Assembly: GCA_005882775.1 (NCBI GenBank)
Contig: VBDY01000129.1
Location: forward strand, 1-59,319
Reading direction: 5' to 3'
Length of the DNA stretch: 59,319 nt
From: Chloroflexota bacterium
GTDB lineage: Bacteria; Chloroflexota; Dormibacteria; CF-121
The notes beneath the pieces were generated by a model. The model was not told where the DNA came from. It saw nothing but the letters and a program-made list of their open reading frames with translations, and did no database searches. Made by a program: the position numbers and the translations under genes. This document shows, in pieces, positions 1-59,319 of the stretch (positions are counted from its first letter, which is position 1; every line of letters starts with the position of its first letter).

Positions 1-361
1 AGCGGACGATACCCATCTCCGGCCGGCTTTTCGAGGGTCTGACCTCGACCACGGCGATGGTGCCGCTCAGGGTGTCGCCCGGTCGCACGGGAGCAGGCCA
101 GCGGAGCTCCTCGAGCCCGGGCGAGCCCAGGGAGGACGCATGCTGGAGCAGCCCATCGTTGAGCATCCGCATGAAGAGCCCGGCCGTATGCCAGCCGCTC
201 GCGATCAGACCTCCATAGATCGACCGTTTGGCCGCCTCTTCATCGACGTGAAACGGTTGCGGATCGAACTGCCGCGCGAACGCCACGATCTCGTCGGCGC
301 TGACGCTCCGCCGGCCCAGGTCGAGGCTTTCACCGACTTTGAAGTCTTCGAAGTACCGCAT
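1..361 (-). CDS. MaoC family dehydratase (3' end outside window)
   Basis: Not in ORF track. Manual translation from ATG at 361: [60 protein letters not shown]...[14 protein letters not shown], a typical MaoC hot-dog signature. Confidence 0.9.
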
Positions 362-435
362 CGCCTTCGAGTCTAGGATGCGAGCCGGCCCGGGGCTCGG
401 GCGGCGATTCGCAAACTCCGGGCGGATGAGGCGTT

Positions 436-1362
436 ATGGCATCGATGGGCGCTTCCGCCGACCAGGTCGTTCCCCTCCGCCCGGAGTCCCCCGACCAGCG
501 AGCGCTGAAAGACTACTGGTCGGTCTACGAGGCCCACTTCGACGACATCCAGGTGGGCATCATGCACGAGCTGGCGGGTGACCCCGACTTCGCCGCCATC
601 GTCAAGATGACGCCGCCCGACGTCCAGGAGCAGAACAGCAAAAAGTCGCGGGCCACGATGCGTCGCGCCATTGTCGAGGGCGACTGGCAATCCTACTGGG
701 CCGACCTGAAAGTCCAGGGCGAGCAGTACGCGAAGATGGGACTCAGTTTCCGCGCCTGGTTCAAGGCCGTGGGCTCCTTCCGCACCGTGCTCTCACCCTA
801 CCTGTTCGAGGCGTATGGCAAGACTCCCCAGAGGCTCCTGGCTGTGATCGAGGCGATGACCGGGTTGATCGACCGTGCCATGGCCGTGATCGGCGAGGCT
901 TACCTGGCGACCAAAGAGCAGACCATCCGCCAGCAGCAGGACTCGCTGCGCGAGCTCTCGACGCCGGTGCTGCAGGTGCGCGACAAGATGTTGCTTCTCC
1001 CGGTGATCGGAGTCATCGACTCGCACCGGGCTCAGCAGCTGACCGAAGAGCTCCTCCTCGCCATCCGGGCAAACCGGGCCCGGGTCGTGGTCCTTGACAT
1101 CACCGGTGTTCCGGCCGTGGACTCCAGGGTGGCAAACCACCTCGTCCAGACCGTGGAAGCGGCGCGACTGATGGGAGCGGCTGCCATCGTTACCGGCCTC
1201 TCCGCCGAGGTGGCCCAGACGCTGGTCACTCTGGGAGTCGAGCTGGGAAAGCTGAACACGGTCGGCGACCTCCAGGGCGGCCTGGAGGAGGCCGAGCACC
1301 TGCTCGGATACCGCGTGCTCCAGGACAGCCCGGACATCCGGCAGATACACCCGGCCGCCTGA
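436..1362 (+). CDS. rsbR: Stressosome RsbR-like protein (globin-like N-terminal domain + STAS)
   Basis: ELSTPVLQV, LPVIGVIDSHRA and VLDITGVPAVDS STAS motifs; first gene of the rsbRST cluster. Confidence 0.9.
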   Translation: MASMGASADQVVPLRPESPDQRALKDYWSVYEAHFDDIQVGIMHELAGDPDFAAIVKMTPPDVQEQNSKKSRATMRRAIVEGDWQSYWADLKVQGEQYAKMGLSFRAWFKAVGSFRTVLSPYLFEAYGKTPQRLLAVIEAMTGLIDRAMAVIGEAYLATKEQTIRQQQDSLRELSTPVLQVRDKMLLLPVIGVIDSHRAQQLTEELLLAIRANRARVVVLDITGVPAVDSRVANHLVQTVEAARLMGAAAIVTGLSAEVAQTLVTLGVELGKLNTVGDLQGGLEEAEHLLGYRVLQDSPDIRQIHPAA

Positions 1363-1369
1363 CGAAATC

Positions 1370-1741
1370 ATGCAAGTCCCAATCCTCAAGCAGGGCGACG
1401 TCCTGATTGCCTCGGTACAGGCCGCCCTCACCGATGCCGACCTGGTCCAGCTCCGCGATCAGCTGACCGAAAAGGTCGGCCGCCTGCGGAGCCGAGGAGT
1501 GATCGTGGACGTGACCGCGCTCGACGTGATGGACTCCTTTGCCAGCCGCTCCCTTCGAAACCTGGCCCACATGGTCAAGCTCCGAGGGGCGGAGACGGTG
1601 ATCGTCGGGATCCAGCCGGAGGTCGCCTTCGCCATGGTCCAGCTCGGTCTGCGGCTGGAAGGCGTGTTGACCGCTCTCGACCTGGAAGAGGGACTCGAGG
1701 CCCTCAACCGAGCGCGCACCTCGCCGACCCGTGCTCACTGA
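1370..1741 (+). CDS. rsbS: Stressosome RsbS (STAS antagonist)
   Basis: MQVPILK start, IVDVTALDVMDSF, VGIQPEVAFAMVQLG, ALDLEEGL. Confidence 0.92.
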   Translation: MQVPILKQGDVLIASVQAALTDADLVQLRDQLTEKVGRLRSRGVIVDVTALDVMDSFASRSLRNLAHMVKLRGAETVIVGIQPEVAFAMVQLGLRLEGVLTALDLEEGLEALNRARTSPTRAH

Positions 1742-2138
1742 GACACTCGTTCCGATCCTGTCCGAGATGGACATCGTCATGGCCCGCCAGCAGGGTCGGG
1801 CTCTCGCCACCGAGCTCGGCTTTCGTCCCGGCGACCTGACCCTGATCGCAACCGCGATCTCGGAGATCGCGCGCAACATCCTCATCTATGCCAGCCACGG
1901 CGAGATCCTGCTCCGGCAGATCCAGGACGGGCCCCTCCGCGGAATCCTGGTGGTCGGCCGCGATCAGGGTCCAGGTATCCCGGACATCGACCGCGCCATG
2001 CAGGACGGTTACTCGACCGGCAAGAGCCTGGGGCTCGGGCTGCCCGGCGCGAAGCGGATCATGGATGACTTCAACATCGTCTCCGAGGTGGGTCGGGGGA
2101 CGACCGTGACCATGAAGAAATGGAACCGCAGGCCCTGA
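1731..2138 (+). CDS. rsbT: RsbT serine/threonine kinase (GHKL)
   Basis: DIVMARQ, ATAISEIARNI, DQGPGI, GYSTGKSLGLGLPGAKRIMD. Confidence 0.93.
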   Translation: MLTETLVPILSEMDIVMARQQGRALATELGFRPGDLTLIATAISEIARNILIYASHGEILLRQIQDGPLRGILVVGRDQGPGIPDIDRAMQDGYSTGKSLGLGLPGAKRIMDDFNIVSEVGRGTTVTMKKWNRRP

Positions 2139-2752
2139 CTACCCCGGCCGCGCCGGGTCTGCTCGAATGGGGCGTTGCCGCGCGGGCGCTCGATGGCCAG
2201 CCCCAATCCGGGGATCTCCACCTGGTCAAGACCACCGAAGCCGGGGCATTGGTCGCCGTGGTGGACGCGCTTGGGCATGGCGCCGACGCCGCCGTGGTCG
2301 CCCAGACCGCGATCTCCACGATTGAGAGGTGGACGGGTGAGCCTCTCGTCGCGCTCCTGGAGCGGTGCGACCGCGCTCTCCGCCTGACGCGCGGTGCGGT
2401 GCTCAGCCTTGCCGGATTTGATGAAGCCACAAAAACCATGACCTGGGTGGGCGTGGGCAATGTAGAGGGCGTGTTCCTGAAAGCCGACCCCGCGGCCCGG
2501 CCGGCGCGGGAGTCCATGCTGCTGCGCGGCGGTGTGGTCGGCTACCGGCTACCGTCGCTGATGAGCTCGGTCAGACGGGTGGATCCGGGTGACCTGCTGG
2601 TGGTCGCCACCGACGGGATTCGGACCGACTTTGCCGAGCATGTCGTGGCCGGCGCCCCGGCGAAGGCCATGGCCGACCGCCTGCTCCAACGATGCGGTAA
2701 GGGGACGGACGACGCGCTCGTGCTCGTGGTTCGCTACCGGGGGAAGGCGTGA
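2120..2752 (+). CDS. rsbX: RsbX-like PP2C/SpoIIE phosphatase
   Basis: SGD, AVVDALGHG, GVGNVEG, ATDGI, DDALVLV; follows rsbT. Confidence 0.85.
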   Translation: MEPQALTTPAAPGLLEWGVAARALDGQPQSGDLHLVKTTEAGALVAVVDALGHGADAAVVAQTAISTIERWTGEPLVALLERCDRALRLTRGAVLSLAGFDEATKTMTWVGVGNVEGVFLKADPAARPARESMLLRGGVVGYRLPSLMSSVRRVDPGDLLVVATDGIRTDFAEHVVAGAPAKAMADRLLQRCGKGTDDALVLVVRYRGKA

Positions 2753-3831
2753 GCTCCTCGCTGGACGCTATGGAGACGGAGTATGCGGCTGCGCTGCGCG
2801 ACTACCTTGCCGGCAGCGGGGAGGAGGCGACCCTCCGAGCCTACGAGCTCGGACGCAAGGCGATCACCGACGGGGTCGGCCTGATCGAGCTGGCCGCGGT
2901 GCACGGAAAAGCCGTGGCCGCGGCGCTCCGGGCGGCAGGCACGGCCGAGGAGAAAGCCAGGCTGGCGGCGGTGGCCGCAGACTTCATGGCCGAGGCGCTC
3001 TCTCCCTTCGAGATGGCGCAGCGTGGATTCATCGAGGTAAATCGGACGCTGGCGGACCTCAATCAGACCTTGACCCACAAGAACGCCGACCTGGATTCGG
3101 CCAACAAGGAGCTGGCGGCTCTAAGCCGGATCAAGTCGCAGTTCCTGGCCAACATGTCTCACGAGCTGCGCACCCCGCTGAACGCCATCATCGGCTTCAG
3201 CGAGATGTTGCAGCGTGAGGCGTTCGGACCGCTGCAGCCGAAGCAGCACCGCTACGTCGACAACATCCTGAGCAGCGGCCGCCATCTTCTGACCCTGATC
3301 AATGACGTGCTCGACCTCTCGAAGGTGGAGGCGGGGAAGATGGAGCTGAGGCTGGGCCGGGTGGCGGTCCGCGACCTCCTGCGCGAAACCGCCACCGTGA
3401 TGAAGGGGATGGCCGACCGGAAAGAGATCAGCCTGGACGCCGAGGAGACGTCCGAGAGCCTGTGTGTGACGGGTGATGTGATCCGGCTGAAGCAGGTGAT
3501 CTTTAATCTGCTGTCGAACGCGATCAAGTTCACGCCGGCGGGAGGATCGGTGCGTTTGCGAGCCGCCGCCGGCCAGGGCTTCGCCGTGATCTCGGTCGAA
3601 GATACCGGCGTGGGCATCGCCTCCGAGGATCAACAGCGGATCTTCGATGAGTTCCAGCAGCTGGCCAGTGGTGACAGCCGCGAGTTCCAGGGAACCGGCC
3701 TCGGCCTGGCGCTCACCCAGCGGCTCGTCGATCTGCACGGCGGTCAGATCACGGTGGCGAGCGAGGTGGGGAAGGGGAGCACGTTCACCTTCACCGTCCC
3801 CCTGGCGGCCGAGCAAAGCCTGGCCGCCTGA
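2749..3831 (+). CDS. Soluble histidine kinase with N-terminal RsbU_N-like domain
   Basis: N-terminal YAAALRDYL..E..L..AYELGR..H resembles RsbU_N; H-box FLANMSHELRTPL, NLLSNAIKFT, DTGVGI, GTGLGL; GTGA overlap with rsbX. Confidence 0.88.
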   Translation: MSSSLDAMETEYAAALRDYLAGSGEEATLRAYELGRKAITDGVGLIELAAVHGKAVAAALRAAGTAEEKARLAAVAADFMAEALSPFEMAQRGFIEVNRTLADLNQTLTHKNADLDSANKELAALSRIKSQFLANMSHELRTPLNAIIGFSEMLQREAFGPLQPKQHRYVDNILSSGRHLLTLINDVLDLSKVEAGKMELRLGRVAVRDLLRETATVMKGMADRKEISLDAEETSESLCVTGDVIRLKQVIFNLLSNAIKFTPAGGSVRLRAAAGQGFAVISVEDTGVGIASEDQQRIFDEFQQLASGDSREFQGTGLGLALTQRLVDLHGGQITVASEVGKGSTFTFTVPLAAEQSLAA

Positions 3832-3866
3832 CCCCCTGCCCCGGGGGTTAGCTACCCTTACCGGGG

Positions 3867-5831
3867 ATGAGCGCGCGACCCGCCGCCGGTCCACAGACGG
3901 CCCCATTCGGCTCCTGGCGCTCTCCGATCTCGTCCGACCTGATCGTCGCTGGCTCGATCGGCTTCGGACTGGTCCAGCTCGACGGTGACGACACCTACTG
4001 GGTGGAGCAGCGGCCCTCCGAAGGCGGGCGAAATGTGATCGTTCGCCGCACGGCCGACGGGCGTACCGGCGACATCACGCCGGCGGGCTTCAATGCCAGG
4101 ACCCGGGTCCACGAGTACGGAGGCGGCGCCTACGCCGTCTCGGAAGGGGTGGTGTGGTTCTCCAACTACGCCGACCAGCGACTCTACCGGCAGGACCCCG
4201 GGGCGGCGCCCCGCCCGATCAGCCCGGACGGTGACCTGCGATACGCGGACGCGGTCGTCGACCGCCCGCGGGGCCGCCTCGTATGCGTTCGCGAGGATCA
4301 CTCGCGTGGAGGAGAGGCAGTCAACACCATTGTGAGCCTCGACCTCGATGGCAAACGGCAGCCTGCAGTTCTGGTCTCAGGCAACGATTTCTACTCCTCC
4401 CCGCGGCTGAGCCCCAACGGCTCGCACCTCGCCTGGGTTACCTGGAACCACCCCAACATGCCGTGGGATGGCTGCGAGCTGTGGGTGGCCGAGCTGACCG
4501 ACGATGGCACGATCCGGGCGCCCCGCAAAGTCGCCGGCGGGGAGCGCGAGTCGGTTGCCCAACCCGAGTGGTCGCCGCAGGGAGTCCTGTATTTCATGTC
4601 AGACCGCAGCAACTGGTGGAACCCGTACCGCTGGCGCGCTCAGGGCGTTGAGCCGGTATTCGAGGTCCAGTCGGAGATGGCGGGGCCGCAGTGGGAGTTT
4701 GGCCAGTCCTACTATGGCTTCGAGTCCGAGCAGCAGATCGTCTGCCGTGTGGCCGACAACATGGTCAGCCGGCTCGCCAGGCTCGACCTCGACTCCAAAG
4801 AGCTGACCACCATCGCCACCCCGTACACGGTGATCATGCCGATGGTCAAAGTGGGGGCCCAGCGCGCGGTGTTCGTCGCGGGCTCGGCCACCGAACCGCT
4901 GGCGCTGGTCCAGGTCGCCCGCTCGACCGGGCGAGTGGAGGTGCTCCGCCGGTCATTCGAGCTTTCGCTCGACCGTTCCTACCTCTCCGTCCCACAACCG
5001 ATCGAGTTTCCCACCGAGCGCGGCAGGACGGCTCACGCCTTTTACTACCCGCCCCAAAACCCCGGCTATCAGGCACCGGCCGGCGAGCGGCCTCCGCTCA
5101 TCGTGCACGTCCACGGCGGGCCGACCGGGGCGGTATCCGATGCGCTCGACCTCCAGATCCAGTACTTCACGAGTCGCGGCCTGGCAGCCGTCGATGTCAA
5201 CTACGGCGGGAGCTCCGGCTACGGGCGCGAGTATCGGGAGCGCCTCAACGGGCAGTGGGGTGTCGTCGACGTCGAGGACTGCGTCAACGCGGCTCAGTAT
5301 CTGACCGATCGGGAGCTGGCCGATCCGAAGCGCCTGGCCATCACGGGCGGGAGTGCGGGCGGCTACACGGTGCTGCGGGCGCTGACCACCACCGAGTTCT
5401 TCACGGCGGGGGCGAGCCATTACGGGATCAGTGAGCTCGAAGTCTTCCATGGGGACACGCACAAGTTCGAATCGCGCTATGACGTGGGCCTGATCGGTCC
5501 CTGGCCGGAGGCGAGACAGACCTACCACGATCGCTCGCCGCTCTATTCAGTCGACCGCATCACGGCGCCGGTGATCCTCTTCCAGGGATTGGAAGACAGG
5601 ATCGTGCCACCGAAACAGGCAGAGATCATCGTCGAGGCGCTTCGCCGGAAGCGGCTGCCCGTCGCCTACATCGCCTTCGAAGGCGAGCAGCACGGCTTTC
5701 GGATCGCGGCGAACATCAAACGGGCCCTGGAGGGCGAGCTATTTTTCTACTCGAAGGTGTTTGGCTTCGAGCTCGCCGACCCGGTCCAGCCGGTCGCGAT
5801 CGAAAACCTGGAAGCCGCCGCTACCCGCTAA
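3867..5831 (+). CDS. S9 family (prolyl oligopeptidase/acylaminoacyl) peptidase
   Basis: APFGSWRSPIS, RTRVHEYGGG, HGGPT, GGSAGG nucleophile, QGLED, EQHGFR. Confidence 0.93.
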   Translation: MSARPAAGPQTAPFGSWRSPISSDLIVAGSIGFGLVQLDGDDTYWVEQRPSEGGRNVIVRRTADGRTGDITPAGFNARTRVHEYGGGAYAVSEGVVWFSNYADQRLYRQDPGAAPRPISPDGDLRYADAVVDRPRGRLVCVREDHSRGGEAVNTIVSLDLDGKRQPAVLVSGNDFYSSPRLSPNGSHLAWVTWNHPNMPWDGCELWVAELTDDGTIRAPRKVAGGERESVAQPEWSPQGVLYFMSDRSNWWNPYRWRAQGVEPVFEVQSEMAGPQWEFGQSYYGFESEQQIVCRVADNMVSRLARLDLDSKELTTIATPYTVIMPMVKVGAQRAVFVAGSATEPLALVQVARSTGRVEVLRRSFELSLDRSYLSVPQPIEFPTERGRTAHAFYYPPQNPGYQAPAGERPPLIVHVHGGPTGAVSDALDLQIQYFTSRGLAAVDVNYGGSSGYGREYRERLNGQWGVVDVEDCVNAAQYLTDRELADPKRLAITGGSAGGYTVLRALTTTEFFTAGASHYGISELEVFHGDTHKFESRYDVGLIGPWPEARQTYHDRSPLYSVDRITAPVILFQGLEDRIVPPKQAEIIVEALRRKRLPVAYIAFEGEQHGFRIAANIKRALEGELFFYSKVFGFELADPVQPVAIENLEAAATR

Positions 5832-5835
5832 CGGA

Positions 5836-6090
5836 CTAGCCCGGCCGGACCCGGTGAACCTGGTCTCCGACGCGGGCCTTTTCCTTGGTTTTGAAGGCGA
5901 CCCTGTCCCCTGGCCCGGCCTGGTCGACTTTCTGGTGCTCGACCTCTAGCGAGTCGACCGGCTGGCTGAAGTCGGTCGTGTGCCCCTTGATCCGGACCTG
6001 GTCACCCACCTTGAGCTCGCCGGTCAGCTGGGCGGCCGCCACCCCGAGCTGCCCGAAGTAGTGGGTCACCTTGCCGATCTGTTCTTCCAC
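5836..6090 (-). CDS. Small translation elongation factor-like beta-barrel protein (U32 peptidase C-terminal-like)
   Basis: IGKVTHYF..GVA..L..GD.I.GHTTDF.Q.V.S.E..H.V..A.PG pattern. Confidence 0.75.
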   Translation of the reverse strand: MEEQIGKVTHYFGQLGVAAAQLTGELKVGDQVRIKGHTTDFSQPVDSLEVEHQKVDQAGPGDRVAFKTKEKARVGDQVHRVRPG

Positions 6091-6201
6091 ACCCCTTCTT
6101 GTAGCACAGCAAGCGGCCGTTTCAAAGAGCCACCTCGGCTGTCAATTGACCCCCCAGTGAGCCGGGAGTATCTTTAAGGCTGAGCTGTAAGGAAGGCTCC
6201 C

Positions 6202-6645
6202 ATGCCAGATCCCAGCCGGCGGTTGCGGATCGTCAAGCCGATCACGACGCAAGTCGAGATCCTGGCCTATGCCCCGACGGAGTTCTACCACTGCCAGCAC
6301 TGCGAGATCGTCTGGGGGCAGATCGGCTTTGGCCGAAAACTCCACGCCGAGGAGCGCAAGACCGCCCTGCCGGACGACCTGCAGGCGGAGTATGCGGCCA
6401 TCTCCGGCTGGGTGCGGGAGGCCTTTGACCGATTCGGCGAGCGCCTGACTGTAAGGGTCACCGACGCGGCATCGCTGCAGGGGTTTTTCAAGGCGATCCG
6501 CTACCGGGCCCACCGGTTCCCGGCTTTCATCATCGACGGTCGCGACCGCATCATCGGCTTCGACCGCCGGCGACTTGACGCCGCCCTGCGCAGCCGCCTG
6601 GGCGATGGCGAAGGAGGTGAGAGCCTGGCCAACACGCGCGCCTGA
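6202..6645 (+). CDS. Hypothetical thioredoxin-like protein with HCQHC (CxxC) motif
   Basis: SD AAGGAAGG; FYHCQHCE and FPAFIIDG; 20 nt upstream of cstA. Confidence 0.7.
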   Translation: MPDPSRRLRIVKPITTQVEILAYAPTEFYHCQHCEIVWGQIGFGRKLHAEERKTALPDDLQAEYAAISGWVREAFDRFGERLTVRVTDAASLQGFFKAIRYRAHRFPAFIIDGRDRIIGFDRRRLDAALRSRLGDGEGGESLANTRA

Positions 6646-6665
6646 CTTCAATAAGGAGGGATCAT

Positions 6666-8519
6666 TTGAACAACACGCTGGTCGCGATCGTCATCGGCAT
6701 TGTCGCCATCTTCGTCGGCTACAACTTCTACGCCCGGCGGATCGACCGGCTCGTCATCCAGGCAGACCCGAAGCGGGCCACGCCCGCCAAGATGTACATG
6801 GACGGCGTCGATTTCATGCCGACCAGCCGCAATGTCCTGTACGGATACCACTTCAAGTCGATCGCCGCGGCCGGCCCGATCGTTGGCGCCATCACCGCGG
6901 CGGCACTCTGGGGATGGTTTCCGAGCCTGGTCTGGCTCGTGCTGGGTGTGATGTTCATGGGGTGGGCGAGCGACTACAGTGCCATCGCGCTGTCCGTCCG
7001 CAACGACGGTAACTCCCTCTCCGCCATCGCGCATAAGCTGATTCACCCGCGCACAAGGCAGGTGCTATTCGTTTTCATCTTCTTCTACCTGCTCCTGGTG
7101 GCGGGCGCCTTCGGCACCCTGGTGGCGACCACGCTCAACAATCCGATCGTTCCTCTGGGGATCATCGCCCTGGGCGTGTTCGGCATGCTTGCCGGTCAGC
7201 TGCTCTACCGGGCAAAGCTCGACCTGATCCTCGTCACCCTGATTGCCGTGGGCGGCACGCTGCTGGCCGTGCTGCTCAACGCCAGCGCGACCGGGGCGGT
7301 GGCAACCGCCTTCAAGAATTTCAATGCCTGGCTGAACGGTTTCGCCCCGCCCAAGGGAGCCCTGATCACGGTCCTGGACCCGACCCGGCCGGCCGGCCAG
7401 CAGGACGTCGCTATCACGGTGAGCCTTGTGTTCTGGCTCCTGTTCATGTTTGCGTTCTGCTACCTTGGCGCGATCCTGCCCATCTGGCGGTACGCCCAGC
7501 CCGTGAACTACATCGGTTTCTGGATCACGGCGCTGACTGTCGTGGTGGCGGGCCTCGGAGCGATCCTCGCGTTCTGGATCAAGCCCGGTGGACATGACGT
7601 CTCGACGTTCACGATCCCGACGTTCGTAGGTTTTGGAGGGCCCACCAAGGTGCTCGCGGTTAGCGGCGCGATCCAGCCGCTGTGGCCGATGCTCTTCGTC
7701 ACCATCGCCTGCGGAGCCATCTCCGGCTGGCACGCCCTGATCGGCTCGGTCGGCACGGCTCGGCAGATCGAGAGCGAGGAGGACATGCTCCCGGTTGGCG
7801 GGGGTGCGATGTTCAGCGAGTTCACGTTGGGCCTCCTGTCGCTGTTAGCCGTTTCGGTCGCCGTCACCACCGCCGGGACAACATCGACCGCTGTTGCCAT
7901 CGGCCGGTTTGCCGACGGGATAGCGGGGTTCCTCAACGTGTTCGGGATCAGCAAGGTCTACGGCAGCGCCATCGCCCGGGCAGCCTTCGTGGTGATCGTG
8001 ATCACGGTCACGCAACTGCTCTTCCGCATCATGCGGGTGACGCTCGCGGAGTGGCTGGGCGACCGCGCGCCCATCTTCCGCAACCAGCACGTGGGCACCC
8101 TGATCAGCATGGCCGCCACGACGCTCCTGGTGGTAAGCGGCACCTGGATCTACATCTGGCAGCTGTTCGGGGCATCCAACCAGCTGATGGCTTCGCTCAG
8201 CCTGCTGGTGGTGACCGTCTGGCTGGTTGCGACGCATCGCAACGCCACCTATGCCGCGCTCCCGACCGTGTTCATGTACGTGACGACGATGGCGGCCACC
8301 CTCGTCACCGGCTACAACCTCTGGGTGACGATCTTCACCAAGCAGCTGGGCAAGGCCGGCCACGAGATCGCGGTCGTCGGCAGCTTCCTCACGGTTGCAA
8401 TCGCAGCCCTTCTCTTCGTCGCGGCGCTCCTGATTGCGGTCGACGGCGTCCGGGCGATCCGGCGATATCGGCGGCAGCCGATCGCAACCGCGCCGGAACC
8501 CGGCCGGGTGACCGCGTAG
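6666..8519 (+). CDS. cstA: Carbon starvation CstA family transporter
   Basis: TPA...DGVDFMPT, GYHFKSIAAAGPIVG, FVTIACGAISGWH, WQLFGASNQLMA; many TM segments; TTG start with SD AAGGAGG. Confidence 0.92.
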   Translation: MNNTLVAIVIGIVAIFVGYNFYARRIDRLVIQADPKRATPAKMYMDGVDFMPTSRNVLYGYHFKSIAAAGPIVGAITAAALWGWFPSLVWLVLGVMFMGWASDYSAIALSVRNDGNSLSAIAHKLIHPRTRQVLFVFIFFYLLLVAGAFGTLVATTLNNPIVPLGIIALGVFGMLAGQLLYRAKLDLILVTLIAVGGTLLAVLLNASATGAVATAFKNFNAWLNGFAPPKGALITVLDPTRPAGQQDVAITVSLVFWLLFMFAFCYLGAILPIWRYAQPVNYIGFWITALTVVVAGLGAILAFWIKPGGHDVSTFTIPTFVGFGGPTKVLAVSGAIQPLWPMLFVTIACGAISGWHALIGSVGTARQIESEEDMLPVGGGAMFSEFTLGLLSLLAVSVAVTTAGTTSTAVAIGRFADGIAGFLNVFGISKVYGSAIARAAFVVIVITVTQLLFRIMRVTLAEWLGDRAPIFRNQHVGTLISMAATTLLVVSGTWIYIWQLFGASNQLMASLSLLVVTVWLVATHRNATYAALPTVFMYVTTMAATLVTGYNLWVTIFTKQLGKAGHEIAVVGSFLTVAIAALLFVAALLIAVDGVRAIRRYRRQPIATAPEPGRVTA

Positions 8520-8553
8520 CGCAGCCGGACGGGTCGAAGCGACCGGTGGACCA

Positions 8554-8580
8554 GAGGGCCGGCCCGGGGGGCCGGCCCTC
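8554..8580 (+). other. Perfect 12-bp GC hairpin after cstA
   Basis: GAGGGCCGGCCC-GGG-GGGCCGGCCCTC, no U-tract. Confidence 0.55.
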
Positions 8581-8617
8581 GCTGCCCAGCCTGGTGTTGC
8601 ACCAGGGAAGGCGGCTT

Positions 8618-8875
8618 TTGCGCACCCTGCGCGAGGTGTTTTACGGCTTCACTGGCTTCGAGTTCGAACGCCAGGCCGCCCATTCCCGGGCGGACCTGGA
8701 GAACCTCTTCACCTTCATGATCATGGGCGAGCTGGTAGGGGTTCCCGTATTGCCGCCCTATTACGCCGTGCGTCTGGTGCCCTATCTTGTGAATACGGTA
8801 CCGGCCTGGCGGCGTCGCGTCCTCCGGGAGCGGCACCCCTTTGAACACGAGGAGTTTGACCTGCATGGAGTCTGA
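8618..8875 (+). CDS. CstA/ArsA-associated small protein, paralog 1
   Basis: 3' part of ORF 7682..8875; LENLFTFMIMGELVGVPVLPPYYAVRLVPY is similar to the next gene; TTG 8618 after GGAAGG (alternative GTG 8546). Confidence 0.75.
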   Translation: MRTLREVFYGFTGFEFERQAAHSRADLENLFTFMIMGELVGVPVLPPYYAVRLVPYLVNTVPAWRRRVLRERHPFEHEEFDLHGV

Positions 8876-9146
8876 GAAAAAGAAGAAGCGCGGTCTGTTC
8901 GGCGTCTTCGGCACCGCCAAAGAGGTCATGTACGGGATGGCCTCCCACGACATGTCTCGCACGGCGCTGCGGACCCGGGCGAGCATGGAGCACCTCTTCA
9001 TCCTGATCACGATGGGGGACCTGCTGGGCGTCCCCATCCTGCCGCCCTACTACAGCCTGCGCCTGATGCCCTACGTCGTCCCCCAGATCAGCACCTGGAA
9101 GCGCCGTATGCTGCGCGAGCGCGATCTCACGGACGTGCTCGGCTAG
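8865..9146 (+). CDS. CstA/ArsA-associated small protein, paralog 2
   Basis: ATG 8865 after GAGGAG; MEHLFILITMGDLLGVPILPPYYSLRLMPY. Confidence 0.8.
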   Translation: MESEKKKKRGLFGVFGTAKEVMYGMASHDMSRTALRTRASMEHLFILITMGDLLGVPILPPYYSLRLMPYVVPQISTWKRRMLRERDLTDVLG

Positions 9147-9156
9147 AGGAAGCTCG

Positions 9157-10155
9157 ATGGCCATCGAGACCCCCAAGCAGACAGACCTGAAACGGGTCTT
9201 CGACCAGCACCCGGAGCGTCGCTACATCATGTTCGGGGGCAAGGGCGGGCTGGGCAAGACCACCTTCTCGGCCGCGACCGCCTATTGGTTGGCCCGCAGC
9301 GGCAAGCGGGTGCTGGTCTTCTCGGTCGACCCCCAGGCCAGCCTTTCCGACATCTTCCAGCGGGACATCTTCGGCAAGGGCCCGGTCCAGATCATGGAAA
9401 ACCTCTTCGCCCAGGAGATCGATGCCGACTCCCACATCAAGGCATACCAGCAGGAGATCCGCCAGAAGATCCTCGATATGTATGGCCTCACCGAGGTTCC
9501 GGAAGAGGTCGAGAACTACATCCAGGCGGCCAGCGCCGAGCCGGCCATGGAGGAGAGCGCCATTTTCGACGCGGTGGTCGACATCGTGGTCAAGGGCGAC
9601 TACGACTACTACATATACGACCTGGTCCCGCTAGGTCACGCGCTCTACTACCTGTCGATGGCCAAGGTCTACGACGAGTGGATCAACAAGATCACCCACC
9701 TGCGCGAGCAGATGCGGGAGTACGAGCAGGTGGCCAGCGTGATGAAGCGGCAGAAGGTGACCGAGGAGGACCAGATCCTGGCCGAGCTCCAGTACATCAA
9801 GAAGCGGATCAACACGTCCTCCCGGATCCTGACCGACCGGGTCAAGACCGCCTTCTTCTTCGTGGTCGTGCCCGAGGAGATGATCATCCTCGATACCCGC
9901 AAGGCGGCCGAGCTGTTCGCCCGCTTCGACGTTCCGCTCTCGGGATATGTGGTCAACCGGGTGCTCCCCGAGGAGCTGTCCGGCCAGAACGTGCCCGAAT
10001 ACCTGAAGAAGCGGATCACCATGCAGAAGCGCTACATGGGCGATATCCAGAGGACGCTGGGCAAGGATGTGCTCGCCTACGTGCCCGAGCTGGAGCGCGA
10101 TGTCACCGGGCTCGAGGCGATCGAGCGGCTCGCCACCATCATGTACGGCCAATGA
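9157..10155 (+). CDS. ArsA/TRC40/Get3 family ATPase 1
   Basis: GGKGGLGKTT deviant Walker A, SVDPQASL switch I, YDLVPLGH switch II, VVNRV. Confidence 0.9.
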   Translation: MAIETPKQTDLKRVFDQHPERRYIMFGGKGGLGKTTFSAATAYWLARSGKRVLVFSVDPQASLSDIFQRDIFGKGPVQIMENLFAQEIDADSHIKAYQQEIRQKILDMYGLTEVPEEVENYIQAASAEPAMEESAIFDAVVDIVVKGDYDYYIYDLVPLGHALYYLSMAKVYDEWINKITHLREQMREYEQVASVMKRQKVTEEDQILAELQYIKKRINTSSRILTDRVKTAFFFVVVPEEMIILDTRKAAELFARFDVPLSGYVVNRVLPEELSGQNVPEYLKKRITMQKRYMGDIQRTLGKDVLAYVPELERDVTGLEAIERLATIMYGQ

Positions 10156-11186
10156 GCACGGCCCCGCCGGCCGGCGCGCGTGCCGTGACCGACCCGATGG
10201 CCGGATACCTGGAGACCCATCCCGACCTGAAGTACGTGTTTTTCGGAGGCAAGGGTGGGGTGGGGAAGACGGTGATGGCGGGCGCGACCGCGGTCTGGAC
10301 GGCGGAGAAGGGGCGGCGCACGCTGCTGGCCTCGACCAACCCGGTGCACAGTCTCTCCGGGTTGCTCGGCCAGAACGTGTTCGGCAAGCACACGCCCGTC
10401 AACGGCGTCGCCAACCTGTTCGCCTACGAGATCGACACGAAAGACACGATCGAACGGTCGAAGCGCGAGATCCGGGAGAAGATCCAGTGGTTCCTCAAAT
10501 TCGCCGAGATCAGCACCAAGGCCGACGAGTTCGTCGAGTCGGCCACCATGAACCCGGCCTTCGAAGAGTCGGCCATGTTCGAGAACATGATCGACCTGAT
10601 GTTTCGCAACGAGTACGACGTGTATGTCTTCGACACCGCCCCAACCGCGAACGCTCGCCGGCTCCTGGGGATGAGCAAGGTCTACTCCCTCTGGGTCAAC
10701 AAGATGATGAAGAGCCGCGAGGAAGCGCAGAGCTTGCGCGAGATGCTCTCCTTCACCAAGAAGAAGGAGCAGGACCCACTGATGGACTACCTGGTCGAGT
10801 TCCGAGGCCGGATGGAGCACGCCCGCGAGCTCCTGACCGACGACAAGAAGACGGCATTCTTCTTCGTGACCCTGCCCGAGGCGCTGCCCATCGCCGTCAT
10901 CACCCGCTTCATCAACTGGTTCAGCGAGTTCGGAATCCCGGTCGGCGGGGTGCTGGTCAACATGCGGATCGACCGTTCGGTGGTGACGCCGGAAAGCGCT
11001 GCCTTCGTCCGCAACCGGCTAGCCATGCAGGACGAGCACATGCAGACCATCTGGGAAAAGTTCGACTCCCAGGTGCGGGCGATCGTTCCCCTCTTTGAAG
11101 ACGAGGTGCGCGGGTCCGAAATGCTCCGCCGACTGGCCCGGGAGGTCTTCAGCCCGGCGGAGGCGGCGTCGCGTAACGCAGGGTAG
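10152..11186 (+). CDS. ArsA/TRC40/Get3 family ATPase 2 (switch I Asp replaced by Asn)
   Basis: ATGA overlap with ATPase 1; GGKGGVGKTV, STNPVHSL, FDTAPTAN. Confidence 0.9.
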   Translation: MSTAPPAGARAVTDPMAGYLETHPDLKYVFFGGKGGVGKTVMAGATAVWTAEKGRRTLLASTNPVHSLSGLLGQNVFGKHTPVNGVANLFAYEIDTKDTIERSKREIREKIQWFLKFAEISTKADEFVESATMNPAFEESAMFENMIDLMFRNEYDVYVFDTAPTANARRLLGMSKVYSLWVNKMMKSREEAQSLREMLSFTKKKEQDPLMDYLVEFRGRMEHARELLTDDKKTAFFFVTLPEALPIAVITRFINWFSEFGIPVGGVLVNMRIDRSVVTPESAAFVRNRLAMQDEHMQTIWEKFDSQVRAIVPLFEDEVRGSEMLRRLAREVFSPAEAASRNAG

Positions 11187-11817
11187 CTCGCGAGAGCTGG
11201 TGGACCAGCCGGGCAAAGCCGTCCGGCGAGAGGCTGCTTCGATCGGGAACGTTCATGGCGAGGGTCAGGTGCATCCCCTGGCGCCGGATCGACAGCCGTA
11301 CCAGGTTCTTAGCCTGATCTCCCAGCTCCGAGATCAGGTCATTTGCTAGGCGGCGCGGAAGCTCCCCACCGGCCGACGCCAGGCGGAATGAACTTAGAGG
11401 GCTTTCGGTCCAGCGTTCCTGGGCGGCCGCGTGCCGGGCGTCGCCGGCGAGCACTGAACCCGGCCGGTAGAGCTCGAGACCCCAGATCGGCTGCTGGCGC
11501 AAGCCGAGCTGAAGCAGCACCATGTCGCGGCGCCCGTTGATGCGGTTGATGGCCCAGATCATGGGCACGTCCCAGGACTCGGCCAGGCCGGTCAGAGATC
11601 CCTCCGTGAAGGGCGGCTTGAGCCCCTGGACCTCGAGCCGAAACGAGTGGGTGGTGATCCATTGGATGGCCTGCCTTCCTCCAAGCGGATCGAGCGCGCG
11701 CTTGCACCAGACCGCGAGCGTCCGTCCTCGCCGGCGCATGACCTCGTTGCCGACCAGGTACCAGATAACGAGCAGCGCCCCGAGCGCAACCACCACGCCA
11801 ACCAGGGTTTGCGACAC
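11149..11817 (-). CDS. Hypothetical protein with N-terminal membrane anchor
   Basis: Hydrophobic N-terminus VGVVVALGALLVIWYLV; TAGCCT -10-like box 8 nt upstream. Confidence 0.7.
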   Translation of the reverse strand: MSQTLVGVVVALGALLVIWYLVGNEVMRRRGRTLAVWCKRALDPLGGRQAIQWITTHSFRLEVQGLKPPFTEGSLTGLAESWDVPMIWAINRINGRRDMVLLQLGLRQQPIWGLELYRPGSVLAGDARHAAAQERWTESPLSSFRLASAGGELPRRLANDLISELGDQAKNLVRLSIRRQGMHLTLAMNVPDRSSLSPDGFARLVHQLSRATLRYATPPPPG

Positions 11818-11837
11818 TGGGCCTCAGGCTAAGGCGT

Positions 11838-12518
11838 TTAGCGCGACCGAGTCAGCCGCTCCACCAGCCGGCGCTGCTCCGGGTTGCGCAGCTGCTGGGG
11901 CCGGTCGGTCAGGAAGGCGATGAAGCTCTCCGGGTCGAGCTCGTGCCGCTTACGCCCCTGCGCCAGCTCAACCACGCCGTCTCTTACCCGAGCGGAGACC
12001 GTCTCGCCTTCCTCCTCGGCGGCAAACAGGCCGAAGTCGATTCGCCAGCGAGCCCGAGCCGCTTTAGAGCGCGCCGGTACCGGGAGCTCGATGTCGTCCG
12101 CGTGAATCGCGTACTCGCGCGCCAGGTGCCAGACCTGCAGCCGCAAGGGATACGGACCGACCGAGGTCGGGACCTTTCCCCGAACCCCGATCCGCCCCCA
12201 GGCGCGCCGGACTCGCTTCTGCCGCCGCTCCCACTCCGCCAGGACTTCGGCGGGAGTCAGATGGCGGCGCTGGCGCACGCCATGCTCGTTCCAGGCATTC
12301 AGGCTTCCGGGAAAAGCCAGCTCGCCCAGGGTTTCATCGAGGCAGGCTTCGTTGTAGAGCTCGTCGGTGCAGAGGTGGGCCACCACATCCTTCACGCTCC
12401 AGCCGGCGCAGTGGCTCTTCCGGCGCCAGCCCGCGGGATCAAGACTGTGCAGGTGGCGGCGCAGCCGCCGGATCTCCGCGTCATAGGCTGGAAACGGGTC
12501 GGCCGTCTTCGGATTCAT
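11838..12518 (-). CDS. Maleylpyruvate isomerase family (DinB-like, MDMPI) protein
   Basis: W...S.CAGWSVKDVVAHL and EYAIHADDI; start placed at ATG 12518. Confidence 0.85.
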   Translation of the reverse strand: MNPKTADPFPAYDAEIRRLRRHLHSLDPAGWRRKSHCAGWSVKDVVAHLCTDELYNEACLDETLGELAFPGSLNAWNEHGVRQRRHLTPAEVLAEWERRQKRVRRAWGRIGVRGKVPTSVGPYPLRLQVWHLAREYAIHADDIELPVPARSKAARARWRIDFGLFAAEEEGETVSARVRDGVVELAQGRKRHELDPESFIAFLTDRPQQLRNPEQRRLVERLTRSR

Positions 12519-12534
12519 CGGGTAAGATGCCCCA

Positions 12535-13344
12535 ATCGCTTCCCGGGCATCTAGCGATCCTCTCATCTTCGGCACCTACCTCGCACCCTCCTCGGTAGAG
12601 GCCTATCGCTTCGTGGCGGAACAGGTGGGCACGGTCACCGGCCGGGGCGCCAGGCTGGTGGTCGGCCGGAGCTACGATGAGCTCCTCGACAGCTCTGTCG
12701 ACGTTGCCTTCATCTGTGGCTGGCCCTATGTGCGTCTGGTCGCGCAAAACCCGGGCCGGATCGAGCTGCTGGCGGCGCCCGTCCTCAGCGGCTCGCGATA
12801 CCAGGGGAAGCCGGTCTATTTCTCCGATGTGATCGTGCGCGCCGGCAGCCCGGTCGAGCGATTCGAGGACCTTCGCGGGCACTCCTGGTCCTTCAACGAG
12901 CCCACCTCCTACTCCGGATATCTCGCCACGCTTTACCACCTGGCCAGGATGGGCGAGAGGGGGCCCTTCTTCGGTCGCGCGGTCGCCGCCGGGTCGCACC
13001 AGGAATCGATCCGCAAAGTGGCCAGTGGTGAGGTCGACGCTTCGGCCATCGACTCCCAGGTGCTCGAGCTCGAGCTCCGCCGCCACCCGGAGCTGCGACC
13101 GGAGCTCCGCGTCATTGAGTCGTTCGGGCCGGCGGCAATTCAGCCGGTGGTGGCCAGCGACCGGCTGGACGCCGGGCTGCGTCGCGACATCAAGTCGGCC
13201 ATCCGCGCCGTCTCTGGCGAGCCGCTCAGAGCCTGCCTCTTCGAGTCGTTCGTCAGCGTGGACGATGGCGCCTACGACAGAATGCGACAGGCTGAGCAAC
13301 AGGTGATGGCGGCGCGCTTGACCTTGTCTGCTAACCGACTGTGA
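12535..13344 (+). CDS. PhnD/phosphonate-type substrate-binding protein without signal peptide
   Basis: DVAFICGWPY, YFSDVIVR, NEPTSYSGY, GSHQESI, DASAIDS; frame open back to 12526, start uncertain (ATC 12535 or GTG 12613). Confidence 0.8.
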   Translation: MASRASSDPLIFGTYLAPSSVEAYRFVAEQVGTVTGRGARLVVGRSYDELLDSSVDVAFICGWPYVRLVAQNPGRIELLAAPVLSGSRYQGKPVYFSDVIVRAGSPVERFEDLRGHSWSFNEPTSYSGYLATLYHLARMGERGPFFGRAVAAGSHQESIRKVASGEVDASAIDSQVLELELRRHPELRPELRVIESFGPAAIQPVVASDRLDAGLRRDIKSAIRAVSGEPLRACLFESFVSVDDGAYDRMRQAEQQVMAARLTLSANRL

Positions 13345-13891
13345 TCTGGCCCTCCAACAGAATCTCATGGAAGGTCAGTCCGGAGACAGTCAGGACGACG
13401 GTAGCTCCCGGTCCGCCCGCAGTCACCGAGGCAGTGAACGGTGTGGTTTCCCCGGGCGGCGTGGCTCCAAGCCCGGTCACGGTCGCCGTCCCATTCATGA
13501 CTGCCGTTCGGCCTGTTACGTGCACGGAGGTTACCTTCCCGGTCACATACATAGCGTTGACCTCAAACGTCCCGCTCTCGGCACCTGTGGCTGTAGCTGG
13601 GGCCAGGGCGAGGCACTCGAAAGCTCCTCCCTGTCCGTTAGCGTGAAAGGCGAGAACGGTCGTCACCGGTAGAGGCGCGGCCCCGCCGGTGCCGCCCTCG
13701 ATGATTGTCCTGGCGCCGCCAGACACCTGATGATCACGTTCCTTCGAGGCTCCGGCACTAATTGGTCGCGACGTGGAGCCAACCAGGGCAGCTAACACCA
13801 GTGCAGCCCCCACCCAGAGCCAGAGCCGCCGCCATCCGAGACCACGGTTCAGGGGGCTGACTCGCTGAAAAATCGAACCATTGTCCACCAC
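13331..13891 (-). CDS. Hypothetical exported protein
   Basis: Basic then hydrophobic N-terminus (RRLWLWVGAALVLAALVG); Thr/Gly/Val-rich mature part; SD GAGGAGG. Confidence 0.7.
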   Translation of the reverse strand: MVDNGSIFQRVSPLNRGLGWRRLWLWVGAALVLAALVGSTSRPISAGASKERDHQVSGGARTIIEGGTGGAAPLPVTTVLAFHANGQGGAFECLALAPATATGAESGTFEVNAMYVTGKVTSVHVTGRTAVMNGTATVTGLGATPPGETTPFTASVTAGGPGATVVLTVSGLTFHEILLEGQITVG

Positions 13892-13930
13892 GGGATTTCG
13901 CCTCCTCTATCCAAGGATCATTTCGAGATC

Positions 13931-13960
13931 AGGGGAGATGCCTCGGCAGGCATCTCTCCT
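13931..13960. other. Intergenic 13-bp hairpin
   Basis: AGGGGAGATGCCT-CGGC-AGGCATCTCTCCT between two co-oriented minus-strand genes. Confidence 0.5.
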
Positions 13961-13978
13961 CGCGGTCCGTCGGGAGAG

Positions 13979-14626
13979 CTAGTCGTCCTCGCCGTGCCTG
14001 AGCACGTGGAAGGCTGTGCGGTTCGAGTGGTTCCCAGCGGTTGGCGGGTCGGGGTGGAAGAAGTTAACGAAGTGTCTCGTCGCGTTGAACCCCTCATCCA
14101 TAGAATGCGGGCTGCCCACCGGGAGCATGCAGCTCACGACCAGGACTCCATCGAGCCCGTCGGAGTACGCAATCCGCAGTACGGCCAGTCCTGAGCGCGC
14201 ATCTTCCCGGTTTCCGATGTCGTCATCGGCGGTCGGGGGCAGGCTTCCCGGCGCGGGATGCCAGCTGATCAGCTCGGTCACCCGGTAGGTGTTATTGGTG
14301 CCGCTGCTCGGTCCAACGTCAGTGTTGTCGGTCGACCACTTCCCTCCACCGGTCACCTGGCGGGGGTGCCCGGGCCTGAAGGTTCCACTACCCGTGAGGT
14401 TGAGGGCTGAATCATCCTCTGCCCTGGCGGTCGCCTCCCCGCCGGGTTTGATCTCGGGCGCACCACCAATAATGTTGAGCTCGATCAGATCCCACCTGAT
14501 CCTGCTGCCTCCCCGGTTGCCTTCATCCCCGTTTGCGAACGCAGCAGAAGGAACGCTCAACCCGCCGAGGACGCCCGCGGCTGCAACGCCCTTCAGGATC
14601 TGTCGCCGACTGACTTGGTCTTTCAT
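13979..14626 (-). CDS. Hypothetical Tat-exported protein
   Basis: MKDQVSRRQILKGVAAAGVLGGLSVPSAAFA twin-arginine signal with AFA cleavage site; SD-like GGGAGAAGGGG before ATG 14626. Confidence 0.8.
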   Translation of the reverse strand: MKDQVSRRQILKGVAAAGVLGGLSVPSAAFANGDEGNRGGSRIRWDLIELNIIGGAPEIKPGGEATARAEDDSALNLTGSGTFRPGHPRQVTGGGKWSTDNTDVGPSSGTNNTYRVTELISWHPAPGSLPPTADDDIGNREDARSGLAVLRIAYSDGLDGVLVVSCMLPVGSPHSMDEGFNATRHFVNFFHPDPPTAGNHSNRTAFHVLRHGEDD

Positions 14627-14691
14627 GGCCCCTTCTCCCTTGAAAGAAACGACTCTGCCAGGGGCTCGGCTCACGCCGAGACGTGCTCACC

Positions 14692-14731
14692 CTAAGCGAA
14701 GTTAAGAGGTCGGTCAAGAGGATTTAAGAGG
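14692..14731. promoter_or_regulatory. Tandem direct repeats T(T/C)AAGAGG, candidate transcription factor site
   Basis: TTAAGAGG 14702, TCAAGAGG 14714, TTAAGAGG 14724, degenerate CTAAGCGA 14692, in the divergent intergenic region. Confidence 0.4.
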
Positions 14732-14807
14732 TTGCACATTCCACTTAACCCAAACGGTCACGAGGCCGGTATGGTTGAGCTTGCGCTTGAAATCTCGAGC
14801 CGCCGCC

Positions 14808-14836
14808 TTGACAGTCCCCCGAGTCGGTGCGATCTT
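14808..14836 (+). promoter_or_regulatory. Putative sigma70 promoter of haloperoxidase gene
   Basis: TTGACA-17 nt-GATCTT with TG extension. Confidence 0.4.
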
Positions 14837-14903
14837 TCGGGCGGAGGTGGGGCGTGGCCATGCCTCTCTCTCGATACTGGGCGTGAACTAAGGGAGGAGA
14901 CAG

Positions 14904-16454
14904 ATAACCGGGCGCGAGCCTTTACGCATCACACGGCGAACCGCGCTCAAGTGGGGCGCGCTGGCCGCAGCCTCGCCTGCGATGGGGCGCCTTCCCCTGG
15001 ATGTTTTCGCCTCCGCCCGGGCCGAGTCCCAGCCGGGCGACAGCATCGTCCTGCTCTGGAATGCTGCCATCCTGCAGGGGGTCCGTGAGTCGAAGCTCGG
15101 TCCCCCAATGGTTGCCCGGGCCCTCGCGATCGCCCACACCTGCGTCTTCGACGCTTGGGCCGCCTACGACCGCCGCGCCGTTGGTACCCGCCTGGGCAGC
15201 TCTCTGCGCAGGCCAGCTCGAGAGCACCGGCTTGCCGATCAGAGGACGGCCATCAGCTTTGCCGCATATCGGGCAGCTGTCGATCTCTTCCCGGCTTCCA
15301 GGTCAACCGTCTTCGACCCGCTCATGACCAGCCTGGGTTATGACCCGGGCAACACCACCACCGACGTCAGCACCCCGGCCGGCGTTGGGAACGTGGCCGC
15401 CAACGCCGTCCTCGACTTCCGCCACTCGGACGGCGCGAACCAGCTGGGCGACAACGTCAACGGTTTGCTCGGCGTCCCGTATTCGGACTACACAAGTTAT
15501 CAGCCGCGCAATGACCCTATGGACTTGCGGGGCAGCTTCGACTCATCGACCGTTCACGACGCCAACCTTTGGCAGCCGCTGCGCTACGTTGACACGAGCG
15601 GAAACCTGGTGACGCCGAAATTCGTTGGCGCCCAATGGCACAGGGTGACGCCGTTCGCACTCACCTCTGCCGCCCAGCTACGGTCGCCGAGCGGTCCCGT
15701 AAGATACGGCTCCGAAGCCTACGCAACCCAGGCCCGAGCCTTGCTCGAGGTCAGTGCCGGTCTGACGGACGAGCAGAAGATGATCGCCGAGTACTGGGCT
15801 GACGGGCCTCACTCCGAACTCCCCCCGGGGCACTGGGACATTTTTGCCCAGTTTGTTTCGCGCCGCGACCGGCACGGTGCCCACCAGAACGGGGTCGAAG
15901 CGGACGTCAAGCTTTTCTTCGCGCTCACGAACGCGATTTTCGATGCCAGCATCTGTTGCTGGGACAACAAGCGAGCCTTCGACAGCGTCCGACCGATCAC
16001 CGCGCTGCGCTACCTCTTTCACGGGCAACAGGTGCCTGCCTGGGCGGGGCCGAATCAGGGCGCGCGACTGATCGACGGCGGTGATTGGTTCCCGTATCAG
16101 CCGAGGACATTCCCGACACCGCCCTTCCCCGGATACAGCTCAGGACATAGCACCTTCAGCGCCGCCGGTGCCGAGATCCTGAAGCTTTTCACGCGGAGCG
16201 AGAGATTCGGGGGGTCGGTTTCCTTCCTCGCCGGGAGTTCGAAGGTCGAACCCGGGGCCGTTCCCGCGCAAGACCTGACTCTGCGCTGGGCGACCTTCCG
16301 GGAGGCGGCCGACCAGGCGGGCCTGTCCCGGCGCTATGGCGGGATCCACTTCGAGCAGGACGATCTCGACGCCCGGATCGCAGGGCGGCTCGTTGCCAGG
16401 CAAGTCTGGGCAAGAGCGCTGCGTTATTTCAAAGGAACCGGTCAAGAGGAATAG
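14904..16454 (+). CDS. Vanadium-dependent haloperoxidase family (PAP2 superfamily) protein with Tat signal
   Basis: KRAFDSVRP, PPFPGYSSGHS and SRRYGGIHFEQD motifs; in-frame ITRRTALKWGALAAA upstream of ATG 14982; ATA 14904 follows SD GGGAGGAG. Confidence 0.88.
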   Translation: MTGREPLRITRRTALKWGALAAASPAMGRLPLDVFASARAESQPGDSIVLLWNAAILQGVRESKLGPPMVARALAIAHTCVFDAWAAYDRRAVGTRLGSSLRRPAREHRLADQRTAISFAAYRAAVDLFPASRSTVFDPLMTSLGYDPGNTTTDVSTPAGVGNVAANAVLDFRHSDGANQLGDNVNGLLGVPYSDYTSYQPRNDPMDLRGSFDSSTVHDANLWQPLRYVDTSGNLVTPKFVGAQWHRVTPFALTSAAQLRSPSGPVRYGSEAYATQARALLEVSAGLTDEQKMIAEYWADGPHSELPPGHWDIFAQFVSRRDRHGAHQNGVEADVKLFFALTNAIFDASICCWDNKRAFDSVRPITALRYLFHGQQVPAWAGPNQGARLIDGGDWFPYQPRTFPTPPFPGYSSGHSTFSAAGAEILKLFTRSERFGGSVSFLAGSSKVEPGAVPAQDLTLRWATFREAADQAGLSRRYGGIHFEQDDLDARIAGRLVARQVWARALRYFKGTGQEE

Positions 16455-16627
16455 CCTTCGGGCGCCGGTTCGCCCAATCCTTTCCTGACCTAGAAGACAC
16501 ACATCAGTTCGCCGGACAGCTGTTTGGTTCTTGACAACTCTGCGCGACGGCGCAGCGTCGATTTGTCGCGGTGAGTCGTGGCCGAGGAAGACGCTAACTC
16601 GGCGTTACGGGAAGAGAGGAGAAGGCC

Positions 16628-17515
16628 ATGGCCAGAGACGGACCATTTGCCGGCCATCCGCATTTTTGGGAGCGGGCGATGTCGCGCCGGCAGTTCCTGG
16701 CAGCATCGGCCGCGGCCTCGGGCGCGGCGATCACGTCTCCGTTGTGGATGCCGGCAATCGTGGAGGCATCCGGCGCCGACCCGGTGCCAATCCCGCCCAA
16801 TCCCGGCTTCTTCGGCTACAGCGTTTCCGGCGGCCCGGGTGCGGAACTCTCGTCGATCTTCAACTTCCGAGGGGTCACGGGAATGGCTACGGTCCAGGGG
16901 AAGGGAACGGGTTGGAACACCGCCACGAGAAAAAAGACCCGGTACTCCTTTGATAGTGACAACCGCTTCATGCAGGGCGAGTACATCGCTGTCAACGGCA
17001 GGCGTCACCGGGGAACCTTCGGCTTCGTCTGACTGGATATCTATGTAGAGGGTCAGGTTGATCCTCTGGCGGACGGGACGCACCAGCGGCACGACTTCGA
17101 TCCGGGGATCACCCCGGACGGCCTGTTCTGGACGTTTCGCATACCGAACAATCGGGTCAGGGTAGAAGCGGGCGACCTGGACCACGGCGCTTCGCTGAGC
17201 CTCCAGGGGCTTTCGCTTTTGGACTACGGCACGCTCGCGAATGCGCTGCTCACGCACGCGACAAAGCCGGTTCGCGCTAGCGCCTCCTTCACCTTGCGAT
17301 GGAGTGGTTCGACCGGGAACACGAGTGCCACCGACCCAGGTCCGAACCGATTCACGTACGAGGGGATCTTCACGCACGCGCGGCTCGCCTGGTCGGCCCG
17401 GGTGCCGAGCCAGCACTTCGCCTTTCAATCAGACCCGGCCAGCACGTCGTTCGAAACCTTCGCGGCGCTCGTCAACGAGCGAAACGGCAGCTTCTCCGAT
17501 ACCGACGACGATTAA
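16628..17515 (+). CDS. Tat-exported hypothetical protein with in-frame UGA at codon 135 (candidate selenoprotein, 295 aa)
   Basis: SRRQFL Tat motif; TGA 17030-17032 followed by 160 in-frame sense codons to TAA 17513-17515; SECIS-like hairpin after the UGA. Confidence 0.65.
17046..17068 (+). promoter_or_regulatory. Candidate bacterial SECIS element
   Basis: (U)AGAGGGUCA-GGU-UGAUCCUCU(G) stem-loop; 23 nt lie between the UGA and the G-starting apical loop. Confidence 0.6.
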
Positions 17516-17577
17516 CCCGACGGAGGCGACGGCTGCTTAACCGGCGTTAGGGAGGCGCCCGCTGTGGGGGGCCTCCC

Positions 17578-17838
17578 CTATTTCTGTCTGCCGCGCTTGC
17601 GGCCGGTCGCCCGGCGCGTCGTTGTCTTGCCGGTAGCTTTCGAGGTTGTGTCGCCAGAGCCCGGCTCGATCACAGCGTCGGCGAGCGCGGCAGCGAGATT
17701 GACCTCGGCCGACGTGGTCGCGGTCGCCACCTCGGCCGCGTTCAACAAGCGGTTTTCGACCTCCGCGGTGACGTCCTTGATGACGTTGCCGGGTTTGACG
17801 TGCTTGGCAGCCTTGCCGGCTTGCCGGGACCGGGCCAT
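17578..17838 (-). CDS. Small hypothetical protein with basic termini
   Basis: 86 aa ORF with TACAAT 6 nt upstream of ATG. Confidence 0.6.
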   Translation of the reverse strand: MARSRQAGKAAKHVKPGNVIKDVTAEVENRLLNAAEVATATTSAEVNLAAALADAVIEPGSGDTTSKATGKTTTRRATGRKRGRQK

Positions 17839-17874
17839 AGCTTCATTGTATGGGCGCCGGCGGCGAGGCCCTGG

Positions 17875-20283
17875 CTAGCCGGGTGATGCGCGGGCTGCGG
17901 CCTGACTGGGCGCTCCGCTACCTGCGGGCGCGCCGCTAACTGCCGGCGCGCTCGCGGATGCCGAACCGGACGCGCTCGGGCTCGGGGTTGCGCTCTCAGA
18001 AGCTGAGGGCAAGATGCTCGGTACGATGCTCGGGACGATGCTGGGGACCAGCGTCGGGGTCGGGTTGGGAGTTGGCGGCGGCGCCTTGCACTCCGTCCCC
18101 GGCAGGTATAGCTCTCTCTCTGAGGAATTTATCGAAGACCGGGCCGATGGCTTCGGGCTGGCCGACGGGCTCGAGGACGAACTGGACGACGAGCTGGCTG
18201 ACGGGCTCGCCGAGGGGCTGGCGTTCGAGCTGTCCGAGCACGGCGGGCCGGAGACCAGGCCGCTCGGCTGCTGGAAAGTTGCCACCGGGATGTTGGCAGC
18301 GCTCAGGCCGTTGTTGATGAAATCCCGGAGCACGCTGCTGCCGACCATGGTCCCGTAGACGCCGTTCATGTTTTGGTTGCCCGGACCGGTATGGCCCACC
18401 CAGGCGCCCATCGCGATATTCGGGCTGTACGCCATCATCCAGGCGTCCCGGTAGTTGTTGGTGGTCCCTGACTTCCCGGCCATCGGGCGGTTCCAGCCAA
18501 GGTTCCACTGGGTCGAATAGTCCTTCAGGATGTAGGTGATCAGGTAGGCCTCCTGTTGCGTCATCACCTGCTTCGGTTGGGGTGGGTTCGGCTTGTCCAG
18601 CGTGTTGCCGTTGCGGTCGGTCACCTCGAGGATGCTGATTGGTGGGTGCTCGGTTCCGCCGGTGGCGAAGACCGAGTAGCCGGCCACGTGGTCGAGCATC
18701 TTGACGTCGCTCGAGCCAATGGCGGTCGTCACCTCGGACTTGAGGTTGGTGGTGATCCCCATCTCGTGAGCGAAGGCGATCACGTTATCGACGCCGGCCT
18801 TCTGCATCGTTTCCAGCGCCGGGATGTTACGGGATAGGAGAAGCGCCTTGTGGGCGGTGATCTTGCCCATGTCACGGAAGTCGAAATCGTGAAACCGCCC
18901 GTTTGCGAAGTGCCTGGAGGTGTCGTCGAGGATGTCGCCCATGGTCATGGTGTGATCCTTGAAGGCCGTCTCGTAGGCATAGGGCTTGAAGGACGAACCC
19001 GGCTGGCGCAGTCCGTCCGCGGCCACGTTGAACTGTCCGTTGATCGTGTTGTTGTAAAAATCGACCGAGCCCACCATGGCCAGGATCTGGCCGGTCTTCG
19101 GGTCGATGGCGACGAGGTCTCCGTTATCCGCGCCCAGCGGACCGAGGCGTTGAATGCCCAGCTCGACCGCGTGCTGGGCGGCCCGCTGCAGGTTGAGGTC
19201 GAGGCTGGTCTTGACCACGAAGCCGCCGTGCTCGACGGTGTTTGCGCCGTAGCTCTGCTCCAGCTGCTGGAACACGTAGTCGACGAAGTGGGGCGCCTGG
19301 GTTGTCCGCTGTTCCTTGAAGGTGAAGGTGAGCTTCTCAGCCTTGGCCTGGTCGGCCTGGTCCTGGGTGATCATCTGCGAGCTGACCATGGCGTCCAGGA
19401 CGACCGCCTGCCGCTGTTGGGCTCGGTCCGGGTGGGCCAGCGGGTCGTAATAGGTCGGCCCGTTGGGGAGACCGGCCAGGAGTGAGGCTTCGGCCAGGGT
19501 CAGGTCTTTCGCATGCTTCCCGAAATAGACCTGCGATGCCGCCTCGATGCCGGTGGCATGGTGGCCGTAGAAAATGGTGTTCAGGTACAGCTCCAGGATC
19601 TGGTCTTTGGAGTAGCGCTGCTCGAGGGCGGTGGCCAGCAGCAGCTCGCGGAACTTCCGCAGCGGCGTCTTTTGGGGCGATTGCAGGATGGCGATCTTGG
19701 CCAGCTGCTGGGTGATCGTGCTAGCCCCCTGCTCGGGCCGCCGGGCGATGACATCCACGAAGAAGGCCTTCACCACCCTGCCCCAGTCGACGCCGTGGTG
19801 CTGGTAGAAATGGCGGTCCTCGACCGCGATCGTGGCGTTCTTCAGCTTCTCGCTGATGTCGGCGAGCTTGACGGGGGTCACCCTGCTCCCCTGGGCGTTA
19901 CGCTCTTCGATCAGGTTGCCGTGCCGGTCGACGATCGCGACCGAGCCAGCGGTCAGGTCGAGCTTGGTCGGGTCGGGCAGCGTGGCGTATGCGTAGAGGA
20001 CCACGCCGATGAAGAGCAGCCCCAGGACGGCGACCGCGATGGCTCCATACTTGACGAGGTCGCGGCCGCTCGGCGGCCACCAACCCAGCGGTGGTCGCCA
20101 GCCGGCCGGCCGCGTCTTGCCGCTGCGTGTCCGTCGGGCTGGGCCGGGCCTGCCTGGAGAAGGCGCGGCTTCTGGGACCGCCGCAACCTCGGGGCCGGGC
20201 CCGCTCTCGGGCTTTGGCACCTCACGCGTGTGGGGCGTCCGCGAAATCGGCCGGCCGTTGTCCTCCGGAACCCGGTCAGCCAT
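17875..20283 (-). CDS. Class A penicillin-binding protein (transglycosylase-transpeptidase)
   Basis: EDRHFYQHHG, GASTITQQL, RKFRE; QPGSSFKP, SRN, KSGTT; N-terminal TM; Ser/Pro-rich tail. Confidence 0.95.
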   Translation of the reverse strand: MADRVPEDNGRPISRTPHTREVPKPESGPGPEVAAVPEAAPSPGRPGPARRTRSGKTRPAGWRPPLGWWPPSGRDLVKYGAIAVAVLGLLFIGVVLYAYATLPDPTKLDLTAGSVAIVDRHGNLIEERNAQGSRVTPVKLADISEKLKNATIAVEDRHFYQHHGVDWGRVVKAFFVDVIARRPEQGASTITQQLAKIAILQSPQKTPLRKFRELLLATALEQRYSKDQILELYLNTIFYGHHATGIEAASQVYFGKHAKDLTLAEASLLAGLPNGPTYYDPLAHPDRAQQRQAVVLDAMVSSQMITQDQADQAKAEKLTFTFKEQRTTQAPHFVDYVFQQLEQSYGANTVEHGGFVVKTSLDLNLQRAAQHAVELGIQRLGPLGADNGDLVAIDPKTGQILAMVGSVDFYNNTINGQFNVAADGLRQPGSSFKPYAYETAFKDHTMTMGDILDDTSRHFANGRFHDFDFRDMGKITAHKALLLSRNIPALETMQKAGVDNVIAFAHEMGITTNLKSEVTTAIGSSDVKMLDHVAGYSVFATGGTEHPPISILEVTDRNGNTLDKPNPPQPKQVMTQQEAYLITYILKDYSTQWNLGWNRPMAGKSGTTNNYRDAWMMAYSPNIAMGAWVGHTGPGNQNMNGVYGTMVGSSVLRDFINNGLSAANIPVATFQQPSGLVSGPPCSDSSNASPSASPSASSSSSSSSSPSASPKPSARSSINSSERELYLPGTECKAPPPTPNPTPTLVPSIVPSIVPSILPSASESATPSPSASGSASASAPAVSGAPAGSGAPSQAAARASPG
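18013..18048. repeat. 3 x 12-bp tandem repeat encoding (VPSI)3 in the PBP tail
   Basis: GATGCTCGGTAC GATGCTCGGGAC GATGCTGGGGAC. Confidence 0.7.
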
Positions 20284-20304
20284 GGAAACCCCGAGTAGCC
20301 CTGC

Positions 20305-20811
20305 TTATCGCTTCTTGGATACCGCGGCCCGGCCGCGCTCCTGCGGGCTGCTCGCTCCGCTGATGATCTTTCGCGCATAGCCGGCGGCCAGTGCGGTCAG
20401 TGCCGCCTCCAGTGCGCTGACCAGCAGCCGCTGGGCAACGCTCTCACGGCGCTCGACCTGGGCCTGTTTGCTCTTGCTGTCCGCGCGGATGATCCGCCTC
20501 TGAGCCGTGGCCCAGGCGCGAGCATCGTCGGTGAAGTCGTTGACCCGGTCGCGCAGGTCGTTCAGCTTTAGCTTGCGCACGAGCCGCTCGGCGGCGGAGC
20601 GCTGGGTGCGCCGTCGGTATGCCAGGACCGAAAGCCCGGCGATCCCGAAGAGAAGCGCAGCGGTCGACAACTGCACCACGCGATTCGTCTGAAGCTGGGT
20701 GCGGACGTCGAGGTTGCGCTTCGCCTTCAGCTGGATGGCGTCGAGCGTCTGGGTGAGGTGCTCCCGGGTCCTCTCTACTTCCCGTTGCGCTTGAGTAGAT
20801 GTTTGGCCCAT
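20305..20811 (-). CDS. DUF3618-like protein
   Basis: MGQTSTQAQREVERTREHLTQTLDAI plus one TM segment; follows the holin-like gene. Confidence 0.7.
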   Translation of the reverse strand: MGQTSTQAQREVERTREHLTQTLDAIQLKAKRNLDVRTQLQTNRVVQLSTAALLFGIAGLSVLAYRRRTQRSAAERLVRKLKLNDLRDRVNDFTDDARAWATAQRRIIRADSKSKQAQVERRESVAQRLLVSALEAALTALAAGYARKIISGASSPQERGRAAVSKKR

Positions 20812-21173
20812 TCGGCATCCTCCTTCAATGTGGTCATGGTCTTGGGCGGCGCCCCGACCTTCAGCAGGCCCTTGCCAACCAGTGCCAGCACGATGGCCAG
20901 AACCAGGAATATTGCCGTCTCGATGGCGCCCACCAGGACATGCGGCTCGATCAGGAGCGCGATCGTGACCAGGCCCAGCACGACGAACAGGAGTGCGCAC
21001 AGGGCTGCGGCGGCGAGCAGGATGGCAGCCTTCACGTTGCTGACCAGCATCTCCCGCACCTCGATCTTGGCCAGCTGGATCTCCTGCTGGACAAGCCGAA
21101 CCACGTCTTCGACCGCCACCCGGGCCAGGTCGATCAGACCGTGTTTGCCGTCGGGGGCCGTAGCAGTCTGCAT
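20775..21173 (-). CDS. Phage_holin_3_6/YqjE family membrane protein
   Basis: LVQQEIQLAKIE, two TM segments, PPKTMTTLKEDAEW; SD AGGAAGGAGG. Confidence 0.85.
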   Translation of the reverse strand: MQTATAPDGKHGLIDLARVAVEDVVRLVQQEIQLAKIEVREMLVSNVKAAILLAAAALCALLFVVLGLVTIALLIEPHVLVGAIETAIFLVLAIVLALVGKGLLKVGAPPKTMTTLKEDAEWAKHLLKRNGK

Positions 21174-21272
21174 GACGCGCCCTCCTTCCTTGGAGCGAAC
21201 TCTGTCGAACTCAAATCATTATATTGAGTTTGTCACTTAACCGTCAAAGCCGTACCCGGTTATTATGCCCAC

Positions 21273-21479
21273 ATGGAGCAACAAATTCCCGGCACGCCCG
21301 ACCCGGCGATCACCAATCCTGGCCAACCGCGAGTCCCTGATCCGCAGGGGCCGGAGCTCGCCCCGGAGCCGAACCGGCCGGAAATCCAGGAGCCGCCGCC
21401 CGCCCCTGTTGAGGTGCCTCAGCCCGGAATCAACCGGCCCGAGATCCAGCGACCGACGTATCCCGGCCACCAATCCTAA
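21273..21479 (+). CDS. Small proline-rich hypothetical protein
   Basis: TATTAT 6 nt upstream of ATG; NRPEIQ occurs twice. Confidence 0.5.
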   Translation: MEQQIPGTPDPAITNPGQPRVPDPQGPELAPEPNRPEIQEPPPAPVEVPQPGINRPEIQRPTYPGHQS

Positions 21480-21603
21480 TAGCTGGCCCTCCCCCGGGGA
21501 GAGAGCGGGGTGAGGGCCCTTCTTGACTTTCCCTTAGTAACCTCCCATAGTTCTCCAAGGTCACCTAGGGTGACGCTCTGGACACGGAGGACAGGAGGGA
21601 AGA

Positions 21604-22950
21604 ATGGGGAAACGCACCTTCTCAGTGGGTGGGCTGTTGGTGTCGTCGGCGATGGTCGCCGGCTTTTTCGGTAGCTCGATCACAGCCAGCGCGACCTCGA
21701 CCACCTACACGATTGGCGTGGACAACGCCACGCCGAACGGCCACGACTTCGAGTACGTCGACTTTTTCCCGCGTGGTCTCCCTCTGGATGATTCCGGAGC
21801 AAGCCCGACGCTGATCCCTGATGGGGCCACCCTGGACTTTGCCTGGAACCCAGGTTCCCCAGACGGCTTCCATACGGCGACGTTGCTGAAGGCAGGAACG
21901 GCCCCCGGCCCGAACACATGGGGCAGCGATCACCCAGTCGCGGTTCCCGACAGTGACGATGGCACTGGAAAGCTTCAGTTGAATCCGGCGATCCTGGCGC
22001 CGGGGCCCGATCCATCGTGCGGGCACGATGTGGGCAGCCCCTGCCACTACGGCGGTGGTACCGAGCTGAACTCCGGCGCGCAGCCCACAGCAACCGGAGC
22101 CCACTACTTCGTCAATATCTCCCTCGACACAAGCTCCCCGACGACGGTCCACTTTGTCTGCCTGATCCACCCGGGGATGCAGGGCGCCGTCACGGTCGTG
22201 CCAGCTAATTCTGAGGCTTCGCCGCTCACCCCGGCGCAGGTCTCGGCAGCGGCGGCGGCTCAATACACTGCCGACAATACGGAAGCATTCGCGGCTGAAA
22301 ACGCGGCAAACAGTGCGGCCGTGACGACGAGCGCCGACGGCTCGCGCACCATCACCATGACGGCGGGGACGGCAAGCCAGCACGTCGAAGTTGCCGAGAT
22401 GCTGCCCAGCCAGGTCCGGGTCAGACAGGGCGATCGCGTGAAGTGGGTCACGAAAACGAGGTCCGATATTCATACGGTCACCTTCCCCAACGGCGCCGGT
22501 TCAAATAGCGTCGACCCGATTCCGTTCGTCTGTGAGGGGACAGGCGCAGTGGACACGGCCGCCAATCCGGCGGCAGGCCCTCCCGCGTTTGGCTGTGCCT
22601 CACCCGACAAGGTCGAGAATCACCTCATCCCGGGTCCTCTGGGGCCGCGGGCGATCACCAGCACCTCGACCGTCGCCTCGTCTGGGATCCTGGCCAACGC
22701 GCCGGCACCCTTCCCGAACAACTTCACGTTCACCTTCCCGAGAACGGGAACCTTTGCCTATATGTGCCGGATCCACGACCACATGGTCGGGACGGTCGTG
22801 GTTAGTGCCGCCAGCCGGCTCGCACAGACGGGCCGTGGACCTACCTCCGGCTCAAGTCCCCTGCCGTTTGGTGCCCTTCTTGGAGGATTTGCCCTTCTGC
22901 TCGGGCTCGGACTTCTGGCAACACGGAGGCTGAGCTCCACGCGTCGCTGA
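21604..22950 (+). CDS. Exported tandem cupredoxin protein with LAQTG sorting signal
   Basis: Signal peptide; HTAT...CLIHPGM and HTVT...CRIHDHM type-1 Cu ligand sets; LAQTG + hydrophobic segment + RRLSSTRR. Confidence 0.85.
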   Translation: MGKRTFSVGGLLVSSAMVAGFFGSSITASATSTTYTIGVDNATPNGHDFEYVDFFPRGLPLDDSGASPTLIPDGATLDFAWNPGSPDGFHTATLLKAGTAPGPNTWGSDHPVAVPDSDDGTGKLQLNPAILAPGPDPSCGHDVGSPCHYGGGTELNSGAQPTATGAHYFVNISLDTSSPTTVHFVCLIHPGMQGAVTVVPANSEASPLTPAQVSAAAAAQYTADNTEAFAAENAANSAAVTTSADGSRTITMTAGTASQHVEVAEMLPSQVRVRQGDRVKWVTKTRSDIHTVTFPNGAGSNSVDPIPFVCEGTGAVDTAANPAAGPPAFGCASPDKVENHLIPGPLGPRAITSTSTVASSGILANAPAPFPNNFTFTFPRTGTFAYMCRIHDHMVGTVVVSAASRLAQTGRGPTSGSSPLPFGALLGGFALLLGLGLLATRRLSSTRR

Positions 22951-22963
22951 CTTACCGAATGGG

Positions 22964-23006
22964 AAGAGGCTTCGCCGGCGGTCCGGCGGGGCCTCTTTTC
23001 GTTTTG
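22964..23006 (+). terminator. Rho-independent terminator
   Basis: AAGAGGCTTCGCCGG-CGGT-CCGGCGGGGCCTCTT followed by TTCGTTTT. Confidence 0.75.
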
Positions 23007-23030
23007 TGGACTTCCTATCTTTCGGGAATA

Positions 23031-23714
23031 ATGGATGCACTGATCGCTAGCATCCCCGGGGTTCGGGGCGCCCAGGCGTATTTATACGAAGGCTCAGGCG
23101 GCCTGGCCGTCATCGACCCCGGCTACACCGGTAGCTTCAGGGCGGTCCTTCGATTTCTGGCCGAACACGGTCGCGCCGCGCAGGAGCTGCGCTGGGTGAT
23201 CCTGACTCACCACCACGTGGACCACGGCGGGACCGCGCTGGCGCTCTGCCAGGCGACTGGTGCCCGTCTGGCCCTCCACGCGGACGACGCGCCCTACCTG
23301 GTCCCGGGCCGGCCCAGGGAGCGGATGACCGGTTGGGGGCTGATCGACGTGATTCCCGCCGGCCTGGCGCAGTACCTGATGACCTGTGCGGCCTGCGAGA
23401 CGACCAGGCTCTACGAGGGCGATACGATTGCCGGCCTCCGCGTCATCCATGCACCGGGCCATACGCCCGGCAGCATCTGCCTGTTCGCGCCAGAAGAATC
23501 GGCGCTCTTCCTCGGTGACGTACTGAACAACCAGCGCGGGTTGGCCCGGCCCCCATGGACAGTCAACTACAACCATCGCCGGGCGCAGAGAGCGCCGCTT
23601 CGCCTATCGGGACTGACCTTCGAGCGCGCCTACTTCGGTCACGGCAGCCCGCTTCTACACGACGCCTCGGGCTTGATCGCCGGATACCTTGGCGCTCGTT
23701 TGCACCTCCAGTAG
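23031..23714 (+). CDS. MBL fold metallo-hydrolase
   Basis: IDPG, THHHVDHGG, PGHTPGS, GD, GHG. Confidence 0.9.
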   Translation: MDALIASIPGVRGAQAYLYEGSGGLAVIDPGYTGSFRAVLRFLAEHGRAAQELRWVILTHHHVDHGGTALALCQATGARLALHADDAPYLVPGRPRERMTGWGLIDVIPAGLAQYLMTCAACETTRLYEGDTIAGLRVIHAPGHTPGSICLFAPEESALFLGDVLNNQRGLARPPWTVNYNHRRAQRAPLRLSGLTFERAYFGHGSPLLHDASGLIAGYLGARLHLQ

Positions 23715-24743
23715 ATCCAGGATCACGCCAGCCCAGGTCGCCAGGTGGGGACGCCGGCGTGCAATCGCCGACGCGATTCGCGGCACTGCTCCATGGCCGC
23801 CGCCTACGATGGCCACGGTGCGGGCGGTCGCCGGGCCTCCGTGAAAGCCTCCTGAGGGATGCGCTGGTGCGGCAAAGATCCATCCGGGTCGAGCGCCCAG
23901 GATCAAGAGCTCGGGGCCGCCAGGTTGCCAGCTCGCCACCCCGTCGACCCGAGCCAGGACATTTCCCGCGCGCTCCTGCGGAATCCCGGGTCGCAGATGG
24001 ACCAGGGCGGCACCGCCGTCCGGGATGACGCCGTCGGACAGCTCGGCAAATCCCGGGTCGGCCGTCAAATCGATCGGAGGCGTTGGGGTCCGAGCCTCCA
24101 TGTCGTGGTCGGAGACGATGATGACCACGGTCTGCGACCAGACCGGTTGCAGTGCGTCGAGCAGCTCGCCGACCAGTCCGTCTGTCTGCTGGTAACAGGT
24201 CAAGGCGGCCTCGCTCTCGGGCCCCTGGTCATGTCCCACCGTGTCGGCTTCGTTGATGTGTCCGAAGACGAACGGGATGTCGCGGTCCTCCAGGACCTTC
24301 AGGAGATGAGGGCGTACGGCCGCGTTGGCCGGGTAGCCGTGGGCGTCGAGGGGCACGCCTTCGGGAATCGCATCATCGGGAGGCCAGCGAAAGCCGGCGG
24401 CCCTGGTGCAGAGCAGCCCGCGGTCGTCTCCCATCACCGCGGCTGTCCGCAGCCCGGCCGCGGCCAGTCGCTCGAAGATGGTCGGCGCAGTTGGTATACG
24501 GCTGCCGGCCCAGTCGGGCAAATCGGCAAACCTCCAGGCAGTCGTCCGGACACCGTGCCGTTCGGGGAGCTGACCGGTGAGCAGCGTGCAGAAGCCCGGG
24601 TCCGTCGAAGAGGGGAGGGAGGTCACCCCGCCCTCGGGCGCTCGACCGCCCTCCTGGGCCAGGCGCCACATGCGCGGCGTGAGATCGGGCCGAATGGCGC
24701 GGTGGGGGAACCCGTCGAGCCCGAGGAGCACGACCCGGGTCAC
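23655..24743 (-). CDS. Alkaline phosphatase superfamily (nucleotide pyrophosphatase/phosphodiesterase-like) protein
   Basis: LLGLDGF, PSSTDPG..TLLTG..PERHGV, DTVGH..GP, VSDHDM, GFHG. Confidence 0.85.
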   Translation of the reverse strand: MTRVVLLGLDGFPHRAIRPDLTPRMWRLAQEGGRAPEGGVTSLPSSTDPGFCTLLTGQLPERHGVRTTAWRFADLPDWAGSRIPTAPTIFERLAAAGLRTAAVMGDDRGLLCTRAAGFRWPPDDAIPEGVPLDAHGYPANAAVRPHLLKVLEDRDIPFVFGHINEADTVGHDQGPESEAALTCYQQTDGLVGELLDALQPVWSQTVVIIVSDHDMEARTPTPPIDLTADPGFAELSDGVIPDGGAALVHLRPGIPQERAGNVLARVDGVASWQPGGPELLILGARPGWIFAAPAHPSGGFHGGPATARTVAIVGGGHGAVPRIASAIARRRPHLATWAGVILDLLEVQTSAKVSGDQARGVV

Positions 24744-24753
24744 CGCGCTTTGC

Positions 24754-25866
24754 TCACCCGTGGTCGGGTGCTGCCTCGTCCCTCTCGATCAGCACCGGGT
24801 CCGGGCGCAGCGCCAGCCGCACCCGGGTGCCGGCGGGGTGGGCGGCGGCGTCCGAGGTCGCCAGCTGGGCGAGGACGGTCACGTCTCCCAGGTCGACGGT
24901 CACCCGGCTGGTGGCGCCCAGGAAGGCGGTCGCGATCACGGTTCCGTTCAGGGGTCCGGGGGTGCTGTCACCCTCGCCCGCGAGCGTGACGGCCTCGGGG
25001 CGGACCAGTGCCACCGCCGGCCCGTTGGTCGCGTCGGTTTGCACAAGAGGCAGGCGCGTTCCCCTCACCTCGACGGCACCGTCGCGAACCACCCCGTTGA
25101 GCCGGTTGGTCAGACCGACGAAAGAGGCGACGAACGGCGTGGCCGGCCGCGAGTACACAGTCATCGGTGGTCCCAGCTGCTCCAGGCGGCCCGACTGCAT
25201 GACCCCGACGCGGTCGGCGATGGCAAGCGCCTCCTCCTGGTCGTGGGTGACGAAGAGAGTCGTGGTCCCGACCTCGAGCTGCACTCGGCGGATCTCGTCC
25301 CGCAGCCGCGCCCGGACCTTGGCGTCGAGGGCCGACAGCGGCTCGTCCAGAAGTAGGACCTTTGGCTTGATCGCCAGCGCGCGCGCGAGCGCAACCCGCT
25401 GCTGCTGGCCGCCCGAGAGCTGGTGCGCGTACTTGTGGGCGTGAGGGGAAAGTCCGACCAGCTCGAGCATGTCACTCGCCCGCTTCCGGCGCTCGGCAAC
25501 CCCGACCCTGTGCAGTTGCATACCGAAGGCCACGTTCTGCATCGCCGTCATGTGCGGGAACAGCGAGTAGGCCTGGAACACCATGCCGATCTCGCGTTTG
25601 TTGGCCGGCACGTTGGTGACGTCCTCGCCACCGAAGACCACGCGTCCGCCGTCGGTCTCTTCGAGGCCCGCGACGAGCCGGAGCGCGGTGGTCTTGCCGC
25701 AGCCCGAAGGTCCCAGCAGGGCCACGAGCTCGCCAGGCGCGAGGGTCAGGCTGAGTCCATCCAGGGCGGTGACCCCGGCGTATCGCCGTTTCAGATCCTC
25801 GAGCCGGACCTCGACCCCGGCGCGCGCCGACGGACGGCTGCTGGCCCCAGAGCTGGAGCTCACCAC
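24754..25866 (-). CDS. ABC transporter ATP-binding protein (PotA/FbpC-like, TOBE domain)
   Basis: GPSGCGKTT, LSGGQQQRVALARA, LLLDEP, VTHDQEEA. Confidence 0.95.
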   Translation of the reverse strand: MVSSSSGASSRPSARAGVEVRLEDLKRRYAGVTALDGLSLTLAPGELVALLGPSGCGKTTALRLVAGLEETDGGRVVFGGEDVTNVPANKREIGMVFQAYSLFPHMTAMQNVAFGMQLHRVGVAERRKRASDMLELVGLSPHAHKYAHQLSGGQQQRVALARALAIKPKVLLLDEPLSALDAKVRARLRDEIRRVQLEVGTTTLFVTHDQEEALAIADRVGVMQSGRLEQLGPPMTVYSRPATPFVASFVGLTNRLNGVVRDGAVEVRGTRLPLVQTDATNGPAVALVRPEAVTLAGEGDSTPGPLNGTVIATAFLGATSRVTVDLGDVTVLAQLATSDAAAHPAGTRVRLALRPDPVLIERDEAAPDHG

Positions 25867-25867
25867 G

Positions 25868-26671
25868 TCAAGCCGCCTCCTCCGCCCGTGCCACCCGTTC
25901 CCGTGGCCGGCCGACGAACGACAGGATCAGCAGCAGGACGAATGCGAACATCAGGGCCGCCACCGCGACGGCGATCGAGGTGCCGGCGCTGACGAAGCTC
26001 TGGTACAGGATCGCCACCTGCAGGTTTTCGTAGAGCAGCAGGTTGGCGAAGGTGAACTCTCCGAGCACGAGCGCGACAGAGAGCAGGCACGCGTTCAGGA
26101 TCGCGGTCGACATGTTCGGGACGACCACTCGCAGCATCACCGTGCCCCATCCCGCCCCGAGGCTGCGAGCCGCCTCGGTCAGCGTCTTGAGGTCAATGGA
26201 AGCAAGACCGGCGTCCAGCGTTCGATAGCTGTAGGGCAGGACGAGGACGAGATAGGCGAACGCGAGCATCAGGATCGATTCACTCACGTTGATCTTGATC
26301 CACCTGTACAGCGGCACCATGCCGACGACCAGGGCGATCGCCGGGACCGTGAGCGGCAGCAGGCAGATGAACTCGATGATTCTCCTCAAAGCGGGAAGGC
26401 GCAGCCGCACCCAGACCATGGTCGGTAGAAGCAGAGCCAGCATGGCGACCGAGGTGATCACGGCCAGTTGCAGCGAAACGGAGATCGCCTGGACGAGATC
26501 GGGAACCTTGATGATGGCCGTCCACGTGTCCAGCGTCCGCGGTGCGGTCAGGCTGTTTCCGCGCGTCGAGAACTCGAACATGGCGCCGATCGGAACTAGA
26601 AAGAACGCACCCATGACCAGGAAGACGGTGATGCGAAAGATCCGCAGCCTGAGACGGCGCGCGCTGTTCAC
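25868..26671 (-). CDS. ABC transporter permease
   Basis: EAARSLGA loop and TM segments; start placed at GTG 26671. Confidence 0.9.
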   Translation of the reverse strand: MNSARRLRLRIFRITVFLVMGAFFLVPIGAMFEFSTRGNSLTAPRTLDTWTAIIKVPDLVQAISVSLQLAVITSVAMLALLLPTMVWVRLRLPALRRIIEFICLLPLTVPAIALVVGMVPLYRWIKINVSESILMLAFAYLVLVLPYSYRTLDAGLASIDLKTLTEAARSLGAGWGTVMLRVVVPNMSTAILNACLLSVALVLGEFTFANLLLYENLQVAILYQSFVSAGTSIAVAVAALMFAFVLLLILSFVGRPRERVARAEEAA

Positions 26672-26696
26672 TCGAGCGCGTCCGGGCGGTGAACGC

Positions 26697-27599
26697 TCAT
26701 CGCAGCCATCGGGCACTTCGTTGCTGCAGCACCGCGTAGAGGACCGTGACGATCGTGACGATGAGAATCATGGATAGGGCGAGCGCTTTCGCGAGTCCGG
26801 GCTGGGCGCGTCCTGTCTCGCTGGTGAGCAGGTTGCTGATTGCCAGGGGCACGATCAGGTTGCCTTGCGAGATGAGAGCTTGCGCTGTGGCGTAAGCGGA
26901 GAAAGCGTTCGCGAAAAGGAGTAGCGTGCAGCCCAAAAATGATGGCGCCAGTAACGGGCCCGCTACGTATCGCCAGTAGTGCCAGGTGGTGCCGCCCAGG
27001 CTCTCGGTCGCCTCACGCCACTGCGGCCGGATGCCGTCGAGCGCCGGTAGAAAGACGAGAACCATCAGGGGGATCTGGAAATACGCGTAGAGGAGGGTGA
27101 GGCCGCTCAGCTCGTACAGCCAGACACCGTTCGGGAAGATGTCGATTCCGTGGTCCTTGAGGAATATGGTCACGACCCCTGTCGTTCCGAGCGTGGCGAG
27201 GAATGCGAAGGCAAGGGTCACGCCGCCGAACTGAGCGAGCACGCCGGAGGCCGACGTCACCGCGCGCCGTAGTAGGCCACGCGGACTTCCGGTGACCACC
27301 GCATAAGCCAGCAGCGCGCCGGCGAACCCTCCGGCCAGGGCGCTCACGACCGAAACTACGGCGCCGTTCACGAAAGACTTGACCAGGTATGGCTGGTTGA
27401 TTGACGTGAAGTTGGAGATGGTCAGACTGCCGTCCTTGGCGGCAAACGACCCGGCAGCAATGATCACGGTGGGCAAGAGCAGGAACACTCCAACGTACGC
27501 GAAGAATGGCACCACCCCGAGCCAGGAAAGACGCAGCCGCCGCCCGCCCCCGGTGGGGCGAGCGGCGGCCTTAACGGCGGGGATGCCGGCAGACGTCAA
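26697..27599 (-). CDS. ABC transporter permease
   Basis: WREATESLGG loop and TM segments. Confidence 0.9.
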   Translation of the reverse strand: MTSAGIPAVKAAARPTGGGRRLRLSWLGVVPFFAYVGVFLLLPTVIIAAGSFAAKDGSLTISNFTSINQPYLVKSFVNGAVVSVVSALAGGFAGALLAYAVVTGSPRGLLRRAVTSASGVLAQFGGVTLAFAFLATLGTTGVVTIFLKDHGIDIFPNGVWLYELSGLTLLYAYFQIPLMVLVFLPALDGIRPQWREATESLGGTTWHYWRYVAGPLLAPSFLGCTLLLFANAFSAYATAQALISQGNLIVPLAISNLLTSETGRAQPGLAKALALSMILIVTIVTVLYAVLQQRSARWLR

Positions 27600-28726
27600 C
27601 CGATGGCCGCCGACCAGTGGGCCGAGACGTATGTACCCGCGGCGACCTGCTGAGCCTGAGTCGGGTAGAGTGGCGTGCCGGTCACAGCCGGCAGCGCCGA
27701 GAGGGCAGTCGTATCAATCGTTCCAGCCGTTTTCATGACCGACTGGCGGACCGGCCGGCAAGCACCCTTGAGATAGATGTTCTGTCCTGCATCTGAGTAG
27801 ATGAACTCCTCCCAGAGCCGCGCGGCGGCGGGGTGGGGGGCCGTCTTGCTGATGGCCTGCGCATAGGACCCAAAGATCGTCGCGTTCGTAGGCACGAAGA
27901 CCTTCCAGGTCGAGACATCCTTCACGTGGGTCAATGAGTTGTAGTCCCATTGAAAAAGGACCGGGGTCTGCCCGGCTTTGACAGTGGCGGACGTGCCGAT
28001 CACAGGCACGAAGTTACCCGCCACCTTCAGCTGATGGAAGAAGTCGACACCCTTGCTCACGTCGTCAAGCGAACCGCCGTTGGCGACCGACGCCAGGATG
28101 ACGCCGTTCAAGGCCTGGTTGGATTGGGTGGGGTCGCCGGCGAGCGCGACCTTGCTCTTGAACCCAGAACCGAGCAGGTCCTGGACGGAATTGATGGTAC
28201 CTCCGGGGACCTTGCTCGAATCGTAGCCGATGGCCATGAAGCCTCCGTAGTCCGAGTACCACAGGCCGGTCGATTCCTTCAGGCTGCCCGGGATGTCGCC
28301 CCAGGTCGTTACCTTGTATGGAGCGAAGACCGACGTGTTTGAGACGGCGACTTTGAGCCCCACGTCCACCACGTCAGGGGCGGTCGAGGTGCCCGCGTTC
28401 TGGTTGATGGCATCGACCTCCTGCTGGCTGCTGCCGTTGGGGTTTTCGGAGTTGACTGCGATGCCGTACTTGGCCGTGAAGGCACTGATGGCGTCGCCGT
28501 AGTCGCACCAGTTTGGGGGTAGCGCGATCACATTGAGCTTGCCCTCGGCCTTGGCCGCCGTGACCAGTGCCGACATCCCGCCCATATCTGCCGCCGAGGT
28601 GGCGGTCTTTGCGTCGGCGGTCCCCGTCGTGGTGGTCGACCCGCAGGCGGACAGCAACAGCATCGCCCCGGCCAGGATCACCAGTGGCCGGGCGCGGTCG
28701 AATCTTCGGAGTCGGGTGTGCTCCAT
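27596..28726 (-). CDS. ABC transporter substrate-binding lipoprotein
   Basis: Lipobox LLSAC; AAKAEGKL; APHPAAARLWEEF; SD AGGGAGGGG before ATG 28726. Confidence 0.9.
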   Translation of the reverse strand: MEHTRLRRFDRARPLVILAGAMLLLSACGSTTTTGTADAKTATSAADMGGMSALVTAAKAEGKLNVIALPPNWCDYGDAISAFTAKYGIAVNSENPNGSSQQEVDAINQNAGTSTAPDVVDVGLKVAVSNTSVFAPYKVTTWGDIPGSLKESTGLWYSDYGGFMAIGYDSSKVPGGTINSVQDLLGSGFKSKVALAGDPTQSNQALNGVILASVANGGSLDDVSKGVDFFHQLKVAGNFVPVIGTSATVKAGQTPVLFQWDYNSLTHVKDVSTWKVFVPTNATIFGSYAQAISKTAPHPAAARLWEEFIYSDAGQNIYLKGACRPVRQSVMKTAGTIDTTALSALPAVTGTPLYPTQAQQVAAGTYVSAHWSAAIG

Positions 28727-28836
28727 GTTCCCCTCCCTTCGTGGGTTCAGCTTGTGTACCCCCCGTTTAACCATCTCCCGGACCGGATGTCAAGGAAGGG
28801 CAGGTTAAGCCCTGGTTATGGCGCAGACTGATACCT

Positions 28837-29253
28837 ATCGCCCAGGATCAGGCTGAACTCACCCCCCTCCCGGCTCAATTCCTGCGTGCGCTCGAGGGCC
28901 AGGAGGAGGTCGTCGTCAGCTCGCGAGAGGGCTCGACCGAGCGGAGCGTCCACGTATGGTTCATCGTGGCGCCGCCCGGTGTGCTCTACCTGTTCGGTGA
29001 CCCCTTCTCGTTCCGGGCCCGGCGCTGGCGGACCGACGCCTGGGTGCGGGTGAGCCTGCCGGCAGCCGGCGCGATGCTCGAGAGCCGGGTTCATTTCGTT
29101 CGGGCCGACGAGCTCACTCCCGAGCTGGTGGACGCGGTCGTCGAACGCTGGGGGATGTGGGGTGCGGTTACGCCCGAGGGCCTGCGCCGGATGGTGGCTG
29201 ATGGGGCGATCGCGCTGGTTCGGGTTGAGGGTTCCTCAGCTTCTCCAGGATGA
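28837..29253 (+). CDS. Hypothetical protein, possibly PPOX/split-barrel fold
   Basis: Frame of ORF 28966..29253 is open upstream with LRALEGQEEVVVSSREGSTERSVHVWF; start uncertain (ATC 28837). Confidence 0.55.
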   Translation: MAQDQAELTPLPAQFLRALEGQEEVVVSSREGSTERSVHVWFIVAPPGVLYLFGDPFSFRARRWRTDAWVRVSLPAAGAMLESRVHFVRADELTPELVDAVVERWGMWGAVTPEGLRRMVADGAIALVRVEGSSASPG

Positions 29254-29995
29254 CGTCGTGGAGCAGGCCGTTGGTAGCGACCGCATTACCGCCGTCGTAG
29301 GTCCGCCGCCCCTCGAAGTCCGTCAGCCGCCCGCCCGCCTCCTCGACCAGGACCAGCGGGGCGGCCAGGTCCCAGGGGTAGAGTTCGGGCTCGATCATTG
29401 CCTCGCCCGTACCCTCGGCCACCAGGGCATAACCCCAGAAGTCGCCGAAGCCACGGTCGCGCCAGGCCGAGCCGATAACCGCGTCGAACCCCTGCTCTCT
29501 CCCGACCGCCTGGAACGCCGTGCGCGACGCGTAGAAGACCTGCGCGTCTTTTAGTGCCGCCACTCGCGACACCGACAGCCGGCGATTTGCCGACCAGGCG
29601 CCCGCTCCCCGTTGCGCGCGCCAGCGTTCGCGCATGGCCGGGGCAGAGATGACGCCGAGCTGCACCTCCCCGGCCCGCTCGAGCGCGAGCAGGGTGGCGA
29701 ATACCGGGACACCGCGGACGAAGTTGCTGGTCGAGTCGATCGGATCGATGATCCATCGGGTCTCCCCATCACCCGACACATTCCCGAGCTCCTCACCGAG
29801 CACGCCGTGGGACGGGAACGACTTCTCGATACGCTCGCGCAACATTTTTTCGATGCCGGTGTCCGCCTCGGTGACCAGCGATCGGTCCGGCTTGGTGGTC
29901 ACCGCGTGGTCCCGCCGAAAGTGCCGGAGCGCGATCCGGTCGGCCTCGTCACAGAGCTCCATGGCGAAGGCCAGGAGGCGGTCTGACTCGGTCAC
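29168..29995 (-). CDS. hisN: Inositol monophosphatase family, histidinol-phosphatase-like
   Basis: KPDRSLVTEAD, GEE, WIIDPIDST.NF.RG.P, RGFGDFW, WDLAA; GTG 29995. Confidence 0.75.
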   Translation of the reverse strand: MTESDRLLAFAMELCDEADRIALRHFRRDHAVTTKPDRSLVTEADTGIEKMLRERIEKSFPSHGVLGEELGNVSGDGETRWIIDPIDSTSNFVRGVPVFATLLALERAGEVQLGVISAPAMRERWRAQRGAGAWSANRRLSVSRVAALKDAQVFYASRTAFQAVGREQGFDAVIGSAWRDRGFGDFWGYALVAEGTGEAMIEPELYPWDLAAPLVLVEEAGGRLTDFEGRRTYDGGNAVATNGLLHDVILEKLRNPQPEPARSPHQPPSGAGPRA

Positions 29996-32421
29996 GCCTT
30001 GATCCGGGCCCCGGTCGGGTCGTAGAGCGGCTCGGCCGCGACCGACCCGGGGATCCAGCGGCCGAACACCTCCACCTCGACAGCGGTACCGGCAACGGCG
30101 TGCTCGATGGGCAGATAGGCGTAGGCGATGCTCCGGTCGATCGTGTAGCCATAACCGCCGCTGGTAACCCGGCCCAGCGGTCGATGATTTACCCGTACCG
30201 GCTCGCCGCCGAGCGCGATCCAGCGGGCCTCGTCGAGCAGGATGGGACAGAGCTTGCGCGTGATGCCCTGCTCCCTGGCGCGAACCAGGGCCTCTTTGCC
30301 GATGAATTCGACCGGCTTGCGCAGACGGACGGCAAAACCGAGCCCGGCCTCGTAGGGGTTGTCCTCGGGGGTGATGTCGCTGCTCCAGACCCGGTATCCC
30401 TTCTCCAGTCGCATTGAATCGATCGCCCGGTAACCTGCGGCCACCAGGCCATGTGCGCGGCCCGCGTCCCAGAGTGTGTCCCAGAGCTGCGCCCCGAACT
30501 CGACCGGACAGTACAGCTCCCATCCCAGCTCGCCGACGTAGGTCACGCGCAACGACCGGCACGGGGTGAAGCCCACCATCACCGATTGCTCGGTCAGGTA
30601 GGGGAAGGCATCGTTCGACAGGTTGCTGTCGGTCAGCGGCTGAAGAATCTCGCGGGCCAGCGGTCCCCAGAGTCCCAGACACGCCCAGGCCGAGGTGACG
30701 TCCGTGATCACGACGCTGCCGTTATCCGGCTGGTGGCGCCGCATCCATTCGATGTCGTGGTTGCCGAACGCGGTGCCGGTCACGATGTAATAGCGGTCTT
30801 CTCCCAGCCGGCTGACCGTGAAGTCGCACTCGATTCCACCCCGCCGGTTGAGCATCTGGGTGTAGGTGATGCTGCCCACCGGCTTGTCCAGGTCGTTGTC
30901 GCAGAGCCGCTGGAGGAATTCGCCGGCGCCGCCACCCGATATCTCGATCTTGGCGAAGGAAGTCTCGTCGAACAGGCCGGCTCGCTCCCGGGTGGCACGG
31001 TGCTCCGCGCCAATGGCTGAGGACCAGTGTTCACCCGCCCACCCCAGGGGCCGGCGTTCACCATCGACTGACGCGTTGACCTCGAACCAGTTCGGTCGCT
31101 CCCAGCCGGATTTCTCGCCGAAGGCGGCGCCCAGCTCCTTGAGTCGGGAGTAGGTGGGCGCGAGGCGGAGTGGCCGTCCGGCGACCCGCTCCTCGTTGGG
31201 ATAGTGGATGTCGTAGTAGGTGGAGTAGACCTCCACCGCGCGGGCCAGCGTGTAGGCGCGGCTCCGGTACTGCGCACCGAACCGGCGAGTGTCCATTCGC
31301 CAGAGGTCGAGGCTAGGCTCGCCGTCGACGATCCACTCCGCCATCAGGCGGCCCATGCCGCCCGCGCCGGCTATGCCGTGGGCGCAGAACCCGGCCGCCA
31401 CGAACAGTCCGCGCACCGCCGACTCGCCAAGGATGAACTCGTTGTCGGGCGTGAAAGCCTCAGGCCCGTTGATCAGCCGGACCACCTCACCGGACTCCAG
31501 CCCCGGCACCCGCTTGACCGCGTTCTCCGAGAGCTCGCTGAAGCGCTCCCAGTCTTCGGGTAACAACCGGTTGTTGAAATCGGGCGGGACCCCGTCGAGT
31601 CCGAAGGGCGCGGGATGCCGCTCGTATCCACCCATCACCAGACCCCCCGCGTCGCGCCGGAAATAGACGAGCAGGTCGGGGTCACGCATGGTGGGCAGGT
31701 CGTCGGGGACCGGCTCCCGGAGCCGAGACACCAGGTACTGATGCGCCATGGGGATGATGGGGATGGTCAGACCAGCCATGGCTGCGATCTCCGGTGCGTA
31801 GATGCCACCGGCGTTGATCACCACCTCGGTAGCGATCGGGCCGTCGCTCGTCTCCACTCCGGTCACCCGGCCTCGATCGACGCGGATGCCCGTGACTCGG
31901 ACTCCCTGGTAAAGGGTTGCGCCGCGGCGGCGAGCCCCTTCGGCGAGAGCGAGCGCCAGACCGCTCGGGTCCAGGTATCCGTCGGTCGGAAGAAAGGCTG
32001 CGCCCAGGACGCCGTCTGTGGTCATCAGCGGAAACCGTCGACCGGCTTCGGCCCCATCCACGATCTCCAGCGGAAGCCCAAAGCTCTTTCCCCAACCTGC
32101 CTGCCGGTGGAGCTCCTCCATTCGCGCCGGCGACGAAGCCAGCCGCAGGCTGCCCACCTCGCGCCACCCCGGGTCTACCCCGGTCTCATCCTTGAGCCGC
32201 CGGTAGAGGTCGACGCTCAGCATCATCATTCGCGTCAGGGGCTGGGTCGAGCGCAGCTGCCCCACCAGGCCGGCGGAGTGGAAGGTCGATCCACTCGTGA
32301 GCTCGGCTCGCTCGATCAGGACGGTCTCCCGCCACCCGCGCTCGGCGAGGTGATAGGCGATGCTGGTGCCGCCCACGCCGCCGCCGATGACGACGGCGCG
32401 CGCGCTTGACGGAACCGTCAT
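29992..32421 (-). CDS. GcvT family FAD-dependent oxidoreductase (dimethylglycine/sarcosine dehydrogenase-like)
   Basis: VIGGGVGG, SGSTFHSAG, NGPEAFTPD, TYVGELGWE, RLEKGY; ATG 32421. Confidence 0.92.
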   Translation of the reverse strand: MTVPSSARAVVIGGGVGGTSIAYHLAERGWRETVLIERAELTSGSTFHSAGLVGQLRSTQPLTRMMMLSVDLYRRLKDETGVDPGWREVGSLRLASSPARMEELHRQAGWGKSFGLPLEIVDGAEAGRRFPLMTTDGVLGAAFLPTDGYLDPSGLALALAEGARRRGATLYQGVRVTGIRVDRGRVTGVETSDGPIATEVVINAGGIYAPEIAAMAGLTIPIIPMAHQYLVSRLREPVPDDLPTMRDPDLLVYFRRDAGGLVMGGYERHPAPFGLDGVPPDFNNRLLPEDWERFSELSENAVKRVPGLESGEVVRLINGPEAFTPDNEFILGESAVRGLFVAAGFCAHGIAGAGGMGRLMAEWIVDGEPSLDLWRMDTRRFGAQYRSRAYTLARAVEVYSTYYDIHYPNEERVAGRPLRLAPTYSRLKELGAAFGEKSGWERPNWFEVNASVDGERRPLGWAGEHWSSAIGAEHRATRERAGLFDETSFAKIEISGGGAGEFLQRLCDNDLDKPVGSITYTQMLNRRGGIECDFTVSRLGEDRYYIVTGTAFGNHDIEWMRRHQPDNGSVVITDVTSAWACLGLWGPLAREILQPLTDSNLSNDAFPYLTEQSVMVGFTPCRSLRVTYVGELGWELYCPVEFGAQLWDTLWDAGRAHGLVAAGYRAIDSMRLEKGYRVWSSDITPEDNPYEAGLGFAVRLRKPVEFIGKEALVRAREQGITRKLCPILLDEARWIALGGEPVRVNHRPLGRVTSGGYGYTIDRSIAYAYLPIEHAVAGTAVEVEVFGRWIPGSVAAEPLYDPTGARIKA

Positions 32422-33317
32422 GCCACCAGCCGCAGCCACTGCCGGTAGCTCGGCTGGCCTGCCGCGGCCAGGAGTCGCTGGAAGTGCTTGTCGGCGTAGG
32501 CGCGGAAATCGAAGTCGAGGTCGGAGATCCCTTGCTGGACGACTCCCCACATCGCCTCGCGAAAATCGGACATCACGCGCATCAGGCGAAGCCGCGCCTC
32601 CTGGGATGGTCCGGCCTGGCCCAAGTAGGCCTGAAGGAAATAGCGCTCCTCGTCGTCGGGAAGCTGGTGGTTAACGGCGAAGTTCGCCAGGTCGAAGAAC
32701 CGGTCGCCCATCCCCGCGTACTCCCAGTCGACGATCCGGATGCTCGAGCCGTCGTCGATGAAGTTGGCGTTGAGCAGGTCGTTGTGGCAGAGGCAGGGTG
32801 GCTGCACCGGCAGTGCGGCTTCGATCTCCGCGGCGACGGCGGCGGCGGTCGCATAGGCCGGCGGAACCGTCACCGCAAGCGATCCAGCGGTCGATGCGTA
32901 CTGCTCGACGATTCGAAACGCCGAGAACGACGCCGGCACGATACCCGCGCCGTGGATCCGGCGGAGTGCCGCGGCCACGCCGCGCAGGGTTTCCGGGAGA
33001 TGGACGGCTGCGTCGCTGACCGGCTGCCCCTCGATGAACCGGGTGACAAGGACCCCCTGCGGCCGCAGGAATGCAACAACCTCGGGGCCAACCCCGGCGG
33101 CGGCAGCCAGCCGGCTCGCCTGGTGCTCGACCTCGCGATCGATACCCAGCAGGGCGCCCTGTTCGGCCGGCATTCGCACCACGTAGGTGCCTCCATCGAT
33201 GACCACCCGGTAGTTGCGGTTGGTGATGCCGCCGCCAAGGGTTTCGATGGATCGAGGGAGCCCCGCCCAGCCGGGCACCTGGTCGAGCAGGGCGGCAGCC
33301 TGCAGTCCCGCGCTCAT
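32418..33317 (-). CDS. Choline/ethanolamine kinase family phosphotransferase
   Basis: LGGGITNRNY, CHNDLLNANF, DWEYAGMGD. Confidence 0.88.
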   Translation of the reverse strand: MSAGLQAAALLDQVPGWAGLPRSIETLGGGITNRNYRVVIDGGTYVVRMPAEQGALLGIDREVEHQASRLAAAAGVGPEVVAFLRPQGVLVTRFIEGQPVSDAAVHLPETLRGVAAALRRIHGAGIVPASFSAFRIVEQYASTAGSLAVTVPPAYATAAAVAAEIEAALPVQPPCLCHNDLLNANFIDDGSSIRIVDWEYAGMGDRFFDLANFAVNHQLPDDEERYFLQAYLGQAGPSQEARLRLMRVMSDFREAMWGVVQQGISDLDFDFRAYADKHFQRLLAAAGQPSYRQWLRLVA

Positions 33318-33355
33318 GCATCGCTAGGGTACGCGGTTGTTATGCTCGGCCTAGC

Positions 33356-35017
33356 TTGCCCGCCACGCCGCAGTCGACGCGTTACCGGCAGATCACTTGG
33401 GCCCTCGGCCGGCACGGTCTCGGTTTCCTGGTCAGCATCCTGGGTCTCGACCGGTTTGTCCCCCTGCATCATGGCGTGCTGGGCTACACCCGGCGGATCC
33501 AGCCGTACACCCGGCCCGAGCGTGTCCGCCTCACGTTCGAGGACCTGGGGGTCACCTTCATCAAGCTCGGTCAGATCCTTTCGACAAGGGCCGACCTGAT
33601 GCCGCCCGCTTATCAAACGGAGCTGGCCAAGCTCCAGGACGAGGCGCCGCCACTGCCCGAAAACGTGGTCCGTCAGGTCATCGCCGGGGAGCTCGGAAGG
33701 CCGGTCGAGGAAGTCTTCAAGACCTTCGAAGCCCAGCCGCTCGCGGCGGCTTCGATCGGCCAGGTGCATGCGGCCACGCTGCAGGACGGGACCGAGGTCG
33801 TGGTCAAGGTGCAGCGGCCCGGGTCAGTCGATCAGATCCACCAGGACCTGAAAATTCTCGAGACGCTTGCCGCGACCGCGCGCCGGCGCTGGGCACTCGC
33901 CGAGCAGTACGACGCCGTCGGCCTGGTCAACGAGTTCGGCCAGACCCTGCGTGCCGAGACCGACTACGTCCGGGAGGGCCAGAACGCCGAGCGCTTTCGG
34001 GAGAATTTCGCCGGCGACGAGGACGTTTATTTTCCGAAGGTGTTCTGGGAGACCACCACCCGTAGGGTGCTCACCCTGGAGCGTGTCCGCGGTATCAAGA
34101 TCGACAACTTTGCCGCGCTGGACGCGGCCGGCATCGACCGGTCGGAAGTCGCCCGGCGGGGGGCCGACACCGTGCTCAAGATGGTCTTCCGGGACGGCTT
34201 CTACCACGCCGACCCGCATCCCGGCAACTTCTTCATCGAGCCCGGCGGCAGGATCAACGTTGTCGATTTCGGCATGGTCGGCACGGTTGACGAGCGCACC
34301 CGCGAACAGCTGGTCTGGGCCCTGATCGCGTTCGCGAGCGACGACCCGGAGCGCCAGGTCGACACCCTGTTCGAGCTCGGCGTCGCCCGGAAGCGAGTCG
34401 ACCGGGCCAACCTGCAACGCGACGTCGAGCACCTCCGCGCTCGCTACTACGGCCGGCCGGTGGGGGAGATCGAGATCCGGCCGGTGCTGCGGGACGTGCT
34501 GTCTTTTGTCCGGACTCACCGGCTGCAGCTTCCTCCCGGATTCGCCCTGCTGGTCAAGACCGTGGTGATGCACGAGAACCTGGTCACTCAGCTGGACCCG
34601 AGCTTCGACTTCACCGCCGTGCTGGTCCCCTATGCCCGGCGGCTGATGATGCGTCACTACTCGCCTATGTCGTGGGCGCGCTGGGCGGGGCAGGCCGCGG
34701 TCGACGCCGCTCGGCTGGCGACCGAGCTTCCCCAGCAGGCCCGCCGGCTGGTGGCGGCGCTGGAGCGGGGTGACGTGGAGCTGGCTGTGCGCCCATCCGG
34801 CTTTGACCCGGTGCTGCGACGGGTCGAGCGGATCGCAAACCGGGTAGTCCTTGGCATCGTTGCCGCATCATTCGTGATCGCGCTCGCGGTGCTGCTGGCC
34901 GCCTACCACGTGCGCCCCGAGCAAGGGGTGGTTAGCATCCTGCTGCTCGGCTTCATCGCCGCGGTGGCGCTGGGTGCCTACGTGGCCTGGAGCATCCTCC
35001 GCTCCGGCCGGCCGTAA
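33356..35017 (+). CDS. ABC1/UbiB/AarF family kinase
   Basis: FIKLGQILSTR, AAASIGQVH, VKVQRPG, HADPHPGN, DFGMVG; two C-terminal TM segments. Confidence 0.93.
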   Translation: MPATPQSTRYRQITWALGRHGLGFLVSILGLDRFVPLHHGVLGYTRRIQPYTRPERVRLTFEDLGVTFIKLGQILSTRADLMPPAYQTELAKLQDEAPPLPENVVRQVIAGELGRPVEEVFKTFEAQPLAAASIGQVHAATLQDGTEVVVKVQRPGSVDQIHQDLKILETLAATARRRWALAEQYDAVGLVNEFGQTLRAETDYVREGQNAERFRENFAGDEDVYFPKVFWETTTRRVLTLERVRGIKIDNFAALDAAGIDRSEVARRGADTVLKMVFRDGFYHADPHPGNFFIEPGGRINVVDFGMVGTVDERTREQLVWALIAFASDDPERQVDTLFELGVARKRVDRANLQRDVEHLRARYYGRPVGEIEIRPVLRDVLSFVRTHRLQLPPGFALLVKTVVMHENLVTQLDPSFDFTAVLVPYARRLMMRHYSPMSWARWAGQAAVDAARLATELPQQARRLVAALERGDVELAVRPSGFDPVLRRVERIANRVVLGIVAASFVIALAVLLAAYHVRPEQGVVSILLLGFIAAVALGAYVAWSILRSGRP

Positions 35018-35018
35018 G

Positions 35019-35717
35019 TTAGAACAGGTGAGTCAGCCAGCGCCGCAGCGGCTTCGGGCCTGACGGCTCGCGATACGCGGGCAGCAGTGCAGCCACCGAC
35101 GCGTGCGCCTGCGCCACCAGGCCTTCGACCGTCTGGTCCTGCGCTTGCAATGACTCGCCGATGATCACCCGCACGGCCTTGCGAAACCAGAGGTCTTTCG
35201 TGCCCGACAGCGCCACTGGCACGACCGGGACCTGGTTGTCGATCGCCCAGTGGGCGAAGCCTTTCTTGAAGGGGAGCAACCGTCCCTCATCGGTGCCATC
35301 CGTCGTCCCCTCCGGAAAGAGGGCCACCACTCCACCGCGCTGCAGGCAGTGGTCGACGTGCTCGAAGAGCCTGGCATCACCGTGCAGCTGCTTGTTGACC
35401 GGGACGTAGCCGCCGACGGCCCGGACGATCAACCACTGCACCCGGCGGGTGCGCAGGATGGTGGTGTCGCCCAGAAAATGCACCCGGGGCTCGGTGCGGA
35501 AGCTGGCCAGGATCAGGAAGGGATCCAGCCAGCCGAGGTGGTTGGCGATGATGATGAAGTTTCCGCGCGACGGTACCTTCTCCCGGCCCTCGACCTGGAT
35601 CCGGAACAGCAGATGCAGGAGCGGCTGCGCCCAGAGCCGCACGAAGCGAAATCCGAGAGTCGCCTTCCGGCCCACGGGAAGCAGGTCAGCCGGCGGCGGA
35701 GGGACGGTTTCCTTCAT
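35019..35717 (-). CDS. Lysophospholipid (1-acyl-sn-glycerol-3-phosphate) acyltransferase
   Basis: NHLGWLD, FPEGT, PFKKG. Confidence 0.9.
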   Translation of the reverse strand: MKETVPPPPADLLPVGRKATLGFRFVRLWAQPLLHLLFRIQVEGREKVPSRGNFIIIANHLGWLDPFLILASFRTEPRVHFLGDTTILRTRRVQWLIVRAVGGYVPVNKQLHGDARLFEHVDHCLQRGGVVALFPEGTTDGTDEGRLLPFKKGFAHWAIDNQVPVVPVALSGTKDLWFRKAVRVIIGESLQAQDQTVEGLVAQAHASVAALLPAYREPSGPKPLRRWLTHLF

Positions 35718-35775
35718 TGGTTGGCTCCAACCGATGCGTACAACGGCAGAGCCGGCCAAACCGTATCAGGTCGGG

Positions 35776-37353
35776 CTATCGGACGGCGGTTCCCTGCGCC
35801 TCCAGGATGCCCAGCACCATTCCCTCACTGAGCTCGCGTGCTTGCCGGAAGCTGGCAGCGGCGGTAGCCTCGGTCGCGGTCTGTCCCTCGCCGAGCAGCC
35901 GGTTCAGCTCTTCGTCGAACAGGCGTGAGACGAGCTCGGGATCGTGCACCTGCTCACCACCCTGAGCACCAGGCACCCTGACCCGATGCAGGACTCGCTG
36001 GGCGATCATGTAGCGGTAGATCCGGTCGGTGGCGAGGTCTTCCATGTATCCGTCCAGAAGGCTGGCGCCCTTTCCATTGAGCACGCCGTTGCGGTATCGA
36101 ATCACGGTGCGCACCGCAGCCCGAGTGCCGTCGAGCGTCTTTTTGCCGACTCCCTCAGGACGCGGACGCAAATCGCGGTGAAGATCCACGTTCGCACGGC
36201 GAGCCTGCAGCTGGTTGGGATAGGGGAACTGGTTGACCGCGATCTCGTTCTGGTCCGGGTGGCCGGTCCAGGCGCCGTCCATCAGGCTGTTCGCCTCGTT
36301 CTTCTTGTCCTGCTCGAGCACCTTCAGCGCCCGGGCGTTCAGCTCGGCGTCCTCGCGGCTCGGGTAGAGAGCGGTCATCCCGCCGATGGCGAGCATCCCG
36401 TGCTTGTGGCAGACCTCGGGCATGACTTCGCGGATCGCCTGGAAGAACGCCACGTCGTGCGGGATCGTGTTGCGGTCGGGTAGCACCCAGCCAGGGTCGC
36501 GCAGCAGGAATTCGATCAGGCTCGCCATGTAGTCCCAGCGACCCAGGTTCAGCCCCATGACATGGTCGCGGAGGTTGAAAGCGAATTCCTCCATCTGATA
36601 CGCGATCGGATGTGACTCGATCAGCGCCATGCATTTGATGTAGTCGGAGGGCCAGCCACGGGCGGCACTGATCGATCGGAAGACATCCCGCCACCAGAGC
36701 GCCTCCTCGGCGGACTCGGACTTGGGGATGTAAATCGAGAGCGGGTGCTTGAGCCCGTGGGGATCGACCTGGAAGGCCACCATGGCCAGGTCGAAGAGGG
36801 ATGCCGAGGTCAGCTCGCCCTTGATCACCCCGGCCTGCTGGAGGTGAAGCCCTCGAGGCCGGGTAAGGATCACTGTTTTGCTCTCGCTGATGCCGACCTT
36901 GCGGTCGCGCTTGCGGTCCTCGTAAGTGAGCGTGCCTTTGAGAGCCTCGATGATGTTGCGCATGCCCGCCAGGATGTTGTCCCAGGCGTTGGCCACCGAG
37001 TCCTCCAGGTCGAGCATCACTCCCGGGGCCCCCGAGTTCAGCATCTTCACGACCAGCTCACCGTCGTCGGCCGGTCCGGTCATCTGGTTGCGCTGGTCCT
37101 GGCACCACCCGGGCAGGGTGATCTTCCAGCTGGACGTGGTCGCTTCGGAGGGCGGCAGGTAGTCTGGAAGCTGGCCGGCGTGCGCCCTCCGCAGCACTTC
37201 CTTGCGTTGGGCGGCCAGGGCCTGCTGGCGCGGAGCGAACTCACGATGCAACCCCTGGAAGAAATCGAAAAACCCGCCGGGCAGGTCCTGCTTCGGGTCC
37301 AGGTTCGCCGGCGCATGGTTCACCGGTGGATCTACAGGGATGATGGTCTTCAA
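35776..37353 (-). CDS. aceB: Malate synthase (MSA-type)
   Basis: TGP, LNSGA..MLDLEDS, RPRGLH, YIPK, GLNLGRWDY, AIGGM, DGAWTGHP, MEDLAT. Confidence 0.85.
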   Translation of the reverse strand: MKTIIPVDPPVNHAPANLDPKQDLPGGFFDFFQGLHREFAPRQQALAAQRKEVLRRAHAGQLPDYLPPSEATTSSWKITLPGWCQDQRNQMTGPADDGELVVKMLNSGAPGVMLDLEDSVANAWDNILAGMRNIIEALKGTLTYEDRKRDRKVGISESKTVILTRPRGLHLQQAGVIKGELTSASLFDLAMVAFQVDPHGLKHPLSIYIPKSESAEEALWWRDVFRSISAARGWPSDYIKCMALIESHPIAYQMEEFAFNLRDHVMGLNLGRWDYMASLIEFLLRDPGWVLPDRNTIPHDVAFFQAIREVMPEVCHKHGMLAIGGMTALYPSREDAELNARALKVLEQDKKNEANSLMDGAWTGHPDQNEIAVNQFPYPNQLQARRANVDLHRDLRPRPEGVGKKTLDGTRAAVRTVIRYRNGVLNGKGASLLDGYMEDLATDRIYRYMIAQRVLHRVRVPGAQGGEQVHDPELVSRLFDEELNRLLGEGQTATEATAAASFRQARELSEGMVLGILEAQGTAVR

Positions 37354-37423
37354 CGTCCCTTCCTGGCTATGACTCTATCAGCCGAGCATCCGGTGGCCGA
37401 ACGTCCCGGACGGGGTCCCGGGG

Positions 37424-37744
37424 TTAGTGGCCGGCTTTGGGGGTCCGGCGCTCGCGCTCGCGGCGCTCGCCCCGGAGCGTGACCTGCACGGCGGTGCCCT
37501 TATAGATGTATCCGTGGGCTATCGCGTGCTTGATCTGGCGCCAGAACTCCTCTCTCAGCCAGCGGCGTTCGACCGTGAGTTCGACACCCGATAGGGTCAG
37601 GAATTCCGCAGTCATGGTGGCGTCTGTGTCGGGCCGCTGGGCCTGCCGGACCGCTTCCAGGTCCAGCCACGGCATCAGCCACTCGGTCGGAATCCGCAGC
37701 TCAGCCTGGGGCACCTCATCCTGGGCCTGGTGACGCATCGCCAT
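37424..37744 (-). CDS. Hypothetical protein
   Basis: 106 aa ORF filling the gap, co-oriented with its neighbours. Confidence 0.55.
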   Translation of the reverse strand: MAMRHQAQDEVPQAELRIPTEWLMPWLDLEAVRQAQRPDTDATMTAEFLTLSGVELTVERRWLREEFWRQIKHAIAHGYIYKGTAVQVTLRGERRERERRTPKAGH

Positions 37745-37818
37745 ATAGGAAGGAACCCCACGGGGGGTTCGATCTTGCTGAACCCTCCCGGAGGCCCGCC
37801 GGGACCTCGTGGGCCGGT

Positions 37819-40023
37819 CTAGCCGTCCTTTCTGGCCGCCCTGGGAGACGAGGCTGGGGGAGGGGTCCGGGCTGGGGCAACTCGCGGGTCGGTGGCCGCC
37901 TTGACCGGGCCCTCCGGGGCGATGGGAAAGCGGATCGTGAACCCGGTGCCCTGGTTCTCCTGGCTATCTACCGAGATCGTCCCGTGATGCCCTTCGACCA
38001 CCTGCCGGACCATGTAGAGACCGATACCGGTTCCTCCCACGTTCCGCAGCCGGGGATCGTCCACCCGGTAGAACTTTTCGAAGAGCCGGTTGATCGACCC
38101 GGCCGGGACCCCGATCCCATGGTCCGCCACCACGATCTCGACCTGGCCGTCGGCGCGGCGTGCGGATACCTCGACATCGGGCGGTCCCTGGCTGAACTTG
38201 GCCGCATTCTGCAACAGGTTGTCCAGGCTGGTGGCCAGCCTCTCCGCGTCGCCCTGGATCACCATCGGCTCCTTATCGAGGTCGAGGTGAATCCTGCCGT
38301 GGCGAAGGGTGAGCTGGGGCTGCACTCGGCTGACCGCCTCGCTGACGATCGGACCAACGTCGACCGGACGCATGTTGTAGGCGGGCCTGCCTTCCTCGAG
38401 CCGGGCCAGGAAGAGCATGCGCTCGACCATGGCACGCATTTCGCCGGACTTCTCGATCAAGGTCGCGAGGGCGGCGCGAGCCCGCTCCGGCAGCGGTCCC
38501 AGCGAGCCGTCCTCCAGCAGCGAGGCATATCCCCGGATCACGGTCAGGGGAGTACGCAGCTCGTGTGACGCGATCTGCATGAACTCCCGCCGGCTCCGCT
38601 CGAGCTCAGCCAGCTGGGATGCGCGCGTCCGCTCGTCTTCGAGTGCTCTCCTGGTCTCGAGGCTGATGGCTGCCTGGGCGGCGATCAGTTGTAACCGACC
38701 CAGCTGTTCGGGAGTCAACCAGTGCGGTCTCTTCCAGTGAAGCCCGACGAATCCGAGAAGTTCCCGGCCGCCGCGCATCGGCAGAAACACGCTTGTCTGC
38801 ACGCCGGCCCTTCGGGCGGTTTCCCGGGCCCATTCCGGCAACTTCGGGTCCGTCTGCGTATCGACCGCCTGCGCCGGCAGACGCGAATCCGCCAGCCACG
38901 CGACTTCGCGGGGGTCGAGCGGCTGATGGACCGCCTTGAAATTTTCCGAAGGATCAGGACCGATCGAGCCTCCCGCCCCGGCGATGTGGTAGCGCCTGTC
39001 GGCGGGATCCAGGATTCGCAGGCTGATCATGTCGGCCGCGGAGAGCTCGGTGAACGCGCGCACGATGCGCTGCGAGACCACTGACTCCTCTTCGCGAGCC
39101 GTCCCTGGCACGAGCGCCTCGAGCGCCGTCAGTGCCTGGATGGTCTGCTCCGCCTCCGAGTACTGCTCGGCATTCGTCAGTGCCAGCGCGGTCTGGGCGG
39201 CGATCGCTTCCATCAGTCGCTGGTCATCGTCCACCAGAGAATTGGGGCCGAGGTGAGAAAGGGTCATCACGCCGATCAAACGGTCGCCCGTGATCAGAGG
39301 CACGCTGAGCATGCTTTCCGCCGGGCGGCTGGCCCCGGGCGGGTAGAGGACCCGGGGGTCGCGGCTGGCGTCGGCCACCAGGACGGACCGCCGCCGCTGG
39401 GCGGCCAGCCCCGAGATTCCCTCGCCCAGCCCGGGCCTGAGTGTCTCCCACTCGATACCGGTGTAGGGCTTCGTCCGCGCCACCGACTTCACCAGGATCA
39501 GCCGCTCCGCGCGTTCATCCCAGCGGTAGAGCCGGAAGTGCTGGTAGTCGATCACCCGCAGCGTCTCATCGGCCACCGTCGCCAGGATGCGCTGCGCGTC
39601 CAGGCTCTGGCCGATCCGGGGGGAAACCTCTTCCAGTAGTTCCTTGCGCTTCTTTAGAGCCGCGGTCGAGGAAACGGTCAGGTGGATCACCTGTAGCACC
39701 ACGATCGCGGCAGCCACGGAGACCACGAGGCCGATGAAGTCACTGATCGAGGTGGTACCGAAGTGAGAGGACGGGGGAAGGAAGACGTAATCCATGAGGA
39801 TGGCGAAGACCGCGGTCGCCGCCAGGGCAGGCCCCCGGCCATACCGCCAGGCGACCAGCCCGATCACGAAGATCGTCAGCAGGGGATAGGCTTCGATCCT
39901 GATGTTCACGAGCGCCCCCCCTCCCAGCAGCACCAGGGTGGTGAGGCCAACGGCAAGGATGGCGAGCGCGTACGGATACAGCCGCGCCCAGAGTGCGGCG
40001 CGCCCTCCTGGGATGGTGGTCAC
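37819..40023 (-). CDS. Membrane sensor histidine kinase (DUF4118-like TM region, two GAF domains)
   Basis: Four TM segments, GAF motifs (GEGISG, SMLSVPL), SHELRTPL, NAAKFS, GTGIGL. Confidence 0.9.
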   Translation of the reverse strand: MTTIPGGRAALWARLYPYALAILAVGLTTLVLLGGGALVNIRIEAYPLLTIFVIGLVAWRYGRGPALAATAVFAILMDYVFLPPSSHFGTTSISDFIGLVVSVAAAIVVLQVIHLTVSSTAALKKRKELLEEVSPRIGQSLDAQRILATVADETLRVIDYQHFRLYRWDERAERLILVKSVARTKPYTGIEWETLRPGLGEGISGLAAQRRRSVLVADASRDPRVLYPPGASRPAESMLSVPLITGDRLIGVMTLSHLGPNSLVDDDQRLMEAIAAQTALALTNAEQYSEAEQTIQALTALEALVPGTAREEESVVSQRIVRAFTELSAADMISLRILDPADRRYHIAGAGGSIGPDPSENFKAVHQPLDPREVAWLADSRLPAQAVDTQTDPKLPEWARETARRAGVQTSVFLPMRGGRELLGFVGLHWKRPHWLTPEQLGRLQLIAAQAAISLETRRALEDERTRASQLAELERSRREFMQIASHELRTPLTVIRGYASLLEDGSLGPLPERARAALATLIEKSGEMRAMVERMLFLARLEEGRPAYNMRPVDVGPIVSEAVSRVQPQLTLRHGRIHLDLDKEPMVIQGDAERLATSLDNLLQNAAKFSQGPPDVEVSARRADGQVEIVVADHGIGVPAGSINRLFEKFYRVDDPRLRNVGGTGIGLYMVRQVVEGHHGTISVDSQENQGTGFTIRFPIAPEGPVKAATDPRVAPARTPPPASSPRAARKDG

Positions 40024-40451
40024 GCCGGCAGCGAAGCGATCCGATCCGCCAGCTGCTGGTCCTCCTCTGCGGACCGGCCGCTGATTCCGACGGCGCCGAT
40101 CACCGTCTCCCCACGCCGCACCGGCGTGCCGCCCGGGAAGAGGCTGAAGCGCGGGTCGCCGTAGACCAGGACGTCGCGGCCCTCGTCCTTGAGACGCTTG
40201 GCCAGCGCAGTGGTGCTGGAAGTGGTCCGGGCGGCCGTATAGGCCTTATTGGTCGCGATCGTCACCGACCGGACCGGGGCTCCGTCCATTCGGGAAAAAG
40301 CCACCAGGTCCCCGTTGTGGTCTGATACCGCGACCACCACCGGCTTGCCACCGTCGGTGGAGGCGATCCGAATGCCCTCGTCGACGATATGGCGGGCCTC
40401 GTTGAGGTCGATTGTGCTGATGGTGCGGATGACCCTATTGTTGGCCGCCAT
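40020..40451 (-). CDS. GlcG/HbpS family heme-binding protein (DUF336)
   Basis: VAVSDHNG.L..F.RMDGA, A.NKAYTA, GG.P....IGAVGISG...EDQ. Confidence 0.88.
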   Translation of the reverse strand: MAANNRVIRTISTIDLNEARHIVDEGIRIASTDGGKPVVVAVSDHNGDLVAFSRMDGAPVRSVTIATNKAYTAARTTSSTTALAKRLKDEGRDVLVYGDPRFSLFPGGTPVRRGETVIGAVGISGRSAEEDQQLADRIASLPA

Positions 40452-40557
40452 CGGCCTTGCTTGCAATCGCCGAGGATCAGCTTGACGGGCGCAACCCCCG
40501 GTCGCTAGCCTTGGAAGTCAGACTATCAGTAGATTTGACTATGGAGGTGATAGAGCT

Positions 40558-41088
40558 TTGAAGATTGCCTGCGTGCTCGAGAGCATGTTCGAGGATGCTG
40601 AGTTCCAGCAACCGTACGACGCGTTCCGTCAGGCCGGCAACCAGGTCACGATCATCGGGGTGCAGCCTGGCAAGGAGCTCAAGGGCAAGAAGGGCACCGT
40701 GACCACGAAGTCCGATAAGGGCATCGACGAGGTCACACCCGACCAGTTCGACGCGCTTTTCATCCCTGGCGGTTACTCACCGGACCAGCTCCGGAACAAC
40801 CCCAGGATGGTCCAGTTCACGAAAGCGTTCTTCGACCAGGACAAGCCCGTCCTGGCGATTTGCCACGGACCTCAGCTGCTGATCACGGCCAGGGTCGTGA
40901 AAGGACGCAAACTGACGGCCTGGTCCACCATCCAGGAGGACCTCCGCCAGGTGGGCGCCAACGTGGTCGACCAGGAGGTCGTGGTCGATGGAAACCTGGT
41001 GACCTCGCGTAAGCCGGAGGACATCCCGGCCTTCATCCGGGAGTCGTTGAAGATCCTGGAAAGGGTCCCGGCGCTCCGCAGCCGCTAA
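40558..41088 (+). CDS. PfpI/DJ-1 family (type 1 glutamine amidotransferase-like) stress protein
   Basis: FEDAE, IPGG..PD.LR, AICHGP, VVDGNLVTSR.P.D; SD GGAGGTG. Confidence 0.93.
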   Translation: MKIACVLESMFEDAEFQQPYDAFRQAGNQVTIIGVQPGKELKGKKGTVTTKSDKGIDEVTPDQFDALFIPGGYSPDQLRNNPRMVQFTKAFFDQDKPVLAICHGPQLLITARVVKGRKLTAWSTIQEDLRQVGANVVDQEVVVDGNLVTSRKPEDIPAFIRESLKILERVPALRSR

Positions 41089-41104
41089 GAAACCCCTCAC
41101 ACAC

Positions 41105-41139
41105 AGCTGGCGCCGGACACCCCCGGCGCCAGTTTTTTT
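41105..41139 (+). terminator. Rho-independent terminator
   Basis: CTGGCGCCGG-ACACCC-CCGGCGCCAG followed by T7. Confidence 0.85.
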
Positions 41140-41161
41140 CATAATCAGCCCCCTGGGACAT

Positions 41162-41803
41162 GTGCGGCGCATCCTGCTCTCGGCAGCCCCCATTGCGGTA
41201 GCGGTCCTGGTGTTCGGCGCCTCCTTTGGCGTGCTGGCGACGGTGGCGGGGCTCCCGGCCTGGGCCGCGATCCTGATGTCCGCGGTCGTCTTCGCCGGGT
41301 CCGCGCAGTTCGCCGCGATCGCAGTCATCGCCGGCGGAGGCGGTGTCCTGGCAGCCGTCATCACCGGAGCTCTGCTGAACCTCCGGTATCTTGCCACCGG
41401 GATCGCGGTGGCGCCGGTGCTCCCAGGAAACCGGCTGGCGCGGGCGCTTCTGGGTCAGCTCGTGGTTGACGAGAGCTATGCGCTGGGCGTGTCCGCCGGC
41501 ACCCGGGGCCGGCCGCACGGCTTGACGGTCGTGGTGGTAGGGGCACTTCTCTGGGTGGCCTGGGTAACCGGGACCGCGGTGGGCGCCGCGCTCGGACCCG
41601 TGATCGGGAACCCGACGCGATTTGGACTCGATGCCGCATTCCCGGCGTTGTTCGCAGCCTTGCTCATGCCCATGTTGCGCCAGCCGCGAGCGGTCCGGTG
41701 CGCGCTGGGCGGGGCGGTGGTCGCTCTTGCGCTGGCTCCCTTCACCCCCGCCGGGGTCCCGTTGGCCGGAGCCGCAGTGGTGGGGCTGTGGCTGGCCCGC
41801 TAG
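41162..41803 (+). CDS. azlC: AzlC family branched-chain amino acid exporter subunit
   Basis: MSAVVFAGSAQF, LLNLRYL, VDESYA, GLDAAFPALF. Confidence 0.88.
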   Translation: MRRILLSAAPIAVAVLVFGASFGVLATVAGLPAWAAILMSAVVFAGSAQFAAIAVIAGGGGVLAAVITGALLNLRYLATGIAVAPVLPGNRLARALLGQLVVDESYALGVSAGTRGRPHGLTVVVVGALLWVAWVTGTAVGAALGPVIGNPTRFGLDAAFPALFAALLMPMLRQPRAVRCALGGAVVALALAPFTPAGVPLAGAAVVGLWLAR

Positions 41804-42099
41804 CGCTCGGTCTGATCGCCGGGCTGGCGACATTGACCTTTGCCATGCGGGCGACCGGACCGCTGATGCCGCACATGCCGGCGGCGCTCACCGAGCGCAC
41901 CGCGGGCCTGGCGCCGGCGCTGATCGCGGCTCTGGTGGCGATCCAGCTGACCGCGGCCTCTGGCGTGCTCCGGCTGGACGTGAAAGCGCTGGCGGTCCTG
42001 GTGGCGGCAGTCCTCTCCTTCCTGCGCGTACCCCTGATCCTGTGCGTGGTCGCCGGCGCCGCGATCGCGGCGCTGGTGCGCGCCCTGGCCCACGTTTGA
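41788..42099 (+). CDS. azlD: AzlD family protein
   Basis: Small hydrophobic ORF overlapping the azlC end; TFAMR, APALIAALV. Confidence 0.78.
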   Translation: MAGPLALGLIAGLATLTFAMRATGPLMPHMPAALTERTAGLAPALIAALVAIQLTAASGVLRLDVKALAVLVAAVLSFLRVPLILCVVAGAAIAALVRALAHV

Positions 42100-42117
42100 G
42101 TAATCTATTCCGTCTCA

Positions 42118-42654
42118 ATGGACATCAGTGGAAAGCTGGTCAAGCTGCGTGCCTTTCGGCCGGCTGATGCGCAACCTATCACGGAGGCGCTCGCGGATCC
42201 CGAGATCGTGAGCAACCTGGCCAACTGGTCGTGGGGACCATACGGCCTCAACGACGCCCAGGAATTTCTCAGCCGCCGCGACCCGAGCCACCTTGCCTGG
42301 GCAATTGAATGCCTGGCCGACGGGACTCTGGTCGGGGCAACCGGGCTCCAGGAGATCGACGTGCGTAACCGCCATTGCGAGTGGGGCATCTGGATCGGTC
42401 CAAAGAGCCGCTGGGGACACGGCTACGGAAGCGAGGCCTGCCAGCTTGCCGTCGGCTTCGCCTTCCGTCAGCTCGGCATGGAGAAGGTTTGGCTATACGT
42501 TTACGAGGGCAACGACCGCGGGCGCCGCGCCTACGAGAAAGCCGGTTTCAAAGTCGAGGGCACCCTGCAGCGACACGTCTTCCAGAACGGGCGATTCATC
42601 ACGGTCCATCTGATGGCCGTCTTTAGCGACCACCCCCTCTACGCCGTCAGTTAG
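42118..42654 (+). CDS. GNAT (RimJ/RimL-type) acetyltransferase
   Basis: LRAF, EWGIWIG...WGHGYGSEA, N..GRRAYEKAGF..EG. Confidence 0.9.
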   Translation: MDISGKLVKLRAFRPADAQPITEALADPEIVSNLANWSWGPYGLNDAQEFLSRRDPSHLAWAIECLADGTLVGATGLQEIDVRNRHCEWGIWIGPKSRWGHGYGSEACQLAVGFAFRQLGMEKVWLYVYEGNDRGRRAYEKAGFKVEGTLQRHVFQNGRFITVHLMAVFSDHPLYAVS

Positions 42655-42660
42655 CCAGCC

Positions 42661-42981
42661 TTAGTCCCGGTCGACCGCGCGCTCGAGCTCCTCCCCGGAG
42701 GCTCGGGCCGACGCAGGCCCGAGCCGTGCCCGCCGGCCCAAAGCGCGCGTCGTAACGCGCGCAAGAGAGGCATACTCGGTTGGGGGCGGCTTGACTTAGC
42801 TGCCGGTCTCGATCGAGGTCGGGCTCGCTTCTTTAGCCTCGCCTGATCGGGCGCGCTCCTTGTTCACCGTCCGCGCAGCGATTTCCTCGGCCTTTTCCTC
42901 GCTATTACCTCCCTCGAGGAGTCCCTCCTTGATGTGCTCGTATTGGCGCTCCCGTTTCGGGCTCCAGGCTTTCTGCGGCAT
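42661..42981 (-). pseudogene. Interrupted small protein of the KRERQYEHIK family (often labelled plasmid stabilization protein)
   Basis: MPQKAWSPKRERQYEHIKE..AEEIAARTVNKERARSGE stops at TAA 42796; in-frame remnant ELERAVDRD* at 42661-42690 lies beyond a repeat copy. Confidence 0.55.
42696..42771 (-). repeat. 76-bp palindrome-rich repeat, copy 1
   Basis: Reverse complement matches 43037..43112 at 68 of 76 positions. Confidence 0.85.
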
Positions 42982-43036
42982 GTCAATCACCTCCTTACCC
43001 CTTCGTTTTATCAACTAGGTCCCTCCGGACAGAACC

Positions 43037-43112
43037 GCCTCAATTGCGCGCGATACGGCGCGCGCTTTGGGCCGGCGGGCACGGCTCGGGCCTGTATCGG
43101 CCCTCGCCTCCG
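43037..43112 (+). repeat. 76-bp palindrome-rich repeat, copy 2 (inverted)
   Basis: Shares core CGCGCGCTTTGGGCCGGCGGGCACGGCTCGGGCCTG with copy 1. Confidence 0.85.
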
Positions 43113-43155
43113 TCTTGACTTACCAGGCAGGCTCGACCATCATGTAGCGGACTTC

Positions 43156-44247
43156 TTGAGGCGAACGTCATACCCTACGTCTGGATACAGCCTCGGACAG
43201 CGCGGCGCGCGCGGGTCCCGACGTCTGCTGGCCCCCCGGAAGCGCAAAAAATCCCTGTTCAAGCCGGCGCTGGTCGCCGCCGCCTTCTTGGTGCTGGGCA
43301 TCCGGGCCATTACCCTGGCCCCGGCGCACGAGGAGCTGCGGGTGGTTGCGTCTACCGGGCCCCGGCTAGCGCCCAGCGCCACGGCGCGACCGGTGGCAAG
43401 CCAGCGGACCAGCCCGACCCTGCCGCCGACCGCGACCGCCCGTCCCCTGCCACCGATCAGGGTGCTCGCCTTCAGCACCAGCTGGATCAAGAAACACCCG
43501 ATCGCAGAGGTGCCCAGGATCAACGGTCGGGCCGCGATCGTGGTGGATGTCAGCAGCGGCCAGGTGCTTTACTGGCAGGCCGCCGCCAGCCGTTACCCGG
43601 AGGCGTCGCTGACCAAGATGATGACCGCCATGGTGGCAGACGACATCGCTCCCCTCGACCAGGTGATCACGGTCACTCGCGCCGCCACCCAGATTGAGCC
43701 CAACCACATGGGGATCAGCGCCGGCGAAAAGCTGACGCTGCAAGAGCTCCTCGACGGCATGCTGCTGGACTCCGGTAATGATGCCGCCGAGGCGGTGGCC
43801 CAGGGGGTCGTCGACCGCGACCGTTTCATCGACCTCATGAACCAGAAGGCGGCGGGCATGCGCCTGATCAACACCCGGTTCGCGAATCCCAGCGGGCTGG
43901 ACGACCCCAACCACTTCAGCTCCGCCTACGACCTGGCGGTGATGGCCGCCACCATCATCACCCAGTATCCCGATATCGCTCGAATCGTCAGCACCCGGCA
44001 GGTCAGCATTCCCGCGACCGCCACTCACAAGGCCTTCTCGCCTTACAACCTCGATCGCCTGCTCTCGTCGTACCCGGGGGCGATCGGTGTCAAGCCCGGT
44101 TACACCGGAGATGCCGGGTACTGCCTGGCCGCTGCCGCCACTCGCGGTGGGCGCACAATCGTGGCCGTGGTACTCGGTACCAATCAACACTTCACCGACG
44201 CCACCACCCTGCTCGACTTCGGCTTCAGACACCCCGTCACCCCGTAA
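43156..44247 (+). CDS. D-alanyl-D-alanine carboxypeptidase (S11)
   Basis: ASLTK, SGNDAA, NPSGLD, KPGYT; N-terminal TM; start placed at TTG 43156. Confidence 0.9.
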   Translation: MRRTSYPTSGYSLGQRGARGSRRLLAPRKRKKSLFKPALVAAAFLVLGIRAITLAPAHEELRVVASTGPRLAPSATARPVASQRTSPTLPPTATARPLPPIRVLAFSTSWIKKHPIAEVPRINGRAAIVVDVSSGQVLYWQAAASRYPEASLTKMMTAMVADDIAPLDQVITVTRAATQIEPNHMGISAGEKLTLQELLDGMLLDSGNDAAEAVAQGVVDRDRFIDLMNQKAAGMRLINTRFANPSGLDDPNHFSSAYDLAVMAATIITQYPDIARIVSTRQVSIPATATHKAFSPYNLDRLLSSYPGAIGVKPGYTGDAGYCLAAAATRGGRTIVAVVLGTNQHFTDATTLLDFGFRHPVTP

Positions 44248-44256
44248 CATCGGTCT

Positions 44257-44781
44257 GTGAGCTGGCTCACCTTGAGCGTTCCCTGGTGGGAGCTCGTCCT
44301 CCGCGCGGTGGTCATCTATGTGGTCTTCTTTATCGGCCTGCGCGTATTTGGAAAGCGCGAGCTCGGACAGTTCACCGTGTTCGACCTGGTTCTGATCCTG
44401 CTGATCGCCAATGCGCTTCAGCCCGCGATCACCGGCCCGGACAATTCGGTTACGGGCGGGGTGATCATCATCGCCACGCTGCTGCTCCTCAACCGCGGCG
44501 TGGCCATGGCCCGCAGCCGGTTTCCCGCATTCGATCGCCTGGTCGAACCCCCAGCGACGCCCATCATCGAGGACGGAAAGTGGATCGCAAAGGCAATGGA
44601 AAAAGAAGGGCTCAGCCAGGACGACGCCATGATGGCGCTTCGTGAGCATGGGGTTGCCAGGGTGGATGATGTTCGGCTGGCCTGCCTCGAGGAGGATGGA
44701 AGCATCAGCGTGGTGACCAAGGACGGGCAGGGAGCATCGCCGCGCCGGCGCCGCCGGGTCCGCTTTCTGCGCCGGAATTAG
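44257..44781 (+). CDS. DUF421/YetF membrane protein
   Basis: LRVFGKRELGQFTVFDLV, ALREHG, LEEDGSISV. Confidence 0.9.
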   Translation: MSWLTLSVPWWELVLRAVVIYVVFFIGLRVFGKRELGQFTVFDLVLILLIANALQPAITGPDNSVTGGVIIIATLLLLNRGVAMARSRFPAFDRLVEPPATPIIEDGKWIAKAMEKEGLSQDDAMMALREHGVARVDDVRLACLEEDGSISVVTKDGQGASPRRRRRVRFLRRN

Positions 44782-44795
44782 GCTGAGGCATCCGG

Positions 44796-47700
44796 ATGGC
44801 TGACGAGCGACGGGTTGTCACCGTCCTCTTCGCGGACGTGACCGGCTCCACCGCCCTGGGCGAGGCGATGGATCCGGAAGACGTGCGCGCGCTGCTCAGC
44901 CGCTACTACACGATCGCGAAGGAAGTGGTGGCGGAGCATGGCGGCACGGTCGAGAAGTTCATCGGCGACGCCGTGATGGCTGTCTTCGGCCTGCCCCAGG
45001 CGCATGGCGATGATCCGCAACGCGCTCTTTCGGCCGCTATCGAGTTGCGCGACCAGGTGCGCAGCGATGCGCAGCTGGGAACCCGGTTACCGATCCGGGT
45101 GGGCGTCAACACAGGCGAAGTGGTCGCGGCTCGAGAGACCTCCAAGGGTGACTTCCTGGTCACGGGGGACACGGTCAACGTGGCCGCCCGGCTGCAGCAG
45201 GCGGCGGAGCCATGGATGATCGTGTGCGGCGAGCGGACCGCTCGCGATGCGCAGTCAACCTTCAAGTTCGGGGCTGCGATCGACGTCGACGCCCGGGGGA
45301 AGAGCCGGCCGATCCGTGCGCTTCCGGTTCTCGCCCGGGCCGGACGTCCGGCGCCCGCGCCCCGGCTTCCGCTGATCGGTCGGGGACCGGACCTGGACCA
45401 GATCGAGCTGGTGGCTCGCCGCGCCTTCAGCGAGCAGCGTCCCTTCCTGGTCAGCATCATCGCTCCCGCCGGCGTGGGGAAGACCCGGCTGCTGGAGGAA
45501 TTTCTAGATCGACTGCCGAGGCTCAACCAGCATGCCAACGTGGCGGTGGCCCAGTGTCTGCCATACGGGCAGCGGCTCACCTACTGGCCTCTGCGGGCCG
45601 TGCTCTTTCGGCTGATCGGAGTTGCTGACGACGCGACGGCGCCCACCGTGCGCGAGGCCATCCACCACTGGGTGCGCGACGCCGGAGCCGAGCAACCCGA
45701 CCGGCTCGCGGAGCTGCTGGGTGCAACCGTCGGTGTGGTTGGCGAATCGGAGTCGATGGACCGCACGGGCCTGCTCTCCGCCTGGCGCACCGCGCTCGAG
45801 CTCGCCTCCCGGAAGGCGCCCCTGGTCCTCGTGTTCGAGGACCTGCACTGGTCGAGCGACAGCCTGCTGGATCTCTTTGAGTTCGTGATGCAGCCGCGCG
45901 CGGAAACCCCACTGCTGATGATCGCGCTCACCCGGCCCGAGCTTCTCGACCGGCGGCCTGCCTGGGGCGGGGGCAAGCGAAACTACGTGTCGCTCTCCCT
46001 CGAGCCACTACAGGACCGCGACATAGCCCGGCTGGTGGCCCAGATGCTGGAGACCAGCGCCCGCGACGTCATCGACCGAGTCGTGCAGCGGGCCGAGGGC
46101 AACCCCTTCTTCGCTGGTGAGCTGGCCCGGGCGGTGGCGGAGCGGGGAACGCTCGAGACCCTCCCCGACACGGTGCAGGCCACAGTGCTGGCACGGCTGG
46201 ATCTCCTCGAACCCGCCGAGCGCCGGCTGCTGCAGCTGGGCGCCGTATTTGGCCGTTCCTTTCCACTGTCCGGGATCTCGGCGCTCGAACCGTCCCCCGA
46301 AGATGTCGAGACCGTTGCCGACCAGCTGGTGGCAAAGGACCTGGTGCGCGCGACCGGCCGCGACCAGTTCACATTCCGGCACATCCTGATCCGCGAGGTC
46401 GCCTACCAGACGCTGACTCGCGGCGGTCGCGCCCGCTATCACGCCGCCGCCGCCGCCTGGCTCGAGGAACGTGCGGCCGAACGTGAGGATGCCCTGGCCG
46501 AACTGATCGCGTACCACTATCGGGAGGCGGCCGCCCTTTCGACATCGCTGGCGGCTGGTCCCGGGGCCGCCATTGAGGTCAAGCAGAAGGCGGTCGAATG
46601 GCTGGCGCGGGCCGGCGAGGTGGCCGCGGCTGCGGCAGCATCGATCGAAGCCTCGCGGCACCTGCGCAGCGCGATCGAGCTGGCGGCGGAGGAGCAGCTT
46701 CCGGAGCTTTACGAACGCCTGGGGGACATCGTGGAATCGGGCGAGGCGTCCGCCGAGGCCTACCGGACCGCGCTGCGGCTGGCCCGGCAGTGCGGGCGAC
46801 CGGCAGTCCAGCAGCTGCGGGTGATGGCAGGACTGCTGAGCGTGTCGATGCGCGCGCAGGGCTCGGTCGCGAGCAGGATGTCGCAGGAGGAGATGGCCCA
46901 GCTCCGGTCGGAGGCCGCCTCGACGGCGAAATCCGTCACCGATGAACGGATCCTGGCGCGTTACCTGGCCGCGGACGCGTTCTATCCCTTCTGGCGCTTT
47001 GGGAACGCGAACCCTGACGAAATCTCGGCGGCGGATCGCAGCGCCCGCCGGGCGATCGAGATCGGCGAGCGACTCGACGACGCCAACCTGCAGAGCGCGG
47101 CTCTGGATGCCCTGTCCGGCAACGCCGGCGTCCGCGGTGCCTGGCGCGAGTCGCGTGAGCTATCTCGTCGGCGCCTGACCCTGGTCGATCGCCTGAACAT
47201 GACGGAGAAAGAGGACGCCCACTCCATGGTGGCATGGGGGTCGATCATCCTAGGCGACCTGGTTGACGCCGAGCGGGTAACCGCGGCGGGGCTCGCCTAC
47301 GTGCAACCGGGACAGATCCCCGGCTGGACCATGCACTTGGTCGCCTGGCGGATCTGCGCACTGAACCTCCTCGGACGCTGGGACGAAGCCCTGACCATGG
47401 GGGAGCGGGCTCGCCAGCTCTGGATCGAGTCGGGGCGGATCTCGGCCGGATACGCTGTCCGTGGATTCATGGCGGTCATCGACATCGCCCGCGCCCGGCA
47501 GGATCCCCAGCTGCTCGAAGACAACCGGGCGATCATCGATGAGATCGTTGTCCCGTTCCCGGCGGACAGCCACTTCAAACGGCTTGCCGCGTGGAGCGCA
47601 GGGGATCTGGATACCGTGAGCCGAGACCTGGCGAAATATCCCACCGGCGCCTTCGCGCCGCCCGAACGCGCCGAGCGTGCCATCAATCTGTGCCTCGACC

Positions 47701-48005
47701 AGGGGCGGCTGCCGGACAGGGAGGTCCTGCTCCGAATCGTGGAATTCGCGCAAGCCCATGAGTACCGGCTCCTCGAAGCCCAGGCCCGCCGCGGCCTCGG
47801 ACTCATCGATCACGACGAGGGGCAGTTCGCCCGCGCGTTGATTTTGCTGGAGGCGTGCGGCGCCGTGCCGGGCGTCGCCAGAGTCAAAGCCGAGCACGCG
47901 CTGCTCACGCGTAATCGCGAGTCCTTTGAGAAGGCGCTGGACGTGCTCGAGCACCTCGGCGACCTGGACCAGCTCCAGCGGTACGAAACCATTCCGGTCG
48001 GGTGA
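44796..48005 (+). CDS. Class III adenylate/guanylate cyclase fused to AAA/STAND ATPase and helical repeats
   Basis: VLFADVTGST, EKFIGDAVM, GDTVNVAARL; APAGVGKT, FEDLHW, GNPFF, FRHILIREVAY. Confidence 0.92.
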   Translation: MADERRVVTVLFADVTGSTALGEAMDPEDVRALLSRYYTIAKEVVAEHGGTVEKFIGDAVMAVFGLPQAHGDDPQRALSAAIELRDQVRSDAQLGTRLPIRVGVNTGEVVAARETSKGDFLVTGDTVNVAARLQQAAEPWMIVCGERTARDAQSTFKFGAAIDVDARGKSRPIRALPVLARAGRPAPAPRLPLIGRGPDLDQIELVARRAFSEQRPFLVSIIAPAGVGKTRLLEEFLDRLPRLNQHANVAVAQCLPYGQRLTYWPLRAVLFRLIGVADDATAPTVREAIHHWVRDAGAEQPDRLAELLGATVGVVGESESMDRTGLLSAWRTALELASRKAPLVLVFEDLHWSSDSLLDLFEFVMQPRAETPLLMIALTRPELLDRRPAWGGGKRNYVSLSLEPLQDRDIARLVAQMLETSARDVIDRVVQRAEGNPFFAGELARAVAERGTLETLPDTVQATVLARLDLLEPAERRLLQLGAVFGRSFPLSGISALEPSPEDVETVADQLVAKDLVRATGRDQFTFRHILIREVAYQTLTRGGRARYHAAAAAWLEERAAEREDALAELIAYHYREAAALSTSLAAGPGAAIEVKQKAVEWLARAGEVAAAAAASIEASRHLRSAIELAAEEQLPELYERLGDIVESGEASAEAYRTALRLARQCGRPAVQQLRVMAGLLSVSMRAQGSVASRMSQEEMAQLRSEAASTAKSVTDERILARYLAADAFYPFWRFGNANPDEISAADRSARRAIEIGERLDDANLQSAALDALSGNAGVRGAWRESRELSRRRLTLVDRLNMTEKEDAHSMVAWGSIILGDLVDAERVTAAGLAYVQPGQIPGWTMHLVAWRICALNLLGRWDEALTMGERARQLWIESGRISAGYAVRGFMAVIDIARARQDPQLLEDNRAIIDEIVVPFPADSHFKRLAAWSAGDLDTVSRDLAKYPTGAFAPPERAERAINLCLDQGRLPDREVLLRIVEFAQAHEYRLLEAQARRGLGLIDHDEGQFARALILLEACGAVPGVARVKAEHALLTRNRESFEKALDVLEHLGDLDQLQRYETIPVG

Positions 48006-49180
48006 GCGTGGCCCATCCAGACACCATTGCCGTGCACGCCGGAGAGCCACCCTCGGACGGGCAGGACCCGCCGGTCACGCCGCCGATCACGCTGAGCTCG
48101 GCGGCGGGGTACCCCGACCTGGAAACCATCGAGGCCGCCATGGTGGCCCACCGCGGCTACGGCCGCTGGGGCACCGATAACCACCGCCAGCTCGAGGCCG
48201 CCGTCGCCGCCCTGGAATCGTTCGAGGTCGGCGGCAAGGTCGAGGCCCTGGCGGTGGCCTCGGGCATGGCGGCCATCGGCATCGCCATCCTGACCGAAGC
48301 GAATGCGGGCGACCACGTGGTGGCGGCGAACGACTGCTACGGGACGACCCTGACTTTCTTGCGCGACGACCTGCCCAGGTTTGGCATCACGGCGAGCTTC
48401 GTCGACGTCCAGGACCTGGAGCAGGTGCGCAGCGCCATGACGGAGCGAACCCGGGTGGTCATCTGCGAGATCTGCACCAATCCCCTGATCCGCGTCCCCG
48501 ACCTGCAGGGGCTGGCGTCGGTGGTCCACCAGGCGGGCGCGCTTCTTGTGGCGGACAACACCATCCCCACCCCGGCGCTGTTTCGCCCCTTCGGCGCTGG
48601 GGCTGACGTCGTGGTTCACAGCGCCACCAAGAACCTGAGTGGCCACGCCGATGTGATTGGCGGGATTGTCCTCGGCCGGCCGGCCTGGATCGAGGGGGCC
48701 CGGGCGCTGGTGCGGACCTTCGGACCAAGCCTGGGTGCATTCGATGCCTGGCTGACCCTGCGCGGTATCAGGACGCTTGCGGTCCGGATGGAACGGCACG
48801 CATCAAATGCGCTCGCGCTTGCCGGTTTCCTGGAGCGCCACGCCGCCGTCCAGCGGGTCCACTATCCGATGCTGGAGAGCAGCCCTTTCTACGAGCGGAC
48901 GCGCCGGATGATGCCGTCCGGGGCCGGGGCCCTGCTTTCATTCGAGCTCCGGGGCGGGCGGCCGGCCGTCGACCGGCTGGTCAAGCGGCTCAAGCTGATC
49001 AGGTTGATGCCCAGCCTGGGCAACGTGAGCACGACCATCAGCTACCCGGTCGCGACCTCACATCGCGGGCTTGCGCCGGACGAGCTTCTCCGCGCCGGGA
49101 TCACGCCCGGTCTGGTCCGTTGCTCGGCCGGCCTGGAGCGGATCGATGACCTGGTCTCCGACCTGGAGGCCGCGCTCTGA
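48002..49180 (+). CDS. PLP-dependent transsulfuration enzyme (cystathionine gamma-synthase/lyase family)
   Basis: SGMAAI, YGTT, TNP, DNT, HSATKNLSGH, SLG. Confidence 0.9.
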   Translation: MSVAHPDTIAVHAGEPPSDGQDPPVTPPITLSSAAGYPDLETIEAAMVAHRGYGRWGTDNHRQLEAAVAALESFEVGGKVEALAVASGMAAIGIAILTEANAGDHVVAANDCYGTTLTFLRDDLPRFGITASFVDVQDLEQVRSAMTERTRVVICEICTNPLIRVPDLQGLASVVHQAGALLVADNTIPTPALFRPFGAGADVVVHSATKNLSGHADVIGGIVLGRPAWIEGARALVRTFGPSLGAFDAWLTLRGIRTLAVRMERHASNALALAGFLERHAAVQRVHYPMLESSPFYERTRRMMPSGAGALLSFELRGGRPAVDRLVKRLKLIRLMPSLGNVSTTISYPVATSHRGLAPDELLRAGITPGLVRCSAGLERIDDLVSDLEAAL

Positions 49181-49206
49181 GCAAGTACGCCAGGCCGGGG
49201 TGGATC

Positions 49207-49584
49207 GTGGCTCACCTTTACAATCCGCTGCTGCTCCGCTTCAGGCGAGCACCAGGCCTGGCCGTGCGCGGCCGCCAGAGCGGAGAGTGGCACGTGGTCC
49301 CGGTCTGGCCGCTCGAGCTCGAGGGCGAGCGGTACCTGGTGGCGCCCCGCGGGGAAACCCACTGGGTCCGCAACCTCCGGGTGACGGGTGAGGGCGAGCT
49401 CCGCTGGGGCTCGCGGGCCGAGCCCTTCACGGCGACCGAGATCCCGCCGGGTCATCGGGGCAGGTTCGTGGACGCCTATCTGCGCGCGTATGGCAAGCGT
49501 TATGGCGGCTACGTCGGCAGGGAGTTCGCCGAGATGCCTGATCCGGCGGACCATCCCGTCTTCCGGATCAGCAGCAAGACCTGA
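49207..49584 (+). CDS. Nitroreductase family deazaflavin-dependent oxidoreductase (DUF385-like)
   Basis: VRGRQSG, YLVAPRGETHWVRNLR, HPVFRI. Confidence 0.82.
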   Translation: MAHLYNPLLLRFRRAPGLAVRGRQSGEWHVVPVWPLELEGERYLVAPRGETHWVRNLRVTGEGELRWGSRAEPFTATEIPPGHRGRFVDAYLRAYGKRYGGYVGREFAEMPDPADHPVFRISSKT

Positions 49585-49630
49585 CTCGAATTTCCGGCTA
49601 ACGAAAACGGGTCGATAGAATCATTGGTCT

Positions 49631-50569
49631 ATGCCCGATCGAGCTCTCTCCGTCGTGGAGAACCTTCCCGACCAGTCGATCCTGCAGCGGATCGGAAACA
49701 CGCCGCTGATCCGGATCCGCCACCTGGAGAAGGAGTTCCGGCACGTCACCTTCTACGCCAAGGCCGAATGGTTCAACCCGGGCGGCTCGGTCAAGGACCG
49801 GCCGGCGCTTCGGATGATCGAGGAGGCCGAGCGGACCGGCGAGCTGACGGTGGAGAAGATAATCCTGGATTCCACCTCGGGCAACACCGGGATCGCGTAC
49901 GCGCTGATCGGCGCCGCCAAGGGCTATCGGGTCAAGCTGGTGATGCCGGAGAACGTCAACGAGGAACGCCGCGAAATCGTCAAGGCGTTCGGTGCGGAGG
50001 TGATCTTCACCCCGGCGCTCGAGGGCTCTGACGGGGCGATCCGCGAAGCGCGGCGCCTGCACCTCGAGTCTCCCGGTGTTTACTTCATGCCCGACCAGTA
50101 CAACAACCCCTTCAACTGGCGCGCCCATTTCGACGGGACCGGCCCCGAGATCCTCGACCAGACGCACGGCGAGGTGAGCCACTTCGTCGCCGGCATGGGC
50201 ACCAGCGGCACCCTGATGGGAGCCGGGCGGTTCCTCAAGCGGCACAATCGCGAGATCCGGGTGATCGCGGCCGAGCCCGACGACGCCCTTCACGGACTCG
50301 AGGGGCTCAAGCACATGGCCAGCTCCATCGTCCCCGGGATCTACGACCCGAGCGTGCACGACGAGAAGGTGAGTGTGCCGACCGAGGCCGCCTATGAGCT
50401 GGCGCATGACCTCGCCCGCTCCGAGGGTCTGCTGGTGGGCAACTCTTCGGGCGCGGCTGTCTATGCCGCCCGGCAGGTGGCGCGGGAGATCTCGGAAGGC
50501 GTGGTCGTCATGGTGTTTCCGGACGGCGGCGACCGCTACCTGAGCTCGGGCCTCTACCGCCGCAAGTAG
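49631..50569 (+). CDS. cysM: Cysteine synthase family protein (CysM-like)
   Basis: IGNTPL, NPGGSVKDR, TSGNTG, GMGTSGT, SSGA, DGGDRYLS. Confidence 0.85.
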   Translation: MPDRALSVVENLPDQSILQRIGNTPLIRIRHLEKEFRHVTFYAKAEWFNPGGSVKDRPALRMIEEAERTGELTVEKIILDSTSGNTGIAYALIGAAKGYRVKLVMPENVNEERREIVKAFGAEVIFTPALEGSDGAIREARRLHLESPGVYFMPDQYNNPFNWRAHFDGTGPEILDQTHGEVSHFVAGMGTSGTLMGAGRFLKRHNREIRVIAAEPDDALHGLEGLKHMASSIVPGIYDPSVHDEKVSVPTEAAYELAHDLARSEGLLVGNSSGAAVYAARQVAREISEGVVVMVFPDGGDRYLSSGLYRRK

Positions 50570-50592
50570 GGCTTGGCGGGGACGGCGCGCGC

Positions 50593-51015
50593 GTGAGCCT
50601 GCACATCCCGCAGACCGTCATGGCTGCGGTGCGTTCCCACCTGGAGGCGGGCTATCCCAACGAGGCCTGCGGCGCCCTGGTCGGCCGCTCGCAGGACGAG
50701 GACTACCGGGTGGTCGAGTTCCACCCCATGCGCAACACGGTGGCCGACCGGCCCTGGGACCGCTACACCCTCGATCCGCTGGAGCAGCTGCGCGTTCAGA
50801 AGGATGCGGAGTCCCGAGGCCTGGAGATCATTGGCTTCGTCCACAGCCACCCCGACCACCCGCCGGTTCCCTCGGTGTTCGACACCGAGCATGCCTGGCC
50901 TTTCTACAGCTACGTGGTGGCTTCGGTCAGCCGCGGCAGCCTGATAGAGGCGCGGTCATGGCGGCTGGACGAGGCAGCCCATCAATTTCGGGAGCAGCCG
51001 CTGGACAGGGACTGA
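50593..51015 (+). CDS. M67/JAB (Mec-like) metallopeptidase
   Basis: YPNEACG and HSHPDHPPVPSVFD JAMM motif. Confidence 0.9.
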   Translation: MSLHIPQTVMAAVRSHLEAGYPNEACGALVGRSQDEDYRVVEFHPMRNTVADRPWDRYTLDPLEQLRVQKDAESRGLEIIGFVHSHPDHPPVPSVFDTEHAWPFYSYVVASVSRGSLIEARSWRLDEAAHQFREQPLDRD

Positions 51016-51022
51016 ACGTGGG

Positions 51023-51967
51023 TCAGGCGACGCCCTGGTTCTCGGTTCGAGCCCGGGCGGCAGCCGGGGTCGTCCCGCGACGGCTGGTCAGGAACACCCC
51101 GGAGAGGATGATCAGCATCCCGGCCAGCATCGGAAGCGTGACCGACTCGTGCAGGATGCTGACCCCCCAGATCAGGGCGGTCACAGGCAGCAGAAAGGTG
51201 ACGGTCGTGGCCCGGGTCGCGCCCAGCGTATTGAGCATGTAGTAGTAGAGGAGATAGGCAACCCCCGACCCGAAGATCCCTAACGCCAGGACCGACGCCA
51301 GGGAGGCGAGGTGGAGGTGGGTGGTCGCGAGCGATGGAACCGCCAGCGGCAGGCTCAGAGCGCTGGCCGTCGCCAGCTGCCAGAATCCTGCCAGCACCGG
51401 GCTCACACCGCGCAGCCTTCGCCGCTGAAAAAGCGCCGCCACCGAGTAGCTCGCCGCCGCGCCGATCACGGCCAGCGTTCCCAGCGTGGTCACCCGCAGC
51501 GGCTGGCCGTAGAGCTGGGGCGCGAGCAGCACCACCGTGCCCGCCAGGCCGATGGCGACCCCCAAATAATTGAGCGGGCTCGGGCGTTCGGCCGGCGTCA
51601 CCCAGTAGGCGAAGATCGCCGTCCACAGCGGGGTGGTGGCGTTGATGATGCTGGCCAGTGCGCTGCTGATGTAGAGCTCGCCGAAGGCAAAGCCGGCCCA
51701 GGGGAGCAGGCTGCCGAACACGCCCATCACCAGGTACGTGGGCAGCCGCCTGCCGGTGCCGGCAGGAACTGGGCTCTTGCGGGTGGCGGCGAATACCAGC
51801 CCGAGCGTGAGCAAGCCGCTCATCGAGCGAGTCAGCACCAGCATGGCGGCGCTCATGTCCTCGTCCGCGACTTTGATGAAGAGAAACGAGGCGCCCCAGA
51901 TCAGCGCCAGCAGGCCGAGCGCCAGGTAGGGGAGGAGCAGCGACCCGGGCTGAGGCCGGCGCATCAA
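51023..51967 (-). CDS. EamA/DMT family transporter
   Basis: IWGASFLFIK, about 10 TM segments, L.E at both repeat ends. Confidence 0.9.
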   Translation of the reverse strand: MMRRPQPGSLLLPYLALGLLALIWGASFLFIKVADEDMSAAMLVLTRSMSGLLTLGLVFAATRKSPVPAGTGRRLPTYLVMGVFGSLLPWAGFAFGELYISSALASIINATTPLWTAIFAYWVTPAERPSPLNYLGVAIGLAGTVVLLAPQLYGQPLRVTTLGTLAVIGAAASYSVAALFQRRRLRGVSPVLAGFWQLATASALSLPLAVPSLATTHLHLASLASVLALGIFGSGVAYLLYYYMLNTLGATRATTVTFLLPVTALIWGVSILHESVTLPMLAGMLIILSGVFLTSRRGTTPAAARARTENQGVA

Positions 51968-53820
51968 CCCTCGTTGGGGACCGGGGCGCGGTGTCGGGCC
52001 AGGAAATATTCCGGCACCGAGTTCATGGGCGGCCTTTCCTGGTCTTCGATCTCCTTCTGTTCGATCCAGTAGCGCTCGTCCTCATAGTGGATCAGCTTCA
52101 TCGTCTTGTTCACCTCTTCCACCAGGTGGATCCGGTGGCGGTCACCGAGGTGCTTGAGGCCGACCTGGATGATGGCGAACGCCATCTTGGATAGGTCGAA
52201 CAGGGTCTGGTTGCGGTGGACCCGCATCCCCAGGTCGACCTGCGCGATGGAGCGCAGGCCGTATGCCTCGGAGATGGCAAGCAACAGGCCGAGCTCCACG
52301 CCGTACCCGGTAAAGAAGGGCACGCTCTCCAGCACGCTGCGCCGTCCCGCATACTCGCCCGAGAGCGGCTGTACCAGGCCGGATAGCTCCGGGAAAAAGA
52401 GATTTAACAGCGGCCGGGCGGCGAGCTCGGTGACCCGGCCACCGCCCTGCGCCATCAGCTCCGCCCCGTACTTCAATGGCCGCCGGTAAAACCCCTTGAC
52501 GTAGTGAATCTGCGGGTCGGTCAGCAGCGGCCCCAGCAACCCGTAGACGAACTTGGGGGCGATGTTGCTGATATCCGTGTCGACCCAGCAAATCAGATCG
52601 CCCTTGAGCATGTACAGGCTCTTCCAGAGCGCCTCGCCCTTGCCCTGGAAGGCGCCGTAGCGAGCCAGGATGTCGCCGTGCTGGACCACGGTCACCCCGG
52701 CGCGCTCGGCGATCGAGCCGGTCCGGTCCGAGGATCCAGAATCGATCACCACGATCTCGTCGAGCAAGGGGATCCGGTCCATCAGGGCGTTTTTGAAGGT
52801 GCGAACGACCTTGCCAATGGTGGCCTGCTCGTTGAGGGTTGGAAGTCCAAGGCTGATCGTCACCCCCTGCCGCTGCTTGAGGTCAACCAGCCGGCGGAGG
52901 TCGGAGAACTCCTTGCTGTGGAAGGTGTTCTCGGCGAACCAGCGGTCGACCCGCTCGGCGGCCGCCGCCCGGCTCTCGACCCGGAAGGGTCGCTCCGGAT
53001 CCGGGATGGCGGTCACCGGGCCGGCGGCTTTCACCACCATCACCCCGGCCGGCAACCGGCGAAGGAGCCGGGCGACCGGCGCCCCCAGGACCATCGGCCT
53101 GTGCATCAGGCTGAGCGTGGCGCCGAGCATGACCAGCTGGTGGTTTTGAGCTTCGCGAATGATCGCCTCCCGGACGGAGGCGCTGAACACGGTGAGCTTG
53201 CGGACGGGCACGTCGACTCGGGCGGAGAGTTTGAGGAATGCGGCTTCCTCCCGCTCCCTGGACTCGGCGGAGATGCGCGGGCTGAACACGTGGAGGACGC
53301 AGAGCGCGGCGCCGGTCGCCTTGCAGACGCTGCTGGCCAGCCGAAGCGCCAGCTCCGCGTTCGGTCCGCCGCGCACCGGTACCAGCACGCTGCGGATCTC
53401 GGCCTGGTCGGGTCGGACCAGGGCGACGTCGCACGGCGGGTCGACCAGCAGGTCCTCGACGGCGTGAGGCCAGAGCCCGTTGCGCTCGCTCCGGCCGGCA
53501 CCCGCCTCGAGCGCCAGCAGGTTGGTGTCAGTCTCGAAAACCGCCTCTCGGATTCCCTGCGCCGCCACGTGCGCGATTCGCACCTGGCCCCGCAGCTCAC
53601 CAGGACCCCGCTCCGCCACCCGCGCGATTCGAGAGAGGAGCGCTCGGTAGGCGCGCGCCACCTCCACGCCCTCGCTAAGGGGTCGCTCGGGCGCCATCTC
53701 GATCACACCTAGCAGTGTGCCGCGCGAGTCTTCGGCGTTGAGAAAGGGCGCCATCGCAGCCAGCAGCGGCGCGCTGCGCGCCGGGTTGGTGGTTGGGATC
53801 AGTATCCGGTAGTGGCTCAC
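51964..53820 (-). CDS. gpgS: Glucosyl-3-phosphoglycerate synthase with N-terminal tandem USP-like domains
   Basis: USP-like RILIPT.. and SVLVPVRGGPNA..; GT-A part LPTLNE, DSGSSD, GKGEALWKSL, DTD, GGRVTEL, QPLSGEYA, GYGVE. Confidence 0.85.
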   Translation of the reverse strand: MSHYRILIPTTNPARSAPLLAAMAPFLNAEDSRGTLLGVIEMAPERPLSEGVEVARAYRALLSRIARVAERGPGELRGQVRIAHVAAQGIREAVFETDTNLLALEAGAGRSERNGLWPHAVEDLLVDPPCDVALVRPDQAEIRSVLVPVRGGPNAELALRLASSVCKATGAALCVLHVFSPRISAESREREEAAFLKLSARVDVPVRKLTVFSASVREAIIREAQNHQLVMLGATLSLMHRPMVLGAPVARLLRRLPAGVMVVKAAGPVTAIPDPERPFRVESRAAAAERVDRWFAENTFHSKEFSDLRRLVDLKQRQGVTISLGLPTLNEQATIGKVVRTFKNALMDRIPLLDEIVVIDSGSSDRTGSIAERAGVTVVQHGDILARYGAFQGKGEALWKSLYMLKGDLICWVDTDISNIAPKFVYGLLGPLLTDPQIHYVKGFYRRPLKYGAELMAQGGGRVTELAARPLLNLFFPELSGLVQPLSGEYAGRRSVLESVPFFTGYGVELGLLLAISEAYGLRSIAQVDLGMRVHRNQTLFDLSKMAFAIIQVGLKHLGDRHRIHLVEEVNKTMKLIHYEDERYWIEQKEIEDQERPPMNSVPEYFLARHRAPVPNEG

Positions 53821-55010
53821 GGCGCCTCGCTCAGGAGCGGCTCCAGCTGCTCACGGATGATCCGGTCCCAGGAATATTCGCGCAGCACCCGCCTTCGCAG
53901 CCCGGTGCCCGGGTCAGCGAGCGCTTCGAGCACGGCATCGGAGAAGGCCTTTGCTCCGGACTCGACCGGGACATATCGAACGCCCTCCGAAGCGATCTCC
54001 CGAAAGGCGGGAAGGTCGGTGCAGACGACGGGCACCCGGTAAAGGGCAGCCTCCGCCAGGGGAAGACCGAAGCCCTCGCCGCTGCTCGGCAGGGTGACCA
54101 CGTCACTGAGCATGTACAGGTCATACAGCGTCTGGGCATCGATGGGATAGTCGGCTGAGGCTGCCCGCCCGGTCTCCTCGAAGAGAAAGGTGACCTCTTC
54201 CTCGAGACCGAGACGCCGCCGCAGCTCGCGGAGCTCGCCGACGTAGTCCAGGGCCCGCGGGTTGTGCGGCCCGGGCGGTCCGGTGATGAGCAGCCGTACC
54301 CGGCGGCCGGATGCGCGGACGGCGGCGGCCGCCTCGATCGCCCACTCCAGGTTCTTACGCTTGGTGATTCGCACCGGCGCCAGCAGCAGGGCATCGACCC
54401 GGTCGAGTCCAAGCCGGTCGCTCAGGTCGCGGGTCGCGGGTCCCAGGCGGAGGACGCCGGCCGCGTCGATCCCGTTGGGGATGACCAGCGCGCTCTCTGC
54501 CGGAGCGCCGCTCAGCTGGAGCCATTGCTGGCGCCGCTGCTCCGAGACGCAAACGGTGCGGATCTTCGGGTTGTACTGCTTGAGCAGCGACCAGGGCGGA
54601 TTTGGCTGCAGGAGCGGCAGGTAGAGCGGATTCGCCCAGCTCAGGTCGTGGCACCAGGAGACGATTCGCGGGCCGCCCTCGCCTGCCGCCGTCCACAACG
54701 CCGCCGTCAGGGAGAGGTTGAAATGGAGGGTGAGGGCGTTGTGCACGATCAGTACGTCCAGGCTGCGCAGTTGTGGCTTCAGTCGCTCGAGCGTCAGGGA
54801 GTCACTTGACTGCTCGCGTTTGGAGTCGAGGTCGGGGATGATCACCAGCTGGACATTCGTCGGAGAGGGGAGGGGGCCGCCACGTCCGGCCAGGATGGTC
54901 ACCGGATAGCCGAGGGCGCTCAGGCGGGTGGCCTGCTCGTAGAGCACGGTCTCGACGCCGCCGATCACGGGCGGACACGTGTAGTGCAGCAGCCCGACCC
55001 GCGGGCGCAT
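53817..55010 (-). CDS. GT4 family glycosyltransferase
   Basis: IGGVE, HD, IPNGID, RITKRKN, PSSGEGFGLP..EA. Confidence 0.9.
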   Translation of the reverse strand: MRPRVGLLHYTCPPVIGGVETVLYEQATRLSALGYPVTILAGRGGPLPSPTNVQLVIIPDLDSKREQSSDSLTLERLKPQLRSLDVLIVHNALTLHFNLSLTAALWTAAGEGGPRIVSWCHDLSWANPLYLPLLQPNPPWSLLKQYNPKIRTVCVSEQRRQQWLQLSGAPAESALVIPNGIDAAGVLRLGPATRDLSDRLGLDRVDALLLAPVRITKRKNLEWAIEAAAAVRASGRRVRLLITGPPGPHNPRALDYVGELRELRRRLGLEEEVTFLFEETGRAASADYPIDAQTLYDLYMLSDVVTLPSSGEGFGLPLAEAALYRVPVVCTDLPAFREIASEGVRYVPVESGAKAFSDAVLEALADPGTGLRRRVLREYSWDRIIREQLEPLLSEAP

Positions 55011-55012
55011 CC

Positions 55013-57163
55013 TTACTGGATGACCGGTGGTTCGTCGATGATGACGGCCAGGTCGTCAGGTTTTTCGATCACATCCACGTCCGGGCGGCCACCGTTGTAC
55101 GAGACCTTGAAGGAAAGCCGGCCGGTCCCGATTCGCATCCCGCGGACCTCGACGTTTTTCACCATGTGAAAGGGGATCGGGTTGAGATAGACTCGGCCCG
55201 CCGTTGCGTCCGGCACGATCCCGAGCGCCGTCTGCATCAGGTGAAAGGCGGCGCCCGCTCCCCAGGCCTGCGGGTTGCAGGAGACCAGGTACTGTGCCGG
55301 TCCGGTGTTGTAGAGCATGTCGCGCTTGAACCCGCAGAACAGCTCCGGCAAACGGTAGTCGGGCATCCGGATACCGGCCTCCATGATGCCCTCGATCACC
55401 CTGGCGGCATCGTCGGCGCGCCGGTAGCGCCGCAGTCCGGCGGCCGCGATCGAGTTGTCGTGCGGCCAGACGGTGCCGTTGTGATAGCTCATCGGGTTGT
55501 AGTGGGGTGACGAGCTGGCCAGGGTGCGAATGCCCCAGCCTGAGAAGAGGTCCGGCGAGAGAAGCCTTTCGCTGACCAGCTCCGCTCGCTCGGGGTCACA
55601 GATCCCCGCCCACAGGCAATGACCGGGGTTGGAGGTGATCGAGGGAATCGGCACCTTGCGGCTGTCCAGCGCCTGCGCGTAGAACTGCTCGGAGTCCATC
55701 CAGAACTTGGCCTCGAACCGCCGCCGGAGCTCGGCCGCCTCCCGGCCCAGCTTGGCTGCCATGGCCGGTTGGTCCAGCCGTTCGAACAGCCGGCAGAGTC
55801 CGATCTTGGCCTGATAGACGTACCCCTGCACCTCGACCAGGGCCGCCGGCAGGTCGACCATCCGGCCGTCCGGGTAGAGCAGCGAATCCGAGGAGTCCTT
55901 CCATCCCTGGTTGCGCACGCCACCCCGGGCTCGCTCGCGGTATTCGACGAATCCGTCCTGGTCGAGGTCGCCGAAGCGGTCGATCCACTGGAGGGCATCG
56001 AGCAGCGCCGGCAGCATTTCGACAAAGAAGTCGCGGTCGTTGAGCCAGTCCATCATCTCAACGGCGCAGACCAGGAAGAGCGGGGTGCTGTCGACCGAGC
56101 CGTAGTAGGGGGTGTGGGGAATCTGCTTGAGGTTGGCCAGCTCCCCGAAGCGGATCTCGTGCAGGACCTTGCCGGGTTCTTCCTCGCGCTGCGGGTCCTG
56201 CTGGCGCCCCTGGTGCTCGGCCAGGTAGCGCAGGGTTCCCCGGGCGATCTCGGGGTTGATCATCAGGGTCTGGATGGACGACACCAGCGCGTCGCGGCCG
56301 AATGGAACGCTGTACCAGGGAAGTCCGGCCATGGGCAGCAGGCCGGTGTCGAATTCCTCGACCAGGACGCGCAGGTCCATCTGGCTCCGCCGGATCAGAC
56401 CTCGGTCGAGGAAGGCGTTATCGGTCCGGGTCGTGGTCGTCTGGCTGTTCCAGCGCCGGTACGAGGTCTGAAGCGCCGTCAACGCGTCGTCGTACAGATA
56501 CTCGAGGGCCGGATCGTCGGTACCGAGTCCGGGAATGATGTCGATCAGCAGGATGATGGTTTCCTTCGACTCGAGGTGGATGTCGTAGAAGACCCTGTTG
56601 CCATGCCGGCGGGATGGCTGCCGGTGGAGGAAGACCTCGGTCCGGCGTTTGACGCCGTCGAGCCCGACGTAGCTGAGGGTGATCCCCTGCTCGTTCTCCT
56701 CCACAGGGCGCTGCTGTCCGAAGAACTCGAGCTGATGACCGGACAGCGAGCCGGCGTTGGCGCGGACGTTGAAGATGTCACCGAAGTCCGCCTCGACCAG
56801 GAGCGAGCACTCGATGTCGACCGCATCCCGGCCGCAATTCTGGACGCCGATCCGCTCGTGCAGGCCGCCGTAGACGAAGCGGCTGCGCCGGATGCTCAGG
56901 CTCTGCTGCGGAATCCGGCGCTTGCCTTCGTCCATGATCAGCACCGGGTTTACCATCTGGAATGTGGCCACGTAGCTCTCGTCGACGGACGACGAGAGCA
57001 GGATCGGTTGCAGGCCGTTCAGCCGAAATTCGTAGGCTGAGAGGAAACGGGTATCGGAATAGTAGAGCCCGAGTCCTTTGAGATTCCCGGCCGGGATGTC
57101 TCCCATCTCATCGGACACGACCATGATGCGATTTTCTTTGAGGACAATCCGGCCTTCTGGCAC
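55013..57163 (-). CDS. Amylo-alpha-1,6-glucosidase (glycogen debranching-like) family protein
   Basis: GLYYSDTRFLS, AGLPW..FGRD, EEPGK..HE.R, YYGSVDSTPL, QGWKDS, SYHNGTVWPHD, LPELFCG, PQAW. Confidence 0.92.
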   Translation of the reverse strand: MPEGRIVLKENRIMVVSDEMGDIPAGNLKGLGLYYSDTRFLSAYEFRLNGLQPILLSSSVDESYVATFQMVNPVLIMDEGKRRIPQQSLSIRRSRFVYGGLHERIGVQNCGRDAVDIECSLLVEADFGDIFNVRANAGSLSGHQLEFFGQQRPVEENEQGITLSYVGLDGVKRRTEVFLHRQPSRRHGNRVFYDIHLESKETIILLIDIIPGLGTDDPALEYLYDDALTALQTSYRRWNSQTTTTRTDNAFLDRGLIRRSQMDLRVLVEEFDTGLLPMAGLPWYSVPFGRDALVSSIQTLMINPEIARGTLRYLAEHQGRQQDPQREEEPGKVLHEIRFGELANLKQIPHTPYYGSVDSTPLFLVCAVEMMDWLNDRDFFVEMLPALLDALQWIDRFGDLDQDGFVEYRERARGGVRNQGWKDSSDSLLYPDGRMVDLPAALVEVQGYVYQAKIGLCRLFERLDQPAMAAKLGREAAELRRRFEAKFWMDSEQFYAQALDSRKVPIPSITSNPGHCLWAGICDPERAELVSERLLSPDLFSGWGIRTLASSSPHYNPMSYHNGTVWPHDNSIAAAGLRRYRRADDAARVIEGIMEAGIRMPDYRLPELFCGFKRDMLYNTGPAQYLVSCNPQAWGAGAAFHLMQTALGIVPDATAGRVYLNPIPFHMVKNVEVRGMRIGTGRLSFKVSYNGGRPDVDVIEKPDDLAVIIDEPPVIQ

Positions 57164-57252
57164 AGCGTCTAAGTATAGGGGCGTACTTTTCGAATACAGT
57201 CAAAGCCAGTGGTCAATCACCTGACATTCCTCTCGAGCACGCCGGCATAGCC

Positions 57253-58602
57253 ATGGCGCTGCCACTGGTGGCCATCGTCGGCCGTCCCAACGTCGGTAAA
57301 TCAGCCCTCTTCAACCGCATCCTGGGTGAGCGTCGCGCCATCGTCGACCCGATGGCCGGGCTGACCCGTGACCGCCTCTATGCCGAGGCGGACTGGCGAG
57401 GCCGCCGCTTCACCATCGTGGACACGGCGGGACTGGTCCTGGGGAAGGAGCGCGACGAGGTTCCGGCACAGCGCGAGCTACGCCGCCGGATGGAAGAGCA
57501 GACGGGCCTGGCCATCGAAGAGGCGGACAGCATCCTGTTCGTGGTCGACGTCCGCGAGGGGCTTACTCCGATCGACCGCGACATCGCGGACCTGCTGCGC
57601 CGGTCCCGAACCCCGGTGCTGCTGGTCGCCAACAAGGTGGATGGCCGCGGGCGCGAGCACCTGGCGGCGGAGTTCTACGAGCTCGGGCTGGGTGACCCGC
57701 TCCCGATGTCGGCCATCCATGGCACCGGCGGCGGCGAGCTGCTCGACGCGCTGGTTGAAGGGTTGCCCGACTCAGGGCCCGAGCCCGAGGACGATACCCT
57801 GGCGGGGCGGATCGCCATCCTGGGCCGCCCCAATGTGGGCAAGTCCTCCTTGGTCAATGCGCTGCTGGGCGATGAGCGCACCCTGGTGACTGCCGTCCCC
57901 GGCACCACGCGTGACCCGATCGACACCTCGCTCCAGGTTGATGGGAAACGTGTGGTCCTGGTCGACACCGCCGGCATCCGCCGTCCCGGCCTGACCAGAG
58001 GGGTGGAGCAGTATTCCCTGCTCCGCGGCCTGCGTGCGATGGAACGCTCGGATGTGGCCATGCTGGTGATGGACGCGCGGGACGGGATCACGGCGCAGGA
58101 CCGCCACATCGCGGGCTACGTGGTGGAGGCGGGACGAGGGATCGTCCTGGTCCTGAACAAGTGGGACCTGCTGACCGCGGAGGAGAAGGAGGAGAAGGTG
58201 TGGCGAAAGCGGTTGCGCGATGCCTTCGACTTCGCCGCCTGGGCCCCGGTCGCCTACGTGTCAGCGAAGACCGGCCAGCGGGTGACCCAACCCCTGGAGG
58301 TTGCCCTCGAGGTGGTGGAGGAGCGGCGCCGCCGGGTAGCGACGCCCGAGCTGAACCGATGGCTGCGCAGCGTCCTGGCCGCCCGCGAGATCCCCACCCG
58401 CAAGGGCAAGCGGCTGAACGTGCTCTTCGTGACCCAGGCAGAGTCGACGACGCCGACGTTCGTGTTCTTCGTCAACGACCCCGAGCTGGTCCACTTCTCG
58501 TACCGGCGCTTCCTGGAGTCGCAGCTGCGAAAGCAGTTTGGATTTCGGGGAACACCCGTGCGCCTGGTGTTTCGTCGCCGCGGGGCGGAGCGATTAGAAT
58601 AG
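57253..58602 (+). CDS. der: Ribosome biogenesis GTPase Der (EngA)
   Basis: Two [15 protein letters not shown] GTPase domains plus KH-like YRRFLE..LR..FGF.GTP. Confidence 0.97.
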
Positions 58603-58611
58603 GTCGCGCGT

Positions 58612-58688
<77 letters not shown>

Positions 58689-58708
58689 GCAGTAACCAGC
58701 TAACCGGA

Positions 58709-58912
58709 TCACCTAAACGGCTGAGTCCTCTCCCGGGGTTTCAGCCGTTCGATGGTGCAGGACAGGTGGCAGTAGCCGCCGGTCGTCTGCCGCGTGGTCG
58801 GGAGGCCGCAGAAGATACAAGGCTTCTTTCGCGTAAACAGGTTCAGGAACGCGGCGACGCCGGCGAATTTAAGCTCCCCGAATTGGTCCGGCCTGATCAG
58901 CTTGGGGCTCAT
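58709..58912 (-). CDS. Small hypothetical protein with CxxC...CHxxC motif
   Basis: CIFC and YCHLSC; GGTGAGG just upstream of ATG. Confidence 0.45.
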
Positions 58913-59187
58913 TTCCTCACCACCCTAAACGAGAATCGGTTGCCGAGCAAGCGGATCACGCGAAGAACCGCCGCGAGCGCGAGCAGGAGGCCGAGCGCCC
59001 TGAGCGGCCAGGCGAAGTCGAAGGGCGCTTCCTGGCTTCGGCCCCGGGGGCGATTCCCCGGTAGATGGTCGCGCCCAAGGCGCGCACGTCGCTGCGGCCG
59101 AAAAGGCTTCCTGGACTACTCCCGAGCCGGCCGGTCGCCGCTCGGGCCTCCGTGCGGTCGCTGGCGCCGGCCCTGACTTCAAAGCAA

Positions 59188-59223
59188 AAGCCGACCTGGA
59201 CAACCCAGGCCGGCTTCTTTTTT
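59188..59223. terminator. Probable bidirectional terminator hairpin
   Basis: AAGCCGACCTGG-ACAAC-CCAGGCCGGCTT flanked by an A run and a T run. Confidence 0.6.
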
Positions 59224-59319
59224 CAGGCTGGCCAGGTCTACTTCAGGAGGCGTCCCGAGCGGCGAAAGGGTCTGACATACGGGATCGAGGGCCCAATTCA
59301 GATAGCGCGATTCCTGCCT

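Follow-up and report, generated by a model that had tools for sequence, protein, structure and literature searches.

The SECIS elements of Escherichia coli fdhF and fdnG present an apical loop containing G-U near the UGA, and the minimal upper hairpin is enough for SelB binding; a bulged U in the upper stem is required by E. coli SelB. At its apex the fdhF element reads CAGGUCUG, versus CAGGUUG in the element described here. FdnG, the catalytic subunit of formate dehydrogenase-N, is a Tat-exported selenoprotein and a large Mo-bisPGD/Fe-S enzyme with many homologs in a Cys form. Bacterial SECIS (bSECIS) elements are described by the consensus model of Zhang and Gladyshev, which we take from a review (PMC13188914, legend of Fig. 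2). As given there, the apical loop measures 3–9 nt and the stem 4–16 bp, a G lies within the first two loop positions and is usually followed by G or U, the spacing between UGA and loop is 16–37 nt, and the minimum free energy (MFE) is −7.5 kcal/mol or lower.

The window, by which we mean the whole 59,319-nt stretch of DNA that was analysed, contains a frame (16628–17515) that is open except for a TGA at 17030. A preliminary description, made from the letters alone, had placed a SECIS-like stem-loop immediately 3′ of this codon and had taken it for a SelB-binding element that supports Sec over pseudogenisation. It had also proposed that the hairpin be scored against the consensus, examined for covariation among homologs that keep the UGA, and compared with other SECIS elements of the same genome. 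The analysis reported here supports that reading: positions 17046–17068 very probably form a canonical bacterial SECIS element, serving a predicted selenoprotein of a new, Sec-dominant family of putatively exported β-barrels from soil bacteria. The element would thereby certify a selenoprotein gene that has been annotated as two.

The candidate SECIS hairpin and the Sec machinery of its genome

The features of the locus are as follows.

16628–17515, forward strand: predicted selenoprotein precursor gene (295 residues, predicted Sec at residue 135, no Cys), with the TGA stop at 17513–17515 included
16679–16741, forward strand: Tat signal, residues 18–38 (MSRRQFLAASAAASGAAITSP); TIGR01409 score 21.3 bits (cut-off 16.7)
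17030–17032, forward strand: in-frame UGA, predicted Sec codon U135, in the motif GTFGFV-U-LD
17033–17045, forward strand: spacer from the UGA to the stem base, 13 nt (14 nt without the U-G pair), encoding L136–V140
17046–17068, forward strand: predicted SECIS hairpin of 10 pairs, including a G-U and a U-G, encoding V140–L147
17046–17055, 17056–17058 and 17059–17068, forward strand: 5′ arm, apical loop (GGU) and 3′ arm of the hairpin

Counted without the U-G pair, the spacer has the letters CTGGATATCTATGT (14 nt, 17033–17046), and the core of the hairpin that comes 14 nt after the UGA reads AGAGGGUCA-GGU-UGAUCCUCU in the RNA. The corresponding DNA letters are AGAGGGTCA (17047–17055), GGT (17056–17058) and TGATCCTCT (17059–17067), with a G at 17068. 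Nine contiguous pairs, one of them G-U, form an unbulged stem that is lengthened to ten by pairing of U17046 with G17068, and 23 nt separate the UGA from the loop. The preliminary description had given the same anatomy base for base (UGA, 14 nt, nine pairs with one G-U, the U-G extension, and 23 nt to the loop). In RNAfold, the MFE structure is this same hairpin; folded in isolation, its 23 nt, with the U-G pair included, reach −11.9 kcal/mol. When the element is scored in this way against the consensus as the review's legend states it, every constraint is satisfied (loop of 3 nt, stem of 9–10 bp, GGU, spacing of 23 nt, −11.9 kcal/mol).

By itself, the window hairpin is weak evidence. A 61-nt stretch containing it folds no better than its dinucleotide shuffles (z = −0.47), and 58 of 200 shuffles equal it. 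The genome has a G+C content of 65.6%. The two strands of the window hold 1532 TGA trinucleotides. A consensus-type hairpin that reaches at least the −7.5 kcal/mol threshold comes after 181 of them (11.8%), and for 43 (2.8%) the hairpin is at least as stable as −11.9 kcal/mol. Because 2.8% of the TGAs in the window precede an equally good hairpin, the single element does not rise beyond chance; it does so, and by far, only across homologs, and the case therefore depends on comparison. An Rfam search of the window at the gathering threshold returned only a tRNA-Pro, and no T run is present 3′ of the hairpin.

The genome (2.85 Mb, 94% complete) carries selA adjoining a full-length selB, the latter matching positions 2–580 of the 581 in its model and thus including the C-terminal part. 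A tRNA-Sec with anticodon TCA (UCA) is also present, as is a selD gene with an in-frame TGA of its own (C197). Two genes for FdhA-like molybdopterin oxidoreductases (G000:C172 and C82) have their TGA inside the classical motifs ..ARVUHG.. and ..ARIUHS... In the two FdhA-like genes and selD, the SECIS hairpins have stems of 6–8 bp and read GGUGGUCA-GUU-UGGCCGCC (spacing 19, −10.7 kcal/mol), GUCCCC-GGUCU-GGGGAC (spacing 18, −10.3 kcal/mol) and UGGCUCAG-GUU-CUGAGCCG (spacing 33, −10.9 kcal/mol). The comparison within the genome thus returned elements similar to that of the window.

A selA or tRNA-Sec gene was found in each of the 16 genomes that carry the family in its TGA form. In one of the TGA-form genomes (G011, 93% complete) selA was not found, and tRNA-Sec is present. 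TGA-bearing homologs therefore occur in Sec-utilising genomes, which is one comparative criterion for a selenoprotein. Co-occurrence with selA is a weak test, however, because 307 of the 401 genomes in a sample of the phylum (77%) have this gene; the tally includes the unpublished G249, G075, G171, G197 and G285.

Conservation of the UGA and of the hairpin

At the DNA level, the Sec column is TGA in 99 of 100 homologous loci and TGG in one. The loci taken from genomes account for 20 of these, with identity down to about 30%; TGA is found in 19, and all 19 share the column within the motif G[TA]Fx[FVE][VIF]-U-[LI]D. A six-frame search of 41 related genomes gave 10 matches in nine genomes, each with exactly one in-frame TGA, and in the 401-genome sample of the phylum 13 genomes gave 15 matches, of which 14 contain one TGA. 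Metagenomes were scanned with a pattern that allowed any TGN at the Sec column, which returned at least 120 stretches. DNA was retrieved for 80 of them, and all 80 are clear family members with TGA at the column. As TGG was permitted by the pattern, this uniformity indicates that selection holds TGA over the one-step Trp codon. The preference of the preliminary description for Sec over pseudogenisation was well founded, since 99 of the 100 loci retain TGA here, which excludes the latter.

The coding sequence points in the same direction on both sides of the TGA. In tblastn searches, single alignments cross the codon in homologs. The first in-frame start after it lies at 17219, downstream of a conserved block, HDFDPGI..GLFWT, at 17090–17134, and this block can therefore be translated only through readthrough of the UGA.

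A profile search of 1.84 billion representative sequences returned 2230 matches at E ≤ 0.001, of which 1397 are at 1e-10. Among the best 150 of the 2230 representatives, about 130 are halves that end at profile position 126–127 or start at 129–154; the break falls at position 128, which is the Sec column. Judging from these records, gene callers split the family at this very column. Twenty representatives span it, with W in eight, S in four, G in two, K or R in two, and C, L, F and E in one each. The lone Cys form among these 20 (P0010) is a protein record only. At one locus (L038) the codon is a genuine TGG, in a genome that holds selA and selB, and Trp is thus tolerated at the Sec column in at least one diverged branch. 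The other W and G residues in the databases may reflect TGA codons that gene callers read under translation tables 4 or 25. When 185,579 species genomes were scanned for the motif carrying Cys, 67 stretches were returned with zero relatives among them, and a Cys form was seen in none of the 80 metagenome loci. The family is accordingly predicted to be Sec-dominant, with very few Cys forms.

Hairpins were scored at each UGA as the best ungapped hairpin on its 3′ side that obeys the consensus, and 98 TGA loci were long enough for this purpose. Hairpins of −7.5 kcal/mol or lower are present at 63 of the 98, versus 3996 of 40,075 in-frame control positions of the same loci (10.0%); the control rate is 4.0% when the spacing is restricted to 17–24 nt. 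At the remaining 35 loci the ungapped hairpin is weak (above −7.5 kcal/mol). With the narrow spacing, 72 of the 98 UGA sites fall within the best 5% for their locus. The hairpin is present in homologs that retain the UGA, and the homolog with TGG (L038) has no comparable one.

For the loops, hairpins were chosen without requiring a G, in 93 distinct sequences. A G is found in the first two loop positions in 89 of the 93, compared with 56.5% of controls, and the loop opens with (N)G[G/U] in 86 of the 93, compared with 25.2% of controls. The commonest loops are GUU, GGU, GUA, AGUUC, AGUU and GGUC. They start 17–26 nt after the UGA, with a spacing of 19–20 nt in 71 of 93. The same sequences contain 64 distinct 5′ stem arms, and the stem is kept over peptides as unrelated as EGQVDP, PTSVGVD, ADAAHLH, TQAPLVPG, DPSSGFP and ESQGGSQ, so the codons do not account for it.

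Covariation was assessed in an ungapped alignment of 26 sequences, in which 89.9% of the cells pair and all eight of the eight pairs change on both sides. Partners slid out of register pair at only 29–55%. Doubly changed cells number 48, against 13.1 ± 4.4 after shuffling, and none of 500 shuffles reached 48. Because the 26 sequences were picked for a hairpin in a single register, the paired percentage is inflated, whereas the compensatory changes are unaffected. A covariance model built from them (R1) matches 99 of the 100 loci, always at the Sec-column site; the window scores 30.7 bits (L021:1903–1947), and the TGG locus is the weakest (9.5 bits, E = 0.95). In the structure-fitted alignment of 92 distinct sequences that the model produces, 88.2% of cells pair versus 32–50% with slid partners, and 215 are doubly changed versus 73 after shuffling. 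The sequences are relatives and hence non-independent, and these figures are not to be read as probabilities. The covariation that the preliminary description had proposed to look for is found at all eight pairs in UGA-keeping homologs.

The predicted protein and its family

Apart from its Tat signal, the window protein matches nothing in Pfam or NCBIfam at E values up to 1. The signal is composed of SRRQFL followed by an Ala-rich h-region, and is also detected by the Pfam TAT_signal model (E = 0.0011), which matches 13 of 33 family members. In the family alignment, a conserved n-region, GHxHFWxRA, precedes the twin arginines, and export by the Tat pathway is predicted on these grounds. Several homologs (L031, L032 and L038) have C-termini composed of an LPxTG-like motif, a hydrophobic stretch and a basic tail, which suggests that some homologs may be anchored by sortase. 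Conserved polar residues of the family are R113, D137, H155, D156, D199, E284 and N286.

An AlphaFold2 model calculated from the alignment of 33 sequences shows one all-β domain (pLDDT 83.5, pTM 0.81), in which long anti-parallel strands are drawn from either side of the UGA. Sec135 is located within the strand formed by residues 126–140, and the residues that follow, 141–150, are of low confidence (mean pLDDT 66). According to the model, the segment encoded by the hairpin (V140–L147) would form the end of the Sec strand and the start of the loop after it. The hairpin-encoded region is also the most length-variable part of the protein alignment.

A Foldseek search of the PDB with this model returned nothing at E ≤ 0.001. 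The highest score in VIA-align (Z = 8.2, r.m.s.d. = 4.7, 145 residues aligned) was obtained for NspA and lies within the range that this tool gives for unmatched models. The next hits, with Z-scores of 6–8, were porins, Diels-Alderases, AttH and acetoacetate decarboxylases, which we regard as noise from generic closed β-barrels. A profile search of PDB sequences returned signal-peptide-like stretches only. When the Cys-form homolog P0010 was used in a language-model search, DUF1838 clusters were returned (0.94, 26 of 30 matches). The Pfam profile of DUF1838 (PF08894) matches none of the 33 family members at E values up to 10, and a DUF1838 search of the organism's own genome gave no match, its controls being likewise unmatched. 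Kinship with DUF1838 is a lead only.

Clustered at 50% identity, the family has 2230 representatives, and the majority of these are recorded as halves. A search with the single protein as query had returned five loci, for which the named records are metagenome-assembled genomes labelled Candidatus Dormiibacterota and Chloroflexi. We found no conserved gene partner. The vanadium-haloperoxidase-like gene that lies immediately upstream in the window was not found beside the homologs within flanks of 1.5–3 kb, and phosphonate-type binding proteins (three loci), MFS transporters (three loci) and DinB/MDMPI genes are shared by close relatives only.

The family fits no model of Pfam or of NCBIfam release 20.0, although the latter includes the NF04xxxx selenoprotein families cited in the review's table. 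Searches of the full-text literature found no paper on it, although supplementary tables could list the family. In the accessible text of the review (PMC13188914), the terms Chloroflex*, Dormibacter*, twin-arginine, signal peptide, Tat, LPXTG, sortase and soil do not occur. Thus, while the hairpin itself is an ordinary bacterial SECIS element, the family that it certifies appears to be undescribed. The rule on Sec and Cys forms in section 8 of the same 2026 review is reversed here, as Sec far outnumbers Cys. The accessible part of the deep-Sep paper states that prediction methods lean on Cys homologs and may miss families without them, and such reliance would explain why this one was missed.

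Readings of the UGA, a proposed mechanism and known systems

The same hairpin could be thought to act without SelB, by slowing termination while a near-cognate tRNA, most plausibly tRNA-Trp, places Trp at residue 135. The homolog with a genuine TGG in a genome having selA and selB is in keeping with this, as are the W residues in 8 of the 20 full-length representatives and the great rarity of Cys forms. A roadblock, however, needs no particular loop, whereas the (N)G[G/U] opening, the signature of SelB recognition in the consensus model as the review presents it, is shared by 86 of 93 sequences but by just 25% of control hairpins. Moreover, the FdhA-like and selD genes share loop types and spacing with the family, and TGA was found in 80 of 80 metagenome loci though TGG would have been accepted. 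Trp insertion by readthrough is therefore improbable. We consider it very improbable that the hairpin has some other role (pausing for folding or Tat targeting, or mRNA stability) or arises from the codons, with the UGA being decoded otherwise. The element does lie in coding sequence, similar peptides (E-G-Q/P-V-D-P) overlap it in close relatives, and equally strong hairpins are common in the genome. Against this, the stem is kept over wholly different peptides, with 64 5′ arms and compensatory changes at eight pairs, it lies at an almost constant distance from the UGA, and the sole homolog without TGA is also the one without the hairpin.

It is scarcely credible that the TGA is a real stop, either in a pseudogene or between two genes, followed by a hairpin that is fortuitous or terminator-like. 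Gene callers do split the family at this point, and many true stops in the window precede hairpins. Such a stop is contradicted by the presence of TGA in the same column of 99 of 100 loci, down to about 30% identity and with in-frame conservation on both sides, and by the HDF..GLFWT block, which would be left without an in-frame start, the first being at 17219. In addition, the predicted β-domain needs strands from both halves, and the hairpin lacks the T run of a terminator.

With the hairpin read as a SECIS element, the events at the UGA can be pictured as follows. A ribosome positioned at UGA135 would have the hairpin just outside its mRNA channel, with the loop 23 nt downstream. SelB carrying GTP and Sec-tRNA(Sec) would bind the G-G-U loop on its 9–10-bp stem through its C-terminal domain and bring the tRNA to the A site, where selenocysteine, rather than another residue, would be inserted in place of termination. 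The product would be a Tat-exported all-β protein, anchored by sortase in some relatives, with Sec on a β-strand, and may have an enzymatic role. As the hairpin also encodes the variable loop after the Sec strand, the RNA would be free to retain its structure.

A further-reaching proposal, which we put forward tentatively, is that the family is essentially Sec-obligate. It would then be a widespread, cell-surface, Tat-exported and Cys-free β-barrel of soil Chloroflexota and Dormibacterota, sometimes anchored by sortase, in which selection would retain UGA-Sec and hardly ever admit Cys. Sec would give way only in diverged branches, and there to non-nucleophilic residues (Trp, Ser, Gly, Leu). 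If true, this would point to selenium-specific chemistry outside the cytoplasm, such as the coordination of a ligand or metal, or redox chemistry at one residue without a resolving thiol, in place of the ordinary function that a Cys could also perform, and would explain why the family was overlooked by pipelines that require Cys homologs. In either case, a selenoprotein that is predicted to be extracytoplasmic, is not a formate dehydrogenase and contains no cysteine is of interest in itself. Families like this one would be missed systematically, and the selenoproteomes of soil are probably undercounted. The approximately 90 natural SECIS variants in a fixed register also constitute a data set on recognition by SelB of the Chloroflexota type.

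A parallel for the predicted protein is FdnG, which shares the combination of a twin-arginine signal with an in-frame Sec codon; the window protein differs in being a Cys-free all-β protein of 295 residues with no known domain, and in that its Cys-form relatives are almost absent. Compared to the E. coli fdhF-type SECIS, which has a bulged U beside the loop, the window stem is without a bulge, a difference that weakens only the assignment to the E. coli subtype. The elements of the FdhA-like and selD genes have a short G+C-rich stem and like loop types, and all four are presumably served by one SelB. The window stem is the longest of the four, its loop is GGU, GUU or GGU being the loop in most members of the family, and its host protein is unrelated to those enzymes. 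With the prokaryotic selenoprotein families catalogued in the table of the review (PMC13188914), the family has in common a single Sec in a conserved motif and TGA homologs that are widespread in Sec-utilisers, whereas the window protein fits no NCBIfam 20.0 model. Finally, the hairpin agrees with the bSECIS consensus, as far as the review sets it out, in lying in the coding region directly 3′ of the Sec-UGA and in having a loop that begins with G followed by G or U. No tested feature differs from this consensus, and the family is distinguished within it by an unusually uniform spacing, 19–20 nt in 71 of 93 sequences.

Further selenocysteine genes and a stop followed by a hairpin

Three other genes of the source genome (G000) contain an in-frame TGA.

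G000:C197:21824-22744: selD, in-frame TGA and SECIS-type hairpin
G000:C172:34874-36538: FdhA-like molybdopterin oxidoreductase gene, in-frame TGA and SECIS-type hairpin
G000:C82:13709-14974: FdhA-like molybdopterin oxidoreductase gene, in-frame TGA and SECIS-type hairpin

In all three the TGA lies in a classical motif and is followed by the hairpin. A stop codon with a hairpin behind it arises easily in this genome, and the window itself holds an example.

22948-23010, plus strand: TGA stop of ORF 21604-22950 with a 3' hairpin of 16 bp (-28.8 kcal/mol), probably a terminator

Homologs without selenocysteine

Among the homologs read as DNA, only L038, from genome G041, lacks the TGA at the Sec column.

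L038:764-766: TGG codon (Trp) at the Sec column, read in DNA

No comparable hairpin follows this codon, and G041 encodes both selA and selB. L038 belongs to a diverged branch with the N-terminus PWLDANGNHNQ, as found in the database representative P0012. In two further representatives, P0017 and P0118, the family's domain occurs twice in tandem; these proteins have Lys or Arg at the Sec column and lack a Tat-type start.

Genes upstream of the selenoprotein gene

14982-16454, plus strand: DUF6851/vanadium chloroperoxidase-type gene, assigned by domain matches
13982-14674, minus strand: second protein with a predicted twin-arginine signal
12613-13344, plus strand: ORF overlapping the next
12481-13368, minus strand: ORF of 295 codons with tblastn matches

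The first gene ends 173 nt before the selenoprotein gene, and its 490-residue product combines DUF6851 with the second helical-bundle domain of vanadium chloroperoxidase; no counterpart was found in the 1.5-3 kb flanks searched beside the selenoprotein homologs. The second, 2 kb upstream on the opposite strand, encodes 231 residues with a twin-arginine signal only and no known domain. Since the tblastn matches of the minus-strand ORF, located beside homologs L024, L034 and L035, run antisense to genes for phosphonate-type substrate-binding proteins, the real gene at this position is probably the plus-strand ORF.

Export and sorting signals

16649-16678, plus strand: signal-peptide n-region GHxHFWxRA, from the alignment of homologs

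This segment, which precedes the twin arginines, is kept across the aligned family. Such a conserved n-region is unusual among signal peptides, and it could serve in chaperone binding or proofreading. A C-terminal extension is present in three homologs, and the alignment reveals an LPxTG-like motif in it.

L031:1243-2331, minus strand: homolog with the motif LPRTGG
L032:1330-2361, minus strand: homolog with the motif MPSTGG
L038:521-1357, plus strand: homolog with the motif LPTTGG

Hydrophobic residues and a basic tail follow the motif and complete the extension, and these C-termini look like sortase cell-wall sorting signals on a predicted Tat-exported selenoprotein.

Follow-up and report, generated by a model that had tools for sequence, protein, structure and literature searches.

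A UGA codon conserved across several bacterial phyla very probably encodes selenocysteine in a predicted Tat-exported protein family absent from current selenoprotein catalogues

Introduction

The question raised by the locus described here is whether a TGA triplet separating two open reading frames of a Chloroflexota bacterium is a stop codon or a codon for selenocysteine (Sec). The locus lies in a stretch of 59,319 nucleotides, referred to below as the window, comprising positions 1 to 59,319 of contig VBDY01000129.1 (assembly GCA_005882775.1; Dormibacteria, lineage CF-121). The first-pass annotation, made from the letters of the window and a list of its open reading frames, joined the two frames into a candidate Tat-exported selenoprotein and named stop read-through and a simple nonsense mutation as alternatives. 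Selenoproteins usually have homologues with Cys in place of Sec, and the protein in question matched no selenoprotein family recognized in the first pass. The material presented below supports a genuine Sec-decoding gene at 16628..17515, with a probability of about 90% in our estimate.

Organization of the gene

The two open reading frames, 16628..17032 (134 aa, ATG start) and 17219..17515 (98 aa, TTG start), share one frame of the forward strand, and the coordinates reported for them and for the single TGA between them at codon 135 were confirmed. Positions 16628 to 17515 (+) thus form one frame of 295 codons, whose sole internal stop is the TGA at 17030-17032 and whose terminal stop is the TAA at 17513-17515; relatives are homologous to its product over residues 5-295. 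An SD-like purine-rich sequence, GAGGAG, can be read at 16616..16621 (+), 6 nt 5' of the ATG, and 3' of the TAA there is a terminator-like GC hairpin with a T-rich stretch behind it (17564..17581, +), for which the evidence is weak, four such sites having been found versus 1.4 +/- 1.2 in shuffles. The 160 sense codons 3' of the TGA (17033..17512, +) would be translated only if UGA135 is decoded, and the first ATG, GTG or TTG among them is at 17219, 62 codons on, in agreement with the initial description. In the read-through product, which has 295 residues and, as claimed, not a single Cys, the UGA falls within GTFGFV-U-LDIY.

The N-terminal part of the protein (ca. residues 1-48, 16628..16771, +) has the features of a Tat substrate, a motif of the S/T-R-R-x-F-L type (SRRQFL, residues 19-24, with the Arg codons at 16685-16690) followed by an Ala/Gly-rich h-region. 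The NCBIfam model TIGR01409 gives 21.3 bits (cut-off 16.7) and is matched by 43 of 70 family members, while the Pfam model PF10518 is borderline, with 19.3 bits and a cut-off of 22.7. The protein is therefore a predicted substrate of the twin-arginine pathway, as first read from the SRRQFL sequence, and cleavage is probable near the VEA/SG junction.

Within the n-region, before the twin arginines, there is a G-H-x-H-F-W motif (16652-16669), unusual for a Tat signal, which is invariant in the members from Chloroflexota and Acidobacteriota and absent from most of those from Actinomycetota. It may mark a dedicated chaperone or metal-handling step.

A TGA joining two open stretches is by itself of little meaning in this DNA. 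A six-frame count in the window (66% G+C) gave 52 TGA codons flanked on both sides by 90 or more open codons, and the bare pattern is not beyond chance; the present case stands above it because the TGA column is conserved with homology on both sides. Two other TGA-joined frames with high G+C at third positions (53147, +, and 47810, -) are low-complexity off-frame translations that look non-coding.

Conservation of the UGA codon

Of 61 related genomes searched in six frames, 14 gave matches, 15 in all, each with one internal TGA; the extra TAG seen in two of the 15 rows is the terminal stop. All these TGAs occupy one alignment column, within the motif G-T-F-G-F-[VI]-U-[LI]-D. In 401 genomes of the phylum, a profile search gave 15 places at E <= 1e-40, 14 with TGA and one (L047) with TGG, and a per-codon check of the phylum loci gave TGA in 24 and TGG in one of 25. 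When 185,579 species genomes were scanned with patterns, 93 stretches were confirmed and 80 of them kept; all 80 carry TGA, and they span at least five phyla. A metagenome scan added 75 loci, with TGA in each of the 73 that cover the column. These sets make 178 locus checks in total (25 + 80 + 73), of which the first two overlap, and as the loci are related sequences the counts across them are not independent. Each of 129 distinct contexts has U at the column, with an invariant Phe at position -4 and an invariant Asp at +2 relative to it, and the base after the UGA is C in 96 and A in 32.

The nearest kin of the window gene, 58-65% identical, are found in Candidatus Dormiibacterota and "Chloroflexi CF" soil MAGs. 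By genome title, the carriers comprise Ktedonobacterales, Chloroflexia, Thermomicrobiales, Limnocylindria, Terriglobia/Acidobacteriaceae, Armatimonadota, Eisenbacteria and many Actinomycetota, the last represented by Solirubrobacterales, Gaiellales, Streptosporangiaceae, Frankiales and Acidimicrobiales. One record among them is of a cultured strain, Candidatus Solirubrobacter pratensis URHD0082 (L119). The search of the 61 relatives, like the selA count given below, takes in the unpublished genomes G014, G016, G027 and G058, none of which has the family.

A divergent sub-family with the motifs DNRVYQG and TFVEI-U-[IL]DL is formed by L014, L046 and L051 (genomes G010 and G373), with the TGA kept. 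Each of these two genomes has two matches, and the divergent form can thus accompany a standard copy within a single genome. The only DNA-verified member with a codon other than TGA is L047 (G061:C81:446-1195), with TGG for Trp and a branch length of 2.32; it has lost the GLFWT motif, and its C-terminus carries an LPTTG-like sorting signal.

It had been anticipated that either TGA or Cys would be conserved at the column, with homology on both sides. For TGA this proved true across several phyla; for Cys it did not, the residue occurring in just one of the 12 database proteins in which the column is covered, and the support for Sec therefore lies in the conserved TGA rather than in Sec/Cys pairs. 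An ordinary residue without TGA conservation, which would have spoken against Sec, was unseen in DNA bar the one TGG among 25 phylum loci, and the two halves never occur as independent genes in variable frame, being always in one frame with no gap.

The protein databases give a different picture of the same family. An exhaustive search of 1.84 billion representatives returned 796 matches at E <= 1e-3. Among the best 150 of these 796, 12 span the Sec column; the others break off at query residue 132-134 or start only after 135. The 12 spanning proteins have Trp (six), Ser (three), Cys (one), Phe (one) or Gly (one) at the column. The Cys form, P0008, is 34% identical, with its Cys aligned to U135; no Cys was found at the column in the 80 genome loci, though one of the search patterns demanded a Cys codon. 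Full-length Trp forms are P0005, P0007, P0011, P0012, P0016, P0112, P0157 and P0158. The six Trp forms looked up are each a singleton on a JGI contig of 1.1-2.3 kb, and P0157 and P0005 extend beyond the usual C-terminus of the family with another Trp, for which reasons the database Trp forms are probably gene calls made under a table reading TGA as Trp (code 4). The Ser, Phe and TGG-Trp forms have the longest branches of the tree (1.38-2.32 vs a median of 0.26), and D137 or D156 is also lost in several of them, as expected if Sec and those residues constitute one functional site.

Probable selenocysteine decoding

The source genome (G000) is a MAG, 94% complete and composed of 234 contigs. The Sec machinery sought in it was found: selA and selB adjoin each other on contig C106, selD is on C197, all three passing curated cut-offs, and a tRNA-Sec with the anticodon tca was located on C118 by ARAGORN. 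In-frame TGA codons are present in two FdhA-like genes (G000:C172:33770-36844, -, and G000:C82:13691-15373, -) and in selD itself (G000:C197:21824-22744, +), and hence Sec decoding appears to be in active use in this genome. Among the 61 relatives selA is found in 51, including 12 of the 14 that bear the family. The two remaining carriers, G011 (93% complete) and G032 (75% complete), gave no selA or selB match; both possess selD with its own in-frame TGA, implying Sec decoding there too. In carriers from other lineages selA passes the cut-off in five of five, the unpublished genome G436 being one of them. Among 201 genomes of Thermoleophilia there were one full and two partial matches, too few for a co-occurrence test.

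A SECIS-like hairpin at 17046..17068 (+) starts 13 nt after the UGA, with a 10-bp stem formed by 17046-17055 and 17059-17068 and an apical loop GGU (17056-17058). Taken singly, the window hairpin does not stand out (z = -1.31, with 19 of 200 shuffles equalling or exceeding its stability); the evidence is much stronger across the family. In a MAFFT alignment of 23 sequences, unfitted to any structure, 71.2% of cells are paired vs 49.1% in shuffles, and the covariation score is 0.561 vs 0.221, a value that none of 500 shuffles attained; with 87 sequences, pairing is 64.1% vs 50.4% and the score 0.396 vs 0.188. Sliding the 3' partners by 1-3 columns leaves only 31-48% pairing, and double changes are seen in all eight of the proposed pairs tested. 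In a meta-profile of 87 genes over 241 offsets, the lowest mean folding energy lies at +12..+42 after the UGA (-10.07 vs -6.31 kcal/mol, sd 1.2), the energy rank of the hairpin within single genes being modest (median fraction 0.12-0.14).

According to the bSECISearch consensus, the apical loop of a bacterial SECIS reportedly lies ca. 16-37 nt downstream of the UGA, with a G early in the loop. A stem-loop shortly after the UGA with an early loop G is what is found in the window and in the family: of 87 sequences, 74 have the start of the loop 16-29 nt from the UGA and 75 have a G at one of the first two loop positions, the loop being mostly GGU, GUU, GUC, GGUC or GUG. The control hairpins of the host, those of its fdhA-like genes and selD, start 11-13 nt after the UGA, the fdhA loops being GUU and GGUCU; the loop of the selD hairpin is GCU. 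RNAalifold gave no consensus structure for the 87-sequence alignment, probably owing to register shifts of 1-3 nt between clades, and an Rfam scan of 16500-17600 gave no SECIS match. A Hammerhead_II match in the same scan (E = 7.3) was dismissed as chance.

A hairpin of this kind invites another explanation, namely programmed read-through of the UGA without Sec, by near-cognate insertion of Trp, Cys or Arg, the hairpin merely slowing termination. It could promote read-through after a leaky UGA-C context, which most of the distinct contexts have (96 of 129), and the TGG of L047 is a natural Trp form. Set against this are the full Sec machinery, present and in use in the genome, and the agreement of the hairpin in position and loop type with the hairpins of the genome's own fdhA genes. 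Moreover, if Trp were acceptable, TGG should be frequent, yet it was seen in one of 178 locus checks, on the longest branch. Read-through without Sec is consequently regarded as improbable, and Sec decoding as the preferred reading.

Coding capacity downstream of the UGA

Selection on the two parts of the gene was compared by the Nei-Gojobori method in 95 moderately diverged pairs, which are not independent. The median dN/dS is 0.23 for 85 codons before the UGA and 0.32 (maximum 0.65) for 140 codons after it, showing both halves to be coding and under purifying selection. Were UGA135 a true stop, the 134-residue Tat protein would be the sole product, with a separate gene downstream or a pseudogene created by a nonsense mutation. 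Gene callers do split the gene in this way, and most database entries, among the best 150 of 796, are halves; TGAs with long open flanks are numerous in the GC-rich window (the 52 counted above), and a truncated product is possible under selenium limitation. A recurrent accident would not, however, place the same stop in the same column of lineages only 31-67% identical, nor would a stop account for the purifying selection seen downstream of it, where no start codon is available for 62 codons. The halves are in one frame without a gap at every locus examined, and a single confident structural model, described below, spans both. A true stop is thus very improbable, clearly more so than read-through.

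Contigs from four other soil runs cover 16600-17540, with no change at 17030-17032; two of them are near-identical and may represent the source sample, and two differ elsewhere in the gene. The TGA is therefore no assembly slip, and the differing contigs are not mere copies. TGA is also an ordinary stop in the same genes and in the window, ending 34 of 76 complete family genes (TAG 33, TAA 9) and, as the commonest stop, 17 of 32 long ORFs of the window, which excludes a changed genetic code. Although the window comes from a 234-contig MAG and database proteins with Trp or Gly at the column mimic codes 4 and 25, the TGA kept in four other runs, its regular use as a stop and the G+C content of 66% make a sequencing or assembly error, or a lineage-wide code with TGA as a sense codon, the least credible of the explanations, with hardly any probability left to it.

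As judged from the comparison of related genes, the UGA codon is conserved and translated, and the machinery and the hairpin argue strongly for Sec as the residue inserted at position 135. The proposal of an uncharacterised, predicted-extracellular protein with UGA recoded as Sec is in this way borne out.

Predicted structure and possible function

AlphaFold2, supplied with an alignment of 70 sequences, gave one model covering both halves, with a mean pLDDT of 84.0 and a pTM of 0.81. Residues 1-46 are disordered (pLDDT <50), which fits a signal peptide, and the mature part is all-beta, with pLDDT mostly >90, also over the segment encoded after the UGA. The long strands comprise residues 80-97, 102-120, 126-140, 153-158, 188-199, 215-236, 242-259 and 275-286, and Sec135 is placed in the middle of the strand 126-140.

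Conservation follows an i, i+2 pattern on three successive strands: D111-R113-M115-G117-Y119, F131-F133-U135-D137-Y139 and Q153-H155. From this pattern and the DSSP string we infer that the conserved residues form one sheet face or pocket, on which Sec135 would lie together with D111, R113, M115, Y119, F131, F133, D137, Q153 and H155. A conserved Cys partner is lacking, hence the protein is not a thiol-disulfide protein of the CxxU/UxxC kind. An LPxTG-like C-terminal sorting signal in two members and in the TGG form fits a surface or extracellular location.

The predicted export by Tat, the absence of a Cys partner for the single Sec and its surroundings of His, Met, Asp and Arg suggest an order of possible roles. 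The site may bind a soft metal, a metalloid or a cofactor, which is the first, if tentative, choice. Somewhat less probable, though still possible, is a redox catalyst acting via a selenenic acid, which would resist over-oxidation and tolerate the oxidising extracytoplasmic space. Use of Sec as the nucleophile of a hydrolase or transferase seems unlikely, and some other role is given no better a chance.

A more comprehensive proposal, put forward with considerable reserve, is that the family represents an obligately Sec-dependent extracellular protein, either an enzyme or a binder of metal, whose all-beta fold and active site would both be new. The site would be made up of the lone Sec and Asp, Arg, His, Met and Tyr residues on one sheet face, and in it Cys would be unable to substitute because the compartment is oxidising and free of thiols. 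To our knowledge, no thiol reductant has been described in the extracytoplasmic space.

Gene neighbourhood

No conserved neighbour was found among 81 clustered loci, the commonest, a gene for a PhnD-like binding protein, being present in only seven; with no conserved operon, the context gives no function. The ORF 12481..13368 (-), considered as a recurring neighbour, turned out to be an antisense frame of the PhnD-like gene 12613..13344 (+), and its tblastn 'homologues' are misleading.

The same-strand gene immediately upstream of the selenoprotein gene (14982-16454, +) codes for a protein with DUF6851 and a VCPO second helical-bundle domain, similar to vanadium haloperoxidases and PAP2-like proteins; a VCPO-like gene adjoins a family member at just a single further locus (L051, 28% identity). 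Between the PhnD-like and VCPO-like genes are 13979-14674 (-) and 13331-13891 (-), coding for small exported-looking proteins without a Pfam family, one with a Tat signal and the other with an N-terminal hydrophobic segment. In L007, L009 and L011, all from one related genus, the selenoprotein gene is situated between an ArsA-like ATPase/o11149 pair and PhnD-like and MDMPI genes. In the window these ArsA-like, o11149, PhnD-like and MDMPI genes (9285-13344) are 3-7 kb upstream of it, the different gene order pointing to local rearrangement.

Relation to known selenoproteins

In searches of Pfam and NCBIfam (June 2026) with 70 members, no model matched the mature domain and only the Tat-signal models responded, in line with the initial impression that no known selenoprotein family was concerned. 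Profile searches of the PDB gave nothing better than E = 0.035, on the signal peptide, in addition to non-significant Ig-like matches.

The classic Tat-exported bacterial selenoprotein is the alpha subunit of formate dehydrogenase, FdhA/FdnG. The present protein resembles it (TIGR01553) in the twin-arginine signal, the single UGA-encoded Sec and the hairpin just downstream, and shares the hairpin spacing and GU-type loops with the fdhA copies of its own host. It differs from FdhA in having no sequence relation to it (TIGR01553 is unmatched), in its size (ca. 250 mature residues vs ca. 1000) and in the all-beta model, which has neither molybdopterin nor Fe-S domains, and it lacks the UHxP motif. 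Glutathione peroxidase (GPx) has a single catalytic Sec with no obligatory nearby Cys. The lone Sec with conserved polar residues around it is a feature in common, a resemblance that is chemical only; unlike GPx and peroxiredoxin-type proteins, the family has no thioredoxin-like alpha/beta fold in its model and no Pfam match, and it is predicted to be extracytoplasmic. A thioredoxin-fold selenoprotein of the CxxU/UxxC type was rejected, given the absence of Cys from the window protein, the absence of a conserved Cys column and the all-beta model.

Of the 119 prokaryotic selenoprotein families in Table 1 of a 2026 review (PMC13188914), almost all carry a Pfam, NCBIfam or TIGR identifier, and none of the families in that table having such models matches any of the 70 members, a comparison that covers all but the few with cd or PTHR identifiers or none. 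Uncharacterised families catalogued there, such as GOS_B, DG, DW, DF, SaoB and SaoX, likewise combine a conserved in-frame UGA with a SECIS-like hairpin, and some are exported too, SaoB and SaoX being given as extracytoplasmic; most families in the table differ from the window family in having many Cys homologues and CxxU/UxxC-type motifs. BSepDB (PMC13326102), with 111 families, is presented as a compilation of previously reported families only. Literature searches brought up no description of the family, though the supplementary tables of selenoprotein papers might list it. The gene accordingly very probably founds, as far as sequence comparison can tell, a selenoprotein family absent from current catalogues, nearly always with Sec and spread through aerobic soil phyla.

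Conclusions

The recoding mechanism itself is canonical. A single gene would give a Tat-exported protein of ca. 295 residues, in which UGA at codon 135 is decoded as Sec by a tRNA-Sec charged through SelA and SelD and delivered by SelB, the latter being recruited by the hairpin beginning 13 nt downstream of the UGA. The protein would fold in the cytoplasm before export through the Tat pathway, and its all-beta mature domain would present Sec135 in mid-strand. The family occurs in soil Chloroflexota, Dormibacteria-like MAGs among them, and in Actinomycetota, Acidobacteriota, Armatimonadota and Eisenbacteria.

Selenoprotein catalogues, such as those of PMC13188914 and PMC13326102, have been built largely by methods that need Cys-containing homologues, and the deep-Sep paper (PMC12013277) contains the statement that families without such homologues may be missed. 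The family described here is such a case, being nearly always Sec-containing, without a Pfam or NCBIfam model and split into two "hypothetical" halves in nearly all database entries; hundreds of truncated annotations could be corrected. Should the tentative proposal of an obligately Sec-dependent extracellular protein prove true, the family would have escaped selenoprotein finders dependent on Sec/Cys pairs, and it would be one of the causes for the retention of the Sec machinery by aerobic soil Chloroflexota, Actinomycetota and Acidobacteriota. The finding opens an exported, partner-less Sec site to biochemistry and offers a concrete test case for the role of selenium in aerobic soil bacteria beyond formate dehydrogenase.
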